A DNA stretch of 64,000 nt from a candidate division WOR-3 bacterium (GTDB taxonomy: Bacteria; Hydrothermota; Hydrothermia; LBFQ01; DSFT01). The notes beneath the pieces were generated by a model. It ran no database searches and was not told the origin of the DNA. It worked only from the letters and a program-made list of their open reading frames with translations. This document shows positions 1-64,000 of this stretch, one piece after another. The stretch is taken from positions 987 to 64,986 of the forward strand of contig CBFGJN010000002.1 of the NCBI GenBank assembly GCA_965649115.1. The letters run 5' to 3'. Numbering within the stretch: the first letter of the stretch is position 1; each line of letters begins with the position of its first letter. A program made the position numbers and the translations under genes.

Positions 1-846
1 TTACTACTTTATTTTCTTGCGGTTATTTTTGGGTTCATTGGTTATTTTTTTTCTGCTGTTAGATGGTTTGTGTTTATAAAAGCATATAAGTTGAATGTTA
101 GTTTCTTTGAAGCAAATAAATATGTTTTTGTAGGTTTATTTTTAGGTTTAATTCTTCCATCAGGAGCAGGTGTTGATTTGGTTAGATTTTTCTATGCTCA
201 AAGGAATAATTTAGATAGAAGAGCGGAGGTTTTATCATCAATTTTTGTAGATAGATTTGTTGGTGTTATTGCATTAGTTTGTTTAGCATTACTTGGTATT
301 TACTTTGGTGTTGAAAGAATTAGACAAGTTGCCGAAGAGCTAATTTGGATAATGATTGCTTTAATAGGATTCTTTATATTTATGCTAACACCTTTATTTG
401 AAAAAATTATTTTATCATTATTTGGGAATATAAAAAAATTTAGAATAGGTGAAAGAATTCAAAAACTCTTAAATTCGTTTTCTTTATATAAAGAAAATAA
501 ATTTGTTGTAATTTCATCATTTTTTATCTCAATAATTATGCAAATTTTTTTTGGAACATCTGCTTTCTTTATTTCAAAAGCTCTTGGTTTTAATTTAAAT
601 TTGGTTGAAATGATTTTAATAACATCTGCTATAAACTTTATAACGATGATTCCTATTAGTTTTAGTGGTATTGGTATAAGAGAGGGGGGATTTATTTTCT
701 TTTTGTCAGATAAAATTGGATTAGAAGGAGCAGTTGCAATTTCTATATTATATTATTTTAGTGGAATTTTGGCATTTTCTCCATTTGGTTTCTTAGTATT
801 TATTTTAGAACCTGTTAAATGGACATTAAGAAAAGAAGAATTATGA
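1..846 (+). CDS. Membrane protein, flippase-like / lysylphosphatidylglycerol-synthase TM-domain (UPF0104-like). 5' end is truncated by the window edge.
   Basis: The ORF is open to position 1 in the same frame. The protein is multi-pass hydrophobic with a conserved-looking GxGxxExG-type segment (IGIREGGFIFF). Assignment is by general resemblance only. Confidence 0.45.
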   Translation, partial: LLLYFLAVIFGFIGYFFSAVRWFVFIKAYKLNVSFFEANKYVFVGLFLGLILPSGAGVDLVRFFYAQRNNLDRRAEVLSSIFVDRFVGVIALVCLALLGIYFGVERIRQVAEELIWIMIALIGFFIFMLTPLFEKIILSLFGNIKKFRIGERIQKLLNSFSLYKENKFVVISSFFISIIMQIFFGTSAFFISKALGFNLNLVEMILITSAINFITMIPISFSGIGIREGGFIFFLSDKIGLEGAVAISILYYFSGILAFSPFGFLVFILEPVKWTLRKEEL

Positions 847-1982
847 AAAAGATAGGGATTATTGGAGCAACAGGTTCTATTGGTAGTCAAGCAATTGAAG
901 TTATTAGAAAATTTAAAAATTTATATAAAATTGAATTTTTGGTTAGTTATTCTAATTATAGAAGGCTTTTTGAAATTGCAAAGGAATTTAATGTAAAAAA
1001 AATTGGATTAATAAAAGAGGATATTGAAATTAATGATGAGCGTTTTATAATCTACAAGGGTAAAGATGAGATATTAAGCTTAATAGAAGATATTGATTTA
1101 TTATTTGTTTCAACTACTGGCATTTTTTCAATTTTTCCTGTCTTAAAAGCAATTGAAAAAAACATAGATATTGCTCTTGCTAATAAAGAAGTTCTTGTTT
1201 CATTTGGTAAAGTTGTGAATGAAAAATTAAAAACATCAAATTCTAAAATAATTCCTGTTGATTCAGAACATTCAGCGATATTTCAGCTGATAAATCCCTA
1301 TAAAAATGATTTTGTCAGAATAATTCTAACTGCTTCTGGTGGTCCATTTTTGAATTTATCAATTGAAGAGATGGAAAATGTCCCAGTGGAAATGGCATTA
1401 AATCATCCAACTTGGAAAATGGGTAAAAAAATCACAATTGATTCTGCTACACTTTTTAATAAATCTCTTGAAATTATTGAAGCTTATTATTTATTTAAAA
1501 CAAAGAATATAGATGTTGTAATCCATCCACAAAGCATTGTCCATTCATTTGTTCAATTAAAAGATGGTTCATTATTGGCTCATCTTGGTTTTCCCGATAT
1601 GAAAATTCCAATAGCATATGCTTTAAGTTATCCAGATAGACTTGAATTACCATCAGTAATAACTCATCCTTATGATTTTGATAAATTAACATTTCTAAAA
1701 CCTGATTTTGAAAAATTTCCATCTTTAAAAATTGCTTACTTTTGTCTTGAAAAACTTTCTTATTATCCAACTATTATGAATGCTTCAAATGAAGTTGCAG
1801 TTTATAGTTTTCTTGAGGGAAAAATTAAGTTTAGGGATATTTTTAGGGTTGTTGAAGAAACCTTTAATAAGATAGGAAATGAAAATTTAAAAGATGAAAC
1901 ACTTGAAGATTTGTTATATGTTGATAATTTATCTCGTGTTATTGCTGATTCTATCGTGTCAGAAATATCAAAAAGAAGATAA
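843..1982 (+). CDS. dxr: 1-deoxy-D-xylulose 5-phosphate reductoisomerase
   Basis: N-terminal NADPH motif KIGIIGATGSIGSQ and the LANKE and NHPTWKMG motifs are typical of Dxr. The start was moved to the internal Met (MKKIGIIG). Confidence 0.9.
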   Translation: MKKIGIIGATGSIGSQAIEVIRKFKNLYKIEFLVSYSNYRRLFEIAKEFNVKKIGLIKEDIEINDERFIIYKGKDEILSLIEDIDLLFVSTTGIFSIFPVLKAIEKNIDIALANKEVLVSFGKVVNEKLKTSNSKIIPVDSEHSAIFQLINPYKNDFVRIILTASGGPFLNLSIEEMENVPVEMALNHPTWKMGKKITIDSATLFNKSLEIIEAYYLFKTKNIDVVIHPQSIVHSFVQLKDGSLLAHLGFPDMKIPIAYALSYPDRLELPSVITHPYDFDKLTFLKPDFEKFPSLKIAYFCLEKLSYYPTIMNASNEVAVYSFLEGKIKFRDIFRVVEETFNKIGNENLKDETLEDLLYVDNLSRVIADSIVSEISKRR

Positions 1983-2718
1983 AATTGTTGTTAAAAACAA
2001 GGATTTTTGTGATAGTTCATTTATTGATGGTGTTTATTATAAAAGCAAGTTTTTTATTTTAACATTAAGTTGTGGAATTTTTGAATATGATGAAAATTTC
2101 AAAAAATTAAAATTTTATAAATTAAAGGGTTATTTTTCTATTAGTGATGATAGTCTGTTTTTAATTTCTGATAAAATTTATCTATATAATGATAGTTTTC
2201 TGCCTTTTAGAGAAATTAATAATTTAATTGGTTATGTTAATGGATTTTATATTTTTAGAGATAAAATCATTTTTTTAGAAGACACATTTAAAATTGAAGA
2301 TGTTGAAGTATTTAAGTTTTATAAGGATAAGCTTTTTATTGGAACAAATGGATATGGATTATATGTAATTGATAATAGAAAAATAAGGCATTTTATTGTC
2401 GGAAATTTACCATCTAATTTTGTAAAAGCAATTTCCATTTATAAGGATACTATTATTCTTGGATTTTCAGAGCCTTTTTCAAAAAGCAAAATTGGATTTT
2501 TTTATAATGATAAAATTCTAAAAGTTTATGAATTTTCAGATGATTATATTATTGATATTTGTTCAGATAATTCATTGTATGTTGGAACCTCTAATGGATT
2601 ATTTAAGTATGAAAATTCGGAATTTAGAAAAATAGAAGAAGGTTATATATCCAAAATTTTATTTTGTAGTGAAAATAACTTAATTTTCATTTCAAATGGT
2701 AGGCTCAAAAAAATGTGA
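1918..2718 (+). CDS. Hypothetical lipoprotein with beta-propeller-like (two-component-regulator-propeller / Reg_prop-like) repeats
   Basis: Lipoprotein-type signal peptide with a Cys (LLLILSCQ). Repeated G(T/S)xNG(L/Y)xxY motifs follow. The start overlaps the dxr 3' end and is uncertain. Confidence 0.45.
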   Translation: MLIIYLVLLLILSCQKYQKEDKIVVKNKDFCDSSFIDGVYYKSKFFILTLSCGIFEYDENFKKLKFYKLKGYFSISDDSLFLISDKIYLYNDSFLPFREINNLIGYVNGFYIFRDKIIFLEDTFKIEDVEVFKFYKDKLFIGTNGYGLYVIDNRKIRHFIVGNLPSNFVKAISIYKDTIILGFSEPFSKSKIGFFYNDKILKVYEFSDDYIIDICSDNSLYVGTSNGLFKYENSEFRKIEEGYISKILFCSENNLIFISNGRLKKM

Positions 2719-2746
2719 GCTCTGTCCCCCTGATGGCAAAAGAATT

Positions 2747-2801
2747 GCAGAATTTTTGGACACAGCAAAAATAGAAATTCTCTTCCCTTTAAAATTTTAA
2801 T
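2747..2801 (+). promoter_or_regulatory. Predicted sigma70-like promoter for a leaderless transcript: -35-like TGGACA ... TTTAAAATTTTAAT immediately upstream of ATG (TAAAAT at -12..-7 relative to the A of ATG)
   Basis: The same architecture recurs at 9571..9606, 14901..14960(-), 19900..19926, 24718..24760(-), 27924..27966 (bidirectional), 30641..30676, 35901..35949, 41967..41990(-), 43383..43410(-), 43480..43498, 53090..53103 and 59950..59975(-). Confidence 0.55.
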
Positions 2802-3815
2802 ATGCTTTTTTATCTTATTAACTTTACAAGAGAAGATATTTATTTTGTTGATCAAAGTCTAAATTATGTTGTCGTTTTTACAGTAAATAAGAGAGATGAT
2901 AAAGGAGGTGTTGTAAGATATTATAATAAAAATTATAATCCAAATTATGTAATGTACGCAAGACCATTTGGTTATAAATGGAGTGTATGTAAAGATCCAG
3001 ATGGTGTTGAAAGGATGTGTTTAGACTTTCCTGATGCATATTCATTTTCTGTTTTACAAAAAGATACATCTACAATTTATATAAAAAAATTAAAAGATTT
3101 TCCTGACTCAGTTATTCCCGCAAATATAGATAAAAATGATAGTACAATTTATGTCTTTAATGCAAATGCAAGAATTTTTAAAGATAAATATGAAGAACTT
3201 GCGATGGTAATTGTTTTACCTTTAAAATTTCAAATTGTGGGATATTACTCAACGAGTGAGGGTAATTGGAAACAAGTAGGAAATACACTGGCATATTATG
3301 GCTCAAAAGTTCCTTCAAATAGTATATTTGTATTTTTTAAAGCAAAAGAGGACACATTATATAGAGAACTTGTTAAATTAATTCAAGAAGAAAGAGAAAA
3401 GAAAGAAGAAATTACTATTGAAAGAACTGAGAGAGGTTTGTTGGTTAGACTTCCAGAAAGTATATTATTTGAAAGTGGTTCAGCAGAAATTAAGGAAAGT
3501 GGCAAGGAAGTTATTAAAGAAATTTATAAGAAAATAGATTTTTCGAAAATTAAGGAATTGAGAGTAGAAGGACATACTGATAGTATTCCAATAATTGGAA
3601 AATTAACGGAAAAATATCCAACTAATTGGGAATTATCAACTGCTAGATCTTCTGCTGTTGTTAGATATTTAATTGAACTTGGGGCACCTAAGGAGAAATT
3701 AGCAGCTGTTGGTTATGCTGATGCAAGACCAATTGCAAGTAATTCAACACCTGAGGGGAGGGCAAAAAACAGGAGGGTTGAATTTATTATTATAAATGAA
3801 GAGAAACAACAATAA
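2802..3815 (+). CDS. OmpA/MotB C-terminal domain protein with an unknown conserved N-terminal domain (paralogue 1)
   Basis: The C-terminus reads TDSIPIIG...[20 protein letters not shown]...NRRVEFII, an OmpA_C-like peptidoglycan-binding signature. The first ~90 aa are shared with the next gene. The start codon follows a TTTAAAATTTTAAT box. Confidence 0.7.
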   Translation: MLFYLINFTREDIYFVDQSLNYVVVFTVNKRDDKGGVVRYYNKNYNPNYVMYARPFGYKWSVCKDPDGVERMCLDFPDAYSFSVLQKDTSTIYIKKLKDFPDSVIPANIDKNDSTIYVFNANARIFKDKYEELAMVIVLPLKFQIVGYYSTSEGNWKQVGNTLAYYGSKVPSNSIFVFFKAKEDTLYRELVKLIQEEREKKEEITIERTERGLLVRLPESILFESGSAEIKESGKEVIKEIYKKIDFSKIKELRVEGHTDSIPIIGKLTEKYPTNWELSTARSSAVVRYLIELGAPKEKLAAVGYADARPIASNSTPEGRAKNRRVEFIIINEEKQQ

Positions 3816-3830
3816 TAAGGAGGTTAGGGT

Positions 3831-4877
3831 ATGCTAAGTTTAACAATTTATATAATTAGCTATTCAAGGGAAGATGTTTATTATGTTGATCCTTCTCTAA
3901 GGTCAGTGATTGTATTTACTACGACAAAAAGACCTCAAAAGGGCGGTCTCATAAGGTACTATGTAGAGAACTATAATCCAAACTATATTGTTTATGCTAA
4001 ACCTGACAATTATACTGTATCAAAATGTAAAGATCCATTTGGTAATCAAAAATTATGCGTTGAATTTCCTCCCTCATTCTCATTTACAATTCTTCAAAGA
4101 GACTCTGCTTTACTTTATATGGTTCCTGCAAGTCAAGTAAAAGATGAAATTTTGCAAAAATTAAATATAAGTAAAGATAATGCTGATCAGTATTATATTA
4201 TGAAAGCAACAGCACAACTAATAGGTGATCCCGAAAAAAGAAGAAGAGGAATTGTTCTTTATGATTATATATCTCTTTCATTTGTTTTTCCATACGGATT
4301 TGAAATATATAATTATTATTCAACAGCAGAAGGTAAATGGAAACTTGTTGGCTCTACACTAAATTATTATTCAACAAGAATTCCTCAAACTGATATTTAC
4401 ATTGCTTTTAGACCTGTATATGATACGCTTGTTAAAGAATTGGTAAAAACAACAGGTGAAGAGAAAGAGAAGAAAGAGGAAGTTGTTTCAGTTGAAGCAA
4501 AAGCAAAGGGACCTGAAATTACGCTTTTAAAGGAGGAAATTAAATATCCTGTTGGTGTTGCAGAATTGACTGAACAAGATAAAAAATTGATTAGAGATAT
4601 TTACAATAGCATAAACTGGAATGAGGTTAAAGAAGTTATTGTTGAAGGACATGCTGATCCAAGACCAATTAGAGGAGAATTGGCTAAAAAATATCCTTCA
4701 AATTGGGAACTTTCTATATTTAGATCTTTGAATGTTGTTAGATACCTAATTGAACTTGGTGCTCCTCCTGAAAAAATTAGAGTAGCAGCAGCAGGTGAAT
4801 TTAGACCAAAATATCCAAATGATAATGAAGAACACATGGCAGGTAATAGGAGAGTTAATTTTTATGTAGTTAAATGA
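3831..4877 (+). CDS. OmpA/MotB C-terminal domain protein (paralogue 2)
   Basis: Same architecture as 2802..3815: N-terminus [11 protein letters not shown]...[11 protein letters not shown] and C-terminus [20 protein letters not shown]...NRRVNFYV. An AGGAGG RBS precedes the ATG. Confidence 0.7.
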
Positions 4878-6388
4878 AACACCAAAAAATTCTTATTTAT
4901 GATTTTGGTAGTCAATATACCCAACTTATAGCACGAAAAGTTAGGGAGTTAAATGTTTATTGTGAAATTGTTCCTCCTAATTACTTTGGAGATTTTGAAA
5001 ATGTTATTGGAATTATTTTAAGTGGAAGTCCTTATAGTATATATGAAAAAGATGCTCCTGATGTAAATAGGGAAATTTTTAATTTAGGAACACCTATTCT
5101 TGGAATTTGCTATGGATTACAAATAATTGCTAAACATTTTAATGGTGAAGTTTCACCATCTGAAAAAAGAGAATATGGAAAGACGAAATTAGAAATTATT
5201 AATAATTCGCTTTTATTTGATGGTTTAGAAAAGGAATTCTTTGTTTGGATGAGTCATGGGGATAAACTAACGAAATTACCAAATGGTTTTAAAGTAATAG
5301 CAAGAAGTGAAAATTCTGAATTTTGTGCAATTGAAAATAAACACATATTTGGTGTTCAATTTCATCCAGAGGTTCATCATACTCAATATGGGAAGGAAAT
5401 TTTAAGAAATTTTTTATATAAAATATGTAATGCAAAAGGTGATTGGAATTTAAGTGAATTTATAAGTGAAAAAATAAAAGAAATAAGAGAAATTGTAGGA
5501 AAAGAAAATGTTATTTTAGCCCTTTCGGGAGGTGTAGATTCAACTGTTCTTGGAAAACTATTGGAAAATGCTCTTGGAGAAAAGTTATACTTAGTTTTTG
5601 TAGATACTGGATTATTAAAAGATTATGAGAGTGAAAGACTAAAAAAGATATTTAATAAAAACTTATTTATTTTAAATGAAAAAGATGAATTTTTAAATGC
5701 TTTGAAAGGCATTATTGATCCGGAAGAAAAAAGAAAAATTATTGGGAGAAAATTTATAGAAGTTTTTAGGAAATTTATTAAAGATAATAGTTTGAAAATA
5801 AAATTTTTGGCACAAGGAACACTTTATCCCGATGTTATTGAGTCAAAACGAGTTGTAGGACCTTCTGATAAAATTAAAACTCATCATAATGTTGGAGGAC
5901 TTCCGGAAAATTTGGAATTTGAACTTATTGAACCTTTTAAATTTTTATTTAAAGATGAAGTTAGAAAAATTGGCAAATTATTAGATTTGCCTGATGAAGT
6001 AATATATAAGCATCCTTTTCCAGGTCCAGGATATGCTGTTAGAGTAATTGGGGAAGTGAGTGAGGAAAAACTCAAAATTATTAAAAAAGCAGATATTATT
6101 GTTGAAGAAGAAATTAAAAAATTTAATTTATATAATAAATTATGGCAAGCTTTTGCAGTTCTTCTTCCTGTAAAAAGTGTAGGAGTTATGGGAGATAGAA
6201 GAACTTATGAATATGTAATTGCCATAAGAATTGTTGAAAGTGAAGATGGAATGACTGCTGATTGGTCAAGAGTTCCTTATGATTTATTAGAAAAAATTAG
6301 CAATAGAATAACTAATGAAGTTAAGGGTGTTAATAGGGTCGTTTATGATATAACCTCAAAACCACCTGCTACAATTGAATGGGAATAA
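4874..6388 (+). CDS. guaA: GMP synthase (glutamine-hydrolysing)
   Basis: N-terminal GATase region ([21 protein letters not shown]), a SGGVDS PP-loop and the conserved C-terminal dimerisation region. Confidence 0.95.
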
Positions 6389-7959
6389 AAAAACTCTTTA
6401 AACTATCAATAATTATTGTTATTATTATCATATTAGTTGGTTTTATAAAGAATTTTATAAATTCAAGAAAACCTTACTATATTGAACTTGAACTATCTTC
6501 AATAAATGAAGACCTTATTCATTTAAAAGATGTTCCAATTTCTTTATTTTTGGAGCAAGAAGAGATTTTTCCAACCTTAATTCTAAAACTTTATAAAATT
6601 AAAGATGATAATAAATTTAAGCTCCTTATTCTTAATTTAACAAATTATAACTTTAATTGGGAACAAACATATGAGTTAAGAAAAATTATTAAGGAGATTA
6701 AGAAAAAAAGAGAAGTAATATGTTATTCAGATAGTTATAATCAGAAATCTTATTATTTAGCATCCGCTTGCTCAAAAATTTACATGGCAAATGGTTCAAT
6801 TCTCGAAATTCCTGGTATTTATACAGAAATTTTATTCTACAAAGAACTTTTTGATAGTTTAAAAATAGATATATTTCCTATTCAGTTTGAAGAATATAAG
6901 TCAGCATTAGAAGTTTTGACGAGAAAAGAGCCAAGTCCCTTTTATAAGGAGCAGATTGAGAAGGTTTTAAATTTTCATTATAATGAATTAAAAAATGTTT
7001 TAATTGAGAGAGGAATTAAAAATCCTGATAGCTTAATAAATATAGGTTTCTTTTATTCAAGTGATGCTAAAAAATTGAATTTAATAGATGATATTAAATA
7101 TCTTGATGAATTTTCAGAATATAAGAAAAATTTAAGAAAAGGTTCTCTACCAGAAATTAAAGAATTTTCAAATAAAAAAATAGCGATTATTGGTGTAGAG
7201 GGAACAATAACAGATGAAGATTATTATAATCCATTTGATAAGAGTAGAACAATTGGAAAAAACTTTGCAAAATTACTTGAAAAGATAAGAAAGGATAAGA
7301 GTGTAAAAGCGGTTTTAATAAGATTAAATAGTCCTGGTGGTTCTTCACTAATGAGTGATATAATTTCAAGAGAAATAAAATTGTTAAGTAAAGAAAAAGA
7401 AGTTGTAATTTCGATGGGAAGAGTATGTGCAAGTGGTTGTTATTATATAAGTGCTTATTCAAATAAAATTTTTTCTGAACCATTTACAATAACAGGTTCA
7501 ATTGGTGTGATATTTGCCAAAATTTCAACTGATGAATTTTATAGGAAGAAGTTATTTATAAATCCATATATTTTAAAGAAGGGGGAGCATTCTGATGTTT
7601 TTTCTTCAAGAAAATTAAGTGAAATTGAAAAAGAGGGTATGAGAAATTTAGTTTATAAAATTTATGAGGATTTTATAAAAGTTGTTAGTGAAGGTAGGAA
7701 GATGAGTGTAGATAGCGTCAGAAAATTAGCAAAAGGTAAAATTTATCTTGGAGAAGAAGCATATCAATTTGGAATTGTTGATACAATAGGAGGATTTTTA
7801 GATGCTTTAAATTATTTGAAGAAAAAATATAAAGATGCAAGTTTTGAATTTTATAGTAGGGAACTTGATATTGATTTAAATTTGTTTAATTTAGGTTTAA
7901 TTGATAAGTTTTCATTTATTGAGCCACTATTTCTATTTGGTGATTTTGTAAAGCCCTAA
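6379..7959 (+). CDS. sppA: Signal peptide peptidase SppA (protease IV, 67K type)
   Basis: N-terminal TM segment and two ClpP/crotonase-like repeats. The second repeat ([14 protein letters not shown]) carries the catalytic Ser. Confidence 0.8.
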
Positions 7960-8622
7960 TGGACAATCTTCACAATTCATTTTATGTTTTTTACAAAATT
8001 TTTTTCCTGTTATGACAAATAGAGCATGAAATTCTTTATAAATTTCAATATCTTTTGGAATGTTTTTCTCAATAAAGTGCTTATATTCGTAATAATTTTT
8101 AAATTTAATATCATGCCTATTTAAAATTCTTATCGTGTAATTATCAATTACAAAACTAAATCTATTGAAAACATACAACATTATACAATCTGCTGTTTCA
8201 TTACCAATTCCTTTAATTTCTAATAACTTTTTTCTTAATTCAAAATCATTTAAATAACTTAAACTTTCAAATCCACCACTTTCAATTAAAAATTTTAGGA
8301 AATTCTTAATTGTTCTTAATTTTGAATTATAAAAGCCACAAGGTTTTATTATTTCTTTTAATTTTTCATTATCTAAATCATAAATTTTTTTAGCATATTC
8401 AAAATAATTGTTTTCATCTTTTGGAAGCAAATTTAAATTTTTGAATTTTTCTATGGATTTTTCTACATTTTTCCAACTTGTGTTTTGTGTTAATATGGCG
8501 GATATTGCTATTTCAAGCTTACTATCACCTGGCCACCAATTTTGTTTTCCAAAATAATTCAAAAGTATCTTGTAGTATTCATAAATTAAGGAAGTGGGAT
8601 AATGGTCCATGACCATTTCCAA
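7933..8622 (-). CDS. HhH-GPD superfamily base-excision repair glycosylase (endonuclease III-like)
   Basis: QNWWPG...LTQNTSW motif, an HhH region (KGIGNETADCIML) and C-terminal Cys residues (CKKHKMNCEDC). Confidence 0.65.
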   Translation of the reverse strand: MEMVMDHYPTSLIYEYYKILLNYFGKQNWWPGDSKLEIAISAILTQNTSWKNVEKSIEKFKNLNLLPKDENNYFEYAKKIYDLDNEKLKEIIKPCGFYNSKLRTIKNFLKFLIESGGFESLSYLNDFELRKKLLEIKGIGNETADCIMLYVFNRFSFVIDNYTIRILNRHDIKFKNYYEYKHFIEKNIPKDIEIYKEFHALFVITGKKFCKKHKMNCEDCPLGLYKITK

Positions 8623-9367
8623 TATCTAAGCTATTTTCAATAGCAAATTGAAGATAAGCCCTTGCTATTCTTATGGATTTTATTATATCTCTACCTTTTG
8701 CCAAGTTAGCTGTTATAGCGGCAGAATAAGTACAACCTGTTCCATGAGTATTTTTTGTTTGAACAAATGGATAAACTAGCTCAATAAATTCATTATTATA
8801 ATAAATCAAATCTACAACTTTGTTTTCAAATGGTATGTGGCCACCTTTAATGACGACGCATCTAGCACCAAAACTACTTATAATTTTTGCACATTCTTTC
8901 ATATCATTTAAAGATTTTATTTCTAAATTTGTTATAGCCTTTGCCTCATTTACATTTGGTGTTATTATTAGTGCTAATGGTATAATTTCTTTTATTAAAG
9001 CTTCAATAGCGCTATCTTTGAGAAGTTTATCTCCACTCTTTGCTACCATTACGGGATCAACAACAACATTTTTAATTTTAAAATCTTTTATTGCCTTTGA
9101 TACTGAAATAATAATTTCTTCATTTGATAGCATTCCCGTTTTGGCAGCATCTATCCCTATATCTTCTGCTATGACTTTTATTTGATTATAAACGAACTGA
9201 CCAGGTGTATCATAAATATCATAAACGCCAAGTGTATTTTGTGCAGTTAAAGATGTTATAGCACTTAAACCATAGACACCAAATGCGGAAAATGTTTTTA
9301 AATCTGCTTGGACTCCAGCACCTCCTCCACTATCACTTCCAGCTATTGTTAGTGCTTTTGGAATCAT
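8579..9367 (-). CDS. thiD: Hydroxymethylpyrimidine/phosphomethylpyrimidine kinase
   Basis: N-terminus LTIAGSDSGGGAGVQADLKT and the PdxK/ThiD ribokinase-fold C-terminus (HGTGCTYSAAI). Confidence 0.9.
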   Translation of the reverse strand: MIPKALTIAGSDSGGGAGVQADLKTFSAFGVYGLSAITSLTAQNTLGVYDIYDTPGQFVYNQIKVIAEDIGIDAAKTGMLSNEEIIISVSKAIKDFKIKNVVVDPVMVAKSGDKLLKDSAIEALIKEIIPLALIITPNVNEAKAITNLEIKSLNDMKECAKIISSFGARCVVIKGGHIPFENKVVDLIYYNNEFIELVYPFVQTKNTHGTGCTYSAAITANLAKGRDIIKSIRIARAYLQFAIENSLDIGNGHGPLSHFLNL

Positions 9368-9606
9368 TTTAAAATTTTAATGGATAAATTGCTTATGTTT
9401 TTGCCTTGTTTAGTAATTCGGCAAGGGGGCTAAGAATTATTGCTTTGTCCAATAATTATTGTTAAATTCTTGATTATCAATAACTTATAAAAGCTTTGAG
9501 GAAATTATAGATTTAAATGGGTATTTATAAGGCGAAGGCTTAAATATAGAAATAATTATATTTTTAGAATTACTAGACAAACCAAAGAATTATAAGCTTT
9601 AAAATT

Positions 9607-10386
9607 TTGACTATGAATTATCAAAATATCCTTTTGTTTTTTGAAAACGAAATAGCTATTATTAAACTAAATAGACCCAAGTCTTTAAATGCTTTAAATA
9701 AAGAGTTAATGAGAGAACTTGCTGATTGTATAGAGAAACTTGAAAATGATAAAAATGTAAAAGTTATTATTATTACTGGTAATGAAAGAGCTTTTGCAGC
9801 AGGTGCGGATTTAAATGAGTTTTACAATAAAACACCTAATGATATGTTTGAAAATTATAGATTTTTGGAATGGGAAAGAGTTTATAAATGCTTTAAACCT
9901 TTAATAGCGGGAGTAAGTGGTTATGCACTTGGTGGTGGTTTTGAACTTGCCATGATTTGTGATATGATTGTTGCTTCTGATAGTGCTATTTTTGGACAAC
10001 CTGAAATAAATGTAGGTCTTATGCCAGGTGCTGGTGGAACCCAACGATTGACTAAAATTATTCAAAAACAAAGAGCAATGGAATATATTTTAAGTGGTAA
10101 GTACATAGATGTTTGGACAGCTTATAAATTGGGAATTGTAAATAAAATCGTTCCAACAGAAATTTATCTTGAAATGACAATAAAATTTGCAAAGGAATTT
10201 TTAAATAAACCTCCAATATCTTTAAATATAGCAAAGGATAGTATAAAAATGAGTTATGAAACGAATCTTCAAGAAGGTCTTGAATACGAAAGAAGAATGT
10301 TTTACTATTTATTTTCTACAAAAGATTCAATGGAAGGTGTTAAAGCTTTTCTTGAAAAAAGAAAACCAAACTTTAAAGGAGAATGA
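9607..10386 (+). CDS. Enoyl-CoA hydratase/isomerase (crotonase) family protein
   Basis: AFAAGADLNEF oxyanion-hole region, GYALGGGFELAMICD, and an overall length of 259 aa. Confidence 0.85.
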   Translation: MTMNYQNILLFFENEIAIIKLNRPKSLNALNKELMRELADCIEKLENDKNVKVIIITGNERAFAAGADLNEFYNKTPNDMFENYRFLEWERVYKCFKPLIAGVSGYALGGGFELAMICDMIVASDSAIFGQPEINVGLMPGAGGTQRLTKIIQKQRAMEYILSGKYIDVWTAYKLGIVNKIVPTEIYLEMTIKFAKEFLNKPPISLNIAKDSIKMSYETNLQEGLEYERRMFYYLFSTKDSMEGVKAFLEKRKPNFKGE

Positions 10387-10832
10387 AATTATTTATAGAA
10401 GTTGAGGGAGAACTTATAGAAATTGAAAAAATGAAAAATTTTGAAATTATTGAAATGGGGAAAAATTTTTATTTAGTTTTTATAGATAATAAACCTTATT
10501 TTTTCAGTTTAAAAGATTTGGAGAGTGGAAAAATTTTTGACGATGGCAAAAATAAATTCTTTATTAGGATATTACATTCTTCATTTGAAGTTAAAGAAAA
10601 GGTTCATAAAACCTATGAAATTTTATCACCAATACCAGGCTTAATAGTTGATGTTCTAGTATCAGAAAACCAGCCTGTTAAAAAAGGAGAAACATTATTT
10701 ATAGTTGAAGCAATGAAAATGAGAAATCAAATTAAATCTCCTATTGATGGTATTGTTAAATCTATAAAAGTTCAGAAAGGTAAAACTGTTAATATGAAAG
10801 AATTATTAGCTGTTATTGAAAGTCAAACATAA
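10383..10832 (+). CDS. Biotin-requiring (biotinyl/lipoyl-attachment) domain protein, BCCP-like
   Basis: C-terminal EAMKMRNQIKSPIDG with the AMKM biotinylation motif. Overlaps the crotonase gene by 4 nt. Confidence 0.7.
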   Translation: MKLFIEVEGELIEIEKMKNFEIIEMGKNFYLVFIDNKPYFFSLKDLESGKIFDDGKNKFFIRILHSSFEVKEKVHKTYEILSPIPGLIVDVLVSENQPVKKGETLFIVEAMKMRNQIKSPIDGIVKSIKVQKGKTVNMKELLAVIESQT

Positions 10833-13159
10833 CTAACAAAACTCCTGTTGCTTCTTCTTTCAAGGTGAATTCTATAATAGCCCATTTGAGCAATTTCTTC
10901 TTCATGCGTTATTACAATAAGTTGATAGTCGGGATTGTATTTTATGAAATTATAAAATAACTCTCCAAGGCTTTCAATTCTTTCATTATCCATTCCATCT
11001 GTTGGTTCATCAAGAATAAATATCTTAAATTTTATATCAAGCATTTGAGCAATAGCTAATCTCATAGCCAAAGATAATGCAGTTTTTTCACCACCACTTA
11101 ATGAATTTACATTAATATCATATCCACTTTCATTTTTCAAAAATATATCCATCTTTTCTTCTGAAAATTCAATTTCAATTGATTTATAATCTGACAAATT
11201 AAATTTATCAAAGTAGTATTGAACATAAAATTTGAGATTTTCATAACTTCTTTTCCTTTCAAAGGTTATTAAATTAATTAATCTATCATTTAATTCTTCG
11301 TAAATTTGCTTTTGACTTTTTTTATTCTCATATTCATTCAATTCTTTTTTAATATCTTCTTTTCTAATTTTAAGTTCGTTAATCCTTTTTTCGTTCGTTT
11401 TAATTTCACCTTCTAATTTTCCAATTTCATTACTTATTTTTTCAATTTCTTCTTCAACTTTTTGTATTTCAATATCTAAATTTTCAAAATTGATATTTTT
11501 GTAATTTTGAAGTTTTAAAAGAATTTCATTTTTTTTGTTAATTTCAATTTCTAATTGTTTTTTAAAGCTCATTTTTGATAAATAGCTTTCATAAAATTTT
11601 CTATTCTCTTCAACAAAATTTATAACATCTTGAAATCCATAATCATAAATCCATTCTTTTATTTTATTTTCATATTCAACTTTTCTTTTTTCAAGAACAA
11701 CTTTTTGAGAATAAATTTTATAATCTTCTTCATATATTTTGTAATTTTTTATTTCTTTTTCCCATTTATCCCAGTGTTCTTTATCTTTTTTAAAAATTTC
11801 TTTAAGCTTACAAAATTCCTCAATATTAGGCTCAAATTTTAATTTCCTTTCAGTTTCTTTTAGTTCTTTATCTATAATTTCCAATTCTTTTTCTATTTTT
11901 TGTTTTTCTAAGCTTAAATTATTTATTTCTGTTTTTGCTGATTGAATGACAATTTTCCTATGATTTTCATCAAGTGGTCTTTTACATATTGGACAATTTC
12001 CATATGTATTTTCTAATTCTTTTAAAATTTTTTGATTTTGAGATATTTGGTTATCTATTTCTCCTATTCTTTGGATAATTTTCTGTTTTCTTTCCAATAA
12101 TTCTTGTCTCTTTTGTTTTAATTGATTTAATATATTTATGTAGTCTGAACATTCATTTAGATTTCCAAATTCACTTCTTAGTAAGTTTTTAATTTCTCTT
12201 CCTCTTTTTACAATACTGTCAAGTTCTTTGGTTTTTTCGTCATTTAAGTAATCTAAGTATTTTTGATATTTTTCATAACCTTCTTTGTGTTTTTCAATAG
12301 TTTCTAATTCATTTTTAATTTTTATAAAGTTTTCGTAGGCGGATTTCGTTTCAATTGCTTTTTTGTAAATTTCATTATATTTTTCATATTTTTGAAAAAT
12401 TTCTTTATCTTTTTCAAGTTCTTCTTCAATTTCTTTGTACTTTTTCTCATAATTTTCAATTTCTTTAAGTTTTCCATATAATTCCTTTGCATCTTCTAAA
12501 AACTTTTTATTATTTTTAAGTTCATTTAAAGTTTTTTCAAAATTTTCCTTGGTTTTTATTTTTTGATTATTTTCAAATTCAATTTGACTTATCGTTTTTT
12601 CAATTTCCTCTAAATCATTTTTTTTCTTAAAATAATCAAATCCTTTTATGTATCCTTCATATTCCTTAATAATTCTTTTATTAACATCTACGATTTTATT
12701 GAGAATATCAATGCCTATTATTTTTTCAAATTCTTTCATTCTTTTTGTTGGTAGTTCCCTTATAAATTCATCTATGCTTTTTTGTTTTATTAATAGTGTG
12801 CTAATGTACCTTTTATAATTTATATTGAAATTTTTTAATAAGTAAGCTTTTAATAGGTTTGAGCTATTTACTCCATATAAATTTGTTGAAAATGTTGAAC
12901 TTCCTCTTTCAATTATAAAGTCTCTTTGATTATTATTCATAATCATCTTTATTAAGAAATCTCTTTGTCCGTACCTTATTAAATCCTCTTTTTTGTTACG
13001 ATATATTGCTTTTCCAAATAAGCAAAAGCAAATTGCTTCAATTATTGAACTTTTTCCACTTCCATTTTGTCCTGTAATGATATTTATTCCATCTACGAAA
13101 TCTATTAAACTATATTCATGGACTAAAAAGTTTTTAAGTTCTATTGATTTTATCTTCAT
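10823..13159 (-). CDS. sbcC: SbcC/Rad50-family DNA repair ATPase
   Basis: Walker A ITGQNGSGKSS, a long coiled coil with a CPIC zinc hook, and the C-terminal signature LSGGEKTALSLA plus ILDEPTDGMD. Confidence 0.85.
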   Translation of the reverse strand: MKIKSIELKNFLVHEYSLIDFVDGINIITGQNGSGKSSIIEAICFCLFGKAIYRNKKEDLIRYGQRDFLIKMIMNNNQRDFIIERGSSTFSTNLYGVNSSNLLKAYLLKNFNINYKRYISTLLIKQKSIDEFIRELPTKRMKEFEKIIGIDILNKIVDVNKRIIKEYEGYIKGFDYFKKKNDLEEIEKTISQIEFENNQKIKTKENFEKTLNELKNNKKFLEDAKELYGKLKEIENYEKKYKEIEEELEKDKEIFQKYEKYNEIYKKAIETKSAYENFIKIKNELETIEKHKEGYEKYQKYLDYLNDEKTKELDSIVKRGREIKNLLRSEFGNLNECSDYINILNQLKQKRQELLERKQKIIQRIGEIDNQISQNQKILKELENTYGNCPICKRPLDENHRKIVIQSAKTEINNLSLEKQKIEKELEIIDKELKETERKLKFEPNIEEFCKLKEIFKKDKEHWDKWEKEIKNYKIYEEDYKIYSQKVVLEKRKVEYENKIKEWIYDYGFQDVINFVEENRKFYESYLSKMSFKKQLEIEINKKNEILLKLQNYKNINFENLDIEIQKVEEEIEKISNEIGKLEGEIKTNEKRINELKIRKEDIKKELNEYENKKSQKQIYEELNDRLINLITFERKRSYENLKFYVQYYFDKFNLSDYKSIEIEFSEEKMDIFLKNESGYDINVNSLSGGEKTALSLAMRLAIAQMLDIKFKIFILDEPTDGMDNERIESLGELFYNFIKYNPDYQLIVITHEEEIAQMGYYRIHLERRSNRSFVSYV

Positions 13160-14301
13160 TTTGCTAAACTCCTTAAAATGTTTTCTATTTCTTTTTCTTG
13201 TTCTTTCTCGTTTTCTGAATCGTTTATATTTTGGTTTTCAATAATTCTCATTACAACTTCATAATATTTTCCGAGGATTTCTTGCTTATAATTACTTGCA
13301 TTAGTAATTTTTATGTTTTGAATTTGATTTTGTTTAAAGCTTGTTATTGTTTTTTCAATATGATAAAATTTTAATTTATTTAAAAGTGAATTTAATTCAA
13401 TTGTTATGTTGTGATCAGCATTATTGATTTTCAAAATTAAAATTTTTTCACCATCTTCATAATTTTTAAGTTTATTTTCAATTTCCTCAATTGTTGGGTC
13501 ATCAAATTCAATTTTAATATATTCTCTTGGTGTTTTTAATAGAATTTCCTTTCTTTTTATATTTCCTTTGCCTAAAACTTCATAAAGAATTATTCTTTTT
13601 TTTGTTTTCTGTTTAATAAATCCATTTTCATCATATTCATATTCATCATATTTTATTGCTTCGCTTGAACCAACATAAGCAAATTTTTCTTTAATTTTCG
13701 GTGTATGAAAATGTCCAAGAAATATAAAATCAAAATTACTTAAATTTTCAAATGGAATATCAATAATACCAGCTTTTTGTCTTGATGTTTCTTCATCTAT
13801 TATTTGATGTAAAACTAAAAAATTGATTTCTGAACTATTTAAATTTTCTAAAATTTCAAAAATTGTATTTCTTAAAATTTGTCTATTTGAGAAATATGGT
13901 AGTAAATAAAAATTAACTCCATTTGAAGAAAATTTCAATTTTTCAATATTTATTTTTTCATTTTGGAAAATATCTCTCATCTCTACAACTTTTATATTTC
14001 CATTTTCAAAAATACTGATTGTTGATAATCCGATTCTTGTTTTGAAATCATGATTTCCAGGTGTTATAAGAATTTTAAATTTTTTTGAAAGTTCAGAAAA
14101 TTTTTCAAATGCAAATTTCAATGTTATGCTTTCTGGTCTATCTTTATCAAACAAATCTCCACTATGAATTATAATATCAGGATTATATTCAAATGCTAAT
14201 TGAAATATCTCTTCAAATACTTTTATAAAATCATTATAAGTTTCATTTTTTCTGTATTTTATAGCTCCAAGATGATTATCAGAAATATGTAATATCTTCA
14301 T
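13156..14301 (-). CDS. sbcD: SbcD/Mre11-family nuclease
   Basis: MKILHISDNHLG and GNHD phosphoesterase motifs. Overlaps sbcC by 4 nt. Confidence 0.9.
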   Translation of the reverse strand: MKILHISDNHLGAIKYRKNETYNDFIKVFEEIFQLAFEYNPDIIIHSGDLFDKDRPESITLKFAFEKFSELSKKFKILITPGNHDFKTRIGLSTISIFENGNIKVVEMRDIFQNEKINIEKLKFSSNGVNFYLLPYFSNRQILRNTIFEILENLNSSEINFLVLHQIIDEETSRQKAGIIDIPFENLSNFDFIFLGHFHTPKIKEKFAYVGSSEAIKYDEYEYDENGFIKQKTKKRIILYEVLGKGNIKRKEILLKTPREYIKIEFDDPTIEEIENKLKNYEDGEKILILKINNADHNITIELNSLLNKLKFYHIEKTITSFKQNQIQNIKITNASNYKQEILGKYYEVVMRIIENQNINDSENEKEQEKEIENILRSLAK

Positions 14302-14900
14302 TGTAATGTTAATGCATATAGAACGATATTCATACCAAATTTTAAAGCAGTTTCTTGAACTTCTGGTGGGTCGCCATGTCTATCTGTCCATCCATCAGAT
14401 ATATTACTTTCATATGTGTATAATAGAACTAATCTTTCCCCTATGAATATACCATATGCTTTTGGAGGTTTTCCATCGTGCTGATGAATTTTAGGAAGTT
14501 TATCAAATTTCCAATATATATTAAAAATTGGGTGATTTAATGGAACTTCTTCAAGCTCTTTATCAGGAAAAACCTTTTTAATTTCTCTTCTAAAATAACT
14601 ATCAAGCCCATAATCATCATCTACATACAAAAATCCTCCTCTTTCAAGATAATCTCTCAAATTCTTTGCATCTATTTCAGAAAAATAAACATTGCCATGT
14701 CCCGTCATATAGACTATTGGATAATTAAAAATTTCTTTACTACTTGGTTTTACTACTGCTTGTTTTTCATCAAGGTCTATATTTATGTACTTCTTTATGA
14801 ATTTTACAAGATTTGGGATAACTTCTGGATCGTTATACCAATCACCTCCTCCCTCATATTGTAGTCTTGCAATTTGAAATGAAAATAAAAGAAATAACAT
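14298..14900 (-). CDS. Hypothetical protein, DUF4159-like (GGGDWYNDPE ... YALT)
   Basis: Resemblance to DUF4159-type proteins is from memory of that family. Operonic with sbcDC through a 4-nt overlap. The start is preceded by TTTAAAATTTTAATAACTA. Confidence 0.4.
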   Translation of the reverse strand: MLFLLFSFQIARLQYEGGGDWYNDPEVIPNLVKFIKKYINIDLDEKQAVVKPSSKEIFNYPIVYMTGHGNVYFSEIDAKNLRDYLERGGFLYVDDDYGLDSYFRREIKKVFPDKELEEVPLNHPIFNIYWKFDKLPKIHQHDGKPPKAYGIFIGERLVLLYTYESNISDGWTDRHGDPPEVQETALKFGMNIVLYALTLQ

Positions 14901-14940
14901 TAGTTATTAAAATTTTAAAGTAGATTTAGTTCTAATTTTT

Positions 14941-15012
14941 GCTGTGTCTAGTAATTCTGAAATATAGATTATTTCTTATTTTGCCCGCCCACCCTGAAAA
15001 TAAGGCTTTGCC
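14941..15012 (-). repeat. A-type intergenic repeat module, full copy. Terminus GCTGTGTCTAGTAATTC, then an AT-rich palindromic region, then GCCCGCCCACCC and a short hairpin.
   Basis: Near-identical copies occur at 9518..9582(+), 24747..24824(-), 24901..24976(-), 30578..30650(+), 35838..35914(+), 39718..39790(+), 47419..47470(-) and 49463..49547(-). Confidence 0.8.
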
Positions 15013-15143
15013 CCCCTATAATCCCCCATAAAATCAATAATTTCTTTAAAAATTTTATAAGTTATTGACTATCAATCACTTAACACCATTTGCTAGACAA
15101 AGCATAATTATTTGCCTTGTCTAGTAATTAAGCCTTCCGCTTT

Positions 15144-15262
15144 AAAAAAACCCCAACTTTTGCTTTCGGAGGGGCATAGCTCCCCTTATCCCCATTAAAG
15201 CAATAATTTTCTTGAAATTTTAATTGATTATCAAGGACTTAACATTATTTATTGGACAAAGC
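15144..15262 (+). repeat. B-type intergenic repeat module, full copy. Sequence runs CCCCAACTTTTGCTTT, then a GGGG..CCCC hairpin, then TTGATTATCAA palindrome, ending TTATTGGACAAAGC.
   Basis: Copies or variants occur at 15005..15103(+), 24977..25043(+), 25508..25622(+), 47471..47541(+), 24825..24883(+, short) and 9441..9481(-, partial). Confidence 0.8.
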
Positions 15263-15298
15263 AGCAGGAGGACTTTATTTCACTTTAAAATTTCAAAC

Positions 15299-15871
15299 TT
15301 GAAGGAGAATTTAAGAGCTATTTTTTTATTGCCCATTATAAAGCTTTTTGTTAAGTTAAATATAAATCCTAATTTATTGACGATAATGACCCTCATTTTA
15401 AACTTAATTCCATTTTACTTTTATTCAAATAAAAATTTTTTATTGGGTGCTATCAGTTTAATTTTAATAAATTTATTTGATGCTATGGATGGAGAATTAG
15501 CAAGAATAACTAATAAGACTTCAAAATTAGGAGCTTTTTTAGATTCAAATTTTGATAGAATTTCAGAAGCTTTAATTTTTCTATCACTTATCATAGCTTT
15601 TAAAGAAAATTTTTTAATTCAAATACTTTTAATAATCTGTGGTTTTGGTTCATTTTTAATTAGTTATATAAGAGCTAGGGGTGAGTCATTGGGTGTTCTT
15701 ATTAAGGCAGGTCCTATGGAGAGAGCTGAAAGAATTTTTTTTATAGCGTTAATGACAATTTTTGTAAAATTTATTTTTTTGTTTCTTGTTATTTTCTCAA
15801 TTTTAATTTACATAACGATTATTAGGAGGATTTATGAGGGTTATAAAAAAATGAAGTTAAGTAATTTCTGA
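15299..15871 (+). CDS. CDP-alcohol phosphatidyltransferase (PgsA/PssA-like)
   Basis: Signature DAMDGELARITNKTSKLGAFLDSNFDRISE, i.e. D-G-x2-A-R-x8-G-x3-D-x3-D. The annotated ATG at 15224 lies inside a repeat module. A TTG at 15299 follows the TTTAAAATTTCAAAC box, and a downstream ATG at 15386 is an alternative start. Confidence 0.65.
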   Translation: MKENLRAIFLLPIIKLFVKLNINPNLLTIMTLILNLIPFYFYSNKNFLLGAISLILINLFDAMDGELARITNKTSKLGAFLDSNFDRISEALIFLSLIIAFKENFLIQILLIICGFGSFLISYIRARGESLGVLIKAGPMERAERIFFIALMTIFVKFIFLFLVIFSILIYITIIRRIYEGYKKMKLSNF

Positions 15872-16226
15872 ATTTTTCATCAATTTCAATTTTTTGCTTT
15901 TTAATTGGATCAAACATAACTTGGATTGTTGAACCTTTTGCACAAATTTCATTTTTTGAATTATATATTTCATAATCAATTTTAAAACTTGTTTTTCCTA
16001 TATTGCTAATCCAACAAACAATTTTTATTTTTTCAAGATATAGAGGTTTTAAATAGTCAATTTCTGCGTGTGCTACTACAAAATTATAATTAGGATTATC
16101 TTTATATAAATTTTCAAACATTTTAACTCTTGCTTGCTCAAAATAACTTAAATAAACAGCATTATTAACATGACCAAGTGGATCTAAATCACGATATTGA
16201 ACTTCAAACTCTACTTCAACTTTGAT
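15822..16226 (-). CDS. Acyl-CoA thioester hydrolase, YbgC/4HBT hotdog family (about 135 aa)
   Basis: The upstream in-frame extension IKVEVEFEVQYRDLDPLGHVNNAVYLSYFEQAR matches the YbgC N-terminus. There is no ATG, GTG or TTG between the in-frame stop and this segment, so the apparent start is ATC at 16226. Confidence 0.55.
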   Translation of the reverse strand: MKVEVEFEVQYRDLDPLGHVNNAVYLSYFEQARVKMFENLYKDNPNYNFVVAHAEIDYLKPLYLEKIKIVCWISNIGKTSFKIDYEIYNSKNEICAKGSTIQVMFDPIKKQKIEIDEKFRNYLTSFFYNPHKSS

Positions 16227-16270
16227 AGGGCTAAAATTTTATAGGAAGGCATAACCTTGGCATAAGATTG

Positions 16271-16307
16271 GACACAGCAAAAACTTATGCTTTAAAATTT
16301 TAGAACT
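16271..16307 (+). promoter_or_regulatory. Predicted promoter for tRNA-Asn: TGGACA, 16-bp spacer, TTTAAAAT, 9 bp to the mature tRNA 5' end
   Basis: Canonical -35/-10 spacing. The mirror arrangement (TTGGACACAGCA, 16 bp, TTTAAAATTTTCAAACT) precedes tRNA-Lys on the minus strand at 47390..47432. Confidence 0.6.
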
Positions 16308-16380
16308 GCCCCAGTAGCTCAACGGGTAGAGCGGTGGGCTGTTAACCCATAGGTTGCAGGTTCGAGTCCTGCCTGGGGCG
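16308..16380 (+). tRNA. tRNA-Asn (anticodon GTT)
   Basis: Cloverleaf folded by hand. Acceptor GCCCCAG/CTGGGGC, anticodon loop CTGTTAA, T-arm GCAGG-TTCGAGT-CCTGC, discriminator G, no encoded CCA. Confidence 0.9.
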
Positions 16381-16382
16381 TT

Positions 16383-16901
16383 ATGTTAATTTTTTTTCTG
16401 ATAGCTCAAAAAGGCGATACAAACAATATCTTATCAAAAATTATAGAAAATAAGAAACCTATTCTTGGAACTGATAAAGCTGAACTAAAAATAGTAATTT
16501 TTGATGACCCTGATTGTCCATTTTGTAGAAGAAGTATGCCACTTGTAAAGCAATTATATGAAAATAATAAAGATAAAGTCGCGGTTTATATAAGATGGTT
16601 TCCATTAGATATTCATCCAGATGCTAAAAGGAAAGCAAAAATTTTGGCTTGTTCAAATGATTACTTTAAAACAAAAGAAGAGTTAATAAAAGGTAATAAT
16701 GTAAAACCTGATATTCCAAATTGTGATGGAGAAAAAATTGTCCAAGAAGATTTAGATTATGGATATAAAATTGGTGTAAGTGGAACACCCACATTTGTCA
16801 TATTTACTAAAAGTGATACTGCACTAATAAGTGGTGCACCACCAGATTATGAAGTATTAAAAAACACACTTTCAAAGAGGTTCAAAATTGACCTCAAGTG
16901 A
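16383..16901 (+). CDS. Thioredoxin-fold thiol:disulfide oxidoreductase (DsbA-like)
   Basis: CPFC active-site motif (DDPDCPFCRRS). The ATG lies 2 nt after the tRNA-Asn 3' end. Confidence 0.7.
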   Translation: MLIFFLIAQKGDTNNILSKIIENKKPILGTDKAELKIVIFDDPDCPFCRRSMPLVKQLYENNKDKVAVYIRWFPLDIHPDAKRKAKILACSNDYFKTKEELIKGNNVKPDIPNCDGEKIVQEDLDYGYKIGVSGTPTFVIFTKSDTALISGAPPDYEVLKNTLSKRFKIDLK

Positions 16902-17596
16902 GCAAAAAATTTTTCTTATTTTTTCTTTTAACATCTTGTTTAAAACTTGATAATTCAAGTCCAAATGTTCCGAATTACAACGTTATTGCTAATTTAGTTA
17001 GTGGAAATGACACTCAATATGTATTTTTTGATAAAACGTACAAGCCTAATGAAGAACATCATTATGGACTTGAAGGTGCTAAAATTTTTATTTATAACAA
17101 TAATGTAAATTATCAATTCAATTATCCAAAACTAATAGATACAATAAACTACTATTATAGCCTTTTTAATCCAAATCCCAACGATAGTTTTTATCTAAAA
17201 GTTATAACACCAACAAATGAAACATTATTTTCAAAAACTTATATTCCTGGTTCTTTTCAAATAATTCAACCCTCTGACAATGAAACCATAACAATTCCAT
17301 CTAATAAACTTGTTATTTGGACAAGGAGTTCAAATGCTTACATTTATAAAATAAATGTTTATAAGCATTTAAGAGATAGCACGAGATTTGAAATTCCTTA
17401 TCTTTCAAATGATACATTTTCGGACTTGCTTAAATATCCTTATTTCTTTCCTGATAGTGGATTATGGACAATTTCTATTATGGCAATAAATGAACCACTT
17501 TATTATTATCTTAGTTTAGGTAAAGGAAACATAGATAATGCAGTTGGTGTTTTTGGTGCAGTTGTTTTAAGAAAAGTAAGAGTTTATGTTAAATAG
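16898..17596 (+). CDS. Hypothetical lipoprotein
   Basis: Signal peptide with lipobox LLTSC. No recognisable domain. Confidence 0.45.
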   Translation: MSKKFFLFFLLTSCLKLDNSSPNVPNYNVIANLVSGNDTQYVFFDKTYKPNEEHHYGLEGAKIFIYNNNVNYQFNYPKLIDTINYYYSLFNPNPNDSFYLKVITPTNETLFSKTYIPGSFQIIQPSDNETITIPSNKLVIWTRSSNAYIYKINVYKHLRDSTRFEIPYLSNDTFSDLLKYPYFFPDSGLWTISIMAINEPLYYYLSLGKGNIDNAVGVFGAVVLRKVRVYVK

Positions 17597-18374
17597 ATTA
17601 TTTTTTATTTTATTTTTCTTTGGATGTTATAATTATCAAAAAAGTGAAAATTTAAGAGTTGTTTCATTAGTTCCATCAGCAACGGAAATAATTTATCTTT
17701 TGAATGCTGATAGTGTTTTAGTTGGAATAACTAATCAGGATAATTACAATAAATTTAAAGTTGGAGATATGTTAAATCCAGATTATGAAAAAATAATGAA
17801 ATTAAAACCAAATTTAATTATTTTAACTATGCCCTTACAAAAAAAAGTTCTTGAAGAAATCTCAAAGCTTAACATTGATACATTAATCATTAGCCCACAG
17901 AGTATTGATGATATTTTTAAAGATATATTAAGAATTGGTAAAGTTTTAAGAAAAGAAGAGAGGGCATTATTTTTAATTGATAGTTTAAAAAATGTTTTAA
18001 ATGAGATAAAAAATAATTCCAAAAATTTTGAAAATAATAAAGTTTTTTATGAAATATGGGATAATCCACTTTGGACAGCTGGAAATAAAACATTTATAAA
18101 TGATGCTTTAAAAATTTTGAATTTAAAAAATATATTTGAGGATAGGGAAGGTTATTTTATTGTTAGTGAGGAAGAGGTTATCAAAAGAAATCCTGATATT
18201 ATAATAATTGCTCATTCAAATGTTAAAATTAGTGATGTAAAAAATCGTAAATTTTGGCAAAATATAAATGCTGTAAAAAATAATAAAATTATTTTTGTTG
18301 ATGAAAATTCTTTTAATAAACCAAGTCCGAATATAATTAAAGCTATAAAATTTTTGAATTCACAACTTTACTAA
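17586..18374 (+). CDS. ABC transporter periplasmic substrate-binding protein, BtuF/FecB-like (cobalamin/siderophore type)
   Basis: LRVVSLVPSATEIIYLL...VGIT pattern typical of class III binding proteins. Confidence 0.7.
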   Translation: MLNRLFFILFFFGCYNYQKSENLRVVSLVPSATEIIYLLNADSVLVGITNQDNYNKFKVGDMLNPDYEKIMKLKPNLIILTMPLQKKVLEEISKLNIDTLIISPQSIDDIFKDILRIGKVLRKEERALFLIDSLKNVLNEIKNNSKNFENNKVFYEIWDNPLWTAGNKTFINDALKILNLKNIFEDREGYFIVSEEEVIKRNPDIIIIAHSNVKISDVKNRKFWQNINAVKNNKIIFVDENSFNKPSPNIIKAIKFLNSQLY

Positions 18375-18386
18375 AAGGAGGAAAAT

Positions 18387-19811
18387 ATGAAAGAGCTTTT
18401 AAGGGATATTTTTAGAAAAAGGACATATGACCCTGAAAAAACGCAGTTTGTAAGAAAGCTTGGTGTTCTTGATCTTACGGGAATAGGTATAGGTGCTATT
18501 ATAGGTGCTGGTATTTTTGTAATTACAGGGCAAGTTGCTGCTAATTATGCTGGTCCTGCAATTGTTTTATCGTTTATTCTTGCGGGATTAACTGTTCTTG
18601 TAAGTGCTCTTGTTTATGCTGAATTAAGTTCAAGATTTCCAATAACGGGTAGTGCTTATAGTTATACTTATACTTCATTTGGAGAGTTTTTGGCTTGGCT
18701 TGTTGGTTGGAACTTACTTCTTGAATATGGAGTTTCGGTTGCAGCAGTAGCAAGTGGATGGTCTGGCTATTTTCGATCATTATTAGAAAAAAGTTTTGGT
18801 ATTCATTTCCCTGATATTATTAGTGGGAAATCACCTATTTTTTTAAATTTACATTTTGATTTAATAGCATTTCTTGTAGTTATAGCAGTTTTCATTTTGT
18901 TATTTATTGGAATAAAGGAAAGTTCAAGTGTTAATTTATTTATTGTTTTTATAAAATTATTTACACTTGGTTTATTTTTAGCAGTAGGTTTGTTTATTGT
19001 TGGTATTGATTTGAATAATCTTAATCCTTTTATACCTGAACCTTCAAAGAATTTTAAGGGTGAAGATGCTTATGGATGGTTTGGTATTTTAAGAGCTGCA
19101 AGTATTATTATTTTTGCTTATCTTGGATTTGATGCAGTTTCAACAGTTGCAGAAGAGGCTAAAAATCCTACAAAAACTGTTCCTTTGGGTGTTTTATTAT
19201 CACTTTTAATTAGCACATTTTTATATATTAGTGTTAGTTTTACATTAACTGCTATTGCTCCTTATAAGGAACTTAATGTTTCTGATCCTTTGGCGAAAGC
19301 TATGTACATGCATGGACAAGTTCTTGTTGGGAATATCATAGCCATTGGTGCTATAATAACAATTACAAGTGTTATGATTACTATGGGACTTGGATTTACA
19401 AGAATTGCTTATGCATTAGCAAGAGATGGATTACTATTTAGTGCATTTTCAAAAGTTCATCCAAGGTTTAAAACACCTTATATTTCAACAATAGCAGGTG
19501 CAATTTTGCTTAGTATTTTAGCTGGTTTCGTTCCGTTGACTGAACTTGCAGAACTTGTAAATGTAGGAACATTATTTGCCTACTTTGTAGTTGGACTTTC
19601 AGTTTTATATTTAAGAATAAAGAATGAACCAGGTGGAACATATAGAGTTCCATTTCCTTGGGTGCTTATCCCTATAAATTTGGCTTTAATAATTTTTATA
19701 ACTTCTGGCCTTCCACCATTAACTTGGATAAGATTTTTTGTTTGGCTTATTATAGGAATTTTAATTTATGTGTTTTATGGTTATCATAAGTCTAGAAAAG
19801 TTTGGCGTTAA
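18387..19811 (+). CDS. Amino acid permease (APC superfamily)
   Basis: 12-TM topology and a GAGIFV...G motif near the N-terminus. A GGAGG RBS is present. Confidence 0.85.
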   Translation: MKELLRDIFRKRTYDPEKTQFVRKLGVLDLTGIGIGAIIGAGIFVITGQVAANYAGPAIVLSFILAGLTVLVSALVYAELSSRFPITGSAYSYTYTSFGEFLAWLVGWNLLLEYGVSVAAVASGWSGYFRSLLEKSFGIHFPDIISGKSPIFLNLHFDLIAFLVVIAVFILLFIGIKESSSVNLFIVFIKLFTLGLFLAVGLFIVGIDLNNLNPFIPEPSKNFKGEDAYGWFGILRAASIIIFAYLGFDAVSTVAEEAKNPTKTVPLGVLLSLLISTFLYISVSFTLTAIAPYKELNVSDPLAKAMYMHGQVLVGNIIAIGAIITITSVMITMGLGFTRIAYALARDGLLFSAFSKVHPRFKTPYISTIAGAILLSILAGFVPLTELAELVNVGTLFAYFVVGLSVLYLRIKNEPGGTYRVPFPWVLIPINLALIIFITSGLPPLTWIRFFVWLIIGILIYVFYGYHKSRKVWR

Positions 19812-19823
19812 CAAGAATAAGGC

Positions 19824-19895
19824 ACTACAACATTGCTTTGTCCAGTAAATAATGTTAAGTAAAAAGCCCCCCGAAGCCGAAATATGGCACTACAA
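19824..19895. repeat. B-module fragment plus GC hairpin flanked by 12-bp direct repeats GGCACTACAACA
   Basis: GGCACTACAACA occurs at 19822 and again at 19884, bracketing a B-terminus fragment (GCTTTGTCCAGTAAATAATGTTAAGT) and a GC hairpin (GCCCCCCGAAGCCGAAATATGGC). Confidence 0.5.
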
Positions 19896-19926
19896 CATAA
19901 TTTATTTACTTTAAAATTTTGAAACT

Positions 19927-21033
19927 ATGAGATATTTCTCAATAATTTTCATTTTTTCTTTTGCTTATGCAGGTGTTAGTGCGACCTCAACAAAAATATA
20001 TGTTCAACAAGAGAATTGGCAAAAGGCTCTTGAAAATGCCCAAAAATGGAAAGATGAAGAACCGAACAATGCAGAACCTTACTTATGGTTAGGTTATATT
20101 TATACGAGATTAAGCGATTATAAAAATGCAGGCTTATCTTTTCTTGAAGGATATAATAAAAATCCAAAATTATATCAAAGGAAAGAATTTGAAAAAAAAC
20201 TATCTATAAGTGGTCAAAATTTAATAAATTTTGATCAATTTCTTATTGCTATTACGAACTCTGCCATTCAGTTTTACAACGAGGAAAATTATGAGAATGC
20301 TATAAAAATTTCAGAATTTATTATAAATCTTGATCCAAATAATGCTAATGCTTATCAAATTCTATCAAGTTCATATCAAATTTTAGCTCAAAAGGAAAAA
20401 GATGAAAATAAAAAGTTGGAGCTTTTAAACAAATCAAGAAAATTGTTAGAAACATATAATGAAAAAAATCCTAATGACCCAAAGGCAAAGTATTTCTTAT
20501 CGTTGTTCTATTACGATGATGCACAAAGTAGTTTATTGAAAAATGACACGATAAATTATAAAGAAAATCTTAAAAAAGCCAAGCAAATTCTTGAAAGCGC
20601 TATAAAAATTGATAGCACGAAACCTGAAATGTTTTTTCAATTGGCAGAAATTAACTTTGAACTTGGAGATTATAACGGCGCAATTTTAAATTATGAAAAA
20701 TCTTTAAAGTACGATAGCACAAAATTTGAAACATATTACAATTTATCCATATCTTATATGAAAGTTAAAAATTACGATTTAGCTTTGAAAAACCTTTTAA
20801 AGGCAAATGAAATAAAACCAAATGAATATCAAGTTTTATATTTCATAAGCCTTTTAAATTTTGAAAAGAAAAATTACAAAGATGCATTAAATTGGATAGA
20901 AAAGGCAATATCAGTTAAAGAAACATCAGAAGCCTATGAGTTAAAAGCAAATATATTAAAGGAACTAAAAAGGAATGAAGAAGCACTTAAAGCAATTGAA
21001 AAAGCAGAAAGTTTAAAAAAGAAAGGATTATGA
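19927..21033 (+). CDS. TPR-repeat protein with signal peptide
   Basis: Repeated 34-aa TPR-like units (A..Y..LG..Y). Confidence 0.65.
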   Translation: MRYFSIIFIFSFAYAGVSATSTKIYVQQENWQKALENAQKWKDEEPNNAEPYLWLGYIYTRLSDYKNAGLSFLEGYNKNPKLYQRKEFEKKLSISGQNLINFDQFLIAITNSAIQFYNEENYENAIKISEFIINLDPNNANAYQILSSSYQILAQKEKDENKKLELLNKSRKLLETYNEKNPNDPKAKYFLSLFYYDDAQSSLLKNDTINYKENLKKAKQILESAIKIDSTKPEMFFQLAEINFELGDYNGAILNYEKSLKYDSTKFETYYNLSISYMKVKNYDLALKNLLKANEIKPNEYQVLYFISLLNFEKKNYKDALNWIEKAISVKETSEAYELKANILKELKRNEEALKAIEKAESLKKKGL

Positions 21034-21558
21034 ATGAAAAACATTCTTGAAAATATCGTTTATTACTTTTTAGGAATGATATTTGTAGGTATAATTATTT
21101 GGCTACTATTGGATTTTTTAATTATGCCTTTTGTTGTAAGGAAAGGTGATGAAATTATAATGCCTAATGTTATAGGAATGAATGTTGATTCAGCAAGCAA
21201 AATTTTAAAAGAATATAGTCTAAATCCAATTATTGATACGCTTATACCTTCAAGTATTTATCCAAAAGGTTTCATTATAGAACAAAACCCAAGTCCTAAT
21301 TATAAAGTAAAGAAACATAGAAAGGTTTTTTTAGTTGTTAGTGGAGGAATTGAATTTGTTTCTGTTCCTAATGTTATAGGAAAAAGGAGGGATGAGGCGG
21401 AGGATATATTAAAAAGTTATGGTTTTGAAGTTGAAGTTGAATATAGTTTAGTTAAAGGAATGGAAAGTGATATTGTTCTTGATATTTCTCCAAGTGTTAA
21501 TAGTAAAATTCCAAAAGGCTCAAAAGTAAAAATTTTTGTTAGTAAAGAAACATTATGA
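21034..21558 (+). CDS. PASTA-domain membrane protein (two PASTA repeats)
   Basis: N-terminal TM segment, then two copies of VPNVIG...A...L motifs. Confidence 0.7.
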   Translation: MKNILENIVYYFLGMIFVGIIIWLLLDFLIMPFVVRKGDEIIMPNVIGMNVDSASKILKEYSLNPIIDTLIPSSIYPKGFIIEQNPSPNYKVKKHRKVFLVVSGGIEFVSVPNVIGKRRDEAEDILKSYGFEVEVEYSLVKGMESDIVLDISPSVNSKIPKGSKVKIFVSKETL

Positions 21559-22526
21559 TACTGAAAGCTAATGAAGAGAATATAAGAAAAGCAAGTGAGA
21601 TTATAAAAAATGGTGGATTAGTTGCATTTCCAACGGAAACCGTTTATGGTCTTGGTGCAAATGCATTAAATAAAGATGCAGTTATTAAAATTTTTGAAAT
21701 TAAAGAAAGACCTTTATTTGACCCTTTAATTGTTCATATTGACGATATTAAATGGTTAGAAAAATTAACAATTGAAATTAGTGATATTGCCAAAAAATTA
21801 ATTGAAAAATTTTGGCCTGGACCTCTTACAATTGTTTTTAAAAAATCTGAAATTGTTCCTTATATTACAACAGGAGGACTTGAAACAGTAGCTATTAGAA
21901 TGCCAAAAAACGAAATTGCATTAAAGTTAATTAGATATTCAAATGTTCCAATAGCAGCACCAAGTGCTAATAAATTTGGATACTTAAGCCCAACAAATGC
22001 TCAAATGGTTTATGAGCAATTTAAAGATAGTATTGACATTATATTAGATGGAGGTAAAACGGAATTTGGTATAGAGTCAACAATTGTTTATATTGAGAAT
22101 GAAGAAGTTCATATTTTAAGAATTGGGGCTATTGAAATTGAAGAAATAGAAAGTCTTTTAAATAAAAATGTTAAAATTTCCCAAAAAGTTAAAAGTCCTG
22201 GACAATTCAAATATCATTATTCTCCAATTACAAAACTAAAAACATTCAAAGATTTACAAGATATTAAAGATGAAATAAAGAAGTATAATAAAGTTGTTAT
22301 TTTAACAGCAAAGAAGGAAAATGTTAATTTTGATAATGTTATTTATGATTATTTTAGTGAAAGTGGAGATTATAAAGAGATTGCTAAAAACTTATTTGAA
22401 AAATTATATTTTTATGATAAAATAAAAGCTGATATTATCTTTGTTCAACTTGTTGAAGAGAAAGGAATAGGAAGAGCTATCGTTGATAGATTGAAGAAAG
22501 CAGAAAGCAGATATTATGGAAATTAA
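21555..22526 (+). CDS. tsaC: L-threonylcarbamoyladenylate synthase (Sua5/YrdC, long form)
   Basis: VAFPTETVYGLGANA YrdC motif and a C-terminal Sua5 domain. Confidence 0.85.
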   Translation: MILKANEENIRKASEIIKNGGLVAFPTETVYGLGANALNKDAVIKIFEIKERPLFDPLIVHIDDIKWLEKLTIEISDIAKKLIEKFWPGPLTIVFKKSEIVPYITTGGLETVAIRMPKNEIALKLIRYSNVPIAAPSANKFGYLSPTNAQMVYEQFKDSIDIILDGGKTEFGIESTIVYIENEEVHILRIGAIEIEEIESLLNKNVKISQKVKSPGQFKYHYSPITKLKTFKDLQDIKDEIKKYNKVVILTAKKENVNFDNVIYDYFSESGDYKEIAKNLFEKLYFYDKIKADIIFVQLVEEKGIGRAIVDRLKKAESRYYGN

Positions 22527-23406
22527 AAATAATGATTTAATTAAAATAATAAAAAATCATTATGGTGAAGAATTTGAAAAATTTATTGAGTGGGCAAGAT
22601 TTCCATTAAGACCAATTATAAGGATAAATACAATTAAAGCGGATATTAATGATGTTTATGATAGACTAACAAATAAAGGGTTTATACTCTCAAAAATTGA
22701 TTTTATAAATTTTGCTTTTAGAGTAGAGTACTATCCTTATGAAATTGGAAAAACGCTTGAACACTATCTTGGATACATATATGTTCAAGAATTGTCCTCT
22801 ATGATACCTGCTATTTTATTAGAACCAAAAGAAAATGAAATTATCTTAGATTTATGTTCTGCTCCTGGTTCAAAGACAACGTTAATTTCTCAACTTATGA
22901 ATAATAAAGGTGTTATAATTGCTAATGATGTTGATATAGATAGGACATCAGTTTTAGCATTTAATGTTGATAGAATGGGTTGTTTAAATGTTATCATAAC
23001 TCAATATAAAGGTGAAATTTTTCATAATTATTATGAAAATTATTTTGATAAGGTTTTGGTTGATGCACCTTGCTCCGCTGTCGGAACTTTACACAAAAAT
23101 AAAGAAGTTATTAAATGGTTTAATTATAAAAAAGTTAAAGAATTTTCAAAATTACAAAAAAATTTAATTGAAAGTGCTTTTAGGTGTTTGAAAGAAGGCG
23201 GTTATTTAATTTATTCAACTTGTACAATTACCTATGAAGAAAATGAAGAAGTAGTAGATTATTTATTAAAAAAATATCAAAATGCGAAAGTTGAAAAAAT
23301 TTCTTTGAATTTTAATGAATATTATAATGATTATTTGAATTATGGGATTTATTTAAAGTTTGGTGAATTTGAGCCATTTTATATTTGTAAAATAAGAAAA
23401 ATATGA
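22516..23406 (+). CDS. RsmB/NOP2-family rRNA (cytosine-C5) methyltransferase
   Basis: DLCSAPGSKTT SAM motif and DAPCSAVGT catalytic Cys motif. Confidence 0.8.
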   Translation: MEIKNNDLIKIIKNHYGEEFEKFIEWARFPLRPIIRINTIKADINDVYDRLTNKGFILSKIDFINFAFRVEYYPYEIGKTLEHYLGYIYVQELSSMIPAILLEPKENEIILDLCSAPGSKTTLISQLMNNKGVIIANDVDIDRTSVLAFNVDRMGCLNVIITQYKGEIFHNYYENYFDKVLVDAPCSAVGTLHKNKEVIKWFNYKKVKEFSKLQKNLIESAFRCLKEGGYLIYSTCTITYEENEEVVDYLLKKYQNAKVEKISLNFNEYYNDYLNYGIYLKFGEFEPFYICKIRKI

Positions 23407-23780
23407 GGATTTTGGCTATTGATTATGGTAGGAAAAAATGTGGAATAGCTATAACTGATAAAGAAAATAAAATTGTAATTCCTTATGGTATTATCAAAAC
23501 ATCGGAAATTATTCAAAAATTAAAGGAAATTATAAATCAAAAAGAGGTTAAAAAAATTGTAATTGGCCTTCCACTTTCATTAAGTGGCAAGGAACTTGAA
23601 ATTACCAAAGATGTTTATAGTCTTAAAGAAAAAATTGAAAAAGAATTTCATTTAGAAGTGATACTATTTGATGAAAGAATGACAAGTAAGATATTTAAAG
23701 AAAAGAACAACGATGACTTATCAGCTATGATTATATTAGAAAATTATTTAAAATTTTCTAAAATTCAAAAGCTTTCGTAA
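23403..23780 (+). CDS. ruvX: Holliday-junction resolvase-like RuvX/YqgF
   Basis: MRILAIDYGRKKCGIAITD N-terminus. Confidence 0.85.
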   Translation: MRILAIDYGRKKCGIAITDKENKIVIPYGIIKTSEIIQKLKEIINQKEVKKIVIGLPLSLSGKELEITKDVYSLKEKIEKEFHLEVILFDERMTSKIFKEKNNDDLSAMIILENYLKFSKIQKLS

Positions 23781-24717
23781 AACTTGTATTGTCAAAGTAG
23801 ATTTTCAAAATATACAAACCGTTTTTCAATTTTAGTTTTATTTCATGCTCTCCAGGTTTCATAAATCCTATATCTCTTTCTTCTACTTTACTTCCATTTA
23901 TTGAGAAAATCTCGTATCTTAAATACCTTTCATTGATAAGGTTTATTATTAATTTGCCATTTTTTATATCAAACTTATCAAAGGGTAATTTGGCTTTCTC
24001 ATCATTTGAGAGTGGAGTAAATGTTCCACAGGAACCACTTGCTACCCATTTTGTTATTCTTTCAAGGTAGTTGTTCGTTCCAGGATCCACACAATTCCAC
24101 GAAAAACAATGGTCAGTATATACAATTCTGCCGTTTCCATAATTTCCAACCATTAATGTTGGATCATTTGGTCCATTTGTTGGATCTATAATTAGTACGC
24201 TCCACGAGTTACTCCACGAACCTTCAATATCATAATCACCCGAGGTTTCAGCTATATTCAATCCAGATGTTATTGGGTGTAGTGGAGCGAGTGGTGTATA
24301 TTGTTGGCAGCTTGAAGTCCCGCAGTTCCACCAAGCACTTGAAACAGAAATTGAAAAGATAGCTGGTAAAGTGGGAACATTTCCTGCTTGATTTGGTTGA
24401 TTTATCCAATAACCTCCACCCATGAGAACGTAGTTTTGTAAGTTTGTCGATAGGAAGCCTAATGACCATATTGCTTGAATATCTACTAAAACAACATCAT
24501 ATTTACATAGCGAATCTGCACTTATATTTCCAAGGTTATTCACCTGAACTTGATAAACACTAGCACCAAGTGAAGATAACCTACTTGGAGTATCGTAAAG
24601 ATTTGAATAGATATACAGAACCTTTACTCCATTTAGAGCATTTAGGCCAACTTCGGGATTTTTATAATTTCCTTCTGTTCTTCCATCACTATAAAATAAG
24701 AAGTTAAGGATTAGCAT
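23758..24717 (-). CDS. Secreted hypothetical protein with T9SS-type C-terminal sorting domain-like tail
   Basis: The C-terminal ~80 aa beta-rich tail (GKLIINLINERYLRYEIFSINGSKV...LYILKIYF) resembles Por/T9SS C-terminal domains. The start was placed at the Met preceded by TTTAAAATTATTTTT. The track's TTG at 24738 is the alternative. Confidence 0.5.
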   Translation of the reverse strand: MLILNFLFYSDGRTEGNYKNPEVGLNALNGVKVLYIYSNLYDTPSRLSSLGASVYQVQVNNLGNISADSLCKYDVVLVDIQAIWSLGFLSTNLQNYVLMGGGYWINQPNQAGNVPTLPAIFSISVSSAWWNCGTSSCQQYTPLAPLHPITSGLNIAETSGDYDIEGSWSNSWSVLIIDPTNGPNDPTLMVGNYGNGRIVYTDHCFSWNCVDPGTNNYLERITKWVASGSCGTFTPLSNDEKAKLPFDKFDIKNGKLIINLINERYLRYEIFSINGSKVEERDIGFMKPGEHEIKLKLKNGLYILKIYFDNTSFTKAFEF

Positions 24718-24746
24718 AAAAATAATTTTAAAGCACAACTTTTTAC

Positions 24747-25043
24747 TGCTTTGTCTAGTAATTCTAAAAATATGATTATTTCTATATTTTCCCCACCCAC
24801 CCTATATTTAAGCCTTTGGCTTTAAAATACCCATTTTTCGGCAGAGGGGGGCTTTTTACTTAACACTATTTACTAGACAAAGCTACTTTTTACTGATTTT
24901 GCCTTGTCTAAGAATTCTAAAAATATATATTTTACTATATTTTTCCCACCCGCCCTGAAATTAAGCTTTTCCGCTTAAAAATACCCCAACTTTTGCCTAT
25001 AGGGGGCTTTCACCCCCATTAAATCCTATTTATTGGACAAAGC
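24747..25043. repeat. Tandem array of A(-), B(+) short, A(-), B(+) modules filling the spacer between two minus-strand genes
   Basis: Each module was recognised by alignment to the copies listed above. Confidence 0.75.
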
Positions 25044-25095
25044 GGAAAAATAAAACTTTGCTTCATAAATAACCTTTTTTAGGCATTTGGGGGCT

Positions 25096-25485
25096 TTAAT
25101 TTTTGATTTTTTTTCTTATTTCATTCGCTCTTTCTTTTAAACCCATTTTTTCATAAATTTCTGCCATTTTTTTATAAACTTCATTTTCAAGTTTTGAATT
25201 ATAACCATAAGTTTTTTGGATATATTTTATAAGTTCGTTATATACAAGAAGTGTAGTTTCATATTCCTTTTTTTCTTCAAGAGCTTTTGCTAGAAGAAGA
25301 TGGGCATTTATAATCGTATCTGAAATTTCTTTATATCTTGGAACTTTTCTTAAAAAGTTTTTCAAATAGTAAATTGAAGAATCGTAATTTTTTAAGTTAT
25401 AGAAATAAATTGCTTTTTTGTATTCGGAAATATCTATATCCTTTAAATTATTTTGACAGGATAAAAGTAAAATGAAAAAAATCAA
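25096..25485 (-). CDS. TPR-like lipoprotein
   Basis: The annotated N-terminus (to 25584) is translated from a B-type repeat. A TTG at 25485 gives MIFFILLLSCQ with a lipobox. Confidence 0.45.
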   Translation of the reverse strand: MIFFILLLSCQNNLKDIDISEYKKAIYFYNLKNYDSSIYYLKNFLRKVPRYKEISDTIINAHLLLAKALEEKKEYETTLLVYNELIKYIQKTYGYNSKLENEVYKKMAEIYEKMGLKERANEIRKKIKN

Positions 25486-25628
25486 TGTTCTAATGCTGTG
25501 TCCGTATTTCGGCTTTGGGGGGCAAAGCTCCCCATTAAAACCCAGCATAAAATCAAGAATTTCAGAAAATTTTTTATAAATCATTGATTATCAAGCATTT
25601 AACAACATTTATTGGACAAAGCAACATT

Positions 25629-26594
25629 CTAATTAAAAATTCCATTTTCAGTTATATAACCTGTTATAAGATGTTTTGGTGTTATATCAAAAGCATAGTT
25701 TAAAACATTCGCACTTTCAATAGTAATTAAAAAGTTCTTGAATTTTATAACTTCATCTTTTTTTCTCTTTTCTATTATAACTTCTTCTAATTTTGAACTT
25801 TTGTCAATTGTTGATGTTGGGAAAGCTGTCCAAAAAGGAATTTTATAATAATTACATAAAATTGCGATATTTAATGTTCCAATTTTATTTATTAATGTTC
25901 CATCGCTCAAAACTCTATCTGCTCCAACAATTGCTAAATCTATTTCTCCTTTTGACATAATAAAAGCAATAGAATTATCTGTTATTAATTCGTATGGAAT
26001 TTTTAATTTTTCAAGTTCATATATTGTAAGTCTTGAACCTTGTAAATAAGGTCTTGTTTCAGGAACAATAACTTTATTAATTAAATTATTTTCAAATGCT
26101 TTATAGATAATTCCAAGAGCAGTTCCAATTCCCGTTGTTGCTAAAAATCCTGTATTACAATAAGTTAAGACTGAACTTTTCTTTTTGAAAATTTTTAATC
26201 CATTTTGAGCAATTTTAAGGCACCTTTCTTTTTCTTCGTTATCCAAATTTATTACGAATCTGAATAATTCTTCTTGTAAATTTTTAGAATTTAAAATGAT
26301 TTTTTCAATTTCTTTTAAAGTATTAAATAAATTTACAGCTGTTGGTCTTGAATTTTTTAGAATTTCAATAGATTTTAATAATTTTTCTTTATTGTTTTTT
26401 TTCATTGCTTCTATTAAAATAGCATAACTACTTGCAATTGCTATTAATGGTGCCCCTCTTATTGCCATATTTTTTATTAAATTTGACATTTGATAAGCAC
26501 TTTTAACCTCTATGTAAATTTCATTAAATGGAAGTTTTCTTTGGTCTAAAATAAATAATTTGTTATTTTCAAAAATTAATGGTTTTGGTATCAT
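25629..26594 (-). CDS. mtnA: Methylthioribose-1-phosphate isomerase / eIF-2B alpha-beta-delta family
   Basis: Family-typical core (IRGAPLIAIA, GADRV..DG...NKIGT). Confidence 0.75.
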   Translation of the reverse strand: MIPKPLIFENNKLFILDQRKLPFNEIYIEVKSAYQMSNLIKNMAIRGAPLIAIASSYAILIEAMKKNNKEKLLKSIEILKNSRPTAVNLFNTLKEIEKIILNSKNLQEELFRFVINLDNEEKERCLKIAQNGLKIFKKKSSVLTYCNTGFLATTGIGTALGIIYKAFENNLINKVIVPETRPYLQGSRLTIYELEKLKIPYELITDNSIAFIMSKGEIDLAIVGADRVLSDGTLINKIGTLNIAILCNYYKIPFWTAFPTSTIDKSSKLEEVIIEKRKKDEVIKFKNFLITIESANVLNYAFDITPKHLITGYITENGIFN

Positions 26595-27923
26595 TTAGTT
26601 AGTAATTAATTTATCAATTTCATTAGCTTTTTCATGATTTCCTGCTTCAAGATATAGATTTTTTGCTTTCCTTAGATATTCATTAGCTACTTTCCTTTTG
26701 TTCATTTTTAGATAATTTAAACCAATATAATAGTAAATTTCGGGGATTTTTGAAATGAAGTTCTTATCTTTAAGGAGTTTTTCAAGTTGGATTATTGATT
26801 GAGAATATTCACCATTTAAATATAAGTTAATTGCCAAGTTGAATTTGCATTCGTCTAATTTACACTTTTTATAAAATTCAATAGCATTTTTATAATCTTT
26901 TGTTTGATTATAGCAGTTTCCAATTTCTAAATATGCATCATTCAAAAACGCATCTCCAATTGTAGTTTTAAAGAAAAATAAAATTGTTTTTTGTTTTGAA
27001 TTTATAAAAACTCTATAAATTTCAATAGCACTATTACATTTGTTTTCCTTGTAAAGTTTATATGCTTTTAGATAATCGTAATATTCATAAGTTGAATCAA
27101 AAATTTCTGGTCTTAAAATGTAAATTTCTTTAAGTAAATTTTTGGCAAGCTTTGTCTCTTCATCATTTGGATAATTTTTTATTAACATTAAAGCCCATTC
27201 ATAACTTTTTTCATAATTTGAAAGTTTAAAATAACTATAAGCATTTAAGTAAATTGCATTTCTAATATATTTGAAGTTTTGGTAATTTTTGGAAAGAATT
27301 GAAAAGTAATTTACGGCTTTGTCGTAAAATTCTGTTCTATAATATATCATTCCTATTCTATAAATTCCATAAGGTGTAAATGGACTATTTGGATAAGTCT
27401 CGTACAATTCTTGAAAATGTTTTAAAGCAATATCATAACTTTTTAGTAAATAAGCACAAAATCCACTTATAAATAAAAATGTATCACTTTTAAAGTTCTT
27501 TGATATATTATAAGCGGATGAATAATTTTTTAACTTTATATTTGTTAATGCTAATAAAAGGCTATCTTCATTATTACTTTCAAGGACATTATTATACAAT
27601 CCAAGATGATAAAGTATCCATAATTTGGAATTTTTTGAGAACTTAATAATTGAACTATCTTTTGATGTCCTAATAATTTTAGAATAAATTTCATCTGCCT
27701 TTTTATAATTTTTTTGATAATAATAGGCTTCTGCTAGAATGAGTTCTTCTTTTTCATTTTTAGGATTTTTATATTGTCTTAAAATAGTTTCAAATTTTTT
27801 GTTTTTGTATAAGCTGTCATCAATATTATAAAAAGGTTTTTGAATTTTTTCAATTTCAGACAAAAGATCAGTTTCTATTTGTTCTTCTATATCCTGAATT
27901 TGCGTTATTAAAAGAAATATCAT
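26595..27923 (-). CDS. TPR-repeat protein
   Basis: Many TPR units. The start is preceded by TTTAAAATTTTCAGACTT. Confidence 0.6.
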   Translation of the reverse strand: MIFLLITQIQDIEEQIETDLLSEIEKIQKPFYNIDDSLYKNKKFETILRQYKNPKNEKEELILAEAYYYQKNYKKADEIYSKIIRTSKDSSIIKFSKNSKLWILYHLGLYNNVLESNNEDSLLLALTNIKLKNYSSAYNISKNFKSDTFLFISGFCAYLLKSYDIALKHFQELYETYPNSPFTPYGIYRIGMIYYRTEFYDKAVNYFSILSKNYQNFKYIRNAIYLNAYSYFKLSNYEKSYEWALMLIKNYPNDEETKLAKNLLKEIYILRPEIFDSTYEYYDYLKAYKLYKENKCNSAIEIYRVFINSKQKTILFFFKTTIGDAFLNDAYLEIGNCYNQTKDYKNAIEFYKKCKLDECKFNLAINLYLNGEYSQSIIQLEKLLKDKNFISKIPEIYYYIGLNYLKMNKRKVANEYLRKAKNLYLEAGNHEKANEIDKLITN

Positions 27924-27966
27924 AAGTCTGAAAATTTTAAAGTTTGTGCCTTAAAATTTCAAGCTT

Positions 27967-29877
27967 ATGTTAAAGCTTACAGAAAAAGATATCTTCAAAT
28001 TGAAGTTTTTAGGTAGTATAAAAGTTTTTTCAAATTCTGCTATATTTACACTTTCATATATGGATGAAAAAGAAAATACATATATAACTCATCTTTTTAT
28101 GGTAAATAGAAAAACTTATAAACAATTAACTTTTGAAGGAAAAAGAAATTTAAATCCAAAAGTTTCAAAGGATAAGAAACTATTAGCATTTTTATCTGAT
28201 AGACATAAAGAAAAAGAAAAGGGATTACAAATTTATTATTTTAAAGAAGGGCTTTTTGAGCCTATTAAATTAACTGATGAAAAAGAAGGTATTATTGATT
28301 TTCATTGGACAGAGGATAATAAAATTGTTTTTTTAAAGCAAAAGAAAAAGAACATAGATAGTCCTTATAAAAAAAATTCTGATATTCACATTATTGAAAG
28401 TTTAAGTTATAAGTTTGATAATGTCGGTTATTTTGAAGATAAAATTTTTGAAATTTATTTATTGGATTTGAATGGAAAGAAAAAACGCTTATTTAGTTTA
28501 GATAAACCAATTTCAGATTTTAGACTTAAAAATGATAAACTTTATTTGCTTGGAAATTTTGAAGAAAATGGAGATATTGAAAGCTATAATTATATATATG
28601 AATATGACATTAAAAAGAGAAAATTAAAGAAAATTGTTGATGGTAATTGGGATATTTCAGGATTTGAAATTTACGAGAATGATATTATTTTTGTTGGTTC
28701 TAAAAGAAAGGAAACATTTGCAGAAATTAAACATTTTTATAGGTTTTCTAATGGAGAAATTATTGATTTAACACCCAATTTAGATAGAAATCCTTATAAT
28801 AGTTTAAATTCTGATAGTAGATTTTCAAATAATCAAGAATTATTTAAAATTGATAAAAGCGGAAATATATATTTTTTAATGACTGATGGTCCAAGATGCG
28901 TTTTATGTAAATTAAATAAAAATGGTTCAATTGATAGATTAATTGAAGGTAATTTTTCAGTTGAAAGTTTTGATATTGATAATGAAAACAATATCTATTG
29001 GATAAAACAGAGCTTTACAAATCCTTCTGAAATTTATTTTAATGATAAAAAGATTACAAGCTTCAACGATAAATTTCTAAGAAAATTTAAACTTAAAGAA
29101 CCCGAATATATTAAGTTTAAGGCAAGTGATAATGTTGAGGTTGAAGGTTTTGTATTAAAACCTTATAATGATTTAAAGAAAGAAAATGGTAAATATCCTG
29201 CAATTCTTGAAATTCATGGAGGTCCAAGAACAACTTATGGTTATTCATTTATGTTAGAATTTCATTTACTTGCTTATGATGGTCATTTTGTTTTATTTTC
29301 AAATCCAAGAGGTTCAGATGGCTATGGTTTTGAATTTGCTAATAGAATTGTTAAGGATTATGGAAATAGGGATTATTTGGATTTAATGGAATTTGTAGAT
29401 GAAGTTTTAAGAAGGTATAATGAAATTGATAAAAATAGATTAGGTGTTGTTGGTGGAAGTTATGGGGGATTTATGACAAATTGGATTATTACAAAAACTA
29501 ATAGATTTAAATTGGCTTTAACCCAAAGAAGTATATCAAATTGGATAAGTTTTTTTGGAACAAGTGATATTGGTTGGATATTTGGTAATTATGAAATAGG
29601 TAAAACACCATTTGATAATTTTGAAGAATATGTTAAAAGATCTCCAATTTTTCATTTAGAAAATGTAAAGACGCCTCTTTTAATTTTACATACAGATAAA
29701 GATTACAGATGTCCTCTTGAACAAGCTGAACAATTATTTACTGCATTAAGAATTCTAAATAAAGAGGTTAAGCTTATTGTTATTCCTGATGAAAGCCATG
29801 AATTATCAAGAAGTGGGAAACCAAGACATAGGGTTGAGAGGTTATATCATATTTTAAAATGGTTTAGAAACTTATGA
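27967..29877 (+). CDS. S9 family serine peptidase (prolyl oligopeptidase / acylaminoacyl-peptidase-like)
   Basis: N-terminal beta-propeller region and catalytic GGSYGGFMTNW. Confidence 0.85.
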   Translation: MLKLTEKDIFKLKFLGSIKVFSNSAIFTLSYMDEKENTYITHLFMVNRKTYKQLTFEGKRNLNPKVSKDKKLLAFLSDRHKEKEKGLQIYYFKEGLFEPIKLTDEKEGIIDFHWTEDNKIVFLKQKKKNIDSPYKKNSDIHIIESLSYKFDNVGYFEDKIFEIYLLDLNGKKKRLFSLDKPISDFRLKNDKLYLLGNFEENGDIESYNYIYEYDIKKRKLKKIVDGNWDISGFEIYENDIIFVGSKRKETFAEIKHFYRFSNGEIIDLTPNLDRNPYNSLNSDSRFSNNQELFKIDKSGNIYFLMTDGPRCVLCKLNKNGSIDRLIEGNFSVESFDIDNENNIYWIKQSFTNPSEIYFNDKKITSFNDKFLRKFKLKEPEYIKFKASDNVEVEGFVLKPYNDLKKENGKYPAILEIHGGPRTTYGYSFMLEFHLLAYDGHFVLFSNPRGSDGYGFEFANRIVKDYGNRDYLDLMEFVDEVLRRYNEIDKNRLGVVGGSYGGFMTNWIITKTNRFKLALTQRSISNWISFFGTSDIGWIFGNYEIGKTPFDNFEEYVKRSPIFHLENVKTPLLILHTDKDYRCPLEQAEQLFTALRILNKEVKLIVIPDESHELSRSGKPRHRVERLYHILKWFRNL

Positions 29878-30407
29878 AAAAGTTTTTAGTTTTTGTTTTT
29901 CTTTTTGGATGTTTTAGTATTGAAGAGACGATATGGATTAAAGATTTTGATAATTACGATTTATTATATACAATATATGTTCCTTCATTTATTACTCAAA
30001 TTGTTCCAGAAGATAGCATTATTAGAAATATAAACGATGATAAAGTAAAGTGGAAAAAAGTAGAAACTGATACAATTAAAGGAATTAGTAAGATAGAGGT
30101 TTTCTACGAAAACTTAAATTTAAATGAATTAATACAAAAAGATAGCACGATGAAATTCTTTAAATCAAAGGACTATATTGAATTTTATAAATTTTTAATT
30201 TTATCTGATACACTAACAAAAAACTTATTGCCATTTATTACAGATGAAAATTATTATAAAATTACTATCTTTTCAAAAAAAGAAATTTTACAATCAAATG
30301 CTGATAGTATATCAAAAGAGAAAATTATTTGGAAAATTCCTCTAAAAAAACTTTATGAAATGAAAAAAGATGATACAATTAAAATTGTTTTTAGAATTAA
30401 AGTTTAA
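29874..30407 (+). CDS. Hypothetical lipoprotein
   Basis: Signal peptide with LFGC lipobox. Confidence 0.4.
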   Translation: MKKFLVFVFLFGCFSIEETIWIKDFDNYDLLYTIYVPSFITQIVPEDSIIRNINDDKVKWKKVETDTIKGISKIEVFYENLNLNELIQKDSTMKFFKSKDYIEFYKFLILSDTLTKNLLPFITDENYYKITIFSKKEILQSNADSISKEKIIWKIPLKKLYEMKKDDTIKIVFRIKV

Positions 30408-30676
30408 AAACTCTTATGAATTTATTTTATTTGGTGTTTTAAGGTGTAGCCCTAGAAAAAATTATTTATTAGAACCAAAGAATTAAGAAATTGTATTTAT
30501 TTTATAAAGGTTTATAGTGATGGCAAAGAAGTTTTAAGTTTGAAAGCAATTAAAAACTAAGCCGAAAATGAGAAAGTAGAGCCGAAGGCTTAAAAATAGG
30601 GTGGGCAAAATATAATAAAATAAATAGTTTCAGAATTACTGAGCATAGCATTTCTTTATCCTTTAAAATTTTAGAC

Positions 30677-31390
30677 TTGTTAAGAAGAGATTTTTTAAAA
30701 TTCATTTCAATTTTAGGTTTATCTTTTATTTTTAGAGTAAGAGAAGCAAAAGCAGAAAAAGGAGGTAAAGCTATGGCATTTGTTGAATATAAACCAATAA
30801 ATTTCAAAGAGGTAAGACCACAACTTTGGCAAATGGATGGTATATCTCAAAAAACTATGGACGAGCATATAAAACTCTATGAAGGATATGTCGCTAAATA
30901 TAATGAATGTATGAAACTTCTTGAAAATTTACCTGATGAAGAATATAGTAAAGCAAATGCTACTTATTCACTTATAAGAAGCATAAAAGTTGATATTACA
31001 AGAGCAATAGGAGGAATAAAGAACCACGAATTATATTTTGGACATCTTGGTGGAAAAGGTGGAAAACCAGAAGGAAAACTACTTGAACAAATTGAAAAAG
31101 ATTTTGGAAGTTATGATAGATTCCTAAAAGAATTAAGAGCAACAGCAATGGCTGCAAGAGGTTGGGCTTGGGTGGCTTATGATTACAACTTCAAAAGATT
31201 ATTTATTGCTATTGGTGATGAGCAAAATACATTTCCTATTTGGAATGCTACACCTATTCTTGGAATAGATGTCTTTGAGCATGCTTATTTTATTGATTAT
31301 GGAGCAGCAAGAGCAAAGTATCTTGATGCATTCTTTAATAATATTGATTGGAAAGTAATTGAGAAAAACTTTGAAAATCTCAAACTATGA
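30677..31390 (+). CDS. sodA: Fe/Mn superoxide dismutase with twin-arginine (Tat) signal peptide
   Basis: C-terminus DVFEHAYFIDYGAARAKY and internal NHELYF metal-ligand regions. N-terminus LRRDFLKF...AKA. TTG start after a TTTAAAATTTTAGAC box. Confidence 0.85.
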   Translation: MLRRDFLKFISILGLSFIFRVREAKAEKGGKAMAFVEYKPINFKEVRPQLWQMDGISQKTMDEHIKLYEGYVAKYNECMKLLENLPDEEYSKANATYSLIRSIKVDITRAIGGIKNHELYFGHLGGKGGKPEGKLLEQIEKDFGSYDRFLKELRATAMAARGWAWVAYDYNFKRLFIAIGDEQNTFPIWNATPILGIDVFEHAYFIDYGAARAKYLDAFFNNIDWKVIEKNFENLKL

Positions 31391-31737
31391 AAAAATCAGA
31401 AAATCATAAATTTGAAGAAAAGCTTTTGATAAATGAAGTTATAAAAATTGAAGAGGAAAAAGCTTCTAAAATTATTGAAGAAGCTAAAAAGCAAGCAGAA
31501 GAAATAATAAAGAATGCTCATATTCAATCTCAAAATATCGTAGAGGAAGCCCATAAAGATGGACAATTACAAGCCCAATTACTTATAGAAAAATCAATTA
31601 TTGAAATTCAGAAGGAAGCACAAGAATTAAGAGATAAAGGTTTAAGGGAAGTTCAATTGTTTAAAGAAAAAGCAGAAAAGTCAATAGAAGGTATTAGAAA
31701 ATTCGCAATAGAACTAATTTTAGGAATTCGTGATTAG
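31387..31737 (+). CDS. Coiled-coil protein (ATP-synthase b / V-ATPase G-E-like)
   Basis: Highly charged heptad-rich 116 aa sequence. No partner ATPase genes nearby. Confidence 0.35.
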   Translation: MKKSENHKFEEKLLINEVIKIEEEKASKIIEEAKKQAEEIIKNAHIQSQNIVEEAHKDGQLQAQLLIEKSIIEIQKEAQELRDKGLREVQLFKEKAEKSIEGIRKFAIELILGIRD

Positions 31738-33247
31738 AGGAATATATATCATTGGGCTTCCCGGCTCACATAAATATAAAATTGGTGAATATTTAAAGAA
31801 TTGGTTTGATTGGGAAATTATTGATTTACAGGAGGAAGTTGAAAAATCTCTTCATAAAACATTACTTGAAATTATTAATCAAAAGCAACTTAAAAGCTTT
31901 GAAAATGAACAAGAAAAATTTATATTTTCTCATATCAAATCAGGAATAATTTTTATTTCTTCTGATGTTGTTCCAAAACCTGAAATTATTTCAAAGTTAA
32001 AAGAAAATGGTATTGTTTCAATATATTTAAACTATTCAAGAGAAACTTTGGAAAAAGAAATAGAAAGAAACCAAGAATTAAGCACAATTTTAAAAGTTCA
32101 TTCATTTGATGAGTATCAAAAGGAAATAGAAGATATTTCAAATTTATTGATAAATGTTCCAACAGAAGGATTTACAGATAAAGAAATTGCTGTTATGATT
32201 GTTAGAGCACTGAAAAGTGAATACGATTTAATTTTTAGTAATAATGATAAAGTTTATGAAGGAATAAATGCCTTTAATCACATTAATGAAATCCTTGAAT
32301 ATGAAGGTTTTTCAAAAGCATTTTTTATAACTTACAAAAAACTATTTGTTGTAAATTTTAAATGGGTTTTTGATGTTGTTAAAAAATCGGATTTTGAACC
32401 ATATGTCTTTTTTCTTCCTGAAAAGGAAGAAATTAAAGAGCTTGATTGGGTTAAAAAAATATGGTTTGAAATTTTAAATTTAAAAATTAAGAAGGATACC
32501 GCTATTGTTGGTATTGGAGGAGGAAGTTCTCTTGATTTAGTAGGCTTTTGTGCTTCTACTTTTAGAAGAGGTTTTCCTTTTGTTTCTATTCCAACAACAT
32601 TTATATCTCAAATTGATGCAAGCATAGGTGGAAGAAACGCTATCCATTATTTAAACCATAAAAATATTCTTGGAACAATTTACTATCCAAGATTTATTTT
32701 AATTGACCCTGTTTTTGTTTTAACATCTGATGAAGAAAAATTTTTACATTCTATTAGTGATGCTATAAGATATGGCCTTTTATTTGATAGTGAAATTATT
32801 GATTATCTTGAAAATGAAGAGGTAAAAATCAAAAGAAGGTATCTTCCAACAATAGAAAATTTCATTAGAAAATGTGCTTTAATTAAATTGAATGTTTGTC
32901 ATATTGACCCTTATGGTTGGTCTCAAATGAGATATTTTGAATTTGGTAATACAATAGCTTATTTAATTCAAGAAGTTTTACATTTGGATTATCCAAAAGC
33001 CTTAACAAAAAGTATTTACTTGATTTTGAGATTTTTGGAAAAAAATAACATTCTTAAAGAAAAAACGATTTTTAAAAGAATTGAAAAATTATTTGATCTA
33101 TATTCACTTGATTATCGTTTAAATGAAATTGATATTGAAAAGTTAAATAAGAAGTGTCAATTAGATGAATTTGAAATTATAGGTATTGAAACGTACAAAT
33201 CGCCATTAACATTAAAAATAAAAAAGGAAGAGTTCTTTAAATTATGA
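31730..33247 (+). CDS. Shikimate-kinase-like / 3-dehydroquinate-synthase-like fusion protein (AroK-AroB-like, degenerate motifs)
   Basis: The N-terminal ~165 aa align to shikimate kinase. The C-terminal ~340 aa align to DHQ synthase (IGGGSSLDLVGFCASTFRRGFPFVSIPTTFISQIDASIGGRNAI). Confidence 0.6.
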   Translation: MIRGIYIIGLPGSHKYKIGEYLKNWFDWEIIDLQEEVEKSLHKTLLEIINQKQLKSFENEQEKFIFSHIKSGIIFISSDVVPKPEIISKLKENGIVSIYLNYSRETLEKEIERNQELSTILKVHSFDEYQKEIEDISNLLINVPTEGFTDKEIAVMIVRALKSEYDLIFSNNDKVYEGINAFNHINEILEYEGFSKAFFITYKKLFVVNFKWVFDVVKKSDFEPYVFFLPEKEEIKELDWVKKIWFEILNLKIKKDTAIVGIGGGSSLDLVGFCASTFRRGFPFVSIPTTFISQIDASIGGRNAIHYLNHKNILGTIYYPRFILIDPVFVLTSDEEKFLHSISDAIRYGLLFDSEIIDYLENEEVKIKRRYLPTIENFIRKCALIKLNVCHIDPYGWSQMRYFEFGNTIAYLIQEVLHLDYPKALTKSIYLILRFLEKNNILKEKTIFKRIEKLFDLYSLDYRLNEIDIEKLNKKCQLDEFEIIGIETYKSPLTLKIKKEEFFKL

Positions 33248-35673
33248 AAATTTTAAGTATATTTGATGGAAGTTCTATTGCTTATCGTTCATTTTTTGTT
33301 TTTAAGGATAATCCACTATTCAACTCTTATGGAGAGAATACATCAGCAGAATTTGGATTTCTAAATTCAGTTTTGAAAGTTATTAAAGAAACAAGAAGCA
33401 ATTACATTGCCGTTTGTTTTGATAAGGGTAAAAGCAAAAGGGAAAACTATTACATTAAATATAAAATTCAAAGACCAAAAATGCCTGATGAATTAAGTTT
33501 AAGCATTTATAGAATTAAACAAATTGTAAGTGCTCTAAATTATAAAATTTTTGAGGTTGAAGGGTATGAAGCTGATGATATTATTGGAACAATTGTTTAT
33601 AAACTGAAAAATTTTTTTGATAAAATTTATATAATTAGTTCTGATAAGGACTTAATACAACTTGTTGGAGATAATGTTTTTGTTTATGATACAAGGAGTG
33701 GAATTTTATATGATAGGAATAAAGTGATTGAAAAATTTGGAATTGAGCCAAGGTTCTTACCTGATTATTTAACATTAGTTGGAGATGTTTCCGATAACAT
33801 AGAAGGTATTAAAGGAATTGGACCAAAAACAGCTGTTGAACTTATAAATAAATTTGGAAATCTTGAAAATTTAATTGAAAATTTAGATAATTTACCACCA
33901 AGAATTTATGTTGAAATAATAAAATATAAAGATGAAATTATAAGAAGAAGAGATGAGTTATTCAAATTAAAAATTTTGGAGCTTCAATTTGACATAGAAG
34001 AACTTAAAATAAAAGAGCCTAATAGATTAAAATTATTTAGCATTTTAAGATACTTAGAATTTTATAAGTTTATGGAAGAATTTTCTGAGAATGCTGAAAA
34101 TGTTGAAATTATTGAGAATGATTTTGAAATAAAAGATTTTGATATTGTAGAAATTTACAATAATTTCGTTTATAAATTTAAAGATGGAATTGTCTATAAA
34201 AGACCGTTAAAATTGGAGGATTTGGAGAAAAAAATTGTTGCATTTGATAGTAAAAGTTTATTTAAAAATAATGCTAAATTTATTGAATTTGATTTGGTTT
34301 TAGCAGATTATTTAATAGACCCTGAATTTGCATCAAATAAAAGCACAATAGAGCCAATTGAATATATTCTTTTAAAATATCTTGGACAAAAACTGAATTT
34401 TAAAAATAATGAGCAAATTATTGCTCAAAAATTAAAAGCTGTTTATCTACTAAAAGATGAATTAGAAAATGAACTTAAAAATTTAGAAATGGAAAAATTA
34501 CTTAAAGAAATTGAAATTCCTGTTTCAAAGGTTATTTGTGATATTGAAAGGAATGGAATAAAAGTTGATGTTGATTATTTAATAGAAATTAAAAGAGAAT
34601 TTGAAACAAATTTAAAAACTATTGAAAAGGAAATATATGAAATTGCAGGAATTAGATTTAATATAAATTCACCAAAACAATTATCAGAAGTTCTATTTAA
34701 TAGACTAAAGTTAAAACCCATTAAGAAGACAAAAACGGGATATTCAACTGATATTGAAACATTATTAGAACTTTCAAAAGTTCATCCAATTGCTAAAAAG
34801 ATATTAGAATATAGAGAATTATTTAAGCTTAAAACAACTTACATAGATAGCATTTTACAACTTGTTGATCCAAAAACAAGAAGAATTTATCCACAATATA
34901 ACCAGCGAGGAACATCAACAGGTAGGATTTCAGCTTTTAATCCGAATATTCAAACAATTCCTATAAAGTCTGAAATTGGTAGAAAAATTAGAAAGGCTTT
35001 TATTTCTGATGAAAATAAAGTTTTTATAAAAGCTGATTATTCTCAAATTGAGCTTAGAATTTTAGCGCATTTAAGTGAAGATGAAAATTTAGTTTATGCA
35101 TTTTTAAATGATTTTGATGTTCATATAGCAACTTCAAGAATAATTTTTCAAAAAGATGATATTAATGATGAAGAGAGAAGAATAGGCAAAACAGTGAATT
35201 TTGCTATTATTTATGGTATTAGTCCTTATGGATTAAGTAAGCAATTAGATATAGATGAGAATTTGGCAAAACAATTTATTGAAAATTATTTTAATTATTA
35301 TAAAGGTGTTAAAAGGTGGATTGAAGAAACGAAGAAATTTGCAAGAGAAAATGGATTTGTTAAAACAATTTTAAATCGAAGAAGAATTATTCCAAAAATT
35401 GGCATAAATAGTCAAAATAAAATTATTAGAGAGGCATGGGAAAGAATATGTATAAATACACCTGTTCAGGGTTCTGCAAGTGATATTATTAAAATTGCTA
35501 TGATTAAAACGAATAAATATAACATTGTTTTACAAGTCCATGATGAACTTGTTTTTGAAGTTGATGAAGAAAAAGCAGAAACTTATAGTAAAGAGATTAA
35601 GGAAATTATGGAAAATATTTTAAGTTTAAAAGTCCCCTTAAAAGTAGATGTTGAAATAGGAAAGAGTTTATAA
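33244..35673 (+). CDS. polA: DNA polymerase I (Taq-like, 5'-3' exonuclease plus polymerase)
   Basis: Motif A DYSQIELRILAHLS, motif B RRIGKTVNFAIIYG, motif C QVHDELVFE. N-terminal FEN domain. Confidence 0.9.
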   Translation: MKILSIFDGSSIAYRSFFVFKDNPLFNSYGENTSAEFGFLNSVLKVIKETRSNYIAVCFDKGKSKRENYYIKYKIQRPKMPDELSLSIYRIKQIVSALNYKIFEVEGYEADDIIGTIVYKLKNFFDKIYIISSDKDLIQLVGDNVFVYDTRSGILYDRNKVIEKFGIEPRFLPDYLTLVGDVSDNIEGIKGIGPKTAVELINKFGNLENLIENLDNLPPRIYVEIIKYKDEIIRRRDELFKLKILELQFDIEELKIKEPNRLKLFSILRYLEFYKFMEEFSENAENVEIIENDFEIKDFDIVEIYNNFVYKFKDGIVYKRPLKLEDLEKKIVAFDSKSLFKNNAKFIEFDLVLADYLIDPEFASNKSTIEPIEYILLKYLGQKLNFKNNEQIIAQKLKAVYLLKDELENELKNLEMEKLLKEIEIPVSKVICDIERNGIKVDVDYLIEIKREFETNLKTIEKEIYEIAGIRFNINSPKQLSEVLFNRLKLKPIKKTKTGYSTDIETLLELSKVHPIAKKILEYRELFKLKTTYIDSILQLVDPKTRRIYPQYNQRGTSTGRISAFNPNIQTIPIKSEIGRKIRKAFISDENKVFIKADYSQIELRILAHLSEDENLVYAFLNDFDVHIATSRIIFQKDDINDEERRIGKTVNFAIIYGISPYGLSKQLDIDENLAKQFIENYFNYYKGVKRWIEETKKFARENGFVKTILNRRRIIPKIGINSQNKIIREAWERICINTPVQGSASDIIKIAMIKTNKYNIVLQVHDELVFEVDEEKAETYSKEIKEIMENILSLKVPLKVDVEIGKSL

Positions 35674-35949
35674 TATCCGTTAGCCATTAATTTTATTTTT
35701 GCTTATAAATATCTTTCTTTTTTGTATTCTCTCAAAACCCCCCAAAGCAAAAGAATAGAGTATTTTAGGGCAGGTGGGTAAATATAGAAGACAACTGCAA
35801 CGATTGTTTTAATGGGGGGATTATAGGGCGAAGTTTTAAGCCATAGGCTTATTTTCAGGGTGGGCAGGGAAAAATATAGAAAAATATATATTTTTAGAAT
35901 TACTAGACACAGCAGAGGACAAATTCTTAAAGCTTTAAACTTTTCAGAT

Positions 35950-38256
35950 ATGAAAATAAAGAAAGTTGCTGTTCTTGGAGCTGGGACAATGGGTTCTCAA
36001 ATAGCTGCCCATTTAGCAAATAATGGATTAGAAGTTCTTCTTCTTGATTTAAATAAGGAAATAGCTAAAAATGGTTTAAAAAGAGCATTAGAAATAAATC
36101 CACCTGCATTTATGGATAAAGAATTTAAAAATTTTATAAAAATTGGAGGATTTGATAGTGATTTTGAATCAATAAAAGATGCTGATTGGATAATTGAGGC
36201 AGTTGTTGAGAAACTTGAAGTGAAAAGAGAAATTTTTGATAAGGTTGAAAAATATAGAAAAAACAATAGTATTGTTTCTTCAAATACTTCTGGAATTCCG
36301 ATAAAATTACTTGCTGAAAATAGAAGCGATAACTTTAAAGAGTACTTTTTGGGGACACACTTCTTCAATCCTCCAAGATATATGAAACTACTTGAAATTA
36401 TACCAACTGAATGGACAAAAAAAGAAGTTATTGAAGAAATAAAAGAATTTTGTGAAGATGTTCTTGGTAAAGGAATTGTTTTTTCAAAAGATACCCCAAA
36501 TTTTATTGCTAATAGAATAGGGACATTTTCAATAATGATGGTTTTCAAACTTGTAGAAGAAATGGATTTAAAAATTGAAGAAGTAGATTATTTAACTGGT
36601 GAATTAATTGGAAGACCAAGAACAGGAACATTTAGGTTGGCTGATTTGGTTGGTATTGATGTTTTGTATAATGTTGCAAAGAATTTAGAAGTTCTTTTAA
36701 TTAATGATGAATTTAAAGATGTATTTAAAATCCCTCAATTTCTTAATGAGATGGTAAATAGAAATTTAATTGGTGATAAAGTGAAAGCGGGATTCTATAA
36801 GAGAGAAAATAATAAGCGTTTCGTTATTGATTTAAAAACACTTGAATATAGAGAGGTGCTTAATGTTAATATTCCTGAATTTTTCCAAATTCAAAGTATG
36901 GAAAATTTAGAAGATAGGATAAAAGCAATTTTCAGTTTAAATACAAAACATGCTGAATTTCTTAAAAAATTATTAACTTCAATTCTGGTTTATAGTGTAA
37001 ATAGAGTTGGTGAAATTGCTGATGATATTGTTAATATAGACAATGCATTAAAGTGGGGATTTAATTGGAAATTGGGTCCATTTGAAACAATTGATATTAT
37101 TTCAAAAGAAAATTTTGAAAAATTGGTTAATTTTTATAGTTTTCCATTAAATAAAGAAATTCCTACAAAGTTTTATAAAGATAAAATGTTTTACGATTAT
37201 AATTCAAAAACTTATAAACCAATTGAAAGAAGAAAAGAAATTATTGTAATTTCTGAACTAAAAAGGGAAAATAAAGTTATTCTTGAAAATTCAGAAGCAA
37301 GTTTAATTGATTTAAATGATGGTGTTTTATTATTAGAATTTCATTCAAAAGCTAATACTATTGGTATAGGGACAATTCAAATGTTAAATAGTGCTTTGGA
37401 TATTCTTGAAAAAGAAAAAAAATTTATTGGACTTGTAATAACAAATGATGATGAAAGAAACTTTTCGGCAGGTGCAAATTTAGGTCTAATTGCTATGTCA
37501 ATTGGAGAAGGTGCATTTGATGAAATTGAGAGAGCAGTTTTAAACTTCCAAAAAGTTAATATGAGAATGAAGTACTTTAAAAAGCCAATTGTTGCAGGAG
37601 CATTCGGAGTAGCTGTCGGTGGCGGATGCGAATTATTATTACATACTCATAGAATTGTTGCTCATAGTGAATTATATACGGGACTTGTTGAGGTTGGAGT
37701 TGGGCTTATTCCCGCAGGTGGAGGCACTAAGGAATTTACAATTAGAGCATTAAATTATCCTCAAAATGTTGAAAATTATGATGTTTTACCAATTTTTAGA
37801 TTATATCTTGAATATATTGGAACAGCAAAAGTTAGCTCTTCTGCTTATGAAGCAAAGAATATGGGTATTTTAAGAGATGGGGATATTATTATTTCAAATA
37901 GAGATTTTCTAACATGTTATGCTAAGAACTTGGTTATTGGATTATATAATGCTGGATTTAAAGGATTTTATGGTCCTAAAAGAGTTAGAATGCTTGGTTG
38001 GGATGGTTATAGTGCAGTCTTAGCAAGCTTAATAAATTTAAAAAGAGGAAACTTTATAACTGAACATGATGCATTTATTATTGAAAAAATTGCTTATGTT
38101 ATGACAGGAGGACCAGATATTGCTCCTGGTACAATTTTTGATGAATGGCAAATTCTTGAAAATGAAAAGAAGGTTTTTATTGAGCTCGTTAAACATCCCA
38201 AAACCCAAGAAAGAATTTTCTACTTCTTAAAAAATAGGAAACCATTAAGAAATTAA
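35950..38256 (+). CDS. Bifunctional 3-hydroxyacyl-CoA dehydrogenase / enoyl-CoA hydratase (FadN-type order, dehydrogenase N-terminal)
   Basis: N-terminal Rossmann VAVLGAGTMGSQIA and C-terminal crotonase region NFSAGANLG...GGGCELLL. The start was moved to the ATG after a CTTTAAACTTTTCAGAT box because the track start lies in an A-repeat. Confidence 0.85.
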   Translation: MKIKKVAVLGAGTMGSQIAAHLANNGLEVLLLDLNKEIAKNGLKRALEINPPAFMDKEFKNFIKIGGFDSDFESIKDADWIIEAVVEKLEVKREIFDKVEKYRKNNSIVSSNTSGIPIKLLAENRSDNFKEYFLGTHFFNPPRYMKLLEIIPTEWTKKEVIEEIKEFCEDVLGKGIVFSKDTPNFIANRIGTFSIMMVFKLVEEMDLKIEEVDYLTGELIGRPRTGTFRLADLVGIDVLYNVAKNLEVLLINDEFKDVFKIPQFLNEMVNRNLIGDKVKAGFYKRENNKRFVIDLKTLEYREVLNVNIPEFFQIQSMENLEDRIKAIFSLNTKHAEFLKKLLTSILVYSVNRVGEIADDIVNIDNALKWGFNWKLGPFETIDIISKENFEKLVNFYSFPLNKEIPTKFYKDKMFYDYNSKTYKPIERRKEIIVISELKRENKVILENSEASLIDLNDGVLLLEFHSKANTIGIGTIQMLNSALDILEKEKKFIGLVITNDDERNFSAGANLGLIAMSIGEGAFDEIERAVLNFQKVNMRMKYFKKPIVAGAFGVAVGGGCELLLHTHRIVAHSELYTGLVEVGVGLIPAGGGTKEFTIRALNYPQNVENYDVLPIFRLYLEYIGTAKVSSSAYEAKNMGILRDGDIIISNRDFLTCYAKNLVIGLYNAGFKGFYGPKRVRMLGWDGYSAVLASLINLKRGNFITEHDAFIIEKIAYVMTGGPDIAPGTIFDEWQILENEKKVFIELVKHPKTQERIFYFLKNRKPLRN

Positions 38257-38257
38257 A

Positions 38258-39193
38258 ATGATAGAGGTTTTAAAAGCATTTACATTAATTTTTGTGGTTT
38301 TAACAGGTGCCGCTTATATGGTTTGGCTTGAAAGGAGAGTTTCCGCTTGGATTCAAGATAGAATTGGACCAAATAGAGTTGGACCATTTGGTTTATTACA
38401 GCCACTTGTTGATGTCATTAAATTAATGTTTAAAGAAGAAATTGTTCCCATTACTGCTGAAAAATTTATTCATTTTCTTGCACCTGGTATTGTAATTGTT
38501 TGTGTTATAACTGCTACTGCAATAATTCCAATTGACCCTAACTTTATCATTACAAATCCTAAAATAGGGATTTTAATACTAATGGCTTTAAGTTCTTTAT
38601 CCGCTTATTCTGTAATTTTATCAGGTTTTGCTTCACTTACAAAATATCCAATTCTTGGAAGTTTGAGAGCTTCTGCACAAGTTGTTTCCTATGAAATTCC
38701 AATTGCTTTAAGTATATTGTCTATTGCTATAATGGCAAATAGTTTATCACTTGTTGATATTGTTAATGCTCAAAAGAATATCTGGTTTATCTTTATTCAA
38801 CCAATAGCTTTTATCGTTTATTTGATTTCTTCATTTGCTGAAACGAATAGAGCGCCCTTTGATTTACCAGAAGCTGAAAGTGAATTGGTTGGAGGTTATC
38901 ATACTGAATTTTCATCTATGAGATTTGCTTGGTTTTTTGCAGGTGAATATGCTCATATAATAATTTCATCTTCTATTATGACAACTTTATTTTTGGGAGG
39001 TTGGTATGGTCCTATTAAAAGTGGCTTTTGGTGGTTCTTCATAAAAGTTTTTATTCTTTGCTATATTTTTATTTGGGTTAGATGGACATTTCCAAGACTT
39101 AGATATGACCAACTTATGACTTTATCTTGGAAGTTTTTAATTCCAATATCATTAGTAAATCTTTTAATAACCGCTCTAATAAAAAGCTTATGA
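38258..39193 (+). CDS. NuoH/ND1-family membrane subunit (complex I subunit H or hydrogenase HycD/EchB homologue)
   Basis: LERRVSAWIQDRIGPNRVGPFGLLQP and AETNRAPFDLPEAESELVGGYHTEFS signatures. Confidence 0.8.
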   Translation: MIEVLKAFTLIFVVLTGAAYMVWLERRVSAWIQDRIGPNRVGPFGLLQPLVDVIKLMFKEEIVPITAEKFIHFLAPGIVIVCVITATAIIPIDPNFIITNPKIGILILMALSSLSAYSVILSGFASLTKYPILGSLRASAQVVSYEIPIALSILSIAIMANSLSLVDIVNAQKNIWFIFIQPIAFIVYLISSFAETNRAPFDLPEAESELVGGYHTEFSSMRFAWFFAGEYAHIIISSSIMTTLFLGGWYGPIKSGFWWFFIKVFILCYIFIWVRWTFPRLRYDQLMTLSWKFLIPISLVNLLITALIKSL

Positions 39194-39579
39194 TTAAGTT
39201 AAATATAAAGACAACATCAAAGGTTCAAATTATTGATATTACAAATGATGTTAAAAGTGCTATTAGTAATTTAAGTAAAAATGATGGAATTGTTTTAGTC
39301 TATGTTCCACATACAACTGCTGCTATTACAATAAATGAGAGTTATGACCCTATGGTTGGTGTAGATATTTTAGAATTTTTAAGTAAAATAGCTCCAAGTA
39401 ATTTAAAATACAAGCATCTTGAAGGCAATGCTGAAGCTCACATTAAGGCAAGTTTGATTGGTTCATCTGTAATGTTAATTTTGGAAAATGGAGAAATAAA
39501 AATGGGTAAATGGCAAGGTATATTATTTTGCGAATTTGATGGTCCAAGAAGTAGAGAAGTTTGGATAAAAGTTATTTAG
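39190..39579 (+). CDS. YjbQ/UPF0047 family protein (secondary thiamine-phosphate synthase-like)
   Basis: VPHTTAAITINESYDP...EGNAEAHIKASLIG..GKWQGI pattern. The start was moved to the internal ATG to avoid overlap. Confidence 0.75.
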   Translation: MIKLNIKTTSKVQIIDITNDVKSAISNLSKNDGIVLVYVPHTTAAITINESYDPMVGVDILEFLSKIAPSNLKYKHLEGNAEAHIKASLIGSSVMLILENGEIKMGKWQGILFCEFDGPRSREVWIKVI

Positions 39580-39717
39580 TAGCAGAAATAACCAATAACT
39601 TCAAAGCCCTCTCTGCTGAAAAATAGGCATATATTTGTCTAGTAACTTGTGAAAACTTAATGAAATTATTTATTTAATTTAGGGCTTTGCCCCATAGCCT
39701 GAAAATGGGTATTTATA

Positions 39718-39790
39718 AGTGGAAGGCTTAATATCAGGGCGGGGAAAATATAATAAAATAAATAGTTTTAGAATTACTAGACACAGCAAG
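39718..39790 (+). repeat. A-type module copy whose promoter-like end points into the 3' end of the convergent proline dehydrogenase gene
   Basis: GGGCGGGGAAAATATAATAAAATAAATAGTTTTAGAATTACTAGACACAGCA followed by a 17-bp spacer and TAAAAAT. Confidence 0.7.
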
Positions 39791-39816
39791 ACAAAACGGA
39801 TAAAAATCAATAATTT

Positions 39817-40713
39817 CTATTTAGAAAATATATTTTTTATTAAGAATCCAACATTAGCAGGTCTTTCCGCTAATCTTCTCATAAAATAAGGGTACCAGTG
39901 TGTTCCATAAGGAAGGTAAATAGCGGTTTTATAACCTTCATTTTTTAATTGTAAGAGCAAATCAAACTTTATACCATATAGCATTTGAAATTCAAATTTA
40001 TCTTTATTTATATTCATTTTTTTAACAAAGTTTATAATTTTCTCATCATGTGTAGCAATAAGTGTATAGTTTGATTTTTCAAGAAGTAGTTTTAAAATTT
40101 CAATATAATTTTTATCAACATCAATTTTTTTTTCATATGCTATCTCTTTTGGTTCTTTATATGCCCCTTTTACAAGTCTAATAATTGGATTATATTTTAA
40201 TAATTCAATAACATCGTTAAGACTTCTTTTTAAATAAGATTGAATTGCAATAGCTATTTTCTTATTTGGAAATTCAGTTTTTAATTTTTTATAAAAATCA
40301 ATTGTTATTTGTGTATATTTTGAACTCTCCATATCTATTTCTATAAAATTTGAAACTTTAACAAGTTCTTTAAGGTAATTATAAGCCATTTCTTTGTCAA
40401 TATCAAGGCCAATACTTGTTAATTTAACGGATATTGAATTTTCACCTTCTATATTCTTTAATATATTCATATATTCAAAAAACGTCTTTTCAGCTTCCTT
40501 TTTCTCCAAAACACTTTCACCAAGATAATCCAAAGTAACTCTTATATTAAGTTTATTTAATTTGTTTAAGATTTCAAGAGCGGAGCCTAAATCATAACCT
40601 GCCACAAATCTATCTACTAATTTTTTTGTAGTTTTAGAATTAATTAAAAATTTTTCAAAATTCTTATTATTTGAAAGTGATAAAAACAAATTCCTTAACA
40701 AACTATCAAACAC
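39817..40713 (-). CDS. Proline dehydrogenase (monofunctional PutA-like)
   Basis: C-terminal LPYGTHWYPYFMRRLAERPANVGF motif and (beta/alpha)8-compatible length. Confidence 0.7.
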   Translation of the reverse strand: MFDSLLRNLFLSLSNNKNFEKFLINSKTTKKLVDRFVAGYDLGSALEILNKLNKLNIRVTLDYLGESVLEKKEAEKTFFEYMNILKNIEGENSISVKLTSIGLDIDKEMAYNYLKELVKVSNFIEIDMESSKYTQITIDFYKKLKTEFPNKKIAIAIQSYLKRSLNDVIELLKYNPIIRLVKGAYKEPKEIAYEKKIDVDKNYIEILKLLLEKSNYTLIATHDEKIINFVKKMNINKDKFEFQMLYGIKFDLLLQLKNEGYKTAIYLPYGTHWYPYFMRRLAERPANVGFLIKNIFSK

Positions 40714-41966
40714 TAAAACTTTACCTCCTTTTCTATGTTTTCCGTTGGTAGGACTAAAATTGGAATTTCAATTGGGTTTTTTAATAAGTGGTTTGAAGAT
40801 TTATCTTTTATTTGAATTTTTAAGTTAATTACACCATAATAATTTTTGGGGGTTTGAAATTTAATGAAAAATTCATTATTTTTATAACTTGTTTCAAAAT
40901 TTATATTTGGATTGAAATTTATATCAAATAGAAAATCAAAATTGTTATTAAATTTTAGAATAACTTCACCATCACTTCCCGCTGAGACGAAAATCGGAAC
41001 ATAAATTTCAGTTAATTTTACATTAAATGTTTCATTCATTTGAATTTCTCTTTTAATTTTCTTACCATCTCTTATTTCATTTACAAGAAATAAAGAAAAA
41101 CTTTGAATTTCTGAAAATGCTTCATATAATTCTTCAAGCATTTCTTTTGCACTTGTAAATAATTCATCTTCCAATTCAAGCGCTTTTAAGATAAATTTTT
41201 CTAATTTTTTTGGAATATTTGGATTTAAATGACTTGGAAGTTCTATCTTATTAGATAGTTTTTCAGCATGAGTTTTGGCAATATCTTCTTCGTTATAAGG
41301 TGGTTTCCCTGTTAGCATATAATATAATAATGCTCCAACAGAATATAAATCAAGTTCGTATGGCGTAATATCTATTCCTCTTAAAACTCTTGGAGATATC
41401 CAAGTTGGTGCAGATAGAAATCCTGAAAGCTTCAATTTTCTTATTGCTTTTTGTGCAATATATCCAAGTCCAAAATCAGTAATTATTACATTATTATCTT
41501 TAAATCTTATATTTTCAGGTTTTAAGTTTTTATGAGCAATTCCATGGGAATGAACATAAACTAATGCATTTAAAATATCTTCTGTTATATGAAAAGCATC
41601 TTCCAAACTTAATTTTCCCTTTTTATTTATTAATGTTCTTAAATCCTCTGGCAAATAATCAATTACAAAATATAAAATTTTTCCATCCATTTCTTTATCA
41701 ATATCAAGTATCCAATTGATATTTGGATGACCTTCAAGCCCTGCTACTTGTCTTAATTGTTCTAAAACTTCAATAGCTGTTTCTTTTAAAATTTGGACAT
41801 CTTTTTGATCTCTAATAATATCAATCCTAAAAATTTTTATGATAACTTCTTTATTTAAAAATTGATGAATTCCTTTATAAACATGAAATAATGGACTTAC
41901 CGCTATTTCTTCTTTTAATAAATACTTTCCACTGAAAATTTTATTTGAAAATGGACTTTTTGTCAT
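40713..41966 (-). CDS. Hanks-type Ser/Thr protein kinase-like protein, predicted pseudokinase, with unknown C-terminal domain
   Basis: Subdomains VIIK, ITDFGLG and DLYSVG are present. The catalytic loop reads HKNLKPEN in place of HRDLKPEN, and the Gly-rich loop is degenerate. Overlaps the proline dehydrogenase gene by 1 nt. Confidence 0.7.
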   Translation of the reverse strand: MTKSPFSNKIFSGKYLLKEEIAVSPLFHVYKGIHQFLNKEVIIKIFRIDIIRDQKDVQILKETAIEVLEQLRQVAGLEGHPNINWILDIDKEMDGKILYFVIDYLPEDLRTLINKKGKLSLEDAFHITEDILNALVYVHSHGIAHKNLKPENIRFKDNNVIITDFGLGYIAQKAIRKLKLSGFLSAPTWISPRVLRGIDITPYELDLYSVGALLYYMLTGKPPYNEEDIAKTHAEKLSNKIELPSHLNPNIPKKLEKFILKALELEDELFTSAKEMLEELYEAFSEIQSFSLFLVNEIRDGKKIKREIQMNETFNVKLTEIYVPIFVSAGSDGEVILKFNNNFDFLFDINFNPNINFETSYKNNEFFIKFQTPKNYYGVINLKIQIKDKSSNHLLKNPIEIPILVLPTENIEKEVKF

Positions 41967-42032
41967 TTTTAAAATTTTAAAGGCTTTTTGTAAGTTATAT
42001 TTATTTCTATATTTTGCCCACCCGCCCTATAT

Positions 42033-43382
42033 TCAAGGCTTCGCCTTTAAAAAACCCCATCTATTGAAAGCAAACTTTTCCTTTATAAATTTATAAATTA
42101 AAAAGTTAGAAATGAGACCATGTCTTTTAGCTATTTCATATGCTCTTTTTTCCCAGCCTTTTATGATATATTTAGCAACTAAATCTTGTTTTCTGTGCTT
42201 AACAATTAGTTTTAAATCCTTATTTAAAATTGCTAAAAATGTAGGTTTTTTAATTTGTAAAATGAAATTTTTGGCTTCTTTTAATTTCCCTTCAATATAA
42301 AGAGCAAATGCTTTTGCCAACTTATAGTTATCATCATCAAATTCTCTATTTACAATATCAATTTCTATGGTTTTTATTTCCAATATAAATCTCAAGTGAT
42401 TCCCTTTTAAAAAGTAAGACAAAGCTTTTAAAATTTTAAAATAAATACTATCGTCTGAAATTCTTGAAAATTCTTCAAAATTTCCTAAGTGGAATTTTAG
42501 TTTTTCATCTTTAAATAATAAATGTGCTTTTTTAATATGTCCTAAACTTACAAGAATAGAATATATTAGTTTTGAAAGCTCACTATCTTTTAAATTTTTA
42601 TATGATTTAATCCACCTTGAAAAAATTGGAAATAGTTTCTTATAAACTTCACTATCATAATAAAGACTATTTAAAATCAATAATAAAATTGGTTTTTTAA
42701 TTTGCTCTGGGAGTTTTAAAAATTCATTTAAATGCCTTTTAAAAATTTTTTTTATTTCATTATAATTACCAGATGCTCTTAAAAACATAATTTCAGGAAT
42801 AAATAAACTATAATATGTTAAAAGAAATTTTCTTTTTAATGCTAATTCTTTGTATTCCCTTATTTTATAAATCATTTCCTTGGTTGTTATTAAAATTGTT
42901 TTAGAATGGAAAATTTTTGAATAAATATAAGAAAATTTATAAACTACTAGATTGATGGGCAGTAAATTATCAGGAAGTTTCAATAAAATATCATAATCTT
43001 TTTCACTTGAAGGAATAAAGTGTTTTAAAAATTTTTTTAGATTTTTCAAATCATTTTTTTCAAATAAATAATGAACAAGTTGATTTATCTGCTTATTTTC
43101 TTTAAATCCATAAATATCATAAAGTGAAAGTTTAGAATAAATAGTAGAAATTGGCATTTTAAAAATTTTTGACAAATCTTTTAGATTTAAAAATGGGTTT
43201 TTCTCAAAGTAAATATAAATTTTATATGCTTCTTTGTCATATTCAAAAAAATTATTCTTTCTTTTAATTCTTGAAATTGTTGCTGGACTTAAATTTAAAA
43301 TTCTTGATATTTCTCTTATTTTAATCCCCTTTTTTATCATTTCATAAGCTTTAAACTTCTTTATAATATCGGTTTGTTTCAT
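42033..43382 (-). CDS. HTH-domain protein with long helical/TPR-like C-terminal region
   Basis: N-terminal HTH (IREISRILNLSPATISRIKRK). The start was set at the Met preceded by TTTATAATTTTCAATATT. Confidence 0.4.
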   Translation of the reverse strand: MKQTDIIKKFKAYEMIKKGIKIREISRILNLSPATISRIKRKNNFFEYDKEAYKIYIYFEKNPFLNLKDLSKIFKMPISTIYSKLSLYDIYGFKENKQINQLVHYLFEKNDLKNLKKFLKHFIPSSEKDYDILLKLPDNLLPINLVVYKFSYIYSKIFHSKTILITTKEMIYKIREYKELALKRKFLLTYYSLFIPEIMFLRASGNYNEIKKIFKRHLNEFLKLPEQIKKPILLLILNSLYYDSEVYKKLFPIFSRWIKSYKNLKDSELSKLIYSILVSLGHIKKAHLLFKDEKLKFHLGNFEEFSRISDDSIYFKILKALSYFLKGNHLRFILEIKTIEIDIVNREFDDDNYKLAKAFALYIEGKLKEAKNFILQIKKPTFLAILNKDLKLIVKHRKQDLVAKYIIKGWEKRAYEIAKRHGLISNFLIYKFIKEKFAFNRWGFLKAKP

Positions 43383-43498
43383 AATATTGAAAATTATAAA
43401 GTAAAGTGATAATAGCATTTTTAGACTTTTTGAAATAATAATAAATACTAGTGTTTCAATTGCCTAATAAAAATTGATTATTGTCTTAAAATTCTAAT

Positions 43499-45391
43499 AT
43501 GCTTTTGATAACTTTTAGTGCTCTATTTTATAGAGAGTTGAATTTTCAAGGGATTTTTAATTATGTTACAAGCTTAGTCCCTCTTCCAAATGGAAATTAC
43601 ATTCTTGTAATGCATGGACCTTGGCCCAATGGTTGGAATGGGAATTTGGAGTATAATACACTTGTTAAACTTGATAGCCTTGGTAATGTTATAAGTCATA
43701 AAGCTTTCGGTATAAATAGTTCAAGTACAAGATTTCTTGAAATTCTTAAATTGCTTCCAATAAATAATTATCAAAGAATAGTTGGATTTGGTTATGTAAA
43801 TTTTGATAATGCTACTATTTATGGTTCTGATCCTCTTTATATGATATTTGATACAAACTTAAATCCTATTGCTCTATACAATTTACAAAGTACATCAGAT
43901 AGACATGGTTTAGGATTTGATGCCTTTATTCTTTCAGATGGAAAGCTTTTTGGATGGGGATGGGGAACAAGTCCAAGTGGTTCTTTTTATGCTTTTCATG
44001 GTGCTTTCTTTACAAGTATAAATATAGGCTCAGATGTGAATTACTTTTGGACAGGTCCAGCTAATGTTAATAGTAATCTATTGTTTTCAGGAGTAAGAGG
44101 AGAGGTTAGAAATGATACATTTATATTTTACTTAGAACTTAATCAATTTGCCTATGATAGACTCCATCCTTATTTTACTCAAAATAGAGGAAAGTTTAAT
44201 TTGTTTTTCTTTAATACACAAAATCCTTACAATTATTGGGCAAAATCTTATAGGGTTAGTATCTTTTCAGATTATTTAAAAGAGTGGATAGGTGGTTATT
44301 TGCCGGTTAGGACTTCTACTGATCCGGAATGGAACGCTGTTTTAGCAGGTGATATAAATAATAATCTAATTAATGGTTCTAGTGTTGATATTCTTCCTGA
44401 AAGTAATGGTTTTCTTGTTGTTGCAAATGGTGGATTATGGTACGATTCAACTCGGTGTAGGAGCCCGATGATGGGTTGGAGTTATGATTGGGTATTTTAT
44501 AAACAGGATAGGATTTTTATAATTAAATTTGATGCTAATGGGAATTTACTATGGGCTAAAAGATTGGTTTTTCCAGGATTGAACTGGACAAGAGGTGGGG
44601 CTAGAAGGTCAGTATGTCGCACAATTACTGATTCTCTTATCTACACTAATTACTTAAATCATCAAATTAAAATTATTGGTGTTGTGAAGTTTGATGATAG
44701 TTATATTATTGGAGGGATAAGGATTATTGATAGTACTTGTAATACCATAAGATTAGGAAATAATTATTATTGTCAAGGACAACCTAAAAGAATATTTTCA
44801 AAACCATTCTTGATAAAAGTAGATACACTTGGTAATTTTAAATGGGGCTATTATTATGATATTCCGAATCCTTCATATCCATTTTTCTTTATTCATGAAA
44901 ACTTAAATAGAGCTATCGTAAAGGATTTCAATAATAATATTATAATGTTTGGAACAATAAATGATGGTGGTGTTTATGAGGAGGTTTCTGGTGTTGTAAT
45001 AAAGTTTGATAGTGCTGGTAATAGTTGCTTAAATAGAACACCATTTACTTTAAATACTGAACTTGTTGATTGGGCTGCTGATGATCCAAGTGGATATTAT
45101 GGTATAGGTCCTTGGGGTTTTACACATGATGGTTGGGCAGTTTCAGTTATGACAGGACTTTCATTTAGTGGTTTAAGTTGTATTATAACACCCCTTTTAA
45201 ATTCTGAAAATTATAAAAACTGCTTTGAGATTAGAAAAAATAAAATTGTATTCAAAACAAATATTTACTATAAAATATATTCTATTGATGGTAAGCTGAT
45301 TACAAGTGATAATTCAAAAGAAGTTAATCTAAAAGAAGGTGCTTATTTAATTGAAATAAGAAATAGGAGAGTAAAAGTTATTGTTCCCTAA
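43499..45391 (+). CDS. Large secreted hypothetical protein with T9SS-type C-terminal domain-like tail
   Basis: N-terminal signal-like segment and C-terminal beta-rich tail (KIYSIDGKLITSDNSKEVNLKEGAYLIEIRNRRVKVIVP). Preceded by CTTAAAATTCTAAT. Confidence 0.5.
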   Translation: MLLITFSALFYRELNFQGIFNYVTSLVPLPNGNYILVMHGPWPNGWNGNLEYNTLVKLDSLGNVISHKAFGINSSSTRFLEILKLLPINNYQRIVGFGYVNFDNATIYGSDPLYMIFDTNLNPIALYNLQSTSDRHGLGFDAFILSDGKLFGWGWGTSPSGSFYAFHGAFFTSINIGSDVNYFWTGPANVNSNLLFSGVRGEVRNDTFIFYLELNQFAYDRLHPYFTQNRGKFNLFFFNTQNPYNYWAKSYRVSIFSDYLKEWIGGYLPVRTSTDPEWNAVLAGDINNNLINGSSVDILPESNGFLVVANGGLWYDSTRCRSPMMGWSYDWVFYKQDRIFIIKFDANGNLLWAKRLVFPGLNWTRGGARRSVCRTITDSLIYTNYLNHQIKIIGVVKFDDSYIIGGIRIIDSTCNTIRLGNNYYCQGQPKRIFSKPFLIKVDTLGNFKWGYYYDIPNPSYPFFFIHENLNRAIVKDFNNNIIMFGTINDGGVYEEVSGVVIKFDSAGNSCLNRTPFTLNTELVDWAADDPSGYYGIGPWGFTHDGWAVSVMTGLSFSGLSCIITPLLNSENYKNCFEIRKNKIVFKTNIYYKIYSIDGKLITSDNSKEVNLKEGAYLIEIRNRRVKVIVP

Positions 45392-45392
45392 T

Positions 45393-46367
45393 CTAGTTCC
45401 TTGATTTTAAACTATCTTTAATTTTTTCAATTAGCTTTTCTAAATTTATTCTTTCTTTTGCTGAAATTTTAATAACTTCATTTCCTTCAACTTCATTTGG
45501 AATTTCATTTTCATTTACAATATCAATTTTATTTATAACAATTAAAAATGGTTTTTCAAGAATTTTTGGATTATATTTAATTATTTCATTTTTTAACTTA
45601 TGGAATTGCTCTTCAATTGAGGTTTGCGTTGGGTCTAATAAAAATATAATCATTTTAACTCTTTCAATATGTCTTAAAAATTCAATTCCAAGGCCCTTTC
45701 CTTCACTTGCTCCTTCAATAATTCCTGGAATATCTATAATTGTAATTCTGTTATAATAATCATCATAAATAACACCTAAATTTGGAATTATTGTAGTAAA
45801 TGGATAATCACCAATTTTGCTTTTAGCATTTGTTATAGCATTTAAAAGTGTTGATTTGCCTGCGTTAGGAAATCCAACAATTCCAACATCAGCAATTGTT
45901 TTGAGTTCTAATTTTAATTTTAATTTTACTCCCATTTCTCCTTTTTCAGCTATTTGAGGTGTTCTGTTTTCTGGTGTCTTAAAAGCACTGTTCCCTCTTC
46001 CACCTTTTCCGCCTTTCGCAATTAGAATTTTTTGATTGTGATATAAAATTTCACCAATTTTTTCATTTGTTTCTCTATTATAGATAACTGTTCCAATTGG
46101 AACTTTTATGTAAATATCTTTTCCCCTTTTTCCTTTCATATTTTTTGGCTTTCCGTTTTCACCATCACCAGCTTTAAAATAACTTTTCTTTCTAAAATGT
46201 AATAATGATGTTAAGCTCTCATCGCCAACAATATAAACATTTCCTCCATCTCCTCCATCTCCCCCATCAGGGCCTCCTCTTGGGACATATTTTTCTCTTC
46301 TAAAATGAACTATTCCATCTCCACCCTTTCCAGATTCTACAATTATATAAGCAATATCATAACTCAT
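45393..46367 (-). CDS. obg: GTPase Obg/CgtA
   Basis: Obg fold N-terminus with Gly-rich GPDGGDGGDGG and G-domain GFPNAGKST. Confidence 0.9.
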   Translation of the reverse strand: MSYDIAYIIVESGKGGDGIVHFRREKYVPRGGPDGGDGGDGGNVYIVGDESLTSLLHFRKKSYFKAGDGENGKPKNMKGKRGKDIYIKVPIGTVIYNRETNEKIGEILYHNQKILIAKGGKGGRGNSAFKTPENRTPQIAEKGEMGVKLKLKLELKTIADVGIVGFPNAGKSTLLNAITNAKSKIGDYPFTTIIPNLGVIYDDYYNRITIIDIPGIIEGASEGKGLGIEFLRHIERVKMIIFLLDPTQTSIEEQFHKLKNEIIKYNPKILEKPFLIVINKIDIVNENEIPNEVEGNEVIKISAKERINLEKLIEKIKDSLKSRN

Positions 46368-46903
46368 AGAAATAAACTATAAAATTTTTTTGGTTCAATG
46401 ATTTCAATTCCTAAATCCATGGCTAATTTAATCTGTCCTTCATCAGCTGTTGATAATATAGCTTTTTGCTCAATAGCAAGTAAAATCGTATCTACATCTT
46501 CTTTTGAATCAACAATTCCTTCCCTCATAACCCTTCTATAATTTTCTCTCAAATATTTTATTGCTTCATCTTTGTTTTCAAATTCTCTAACAGCTTTTTC
46601 ACTAACTCTTAAACCTCTATTTATTCTATCTCTCATTTCTGATAAAAAATTATATAGAACAATTCCAGGGATTTTTACTTTATATCTATTTGGTGTTTTA
46701 ACTCTGAAAAATTTTTGAAAAAGGTCGGGAATTTTTATAAATGTTGAAATTTCACTTAATGTACTTGGTGTTAAATAAACTTTAATTTCTTTATTATTTT
46801 TAAGCTTTTCAATTAACCAGTTTAATGCGCCTTCTATTGAATTTGAAATTTCCTTAAAGCTATAAGGGTTTGTTATGACACTTGTATCTATTACAATTTT
46901 CAT
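46364..46903 (-). CDS. PIN-like domain protein
   Basis: IVIDTSV N-terminus and a late acidic TADEG region. Weak assignment. Confidence 0.35.
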   Translation of the reverse strand: MKIVIDTSVITNPYSFKEISNSIEGALNWLIEKLKNNKEIKVYLTPSTLSEISTFIKIPDLFQKFFRVKTPNRYKVKIPGIVLYNFLSEMRDRINRGLRVSEKAVREFENKDEAIKYLRENYRRVMREGIVDSKEDVDTILLAIEQKAILSTADEGQIKLAMDLGIEIIEPKKFYSLFL

Positions 46904-47313
46904 TAATTATAAGCACAATTATTTGCATATATTTCAACATTTTGAAATACTTTTAAATTTACTTTAAATGTATCAGGTGTTTGTCCCTGACAGAAGTAGG
47001 ACCTAGTTTCCTTTATTCCATTAACTTTAACTGAAAATTTCACAATTCCATTTTCATGACCACTTGGAATACCTATTTTGATTGTATCAAATGTTATTAC
47101 TTTTGAATTTGAGCTTTTCGTAGGACCACTTATTGTTAGGTTTCCATCATAAGTCGCATATATTGTCCAATTTTGAACAGTTTGCATAGAAGAATCAACA
47201 TATATTTTTCCAGAAACTTTTAAACTATCAACAATAATAATTTCTTCACTTTTTTTTGGACCTGATGAACAAGCAATTAAAATAATAGTAATAATAGGGA
47301 ATAAAAATCTCAT
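46903..47313 (-). CDS. Hypothetical lipoprotein
   Basis: Signal peptide with lipobox LIACSS. The ATG lies 2 nt downstream of the tRNA-Lys 3' end. Confidence 0.45.
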   Translation of the reverse strand: MRFLFPIITIILIACSSGPKKSEEIIIVDSLKVSGKIYVDSSMQTVQNWTIYATYDGNLTISGPTKSSNSKVITFDTIKIGIPSGHENGIVKFSVKVNGIKETRSYFCQGQTPDTFKVNLKVFQNVEIYANNCAYN

Positions 47314-47315
47314 AA

Positions 47316-47389
47316 TGGGCCCGCCGGGATTCGAACCCGGGACCCCTGGATTAAAAATCCAGTGCTCTAACCAACTGAGCTACGGGCCC
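47316..47389 (-). tRNA. tRNA-Lys (anticodon TTT)
   Basis: Hand-folded. Acceptor GGGCCCG/CGGGCCC, D-arm GCTCAGTTGGTTAGAGC, anticodon loop TTTTTAA, T-arm CCGGG-TTCGAAT-CCCGG, discriminator A. Confidence 0.9.
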
Positions 47390-47618
47390 AAGTTTGAAAA
47401 TTTTAAAGGACTAAAAATTGCTGTGTCCAAAAATTCTGGAATTATTTATTTTTCAAAAGCCTTCGGCTTTAAAATACCCATTTTTTGCTTTGGGGGGCAG
47501 AGCCCCCCTTAATAATCCCCCCATAATTATTGGACAAAGCAACTAAAAATTAGTTTTTTGAAAAACCCTGTCTTATGCCTTGCCCCCCTAAACCCCCCGA
47601 TAGATCAATTGATTGTCA

Positions 47619-48302
47619 TTAAATTACTTTACCAAATTTTCTTTTTCTTTTTGAGTAATCTTCTATTGCTTTTAAAAATTCTTCCCTTCTAAATTCTGGC
47701 CATAGTGTTTTTGTAAAATATAATTCTGAATAGCTAATTTGCCATAATAAAAAGTTTGAAATTCTATATTCTCCACTAGTTCTAATAAGAAGGTCAGGAT
47801 CTGGAAGGTTTGGATCATATAAAAAATTCCTAAAAGTTTCTTCATCAATAGATTCTAATTGTGATTTTATAATTTTATTAACTGCATCTAAAATTTCTTG
47901 TCTTCCACCATAGGAAAGTGCTAAGTATAGTTTTAATTTATTGTTATTTTTTGTTTTTTCAATAGCTTTAAATAGTTCATTTTTTACATCATTTGGCAGA
48001 TAATCTAATTTTCCAATTGCTCTAATTGAAACGCCATTTCTATTTAACTCATCTACTTCATTTTTTAATAGAAATTTTAATAATTCCATAAGACCCTTTA
48101 TCTCTTCCTTTGGTCTTTGCCAATTTTCTGTTGAAAACGAATATAATGTTAAATACTCTATTTTAAGTTCTAAGCAAACTCTAATAATTTCTCTAACGGA
48201 CTCGGAACCTACCTTATGACCTATTATTCTTGGAAGATTCCTTTCACTAGCCCATCGCCCATTTCCATCCATTATAATTGCAATATGTTTAGGAATTTTC
48301 AA
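47619..48302 (-). CDS. uppS: Undecaprenyl pyrophosphate synthase
   Basis: HIAIIMDGNGRWA and the cis-prenyltransferase core. Confidence 0.9.
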   Translation of the reverse strand: MKIPKHIAIIMDGNGRWASERNLPRIIGHKVGSESVREIIRVCLELKIEYLTLYSFSTENWQRPKEEIKGLMELLKFLLKNEVDELNRNGVSIRAIGKLDYLPNDVKNELFKAIEKTKNNNKLKLYLALSYGGRQEILDAVNKIIKSQLESIDEETFRNFLYDPNLPDPDLLIRTSGEYRISNFLLWQISYSELYFTKTLWPEFRREEFLKAIEDYSKRKRKFGKVI

Positions 48303-49414
48303 TCTACATCCGAATGTTCTACTTTCTTAATATCTTTTCCCTTTAATTTTGATATAATCATAGGTAATGTTGTGTATTCAAGTTCATCCTCTGGTAATCT
48401 TGATGGTTCAAATATACCTTGTCTCCTCATTAAATTTGCTATTTCATATGCAATTCTTCTTGGTTCATCAAAAGCTGGGTCATCAAATAAATCTCTTGGT
48501 CCAATTAGTTTGCCATTTGAGAGTTGAAATCCAAGAGCAACTACTCTTGGGGGACCATCAAATCTTGAGACATTACTTTGATGCATAGCAACTGGCATTA
48601 GAGGTCCCATATGGGAACCACGCATCCATCCTTCTACAATAAATGGTCTTGCAAATGGTTCTAATATCTCACCAACAGCCGGAAATCCGCTTTGAGCTCT
48701 AACAATCATAACAGGGTCATCTTTGCCTACATATTTTCCTGCTATAAGTGATAATTTTTGGCTTGAGGCAACAGCTGCAATTTCCTTGTCTTTTCTTCTG
48801 AAAACCTTTGTAATTACATATCTTGAAATACTACCTATTAATGCTAATAAATCATATAATCCCTCTGGTGTTGGAATTCTATAAGTTTCACCTTCTTTAA
48901 CATCCAAGACTTCAAATTCAAATCCTTCATGCATTGATGGGTCAATTACTAATCCCGAGGTATTCATAGGATTAGCAAACATTTCATAAAGTGGTATATT
49001 CCAAGCACTTGGAGATGTTTTATCAGCCATAAATACAATTATTGGTTCAGAGGGTCTTTCATTTATTTCCATTTCTGCAACACCAGGACCCATTCCTTTG
49101 ACATTCCCACTAAATGCATCTGATAGTAAATCTTGTCCAGCACCATATAGTTTTAGTTCTTTGGCAACATTAGTTGCTTCTTTGAAGGCTTCCCAAGCAA
49201 GTTTATGAATTTGCTCGTTATCAGGACCATAATTATGTGTCATTATTAAATTTATATCATCACCAACTCTACCTACAAAGTAATCTATAATTAACCCTTT
49301 CTCTTTCGCTGATTGTAGTTTCTCTTCACATGCTTCTATGAGTTTTGGATGTGTTGATGAATGTCCTACATAACCTCCTACATCAGCTTTTATTACACTT
49401 ATTGTAATTTTCAT
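48299..49414 (-). CDS. fbp: Fructose-1,6-bisphosphate aldolase/phosphatase (bifunctional class V FBPase, archaeal type)
   Basis: N-terminus MKITISVIKADVGGYVGHSSTHP and an overall length of about 370 aa. AGGAGG RBS. Confidence 0.85.
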   Translation of the reverse strand: MKITISVIKADVGGYVGHSSTHPKLIEACEEKLQSAKEKGLIIDYFVGRVGDDINLIMTHNYGPDNEQIHKLAWEAFKEATNVAKELKLYGAGQDLLSDAFSGNVKGMGPGVAEMEINERPSEPIIVFMADKTSPSAWNIPLYEMFANPMNTSGLVIDPSMHEGFEFEVLDVKEGETYRIPTPEGLYDLLALIGSISRYVITKVFRRKDKEIAAVASSQKLSLIAGKYVGKDDPVMIVRAQSGFPAVGEILEPFARPFIVEGWMRGSHMGPLMPVAMHQSNVSRFDGPPRVVALGFQLSNGKLIGPRDLFDDPAFDEPRRIAYEIANLMRRQGIFEPSRLPEDELEYTTLPMIISKLKGKDIKKVEHSDVD

Positions 49415-49654
49415 TTTTTAACCTCCTTTTAAAGATTGAAAATTTTAAAGGACTTAAATTTTGCTGTGTCTAAAAATTATGAAAAATATATTTTTCTATA
49501 TTTCTCCGAACCACCCTGAAATCAAGCCTTAGGCTTTAAAATGCCCATATTTTCCGCTTTGGAGGTCAAAGCCACCCTAAAAACTATAATTTCAAAAAAT
49601 TTTTCGGAAATTAAAGCTAACTTTTTTATTTTAAGCTTTAAACTTTTAGCGTTT

Positions 49655-50233
49655 ATGAAGGTTGAAAATTTACTAAAATTTTTAAAAGAAAAAAGAGAGC
49701 AAATTATATTTGCTTTTGGCATTGTTCTCATAGTTATTATAATTTTGATTTATAATAATTTATCAAGTAAAAGGGTAAGTGCTGATAGTCAAGTTGCTTT
49801 CATTCAGGGTTTTTATGGAATTCAGTTTGGTGATACATCAAATGCTCCAAAAATTTTAATGGAACTTTATTCAAGAAATAAAAGTAATTTTATTGGTTTT
49901 TGGTCTGGTCTTGTTCTTGCTGATTATTATTATAAGTTTGAAAAAAAGGATAATTCTTATTCAATTTTAAAGACGATAAAACCATTTGATGAAATTGGTA
50001 AAACCGCATATAAAATTTTAGAAGCAAATTTAAAGTCTTCTCCTTCAAGTTTGAATATAAAAACTGACTTTAAATCCATAAATAATTATGTTGCTTATAG
50101 AAAGGCCAAAATGCTCCTTGCCAAAGGTGATAAAACGGAAGCTATTAGGTTATTTAAAGAAATATCAAAAGGCAATGATATTTTCTCTGAAATGGCAAAG
50201 GAAGAACTAAGGGCATTAGGAGAGAAGTTATGA
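49655..50233 (+). CDS. Membrane-anchored TPR-like protein
   Basis: The track ORF begins inside a repeat. The start was set at the ATG after an AGCTTTAAACTTTTAGCGTTT box. One TM segment, then a helical repeat region. Confidence 0.45.
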   Translation: MKVENLLKFLKEKREQIIFAFGIVLIVIIILIYNNLSSKRVSADSQVAFIQGFYGIQFGDTSNAPKILMELYSRNKSNFIGFWSGLVLADYYYKFEKKDNSYSILKTIKPFDEIGKTAYKILEANLKSSPSSLNIKTDFKSINNYVAYRKAKMLLAKGDKTEAIRLFKEISKGNDIFSEMAKEELRALGEKL

Positions 50234-50580
50234 TTTTTAATACAACAAAAATAAAGTTTATTTCTATGCTTTCTTACATCTTTCCATTTGGATTTATAAA
50301 TGCTTTGTTGTTTCAAGATTTTGAAAATGAATATGTAAAGTTTAATGTTATTCAAGGATTTATTGTGAATTTGCTTTATTTGTGCTTTATAATTTTTTAC
50401 CTTATGATAGCTCTTTTGATAGGACCAATACCTTATGTTGGATATATAAAGAATATAATTGGTTTTGTTTTTCTTTCAATTTCACTTTTTATTACTATAA
50501 GAGTTTTTTTGGCTGTTTTAGATGAGGAGATCTATAAAGTTCCTTTTATAAGTTTTTTAATTGAAAACTTTGAAAAGTGA
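50230..50580 (+). CDS. Small membrane protein, DUF4870-like
   Basis: Two to three TM segments with a YIFPFGFINALLF...FVKFNVIQ pattern. Confidence 0.4.
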   Translation: MIFNTTKIKFISMLSYIFPFGFINALLFQDFENEYVKFNVIQGFIVNLLYLCFIIFYLMIALLIGPIPYVGYIKNIIGFVFLSISLFITIRVFLAVLDEEIYKVPFISFLIENFEK

Positions 50581-50589
50581 GGGAGGACT

Positions 50590-53094
50590 ATGTTCTTAAA
50601 TAATGAGCGATTTACCGATAAAGCAAAAAGAGCGCTTCTCTTAGCAAGAGAGGAAGCTTTAAGATTTGGAAATGAATATATAGGAACTGAACATCTTTTG
50701 CTTGGAATACTTAATGTTGGTGAAAGTATCGCTATTTCTGCTCTTACAAATTTGGGTGTGGATATAGAAGAGCTTAGAATAGCTGTTGAACATTCCATTC
50801 ATAGAGGTGAATTTTCAAGGAGAGATCTTTCTGCTGAACTTCCACTTAATGCTTCATCAAAGAAGGCTATAAATGGTGCTATTGAGGAAGCAAGAAGAAT
50901 GGGTCAAACATTTGTTGGGCCAGAGCATTTGCTTCTTGGATTGCTAAAAGATAGAAGATCACTTGCTGCTCAAATTCTTGAAAGTATGGGTATTGATTAT
51001 GATAGTATAAGACAAGAGATAATTAGATTGATAAATCAAAATAGATATGAAGAATCTATGGGTTATTCATCTGGATATAGTTATTTTCCTTCTTATGAGC
51101 AAAGAAGAACAACTACACCACAAACACCAAGGCAATCAAATACAAGAGTTTTAGATAGTTTTTCAATAGATTTGACGCAATTAGCAAGGGAAGGTAAATT
51201 GGACCCTGTAATTGGTAGGGAGGAGGAGATTGAAAGAGTTATTCAAGTTCTTTCAAGGAGAAAGAAAAATAATCCTGTTTTAATTGGTGAGCCTGGTGTT
51301 GGTAAAACTGCTATTGTTGAAGGTCTTGCACAGAGAATAGCGAATGATGAAGTTCCTCCTGTATTAAGAAATAAGAGAATTGTTGCCCTTGATCTTGCTG
51401 CTATTGTGGCGGGAACAAAGTATAGGGGTCAATTTGAAGAAAGAATAAAAGCTATATTAAATGAAGTTATAAATGCTCCTGATGTTATACTATTTATAGA
51501 TGAGCTTCATACAATGATTGGAGCGGGAGCTGCGGAAGGTGCATTAGATGCTGCTAATATCTTAAAACCTGCACTTGCAAGAGGGCAAATAAGACTTATT
51601 GGTGCTACTACACTTGAAGAATATAAAAAATATATTGAAAGAGATGGAGCACTTGAAAGAAGATTTCAACCAATAATTATTGAACCTCCATCTGTTGAAG
51701 AAACTATTAGAATTCTCGAAGGTTTAAAAAGGGAATATGAAGAATATCATGGAGTAATATATACACAAGAGGCAATTGAAGCTGCTGCCAAACTTTCTGA
51801 TAGATACATTCAAGATAGATATTTGCCTGATAAGGCTATTGATGTTTTAGATGAAGCAGGTGCAATGGTTAAGCTTACTAAGCAGATTGACGATCCAGAA
51901 TTAAACAAACTTCAAAGAGAATTAGAACAAATTAGAAAAAGAAAAGCGTTTGCAGTTAGAAAAGAGGAATATAACTTAGCAGAAAAATTGAAACATAAAG
52001 AGGAAGAAATTCTTGAAAAAATTAGAAAGAGAAAAATGGAGATAAAAAAGGAAACTGCTGAGGTTACTTATGAAGATGTTGCTAAGGTAATATCCAGGTG
52101 GACAGGCATACCACTAACTCAAATAAGTTCAGATGAGGAAACAAAATTATTAAAACTTGAAGAAGAACTTAAAAAATATGTAATAGGTCAAGATTATGCT
52201 ATTAGCTTATTAGCAAAAGCTATTAGAAGGAATAGAGCAGGTATTAAAGATCCTAAAAGACCTATTGGTTCGTTTGTATTTCTTGGTCCAACAGGTGTTG
52301 GTAAAACTGAACTTGCTAAAAGTTTAGCAAGAGTACTATTTGGAAGTGAAGATGCACTTATAAGAATAGATATGAGTGAGTACATGGAAAGACATAATGT
52401 TTCAAGACTTATAGGCTCACCTCCTGGTTATGTTGGATATGAAGAGGGTGGTCAACTAACTGAAAAAGTTAGAAGAAAACCTTATAGTGTTATTCTTTTT
52501 GATGAAATTGAAAAGGCACATCCTGATGTATTTAATATATTGCTTCAAATTCTTGAAGATGGTATATTAACTGATGGACTTGGTAGGACAGTTAGTTTCA
52601 GAAATACAATTATAATAATGACATCAAATATAGGAACAAGACAAATTAGAGAAACAAAACATTTAGGTTTTTCAGTAAAAGAAGAAAAGGAACTTGATTA
52701 TAATGAGCTTGAAAAGTTATTGAAAGATGAATTTAAGAAGGTTGTTTCTCCAGAATTTTTAAATAGAATAGATGAAGTTATTGTTTTTAGACCATTAAAC
52801 AAAGAAGATTTGAAGAAAATTATTGAAGTTATGTTAAGAGATTTAAGAGAAAGATTGAAAGAAAAACATATTACGATAAAAGTTTCAGATAGATTAAAGG
52901 AATTTTTGGTTAATCAAAGCTATGACCCTGAATTTGGAGCAAGACCATTAAGAAGAGCTATAAGAAAATATATAGAGGAGCCAATAAGTGAAGCAATAAT
53001 AAAAGGTGAAGTTAAGGAAAATTCTGATGTTCTAATTGATTTAAATGAGAATAATGAAATTATTTTTAGAACGGATGTTTTAAGTGTGCTTTAA
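50590..53094 (+). CDS. clpC: ATP-dependent Clp protease ATP-binding subunit ClpC (ClpA/B family)
   Basis: Two Clp_N repeats, two AAA+ modules ([18 protein letters not shown]), a short middle domain and an HLGFS ClpP-docking loop. Confidence 0.9.
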
Positions 53095-53103
53095 AATTTC
53101 AAA

Positions 53104-53370
53104 ATGCCAAAAGTAAAATTATCTGTTAAGAAAAGAGAAAGACAAAACCTAAAGAGAAGACTTAGAAATTTATGGTACAAAAAGAGAATTAAAGATGCTA
53201 TAAAGCGTTTTCTAAAAGCAAGTCTTGAAGAAAGAAAGGAAATTATAAGGGAAATATATGAATATGTAGATAAGGCAGTTAAGAAAGGTGTTATTCATAA
53301 AAATAAGGGAGCGAGAATAAAGAGTAAATATGCCAAGTTATGCTTAGAAGGACAAAACAAAGGGAAGTGA
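53104..53370 (+). CDS. rpsT: 30S ribosomal protein S20
   Basis: Basic 88 aa protein, KKRERQNLKRRLRN. Preceded by TTTAAAATTTCAAA. Confidence 0.7.
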   Translation: MPKVKLSVKKRERQNLKRRLRNLWYKKRIKDAIKRFLKASLEERKEIIREIYEYVDKAVKKGVIHKNKGARIKSKYAKLCLEGQNKGK

Positions 53371-53723
53371 TTTTGGATATTTTAAAAGAAAGTAGGAATC
53401 ATCCTACTGCTGAGGAGATTTATATTAAAGCAAGAATGTTCATGCCTAAAATAAGTTTATCTACAATATATAGAGCATTAAAAAGTTTGGTTAATGAAGG
53501 TAAGATATTAGAAATAAAACTACAAGGTGAAAATTATTCAAGATATGATTATCCTTTAAAGGAGCATCAACATTTTTATTGTAAGAAATGTAAAAAAATT
53601 TTTGATATTGATATATCGCTTGATGGTGATTTTGAATTACCTCATAAGGTTGAAGAGTTTAGAGCTTTATTTATAGGTATATGTCAAGATTGTTTAAAAG
53701 GAGGTTATTATGAGAAGGTATGA
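53340..53723 (+). CDS. Fur-family metalloregulator (Fur/Zur/PerR)
   Basis: DNA-binding helix region (TAEEIY...ISLSTIYRAL) and C-terminal HQHFYCKKCKK...CQDC metal sites. Overlaps the rpsT 3' end. Confidence 0.8.
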   Translation: MLRRTKQREVILDILKESRNHPTAEEIYIKARMFMPKISLSTIYRALKSLVNEGKILEIKLQGENYSRYDYPLKEHQHFYCKKCKKIFDIDISLDGDFELPHKVEEFRALFIGICQDCLKGGYYEKV

Positions 53724-53997
53724 AAGTATGGTTATTATAGATACAAAAATTGATGAGAATGAAAGACTAAAAACCATAAATAAAATTAAGGAATTTATTG
53801 AAAAATCAGGTGGAAAAATTATAAGTTTTGAAGAATGGGGTAATAGGAAACTTGCTTATCCCATAAAGAAAAGGAATGAAGGATATTATATTTTGTTAAA
53901 ATTTGAAAGTGATAGTAAGCTTCCTTTAGCTTTAAGAGATTTTTATAGACTTGAAGAAAATATATTAAGGAGTATTATTGTGAGGGAGGATGAATAA
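53710..53997 (+). CDS. rpsF: 30S ribosomal protein S6
   Basis: MRRYESMVIIDTKIDENE N-terminus. GGAGG RBS. Confidence 0.85.
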   Translation: MRRYESMVIIDTKIDENERLKTINKIKEFIEKSGGKIISFEEWGNRKLAYPIKKRNEGYYILLKFESDSKLPLALRDFYRLEENILRSIIVREDE

Positions 53998-54458
53998 TGG
54001 CTCAATTGCGATTCCCATATATAAATTCAATAATTCTTTCTGGAAGACTTGTTAGTGATTCAAGTATTAAAGTTCTTCCTACATCAGGCAAGCAAATTCT
54101 TGAATTTAGAATTGCCACTAACAGAAGATATATTCTAAATGGAGAAAATAGAGAAGAGACATTATATATAAACTGCATTTATATGGGTCAGAGGGTTAAT
54201 GAATATTCTGAAATTTTAAAAACAGGATTTCCAATAATTGTTGAAGGTCGTTTAAGATATAGAGAATGGACTGATCAAAACAATAATAAACGAAATACCT
54301 ATGAAATTATTGTTAATAGAATACATTTATTAGAAAGGAAAGATGTTATTGGGGAAGTTGAGCCTCCTCCTGAACCTGATGAATTAGAAAAAGAAAAGCC
54401 TTCATTTCAGATGAACTTAGATGAGGAAGAAATAAGTGAAGAGGATATACCATTTTAA
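53997..54458 (+). CDS. ssb: Single-stranded DNA-binding protein
   Basis: OB-fold N-terminus and acidic tail ending EEDIPF. Confidence 0.9.
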
Positions 54459-54472
54459 AAGGAGGTTTAAAT

Positions 54473-54664
54473 ATGAAGAAAGCTAAAAGAAAGATAGATT
54501 GGAAAGATGTTGAATTTCTGAGACAATTCATAACGCCAAGAGGTAAAATTATGCCAAGAAGGCAAACTGGGCTTTCTGCTTATGAACAAAGGCAATTAGC
54601 AAGAGCTATAAAAAGAGCTAGAATTATGGCTTTATTACCATTTGTGGAGGATTATTATCTATGA
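54473..54664 (+). CDS. rpsR: 30S ribosomal protein S18 (Cys-free form)
   Basis: [32 protein letters not shown]. Confidence 0.9.
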
Positions 54665-55086
54665 AAAGAGTTAAGGTTATTATGGACGATGGTAAAGTTT
54701 TGGAAGTTAAGTACGGATATGCTAATTATCTTATAAAAATGGGGCTTGCACAAATGTACAGTGAATCTAAAATTAAGGAAATGGAGTATCAAAAGAAAGT
54801 TATATTGGAAAAACAAGAACGACAAAAAAAGAAAGCACTTGAATTGAAAACGAAATTAGAGAAAGAAAAAATAACATTTTTAGTTAAAGTTGGTGAAGAT
54901 GATAGAATGTACGGTTCAATTACAAATAAAGATATTGCTGAAAAATTGAAAGAAAAAGGTTATGATATAGATAGAAAATCTATTCTTCTTGAAGAGCCTA
55001 TAAGAGCTATTGGTAGTTATACTATTCCTATAAAACTTCATCCAGAAGTTATAGCTGAAATTAAAGTTAAGGTTGAAAAAGAATGA
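54661..55086 (+). CDS. rplI: 50S ribosomal protein L9
   Basis: N-domain [12 protein letters not shown] and a conserved position downstream of rpsR. Confidence 0.8.
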
Positions 55087-55529
55087 AGAATTTAATAGAA
55101 GTTGAAGTCAGAAATATTTTGTTTATTAAGAATGATGAAGGAGAAGGTTCTTTTCTTGTAATACTTGGAGAAAAAGAGGGAAAGAGAATTCTACCAATAA
55201 GCATAGGACTATTTGAGGCACAAGCAATAGCAAGAGCAAAAGAAGGGATAAGAGGTGAAAGGCCTTTAACTCATGAATTAATTGTTAAGTTATTTGAAGA
55301 GATTGGTGTTAAACTTGAAAAAGTTATTGTTAATGATTTAATTAATGAAGTTTTTTATGCAAGGTTAATTATAAGAAAAGATGATAAATTATTAAGTATT
55401 GATGCAAGACCATCTGATTCAATAGCAATAGCTGTTCTAGCAAATGTTCCAATTTTTGTCAGTTCAAGTGTTATGGATAGAGCTGGTGAAGAGCCTCCTG
55501 AGGATATTGAAGGTGATATAGAGGCATAG
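55083..55529 (+). CDS. Bifunctional nuclease (BFN/DUF151) family protein
   Basis: LPISIGLFEAQAIA...RPLTHEL pattern. Confidence 0.7.
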   Translation: MKNLIEVEVRNILFIKNDEGEGSFLVILGEKEGKRILPISIGLFEAQAIARAKEGIRGERPLTHELIVKLFEEIGVKLEKVIVNDLINEVFYARLIIRKDDKLLSIDARPSDSIAIAVLANVPIFVSSSVMDRAGEEPPEDIEGDIEA

Positions 55530-55530
55530 A

Positions 55531-56943
55531 TTGAGAAGAACAAAAATTATAGCAACATTTGGACCATCCTGTAAAAATGAAGAAATAATTAGAAAACTTA
55601 TAAAAAGTGGTGTAAATATATTTAGATTTAATTTTAGTCATTCAAATGCTGATGAACATATTAATAATGCTAAAATTGTAAGAAAAATAGCAAATGAAAT
55701 GGGTGTTAGAATAGCTTTTTTACAAGATTTAGCTGGTCCAAAAATTAGAATTGGAAAAGTAAAAAATGGTAAAGCGGTTTTAAAAGATGAACAGATATTT
55801 AAAATTACTATAAGAGATATTGAAGGAAATGAAGAAATTGTATCTGTAAATTTTAAGGAAATTTTAAATTATGTTCAAAAAAATGATATTATACTAATTG
55901 CAGAAGGAACAATTGTTTTAAAAGTCATTGAAGTCAATGAAGATGAAATAATTACAAAAGTTTTAAAGGGTGGTGAAATATCTTCAAATAAAGGTTTAAA
56001 CTTGCCATTTAAGGAAATAGATGTTTCCGCTTTAACGGAAAAGGATTTGGAAGATATAAAAAAAGGTATTGAATTTGGCTTTGACTACGTTGCAGTTTCA
56101 TTTGTTCAGAAACCATCTGATATTGAACTTGTTAGATACTATTTGAGGAAGTTTGGTTCACTTTCAAAAATTATTGCAAAAATTGAAAAGCCTGCAGCAG
56201 TAATGAGAATAGAAGATATTGTAGATGTTAGTGATGGGATAATGATAGCAAGAGGAGATTTAGGGATTGAGTTTCCAATAGAAGAATTACCAATAATTCA
56301 AAAAAAATTTATAAAATTATGTATTCAAAAAGGAAAACCTGTTATTACTGCAACTCAAATGCTTGAATCTATGATAAATAATCCAAGTCCTACAAGAGCA
56401 GAAGTTACTGATGTTGCCAATGCTGTTCTTGATGGTTCAGATGCTTTAATGCTTTCAGGCGAAACTGCAATTGGAAATTATCCCGTTGAGGCAGTTTCAA
56501 TTATGGATAAAATTATTAGAAAAGTTGAAAGTTCTATTGATTATTCAAGACCTCCTTTTAAAGTTTCTCAGGCACAATTAGATATTAATGATGCAGTTGC
56601 TTTTGCTGCTTATGAGCTTTCAAAGTTTTCAAATGCAAAGGCAATTGTTGCCTATACATTTTCAGGTGATACTGCTAGGAGGGTTGCAAAATTTAGACCT
56701 TCTGTTCCAATTGTTGCTATTACACCTAATGAATTTGTAGCAAATCAATTAGTTTTAAGTTGGGGAATTATTCCTATTGTTTCAGAAATGGTAAATTCAT
56801 TTGAAGAAATGGTAAATATAGCAAGAATGAAAGTTAAAGAAATAGGTTTAGTAAAGGAACTTTCAAAAATTGTTATAATAGCGGGATTGCCTCTTAAAGT
56901 TCCAGGAAATACGAATTTAATACATCTTACAGATGTTCATTAA
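55531..56943 (+). CDS. pyk: Pyruvate kinase
   Basis: TKIIATFGPS, MIARGDLGIE and an overall length of 470 aa. TTG start. Confidence 0.9.
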   Translation: MRRTKIIATFGPSCKNEEIIRKLIKSGVNIFRFNFSHSNADEHINNAKIVRKIANEMGVRIAFLQDLAGPKIRIGKVKNGKAVLKDEQIFKITIRDIEGNEEIVSVNFKEILNYVQKNDIILIAEGTIVLKVIEVNEDEIITKVLKGGEISSNKGLNLPFKEIDVSALTEKDLEDIKKGIEFGFDYVAVSFVQKPSDIELVRYYLRKFGSLSKIIAKIEKPAAVMRIEDIVDVSDGIMIARGDLGIEFPIEELPIIQKKFIKLCIQKGKPVITATQMLESMINNPSPTRAEVTDVANAVLDGSDALMLSGETAIGNYPVEAVSIMDKIIRKVESSIDYSRPPFKVSQAQLDINDAVAFAAYELSKFSNAKAIVAYTFSGDTARRVAKFRPSVPIVAITPNEFVANQLVLSWGIIPIVSEMVNSFEEMVNIARMKVKEIGLVKELSKIVIIAGLPLKVPGNTNLIHLTDVH

Positions 56944-57001
56944 ATTTAAAATCATTTATTTTACCACACACCCTGAAAATAAGGCGGAGCCCCCTCATAA
57001 G

Positions 57002-58210
57002 TTAGACAAAATAAAACAAAAAAATTCCTAACATTGCAGAAAATGAACTTGAAATAAAATTTGTTAAGTTATTTGAAATTATTCCTTTCCTTTCAATTGT
57101 TGCTCCAATTATAGAATCAAATAAATTTCCCAAAATTCCCATTAAAAAAATAAAAAACCAATTTTTATGAAATAACGAAATGATTAAACTTCCTAAAATT
57201 CCACCTAAAAAACCAATTAAACTAACTCCACCTGATGTTCCCTTTTCAACCTCTTTAAAATTTGTAATTAAATAGGCTTTTTTTGAGAATTTCATTCCAA
57301 ATTCAGTTGAAAATGTATCACTACACATAGAACTAACAGCACAAAGATGAGCAAAGTAAAATATATCATTAGGGTAAAACATGTTTAAAATACTTAAAAT
57401 AAAACTAATTCCACCATTAGCGATAACTTGAAATAAATTTCTTTTTGTTTTTTTGTCATTTAATTTTGATAATAATGAGCCAAGAACTAAAAATAATAGT
57501 AGTGGAATAACCCATTTAAAACCCCCAGCATATAAAATAAAACTTCCAATAATAAATGTTGTTATTGAAGCACTAAAATCAAGCCAATTAAAAACTAATG
57601 AAATAAAAGCGATTAAGAATGCGAAGAATATAGCACTTATAAAAAATTCTAACTTAACATTCAAAATTAAAATTGAAAAAATAACAATAAGTAAATTATC
57701 TAATCCCCTCTTTGAAATATATTCAACAAGTGTTAAAAAAATTGAGAAAACTATTGAAAACAATAAATTTTTTGAAAAGTAAAACGAAAATAGAAAAGTT
57801 AAAAATAAGAAAACTAAACTACCAATTATTGTTTTTTCATTTTTATTTATTCTACTTCCAATTAAGGCACAAATTGGGTCTGAAAAAAACATAGGAAAAA
57901 GTGTCAAAAAATATAAATTTTTATTATCGTAATAAATTATTGTTGAAATAAGAACAGCTAATGGATATAAAACTGTTCCGAAATTTCCTTCTTGGTCATA
58001 TTTTGTAATTTTTAATTTTAGTCCTAAGAAATTCAAAATTGTAAAAATAAAACACAAAATAATCATTTCTTCTTTACTTAAAAAATAACTTGAAATAACA
58101 ACACCTATTGAAATTAAAATATGTAAAATTTTTCTTGAAATAAAAAGGTCTTTAATAAAAATTTGGACAAAAATAATTGAAGCTAAAATATAAATGAAAA
58201 ATAAAATCAT
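57002..58210 (-). CDS. Integral membrane protein: polyprenol/phytol-kinase-like N-terminal half fused to DUF92 (TIGR00297) C-terminal half
   Basis: N-half FSDPICALIGSRINKNEKT resembles a dolichol/phytol kinase motif. C-half has KGTSGGVSLIGFLGGILGSLI, typical of DUF92. Confidence 0.45.
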   Translation of the reverse strand: MILFFIYILASIIFVQIFIKDLFISRKILHILISIGVVISSYFLSKEEMIILCFIFTILNFLGLKLKITKYDQEGNFGTVLYPLAVLISTIIYYDNKNLYFLTLFPMFFSDPICALIGSRINKNEKTIIGSLVFLFLTFLFSFYFSKNLLFSIVFSIFLTLVEYISKRGLDNLLIVIFSILILNVKLEFFISAIFFAFLIAFISLVFNWLDFSASITTFIIGSFILYAGGFKWVIPLLLFLVLGSLLSKLNDKKTKRNLFQVIANGGISFILSILNMFYPNDIFYFAHLCAVSSMCSDTFSTEFGMKFSKKAYLITNFKEVEKGTSGGVSLIGFLGGILGSLIISLFHKNWFFIFLMGILGNLFDSIIGATIERKGIISNNLTNFISSSFSAMLGIFLFYFV

Positions 58211-58213
58211 TTT

Positions 58214-59089
58214 TTAAATAACTTCTCTTGGTTTTAGATTTAAAATATCCCAAATTTCATTTTCAACACAAGTATTTCCTTCAAGTAGCATTTTAATCTG
58301 TTCATCACTTGCAGGAAACAATTCAAAATATCTAAAAATTCTCGCTATCGGTAAGATAATAAATTTTGGAATATAAATTGGAATTATAAATTTATTTTTT
58401 GATTTTGCTACTGCCTTAACAAAATCAACATATTTCCATTCTTTATTTCCACAAATATGAAAAATTCTTTTATATGTTTTTTCATTATTTATACTCCTTA
58501 CGAAAATTTCTGCAACATCTTCTCTATGAACAGGACTAATTTTATATTTACCATCTGAAAAAATTGGAAAGAAAATAAATTTAGATAAATCAAGGATTAA
58601 TTTTTTAAAATTAAATAACTCATCATCATCTATTATTAAACTTGGTCTAAAAATTGTCCAATTTAAATCAGTTTTTTTGAGATATTCTTCTGCCATATAT
58701 TTTGTTCTTTGATATGTAGTTCCATTTTCTTTAACACCATTTGCACTCATTAAAATAAATCGTTTTATATTTAATTTAATTGCTAAATCAATTGTTTTTT
58801 TAGCCCAATTGTAATGATAATCAATAAATTTCATATTTTTTTGTGGGAATTCTCTTATCAAACCAATTAAATAAATAACACAACTTACATTGTAATTTTT
58901 AATTTCATTTTCATAATCTTGAATATTTTGAACATCTCCAATTATAAATTTTACTTTATCTTTTAAATCTCCAAGTTTTCTTATAGATTTTTCTCTTATT
59001 AGAAGGATTGGATTATAATTATATTCCAAAAGTTTTCTTGTTATAGCTTTTCCTACAAAACCGCTTCCTCCAACAACAAGCACATTCAT
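58214..59089 (-). CDS. NAD(P)-binding epimerase/dehydratase-like SDR (NmrA/NDUFA9-like)
   Basis: VLVVGGSGFVGKAI Rossmann motif. Confidence 0.75.
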   Translation of the reverse strand: MNVLVVGGSGFVGKAITRKLLEYNYNPILLIREKSIRKLGDLKDKVKFIIGDVQNIQDYENEIKNYNVSCVIYLIGLIREFPQKNMKFIDYHYNWAKKTIDLAIKLNIKRFILMSANGVKENGTTYQRTKYMAEEYLKKTDLNWTIFRPSLIIDDDELFNFKKLILDLSKFIFFPIFSDGKYKISPVHREDVAEIFVRSINNEKTYKRIFHICGNKEWKYVDFVKAVAKSKNKFIIPIYIPKFIILPIARIFRYFELFPASDEQIKMLLEGNTCVENEIWDILNLKPREVI

Positions 59090-59949
59090 CTTTTTCTCCT
59101 CCTTTTATAAATTTGCTTTTTTATATCTTTTAAAAGTTCGCCATATGATGTATATATTTTTCTTCTTAAATTTGGTTTTTTCCCGTACATTGGTCCTCCC
59201 AAAAATAATATGCAGTTTATTTTATTACAACTCTTATCTAAAATGTCTATACTTTTTTCAAATTTTTTATTATCAACAACATAAACTGCTGAAATTATTA
59301 AAAATTTAGGTTTTTCTCTTTCAATTGCCTTTATAATATCAGAATAAGGCGTGTTTGAACCTATATATACAACATTATATCCTTCATAATTTAAAATAAA
59401 ATCAATAATTCTCAAAGGTATTTCGTGAATATCACCTTCAAGTGAAGTTATTATAAATTTTATTTTCTTTTTCTTTTTAAATGAAAATAAATTTTTTAAG
59501 TTTATAATTGATTCAATAACTTTTGATGATGCAATGTGTTCTTGATCTACACTAATTTCTCCTTTTTCCCAAAGCAAACCAAGTTCAAACAAACTCTTGC
59601 TTATAATTAAATCAAATGCTTTAACAATTCCAAATGAAAATATGATTACTTTTAATAAGTTTTCAACTTCTTTTTGACTTTTATTTAACATGTAATTTAG
59701 TAATTGTTTTGATAATTCTTCATAATCTTCAAAAATAATATAAGTTAATGTGTTTGTATCAGCATTTGAAAAGCCAGCTAAATCAGTTATTTTATTTTCT
59801 CTTATAAACTTTATAACTTCTTCAATAGGAAATCTTCTATGACCACCAATTGTTTTATGAAATTTTAGTAATCCTTCTCTTGACCAATTTTTTATCGTCG
59901 CTTCACTAACACCTAAAATTTTTGCAATATCTTTGGTTTTTAGAAACAT
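59086..59949 (-). CDS. CarH/LitR-type MerR-family regulator with B12-binding domain (light-responsive)
   Basis: MerR HTH (IAKILGVSEATIKNW), a W-x9-EH motif (WEKGEISVDQEH) and a Rossmann B12-binding motif (EGDIHEIP). The start was set at the Met after a CCTTTAAAATTATCAAA box because the track start at 60021 is over-extended. Confidence 0.7.
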   Translation of the reverse strand: MFLKTKDIAKILGVSEATIKNWSREGLLKFHKTIGGHRRFPIEEVIKFIRENKITDLAGFSNADTNTLTYIIFEDYEELSKQLLNYMLNKSQKEVENLLKVIIFSFGIVKAFDLIISKSLFELGLLWEKGEISVDQEHIASSKVIESIINLKNLFSFKKKKKIKFIITSLEGDIHEIPLRIIDFILNYEGYNVVYIGSNTPYSDIIKAIEREKPKFLIISAVYVVDNKKFEKSIDILDKSCNKINCILFLGGPMYGKKPNLRRKIYTSYGELLKDIKKQIYKRRRKR

Positions 59950-60032
59950 TTTGATAATTTTAAAGGATAAAATCGCTAAAAAAGATAAAAAAGAAAAAAA
60001 AGATAATTTAGGCTTTAACATTTTAAAACTTT
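59950..60032. promoter_or_regulatory. Divergent promoter region between the carH-like operon (-) and crtI operon (+). It contains TTTAAAA boxes for both directions.
   Basis: CCTTTAAAATTATCAAA precedes the corrected carH ATG (read on the minus strand). CATTTTAAAACTTT precedes the crtI ATG. A-rich direct repeats lie between. Confidence 0.45.
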
Positions 60033-61484
60033 ATGAGAGCTATTGTTGTAGGTTCTGGAATAGGTGGATTAGCAAGTGCTATAAGGCTTAAAAAGCTTGG
60101 ATATAAAGTTATTATTCTTGAAAAAAATGATATTATTGGTGGTAGAATGGGTTATATTGAAAATAATGGTTATTTCTTTGATACAGGTCCAACATTACTT
60201 TTAATGTTAAAACCTCTAATTGAACTATTTAAAGAAGTTGAAGAAAATATAAGTGATTATCTTAATCTTATAAAAATTGACCCTCTTTACAGAATATATT
60301 TTAATGATGGGAATTTTCTTGAACCATCAAATGATCTAGCTTATTATGTTAAACAGGTTTCATTAAAGGAATTTAAAAATTTACTTAAATTTTATTCAGA
60401 CATAACTTACATGTATAACGATACAATTTATAATTTTGTAGAAAAAAATTATTATTCAATTTTTGACTTTATAAATTTAAAAAGCTTAAAATTACTTCTA
60501 AAACACAGAATGCTTGATAATCTATATAATAGGGTTTCAAGTTATTTTAATGATTATAGACTTATTTTTGCTAATACATTTCAGAGTATGTACCTTGGAA
60601 TATCTCCTTTTAGTGCTCCATTTGTATATACAGTTGTTAATTATATGGAGGCTATTGAGGGGATATATTATCCAATAGGGGGTATGTATCAAATTGTTAA
60701 AGCTCTTGAAAAAATAATAAATAAAATGAATATAAGAATTTTAAGGGAAGTGGAAGTTAAAGAAATAGATAAAAAAACTAATACAATATACACAAATAAA
60801 GGATTTTTTGATGCTGATGTTATTATAGTGAATGCTGATTTACCATATGCTAAAAGTGAATTGTTAAATGAAAAATTACCAAATTATGAGTACTCTTGCT
60901 CAACGATAATGCTATATATTGGTTATGAAGGTTCAACAAATATGCTCCATCATAATGTATTTTTAACAGACAATTATAAACAATCATTTGATAGTATTTT
61001 TAAGAAAGGAACTATACCAAATGATTTGTCATTTTATGTTAATATATCTTCAAAGACTGATGAAGGTCAAGCTCCTAAAAATTCTGAAAATATATATATT
61101 TTAATTCCTATTCCTAATTTAAAAGTTTTAAGAGAAAATTTAAATGAAAAATTAAATGAGATTATAAATAAGGTTTTTGATAGACTTGAAGGTCAAACGA
61201 ATTTTAGAAGAGAAAGAATAAAATTCATCGTAAAAAGGACACCTTACGATTGGCAAAGTTTATATAATCTTAAATATGGTTCTGCTTTTGGCCTTTCACA
61301 TAAATTTTTACAAAGTGCATATTTTAGACCAAAAAACTACGAAAAGGAAGGTATTTATTATGTGGGAGCTTCAACAATTCCAGGAAGTGGAATTCCTATG
61401 GTTTTAATATCTTCAAAACTTGCTATACAAAGAATTATAAAGGACTTTAATAAAAAGGAGTTAAAATATGAATTATCTCACTAA
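60033..61484 (+). CDS. crtI: Phytoene desaturase family (CrtI-type)
   Basis: N-terminal FAD motif VVGSGIGGLASA and C-terminal GASTIPGSGIPMV. Confidence 0.85.
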   Translation: MRAIVVGSGIGGLASAIRLKKLGYKVIILEKNDIIGGRMGYIENNGYFFDTGPTLLLMLKPLIELFKEVEENISDYLNLIKIDPLYRIYFNDGNFLEPSNDLAYYVKQVSLKEFKNLLKFYSDITYMYNDTIYNFVEKNYYSIFDFINLKSLKLLLKHRMLDNLYNRVSSYFNDYRLIFANTFQSMYLGISPFSAPFVYTVVNYMEAIEGIYYPIGGMYQIVKALEKIINKMNIRILREVEVKEIDKKTNTIYTNKGFFDADVIIVNADLPYAKSELLNEKLPNYEYSCSTIMLYIGYEGSTNMLHHNVFLTDNYKQSFDSIFKKGTIPNDLSFYVNISSKTDEGQAPKNSENIYILIPIPNLKVLRENLNEKLNEIINKVFDRLEGQTNFRRERIKFIVKRTPYDWQSLYNLKYGSAFGLSHKFLQSAYFRPKNYEKEGIYYVGASTIPGSGIPMVLISSKLAIQRIIKDFNKKELKYELSH

Positions 61485-62250
61485 AATAATTTTATTTATA
61501 TCATTATTGATAGGGATTTTTAGTATTCTGGGCTTTTATATACTAAAATTCTTTCCAATTTTAACAAGAGATGTTTCTTATCTTATTCCTTTCTTTATTA
61601 AATTTGGTGCAATTGGATTTACCTTATCAACTATTGTTTGTTCGTTTATTATTAGCATAAGTTGTTTTGGATTTTTTAGGACGCTTTTATTATTTTCAAT
61701 ATCATTTATAACATCTTTAACCATGGAATTATCTTCAACTTATAATGGATTTCCATTTGGTAATTATAAATATACTGATTTTTTGGGTTATAAAATTTTA
61801 AATGAAGTTCCTGTTATTATTCCACTTTCTTGGTTTTCAATTGTTTCATTATCTTATTTAATGGCTAAACGATTACTATTTAATGGATTTAGTTTAGTAA
61901 TTGCTTCAACATTATTTGGATTTTTTTGGGATTTATCTTTGGATTTTGCTATGACTAAAACTTATCCATTTTGGTATTGGATAGATAAAGGTTTTTTATA
62001 TGACATGCCTATAAAAAATTGGGGTGGTTGGTTATTTACATTATTTATAATAAATTTTGTATTTTATGTTTTAAGTGGAAATAGTTCTGAAAGATATTCA
62101 AAATATGTTTTTTATTTGTATCTTTTAATTGTTGGATTTAGTGTTTTAATGTCATTATTAGGGGGTGGTATAGTTCCCTTCGTTTTTGGGGTTTTGGGAA
62201 TTTTGATAATAATTTCAATTTCAATGATAAGAAATGTGAAACTATGGTAG
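61468..62250 (+). CDS. Polytopic membrane protein of the carotenoid cluster (function unknown; possibly a carotenoid-modifying or cyclase-like membrane protein)
   Basis: Six to eight predicted TM segments. Position between crtI and crtB is the only functional hint. Confidence 0.35.
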   Translation: MNYLTKIILFISLLIGIFSILGFYILKFFPILTRDVSYLIPFFIKFGAIGFTLSTIVCSFIISISCFGFFRTLLLFSISFITSLTMELSSTYNGFPFGNYKYTDFLGYKILNEVPVIIPLSWFSIVSLSYLMAKRLLFNGFSLVIASTLFGFFWDLSLDFAMTKTYPFWYWIDKGFLYDMPIKNWGGWLFTLFIINFVFYVLSGNSSERYSKYVFYLYLLIVGFSVLMSLLGGGIVPFVFGVLGILIIISISMIRNVKLW

Positions 62251-63515
62251 ATTATAAGTTTTTTGAAAAAATTATATCTAAGCATGCAAGTACATTCTAT
62301 TTAGCAAGTTTAAGTTTGCCTAAACATTTAAGGTACGATTTTTGGGTAATTTATAGTTATTGTAGATTGGTAGATGAGATTTCAGACCATTTTTTTATAA
62401 TTAATGATAAACAGAAGGCTTTGGATGAAATATATAAAATTAAAGAAAATTTAATTTTAGCCTTTGAAGGAAATTATAAAAAGGATAATAAAATTTTTTT
62501 AGGATTAAAAGAAATTTTTAGAAAGTATAAATTTGATATAAGCCCATTTCTTGAACTCATTGAAGGCGCTATTTGGGATATTGAAGGTATTGAAATTGGA
62601 AATTTAGATGATTTAATGAATTATTCAAAATTGGTTGCTGGATCGGTTGGAGCTATGTTATTTCCAATTATTTCAAATTATAAAGATGAAGATATTTTAA
62701 AATCTGCTTATAATTTTGGAATTTTTATGCAAATTGTAAATATTTTAAGAGATGTTGGAGAGGACTATAAAATAAGGAGGAGAATTTATATCCCTAAAAC
62801 GATTTTAAATGAATTTTCAGTAAAAGAATTTCATATAAAGAATGGCTTAATTACACCAAATTATGTTGATATGTTAGAATTTCTAATGGAGATTGCTGAG
62901 AAATTATTTTATGAAAATGTTGATAAAATAAAATTTTTAAGAGAGGAAATAAGAAAAGCTATTTATAGATCGGGCATTTGGTACCTTGAAATTTTAAATG
63001 CTATAAGATTTAACAATTACGATAATATAAATAAGAGAGCTTATGTGAATAAATTTTTTAAGTTTTTAAGTTTGTTTTTTGATTATAGAATTAAAAAGGA
63101 GATTTTAAAAAGAACTATAAAATTTAAATTTTTGAAATTTGAAGAAAAATTTGATGTTAAAAAAGATGTAATTGTAAGTTTTCATTCTGATTTTTCAAAT
63201 GCTAGTGTAAATTTACCATTTGGAAAAATTATTACTAATGATAGTAAAATAGAAAATGAAAAAATTATAGAATTTATAGTTGATTTTGGAATTTTCAAAA
63301 AGAAATTAAAATTATTTATTATTGAATTTAATGAAGATGAACTTGTGGATTATTTTGAAAATTGGTTTCATATTCACAGATTTTATGATAATAAAGTTAT
63401 TGAGATTATAGCATATAAAATTCCTATTCCAAAATTCATAATGAAACTATTTTTAAATATAAGATATAGGAGGTTGAAAGATGCGATTAGTAAGTATATT
63501 TTCAAGAGATTTTAG
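62244..63515 (+). CDS. crtB: Phytoene synthase (squalene/phytoene synthase family) with ~120 aa C-terminal extension
   Basis: Asp-rich motifs YCRLVDEISD and NILRDVGEDYKIRRRIYIP. The extra C-terminal domain has unknown function. Confidence 0.8.
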   Translation: MVDYKFFEKIISKHASTFYLASLSLPKHLRYDFWVIYSYCRLVDEISDHFFIINDKQKALDEIYKIKENLILAFEGNYKKDNKIFLGLKEIFRKYKFDISPFLELIEGAIWDIEGIEIGNLDDLMNYSKLVAGSVGAMLFPIISNYKDEDILKSAYNFGIFMQIVNILRDVGEDYKIRRRIYIPKTILNEFSVKEFHIKNGLITPNYVDMLEFLMEIAEKLFYENVDKIKFLREEIRKAIYRSGIWYLEILNAIRFNNYDNINKRAYVNKFFKFLSLFFDYRIKKEILKRTIKFKFLKFEEKFDVKKDVIVSFHSDFSNASVNLPFGKIITNDSKIENEKIIEFIVDFGIFKKKLKLFIIEFNEDELVDYFENWFHIHRFYDNKVIEIIAYKIPIPKFIMKLFLNIRYRRLKDAISKYIFKRF

Positions 63516-64000
63516 ACTTTTGGATAACAAATTGTTTGAAGGTTATGAAAATAATGAGATAATTCCATTATTCTTGTTTGATGATTTTAATCAGGCTGAA
63601 CACGGAATTAACTTAAAAAGTTTATTTTTTAAAACGGTTGAAAGTTTTGAAGAAGAGCTAAAAAAATTGAATAGTCATTTATATAAAATTAAACTTGAAG
63701 ATTTTGGAAAATTTTTAGATATTTCAAAGCCTGATGTTGTTAGAGTTTGTTATGATAGTGAGCCAAGGACACTACAAAGAATAAAGTTTGTAGAAAATGA
63801 GTGTTTAAAAAGAAATATAAAACTTGAAAAAATTTATCAATTTTTAATTGAGCCTAAATTTGAAAAATTTAGTTTCATTAGTTTTTCACAATTTTATAAA
63901 AAGTTTAAAGATGAAAATTTTGGGAAAATTATAGAAAAACCCAAATTTTTAATAACTCCTAAAATTAACATTGATGAGATTGAAATCCCAAAAATAAACA
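63481..64000 (+). CDS. Deoxyribodipyrimidine photolyase/cryptochrome family (N-terminal part, truncated by window end)
   Basis: N-terminus LVSIFSRDFRLLDNKLFE matches the photolyase alpha/beta domain start. GGAGG RBS. The ORF runs open to the window end. Confidence 0.65.
   Translation, partial: MRLVSIFSRDFRLLDNKLFEGYENNEIIPLFLFDDFNQAEHGINLKSLFFKTVESFEEELKKLNSHLYKIKLEDFGKFLDISKPDVVRVCYDSEPRTLQRIKFVENECLKRNIKLEKIYQFLIEPKFEKFSFISFSQFYKKFKDENFGKIIEKPKFLITPKINIDEIEIPKIN

What the first reader, a model, noticed from the sequence alone, without database searches (positions are those of the whole stretch)
47311..47480. Second tRNA-mRNA fusion: tRNA-Lys(TTT) ends 2 nt before the ATG of a lipoprotein operon on the minus strand
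On the minus strand the promoter-like terminus CCAGAATTTTTGGACACAGCAA is followed by 16 bp, then TTTAAAATTTTCAAACT, then tRNA-Lys at 47389..47316 with discriminator A, then TT, then ATG at 47313 of a lipoprotein gene. A PIN-like gene follows in the same operon. The geometry matches the tRNA-Asn case, down to the TT dinucleotide, so it is unlikely to be coincidence. The track ORF 47315..47512 on the plus strand is an artefact that runs through this tRNA.
Basis: seen in the sequence. Interest (0 to 1): 0.6.

Follow-up and report, generated by a model that had tools for sequence, protein, structure and literature searches.

The report
tRNA genes butted against start codons
In this hot-spring bacterial lineage (candidate phylum WOR-3), many tRNA genes end only 1-8 bases before the start codon of the next gene, so cutting the tRNA out of its transcript probably releases a messenger RNA with almost no leader, much as happens in animal mitochondria.

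Summary
tRNA-Lys(UUU) lies at 47389..47316 on the minus strand. Its discriminator base is A47316, followed by TT and then ATG 47313 of a lipoprotein gene. That gene overlaps a PIN_5 gene and obg. tRNA-Asn (16308..16380) has the same layout: discriminator, TT, ATG.

This is not a two-case coincidence. In related WOR-3 / 'Ca. Hydrothermia' DNA, 8 tRNA isoacceptors (9 with an uncertain tRNA-Leu case) are followed by a conserved ORF start 1-8 nt after the discriminator. The ORFs include ribosomal protein L19, a CcmC-like protein and an S8 protease. Among 80 tRNAs from other phyla, none has an ATG-ORF that close.

Each unit has a conserved -10 box (CTTTAAAATTTT) 8-10 nt upstream of the tRNA. No tRNA encodes CCA, and there is no Shine-Dalgarno sequence or room for a promoter at the junction. 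The same -10 box sits 6-11 nt upstream of at least 14 other start codons in the window, so near-leaderless mRNAs are normal here.

Best model (inferred, confidence about 0.6): the tRNA and mRNA are co-transcribed, and an RNase Z-type cut after the discriminator releases 5'-UUAUG... mRNA. This is a bacterial analogue of mitochondrial tRNA punctuation.

The 'PIN-like' gene is a full-length homologue of protein-only RNase P (HARP). No transcript data were available.

The parts
47424..47429 (-). -35-like hexamer TGGACA, part of the repeated motif TTGGACACAGCAA at 47418..47430
   Evidence: TGGACA, 18 nt, TAAAAT, 10 of 12 matches, the best site in 45300..47700; the motif occurs 11 times in the window against 1.2 expected. 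It is absent in relatives L138, L163 and L142, so it is not essential to the unit.
47400..47411 (-). Conserved -10 box CCTTTAAAATTT; the TAAAAT hexamer is at 47405..47400
   Evidence: The box is identical upstream of tRNA-Asn (16290..16299) and of every related tRNA found. It always lies 8-10 nt from tRNA position +1. The same box lies 6-11 nt upstream of at least 14 start codons in the window.
47390..47393 (-). Predicted 4-nt 5' leader (ACUU) removed by RNase P
   Evidence: Inference. The transcription start is placed 7 nt after the -10 hexamer, the same distance at which the A of ATG sits in the leaderless genes of the window.
47316..47389 (-). tRNA-Lys(UUU), discriminator A47316, no encoded CCA
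   Evidence: Rfam RF00005, 79.4 bits. ARAGORN. Cloverleaf predicted in the minimum-free-energy fold. A compensatory change in the T-stem in L147.
47314..47315 (-). TT spacer; proposed first two nucleotides of the released mRNA and start of the tRNA 3' trailer
   Evidence: In relatives the spacer is TT, CT or T. Trailers of non-abutting tRNAs in the lineage also begin with C or T followed by T.
46903..47313 (-). Lipoprotein gene, 136 aa, lipobox LIAC, no Pfam family
   Evidence: Nine variants in relatives all keep M-R/F, a hydrophobic stretch and IAC/LAC, at 64-90% identity.
46364..46903 (-). HARP-type PIN_5 protein (homologue of RNA-free RNase P), 179 aa
   Evidence: PIN_5 E=2e-44. PDB 8kd9 and 7f3e 'RNA-free ribonuclease P' E=1e-33 over residues 3-177. 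TIGR03875 150 bits against a cut-off of 95.
45393..46367 (-). obg GTPase, last gene of the unit
   Evidence: GTP1_OBG E=3.6e-58. It overlaps the HARP gene by 4 nt. The order lipoprotein, PIN_5, Obg is kept in L001-L007.
16269..16298 (+). Promoter of the tRNA-Asn unit: TGGACA (16269..16274), 18 nt, TAAAAT (16293..16298)
16308..16380 (+). tRNA-Asn(GUU), discriminator G16380, no encoded CCA
   Evidence: Rfam 76 bits. ARAGORN.
16383..16901 (+). DsbA/thioredoxin-like gene, 172 aa, starting 2 nt (TT) after tRNA-Asn
   Evidence: The TT-ATG junction is kept in 8 metagenome loci with 82-96% protein identity.
47418..47542 (.). 125-bp element bounded by 22-nt inverted repeats, with an internal GGGGGGC/GCCCCCC hairpin. 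Its tRNA-proximal end supplies the -35 hexamer.
   Evidence: pairs I1 and I17. It is absent from L138, L163 and L142, where the uppS stop codon lies 3 nt from the -10 box.

Best explanation
The unit is one transcription unit: promoter, tRNA-Lys, lipoprotein gene, HARP gene, obg.

Transcription starts 3-4 nt upstream of the tRNA, from a strong promoter (TGGACA, 18 nt, TAAAAT). RNase P removes the short 5' leader. Because the tRNA gene encodes no CCA, an RNase Z-type endonuclease cuts directly after the discriminator base. That single cut produces two things: the tRNA 3' end, to which CCA is then added, and an mRNA that begins 5'-P-UUAUG.

This mRNA is translated as a leaderless or near-leaderless message. 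That is the normal way this organism translates the first gene of most transcription units.

The 1-3 pyrimidines kept between the discriminator and the AUG are the minimal 3' trailer that the nuclease needs.

The same design is used for at least eight tRNA isoacceptors in the lineage. tRNA genes therefore act as removable 5' modules that lend their promoters to protein-coding genes. Where an upstream gene reads into them, they also act as punctuation between mRNAs.

What is shown: the architecture, its conservation, the absence of any Shine-Dalgarno sequence, promoter or terminator at the junction, and the prevalence of the leaderless geometry. What is inferred: co-transcription, the identity of the nuclease, the exact cut site, and translation of the released product.
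For: (1) Anatomy. The tRNA, the TT spacer and the ATG are established. tRNA-Asn has identical geometry.

(2) No room for independent expression. Only 1-8 nt separate tRNA and ORF. No Shine-Dalgarno-like purine run is shared among the tRNA 3' ends. No terminator-like site lies between the promoter and obg apart from one weak palindrome inside obg.

(3) Promoter. The CTTTAAAATT(T/A)T box lies 8-10 nt before tRNA +1 in every case.

(4) Leaderless context. In the window the same box ends 6-7 nt before the ATG of the genes for S20 (53104), ThiD (9367-), an enoyl-CoA hydratase (9613), an OmpA-like protein (2802) and others. It ends 9-11 nt before four more. None of these has a Shine-Dalgarno sequence. 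Pfam alignments start within 1-23 residues of these N-termini. About 12 other genes have AAGGAGG. Native 0-4-nt leaders such as (A)CUU-AUG resemble the predicted UU-AUG product.

(5) Recurrence and conservation:
- Asn: G|TT-ATG (9 loci).
- Lys: A|TT, CT or T-ATG (about 12 loci; lipoprotein down to 64% identity).
- Thr(GGT): T|T-ATG, CcmC-like (9 loci).
- Gly(GCC): T|TT, CT or TTT-ATG, ribosomal protein L19 (7 loci).
- Arg(CCT): G|CT-ATG, S8 protease.
- Gly(TCC): T|4-8 nt-TTG, AAA+ protein; orthologous between 27%-GC and 52%-GC WOR-3 at 32% identity, E=2e-55.
- Ala(GGC): A|TTTGA-ATG.
- Arg(CCG): A|TAT-ATG.
- Arg(UCU): A|TTGCTGG-ATG.
Sources.

(6) Controls. Of 80 tRNAs from other phyla, none has an ATG-ORF of at least 80 aa within 10 nt (Fisher p=1.4e-8).

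(7) None of the lineage's tRNAs encodes CCA. RNase Z cuts directly after the discriminator of CCA-less precursors, and CC/CCA trailers inhibit it (PMC7479834). [quoted passage not shown] The trailers here start with U, or with C then U.

(8) The predicted fold of the precursor gives a cloverleaf followed by completely unpaired mRNA, with the AUG 2 nt from the acceptor helix.

(9) Precedent. Mitochondrial mRNAs are leaderless and are released by RNase P and RNase Z at flanking tRNAs (PMC11649783; PMC6924987 abstract).
Against: There are no transcript data of any kind: no mapped 5' ends, no northern blots, no ribosome profiling.

An RNase Z gene was not found. A search for the HxHxDH motif over about 0.5 Mb of partly redundant lineage DNA found none, and supplementary tables of a WOR-3 genome survey had no entry. 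That sample is only a fraction of a genome, so the result is inconclusive.

A released mRNA would carry a 5' monophosphate, which in many bacteria speeds decay.

In E. coli, extra nucleotides before a 5'-terminal AUG reduce leaderless translation (own knowledge). Spacers of 5-8 nt and TTG starts (Gly(TCC), Leu) fit a strict leaderless model less well.

Some trailers start with C, which is less favourable for B. subtilis RNase Z.

One tRNA family, Arg(ACG), and one context of Arg(CCG) lack an abutting ORF, so the design is common but not universal.
Confidence: 0.6

Rival explanations
1. The architecture and co-transcription are as described, but the cut that frees the mRNA is made by another nuclease. 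Candidates are RNase E/G, RNase Y or RNase J followed by exonuclease trimming, or a PIN-domain enzyme such as the HARP encoded in the operon.
For: No RNase Z gene was seen in the lineage DNA sampled. A HARP homologue is encoded in this very operon, and in relatives it sits in translation-related operons such as after secY-adk in L011. Some trailers begin with C.
Against: With only 1-3 nt between tRNA and AUG, a cut further downstream followed by 3' trimming would destroy the start codon. Only a cut at the discriminator preserves both products, and that is the defining activity of RNase Z (PMC7479834). HARPs are known to cut the 5' side of tRNAs, not the 3' side (PMC10941002).
Confidence: 0.2
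2. The tRNA-mRNA precursor is translated without 3' cleavage. Ribosomes would start internally at the AUG next to the folded tRNA, and the close spacing would simply reflect genome compaction.
For: The genome is compact, with overlapping start and stop codons and a -10 box that overlaps the clpC stop codon. The mRNA downstream of the AUG is unstructured.
Against: The tRNA must be released with a free 3' end to function, so cleavage at or next to the discriminator has to occur anyway. There is no Shine-Dalgarno sequence. A stable 7-8-bp acceptor helix 2 nt upstream of the AUG would occupy the space a 30S subunit needs (inference). Intergenic spacers of 100-300 bp exist elsewhere, including 229 bp just upstream of this tRNA, so compaction alone does not force a 2-nt gap.
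Confidence: 0.1
3. The ORF has its own promoter inside the tRNA gene, for example with the T-loop TTCGAAT acting as a weak -10 element, and is transcribed independently as a short-leader mRNA.
For: TCGAAT matches TATAAT at 4 of 6 positions and lies 15 nt upstream of the ATG (sequence).
Against: The lineage's promoters use a very uniform TTTAAAAT box. Nothing like it occurs within the last 30 nt of any of the tRNAs. T-loops are universal, yet abutting ORFs are lineage-specific (0 of 80 controls). The promoter scan found no site inside the tRNA.
Confidence: 0.05
4. The adjacency is coincidental or comes from mis-called start codons, and the true starts lie further downstream behind ordinary leaders.
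For: Gene starts were inferred from sequence only. Two families use TTG starts, and one candidate (Leu(TAA), 84 aa) is weak.
Against: The signal peptide and lipobox begin at the abutting ATG in all 9 lipoprotein variants. The tRNA-Asn partner has no other in-frame ATG, GTG or TTG before its CPFC active site. L19 aligns from residue 6. The Arg(CCG) partner has its GxGxxG motif at residues 6-11. The junction is kept across 64-96% protein identity, and 32% for the AAA+ protein. No control tRNA among 80 shows it.
Confidence: 0.03

Closest known systems
tRNA punctuation of animal mitochondrial transcripts (Ojala, Montoya & Attardi 1981; RNase P plus RNase Z/ELAC2)
   Same: tRNA genes directly abut coding sequences. 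Excision of the tRNA defines the mRNA ends. The released mRNAs are leaderless, and no CCA is encoded (PMC11649783; PMC6924987).
   Different: This is a free-living bacterium. Each unit has its own promoter 8-10 nt upstream of the tRNA rather than genome-length polycistronic transcripts. Only the 5' side of the mRNA is defined by a tRNA. Shine-Dalgarno-led genes coexist in the same genome. Nothing here has been shown at the RNA level.
Bacterial tRNA-mRNA operons, e.g. E. coli thrU-tyrU-glyT-thrT-tufB (own knowledge)
   Same: A protein gene is transcribed from a tRNA promoter and separated from the tRNAs by processing.
   Different: In E. coli a spacer of roughly 100 nt carrying a Shine-Dalgarno sequence precedes tufB, and the tRNAs encode CCA. 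Here the spacer is 1-8 nt with no Shine-Dalgarno sequence, so the processing site itself must create the translatable 5' end.
Promoter-generated leaderless mRNAs (Actinobacteria, Deinococcus-Thermus, archaea; PMC4633059, PMC4681348)
   Same: Translation starts at or within a few nt of the 5' end without a Shine-Dalgarno sequence. The window has at least 14 such genes of its own.
   Different: Those 5' ends are primary (triphosphate) ends made by transcription initiation. The ends proposed here would be made by RNA processing and carry a monophosphate.
Archaeal and plant tRNA co-transcripts: T. kodakarensis tRNA-Lys inside the 159-nt 5' UTR of TK0306; tRNA-snoRNA units cut by RNase Z (PMC4247193); plant dicistronic tRNA-mRNA transcripts (PMC8166872)
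   Same: A tRNA sits upstream of another functional RNA on one transcript. RNase Z is invoked to release the downstream RNA.
   Different: None of these places the start codon 1-3 nt after the discriminator, and none is reported as a systematic, multi-tRNA feature of a bacterial lineage.
HARP, the RNA-free RNase P of Aquifex and homologues (PMC10941002)
   Same: The second gene of the operon is a full-length PIN_5 protein of 179 aa, E=1e-33 to solved HARPs.
   Different: WOR-3 is not among the phyla that the review lists as carrying HARPs. Activity, and whether an RNA-based RNase P coexists, are unknown. It is not the enzyme expected to cut the tRNA 3' side.

Membership tests
tRNA (Rfam RF00005) | Cloverleaf sequence and structure scoring above the gathering score of 29 bits | tested here: met
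   79.4 bits for Lys and 76 bits for Asn. ARAGORN anticodons ttt and gtt. A compensatory T-stem change in L147.
tRNA punctuation (mitochondrial type) | tRNA gene directly flanked by a coding sequence, with 0 to a few nt between them | tested here: met
   Spacers of 1-3 nt for six tRNA families and 4-8 nt for three more.
tRNA punctuation (mitochondrial type) | tRNA and mRNA lie on one precursor transcript | not testable with these tools
   Inferred only. There is no space for a promoter or terminator, and none was detected.
tRNA punctuation (mitochondrial type) | mRNA 5' end created by RNase Z cleavage after the discriminator | not testable with these tools
   This needs 5'-end mapping. Indirect support: no encoded CCA, and U or CU at the start of the trailers.
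tRNA punctuation (mitochondrial type) | The genome encodes RNase Z and a CCA-adding enzyme | tested here: inconclusive
   No ORF with an HxHxDH motif in about 0.5 Mb of partly redundant lineage DNA. No entry in WOR-3 supplementary tables.
Leaderless / near-leaderless mRNA | No Shine-Dalgarno sequence, and a 5' UTR of about 0-5 nt | tested here: inconclusive
   Absence of a Shine-Dalgarno sequence is shown. The length of the 5' UTR depends on the unmeasured cleavage site.
Leaderless / near-leaderless mRNA | The organism supports leaderless initiation | tested here: met
   At the sequence level, at least 14 genes have TAAAAT 6-11 nt upstream of the start and no Shine-Dalgarno sequence. N-termini are consistent with Pfam profiles.
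HARP (RNA-free RNase P, PIN_5 cluster) | Full-length PIN_5 metallonuclease of about 190 aa, homologous to characterised HARPs, with the acidic motifs aligned | tested here: met
   PIN_5 E=2e-44. PDB 8kd9 and 7f3e E=1e-33 over residues 3-177, with DTSV, DSKEDVD and ADEG aligned. TIGR03875 above its cut-off.
HARP (RNA-free RNase P, PIN_5 cluster) | RNase P activity on pre-tRNA | not testable with these tools
   This needs a biochemical assay or a complementation test.
Bacterial lipoprotein | N-terminal signal peptide ending in a lipobox [LVI][ASTG][GA]C | tested here: met
   MRFLFPIITIILIAC in the window. IAC or LAC is kept at the same position in 9 variants.

The most novel reading that the evidence does not exclude
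A whole bacterial lineage (WOR-3 / Caldifarciminota, class 'Hydrothermia') routinely uses tRNA genes as removable 5' modules. A tRNA promoter drives the unit, and RNase Z-type excision of the tRNA creates the translatable, almost leaderless 5' end of housekeeping mRNAs (L19, the Obg/HARP operon, CcmC-like, DsbA-like and others). This would be a free-living bacterial counterpart of mitochondrial tRNA punctuation. It would tie the expression of these proteins to tRNA transcription and to the capacity for tRNA processing, including expression of a protein-only RNase P homologue that lies on such a transcript.
Probability: 0.55. Interest if true: 0.78.

Novelty: new variant of a known kind. Interest (0 to 1): 0.7.

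Why it matters
If the model is right, mRNA 5' ends that can be translated are made here by tRNA processing rather than by transcription initiation. That mode of gene expression is so far textbook only for mitochondria.

It would show that tRNA punctuation combined with leaderless translation can arise, or persist, in a free-living bacterium.

It would give a natural system for asking three questions:
- How do bacterial ribosomes handle 5'-monophosphate mRNAs with a 1-3-nt leader?
- How does RNase Z cope with substrates whose trailer is a whole operon?
- Are ribosomal protein L19, Obg and a protein-only RNase P co-regulated with tRNA synthesis?

There is also a practical point. Gene finders and annotators mis-handle these loci. 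NCBI calls the PIN_5/HARP gene with truncated starts of 102-160 aa in several MAGs, and a spurious antisense ORF runs through the tRNA.

A cultured WOR-3 isolate now exists (PMC12285271), so the prediction can be tested directly.

Tried and rejected
Most were unrelated AT-rich matches. Only 7 WOR-3/Hydrothermia loci were useful. The rest were reused as a control set of 80 tRNAs.

(2) I looked for RNase Z using the HxHxDH motif in all ORFs of at least 150 aa across about 0.5 Mb of low-GC lineage DNA. None was found. This is inconclusive, because the sample is small and redundant.

(3) I searched the supplementary tables of the WOR-3 genome survey for K00784, ribonuclease Z and ribonuclease P. 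There were no entries.

(4) Literature searches for a bacterial description of tRNA-abutting leaderless genes used these term sets: leaderless + RNase Z; tRNA punctuation + bacterial; tRNA-mRNA + start codon; leaderless + downstream of a tRNA; WOR-3 + leaderless. They returned only mitochondrial, archaeal long-UTR, plant and generic leaderless papers. Pellegrini 2003 (PMC202377) is not held.

(5) An apparent 29-nt promoter variant in L002 turned out to be a run of N, i.e. a scaffold gap.

(6) A Shine-Dalgarno-like role for the tRNA 3' end (GGCGGG in tRNA-Lys) was rejected. It is base-paired in the acceptor and T stems, and there is no purine run in the Gly(GCC) or Thr tRNAs.

(7) Integration of a mobile element at the tRNA was rejected. 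The downstream genes are housekeeping genes, no integrase is present, and the junction is conserved.

(8) TTGGACACAGCAA as an obligatory promoter element was rejected. Its spacing to the -10 box varies from 18 to about 70 nt, and it is missing from orthologous promoters.
Full report
**1. The observation**

Rfam finds two tRNAs in the window: 47316..47389 (-) at 79.4 bits and 16308..16380 (+) at 76 bits. ARAGORN names them tRNA-Lys(ttt) and tRNA-Asn(gtt).

On the minus strand the Lys gene reads GGGCCCG...CGGGCCC-A. It is followed by TT and then ATG at 47313. CCA is not encoded.

ORF 46903..47313 (136 aa) begins MRFLFPIITIILIAC, a lipoprotein signal peptide with a lipobox. No in-frame start codon lies further upstream. 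It is followed, with overlapping stop and start codons, by a PIN_5 gene (46364..46903, E=2e-44) and by obg (45393..46367).

tRNA-Asn ends at G16380 and is followed by TT and ATG 16383 of a thioredoxin/DsbA-like ORF. The only start codon available upstream of that protein's CPFC motif is this ATG.

The plus-strand ORF 47315..47512 is the antisense translation of the tRNA and is an artefact.

The meaningful spacing is TGGACA, 18 nt, TAAAAT, the best sigma-70-like site in the region.

**2. The organism**

The window has 26.8% G+C. Homologues of the PIN_5 protein are labelled candidate division WOR-3. Related loci come from 'Candidatus Hydrothermia' and WOR-3 MAGs. NCBI now files this group as class Caldifarciminia, phylum Caldifarciminota. 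L001 and L002 are the same species as the window, at 98.8% and 99.9% identity.

**3. Promoter and leaderless context**

Both tRNAs are preceded by the box CTTTAAAATTTT, which ends 8-9 nt before tRNA position +1 (TAAAAT ends 9-10 nt before).

In the window the same box sits with TAAAAT ending 6-7 nt before the start codons of at least nine genes. It ends 9-11 nt before four more. None of these has a Shine-Dalgarno sequence. Examples are the genes for S20 (53104), ThiD (9367-), an enoyl-CoA hydratase (9613), an OmpA-family protein (2802) and the 630-aa protein at 43499.

Pfam alignments begin within 1-23 residues of these N-termini. About a dozen other genes, mostly internal or with leaders, carry AAGGAGG.

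The organism therefore makes and translates leaderless or 2-4-nt-leader mRNAs routinely. If transcription starts 7 nt after the -10 hexamer, the tRNA precursors have leaders of only 3-4 nt.

**4. Not just two cases**

*Species with 84% PIN_5 identity (L003-L007).* tRNA-Lys is followed by a single T and then the ATG of the orthologous lipoprotein, which is 64-65% identical. The upstream neighbour is a different gene.

*A distant WOR-3 genome (L011, 59% PIN_5 identity).* It has the same -10 box. tRNA-Arg(TCT) is followed by TTGCTGG and the ATG of a 205-aa ORF.

*Metagenome scan.* I scanned JGI metagenomes for the -10 box plus a tRNA D-arm and T-arm. This returned 50 loci. In the low-GC contigs, the results by tRNA family were as follows. 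Each family has a counterpart in a named WOR-3/Hydrothermia genome locus (L015, L076, L081, L083, L114) or in the window.

| tRNA | Junction (discriminator \| spacer-start) | Downstream ORF |
|---|---|---|
| Asn(GTT) | G\|TT-ATG | DsbA-like, 82-96% identity |
| Lys(TTT) | A\|TT or CT-ATG | lipoprotein |
| Thr(GGT) | T\|T-ATG | cytochrome-c-assembly (CcmC-like), PF01578 |
| Gly(GCC) | T\|TT, CT or TTT-ATG | ribosomal protein L19, PF01245 |
| Arg(CCT) | G\|CT-ATG | S8 protease |
| Gly(TCC) | T\|7-8 nt-TTG | 380-aa AAA+ protein |
| Arg(ACG) | none | no abutting ORF |

*The Gly(TCC) partner.* It has an orthologue (32% identity, E=2e-55) behind tRNA-Gly(TCC), with a 4-nt spacer, in WOR-3 genomes of 52% G+C. 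The arrangement is therefore old.

*tRNAs that happened to lie in the same loci and were not selected by the pattern*:
- Ala(GGC): A|TTTGA-ATG, 184 aa.
- Arg(CCG): A|TAT-ATG, 426 aa, with GxGxxG at residues 6-11.
- Leu(TAA): A|CAT-TTG, 84 aa, a weak candidate.
- A second Arg(CCG) context with no abutting ORF.

*Controls.* Of 80 tRNAs from other phyla, retrieved by the noisier genome scan, none had an ATG-ORF of at least 80 aa within 10 nt. Three had TTG or GTG ORFs, one of which probably comes from a mis-binned WOR-3 contig. The Fisher test for 6 of 7 against 0 of 80 gives p=1.4e-8.

None of the lineage's tRNAs encodes CCA.

**5. What the junction allows**

With 1-8 nt between tRNA and start codon there is no room for a promoter, a terminator or a Shine-Dalgarno sequence. 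The tRNA 3' ends share no purine-rich motif. The promoter and terminator scan finds nothing there.

The predicted fold of the precursor is a cloverleaf followed by fully unpaired RNA, with the AUG 2 nt from the acceptor helix.

The tRNA has to be freed with a 3' end at the discriminator so that CCA can be added. A cut at exactly that position is the only one that preserves both the tRNA and the start codon. RNase Z is the enzyme known to make this cut on CCA-less precursors, and CC or CCA trailers inhibit it (PMC7479834). Downstream uracils activate the B. subtilis enzyme; this rests on the title of Pellegrini et al. 2012, cited in PMC11649783, and the details are from my own knowledge.

The spacers here are U, UU, CU, UUU or UAU. 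Trailers of the non-abutting tRNAs in the lineage start the same way. This suggests that the retained pyrimidines are the minimal processing determinant.

The product, 5'-P-UUAUG..., would resemble the organism's own primary transcripts of the type (A)CUU-AUG.

**6. Best explanation and rivals**

*Best explanation (confidence about 0.6).* The tRNA and operon are co-transcribed from the tRNA promoter. RNase P trims the 5' end. An RNase Z-type cut after the discriminator releases a near-leaderless mRNA, which is translated in the leaderless mode.

In relatives where the uppS stop codon lies 3 nt from the -10 box (L138, L163, L142), read-through from the fbp-uppS operon would also be resolved by excision of the tRNA. 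That would be true punctuation.

*Rivals.*
- A different nuclease makes the cut (0.2).
- The uncleaved chimera is translated (0.1).
- A promoter lies inside the tRNA gene (0.05).
- Coincidence or mis-called start codons (0.03).

*Main weaknesses.* There are no RNA-level data. No RNase Z gene was found in the roughly 0.5 Mb sampled. A 5'-monophosphate mRNA may be unstable.

**7. Comparison with what is known**

The closest system is mitochondrial tRNA punctuation, which yields leaderless mRNAs (PMC11649783; PMC6924987).

Several related things are known:
- Bacterial tRNA-mRNA operons such as tufB (own knowledge).
- An archaeal tRNA inside a long 5' UTR (PMC4247193).
- Plant dicistronic tRNA-mRNAs (PMC8166872).
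- Promoter-made leaderless mRNAs (PMC4633059, PMC4681348).

None of these combines a 1-3-nt junction with recurrence across many tRNAs in one lineage. Seven full-text searches found no bacterial description of such an arrangement. I classify it as a new variant of a known kind.

**8. Side finding**

The 'PIN-like' gene is a full-length homologue of solved RNA-free RNase P enzymes (HARP). Evidence: PDB 8kd9 and 7f3e at E=1e-33 over residues 3-177, with the acidic motifs aligned, and TIGR03875 at 150 bits. HARPs belong to the PIN_5 cluster, and the review lists their bacterial hosts without WOR-3 (PMC10941002). A tRNA-processing enzyme homologue is thus encoded on a transcript whose own expression appears to depend on tRNA processing.

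**Verdict**

The mechanism is inferred but coherent. Interest: 0.7.

Noticed in passing
window 46364-46903 (-): The PIN_5 gene in the operon is a full-length homologue of solved 'RNA-free ribonuclease P' (HARP; 8kd9 and 7f3e, E=1e-33). WOR-3 is not among the bacterial phyla that the 2024 review lists as carrying HARPs. In relatives the gene sits after secY-adk (L011) or after a glyoxalase gene (L008). Several NCBI annotations truncate it to 102-160 aa.
   Followed up: partly
window 47418-47542: A 125-bp element bounded by 22-nt inverted repeats (86% complementary), with an internal GGGGGGC/GCCCCCC hairpin, lies between uppS and the tRNA-Lys promoter. It is absent in relatives L138, L163 and L142. 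Its end supplies the TGGACA -35 hexamer. It looks like a small mobile or repeat element that brings promoter parts with it.
   Followed up: partly
window 2756, 9440, 14939, 15252, 16268, 19833, 25612, 39777, 47418, 47530, 49461: The motif TTGGACA[C/A]AGCAA occurs 11 times with up to 2 mismatches, against 1.2 expected. There are two flavours. CAGAATTT-TTGGACACAGCAA lies upstream of -10 boxes at variable spacing (18 to about 30 nt). A longer form, TTGATTATCAAG.ATTTAACA..ATTTATTGGACAAAGCAA, occurs at 9452-, 15252+ and 25612+, with partial copies at 19845- and 47530+. Its function is unknown.
   Followed up: partly
window 2802, 9367(-), 9613, 14900(-), 15299, 19927, 24717(-), 27923(-), 27967, 30677, 41966(-), 43499, 53104, 59949(-): At least 14 genes have the TAAAAT -10 hexamer ending 6-11 nt before the start codon and no Shine-Dalgarno sequence, which implies leaderless or 2-4-nt-leader mRNAs. 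For several of them (9607, 15224, 23758..24738, 59086..60021) the longest-ORF start lies upstream of the promoter, so that start is probably wrong.
   Followed up: partly
window 53090-53106: The -10 box of the S20 gene overlaps the stop codon of the upstream ClpC-like gene (50590..53094), and the S20 ATG follows 9 nt after that stop. This is extreme packing of a promoter into a gene end.
   Followed up: no
L142 (Ga0209741_1014599), matches at 1044-1125 and 1247-1328 (-): There are two tandem copies of promoter plus tRNA-Lys(UUU), with acceptor stem GGGTCCG. Only the second copy abuts the lipoprotein ATG (spacer CT). The first is followed by what looks like a fragment of the uppS 3' end (…tggccagaatttagaag…), which suggests a local duplication.
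   Followed up: no
window 47545-47618 and other intergenic regions (e.g. 19845-, 39777+, 14951-): In a genome of 27% G+C, intergenic regions carry conspicuous G6/C6 runs and GC-only hairpins (e.g. TCGGGGGGTTTAGGGGGGCAAGG). These may be terminators or structural elements. The simple terminator scan does not recognise them because no T-run follows.
   Followed up: no
L022 (JAMOUL010000424.1, labelled Aminicenantes) compared with L122 and L170 (WOR-3): This 1.1-kb contig, binned as Aminicenantes, has the WOR-3 -10 box, the same tRNA-Gly(TCC) and the same CTTC-TTG-AAG-CTG junction as the WOR-3 contigs. It is probably a mis-binned WOR-3 fragment.
   Followed up: no
window 48299-49414 (-): A gene for archaeal-type fructose-1,6-bisphosphate aldolase/phosphatase (PF01950) has the same promoter motif but a 27-nt leader with AAGGAGG. 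This shows that leadered and leaderless designs use the same promoter type.
   Followed up: no
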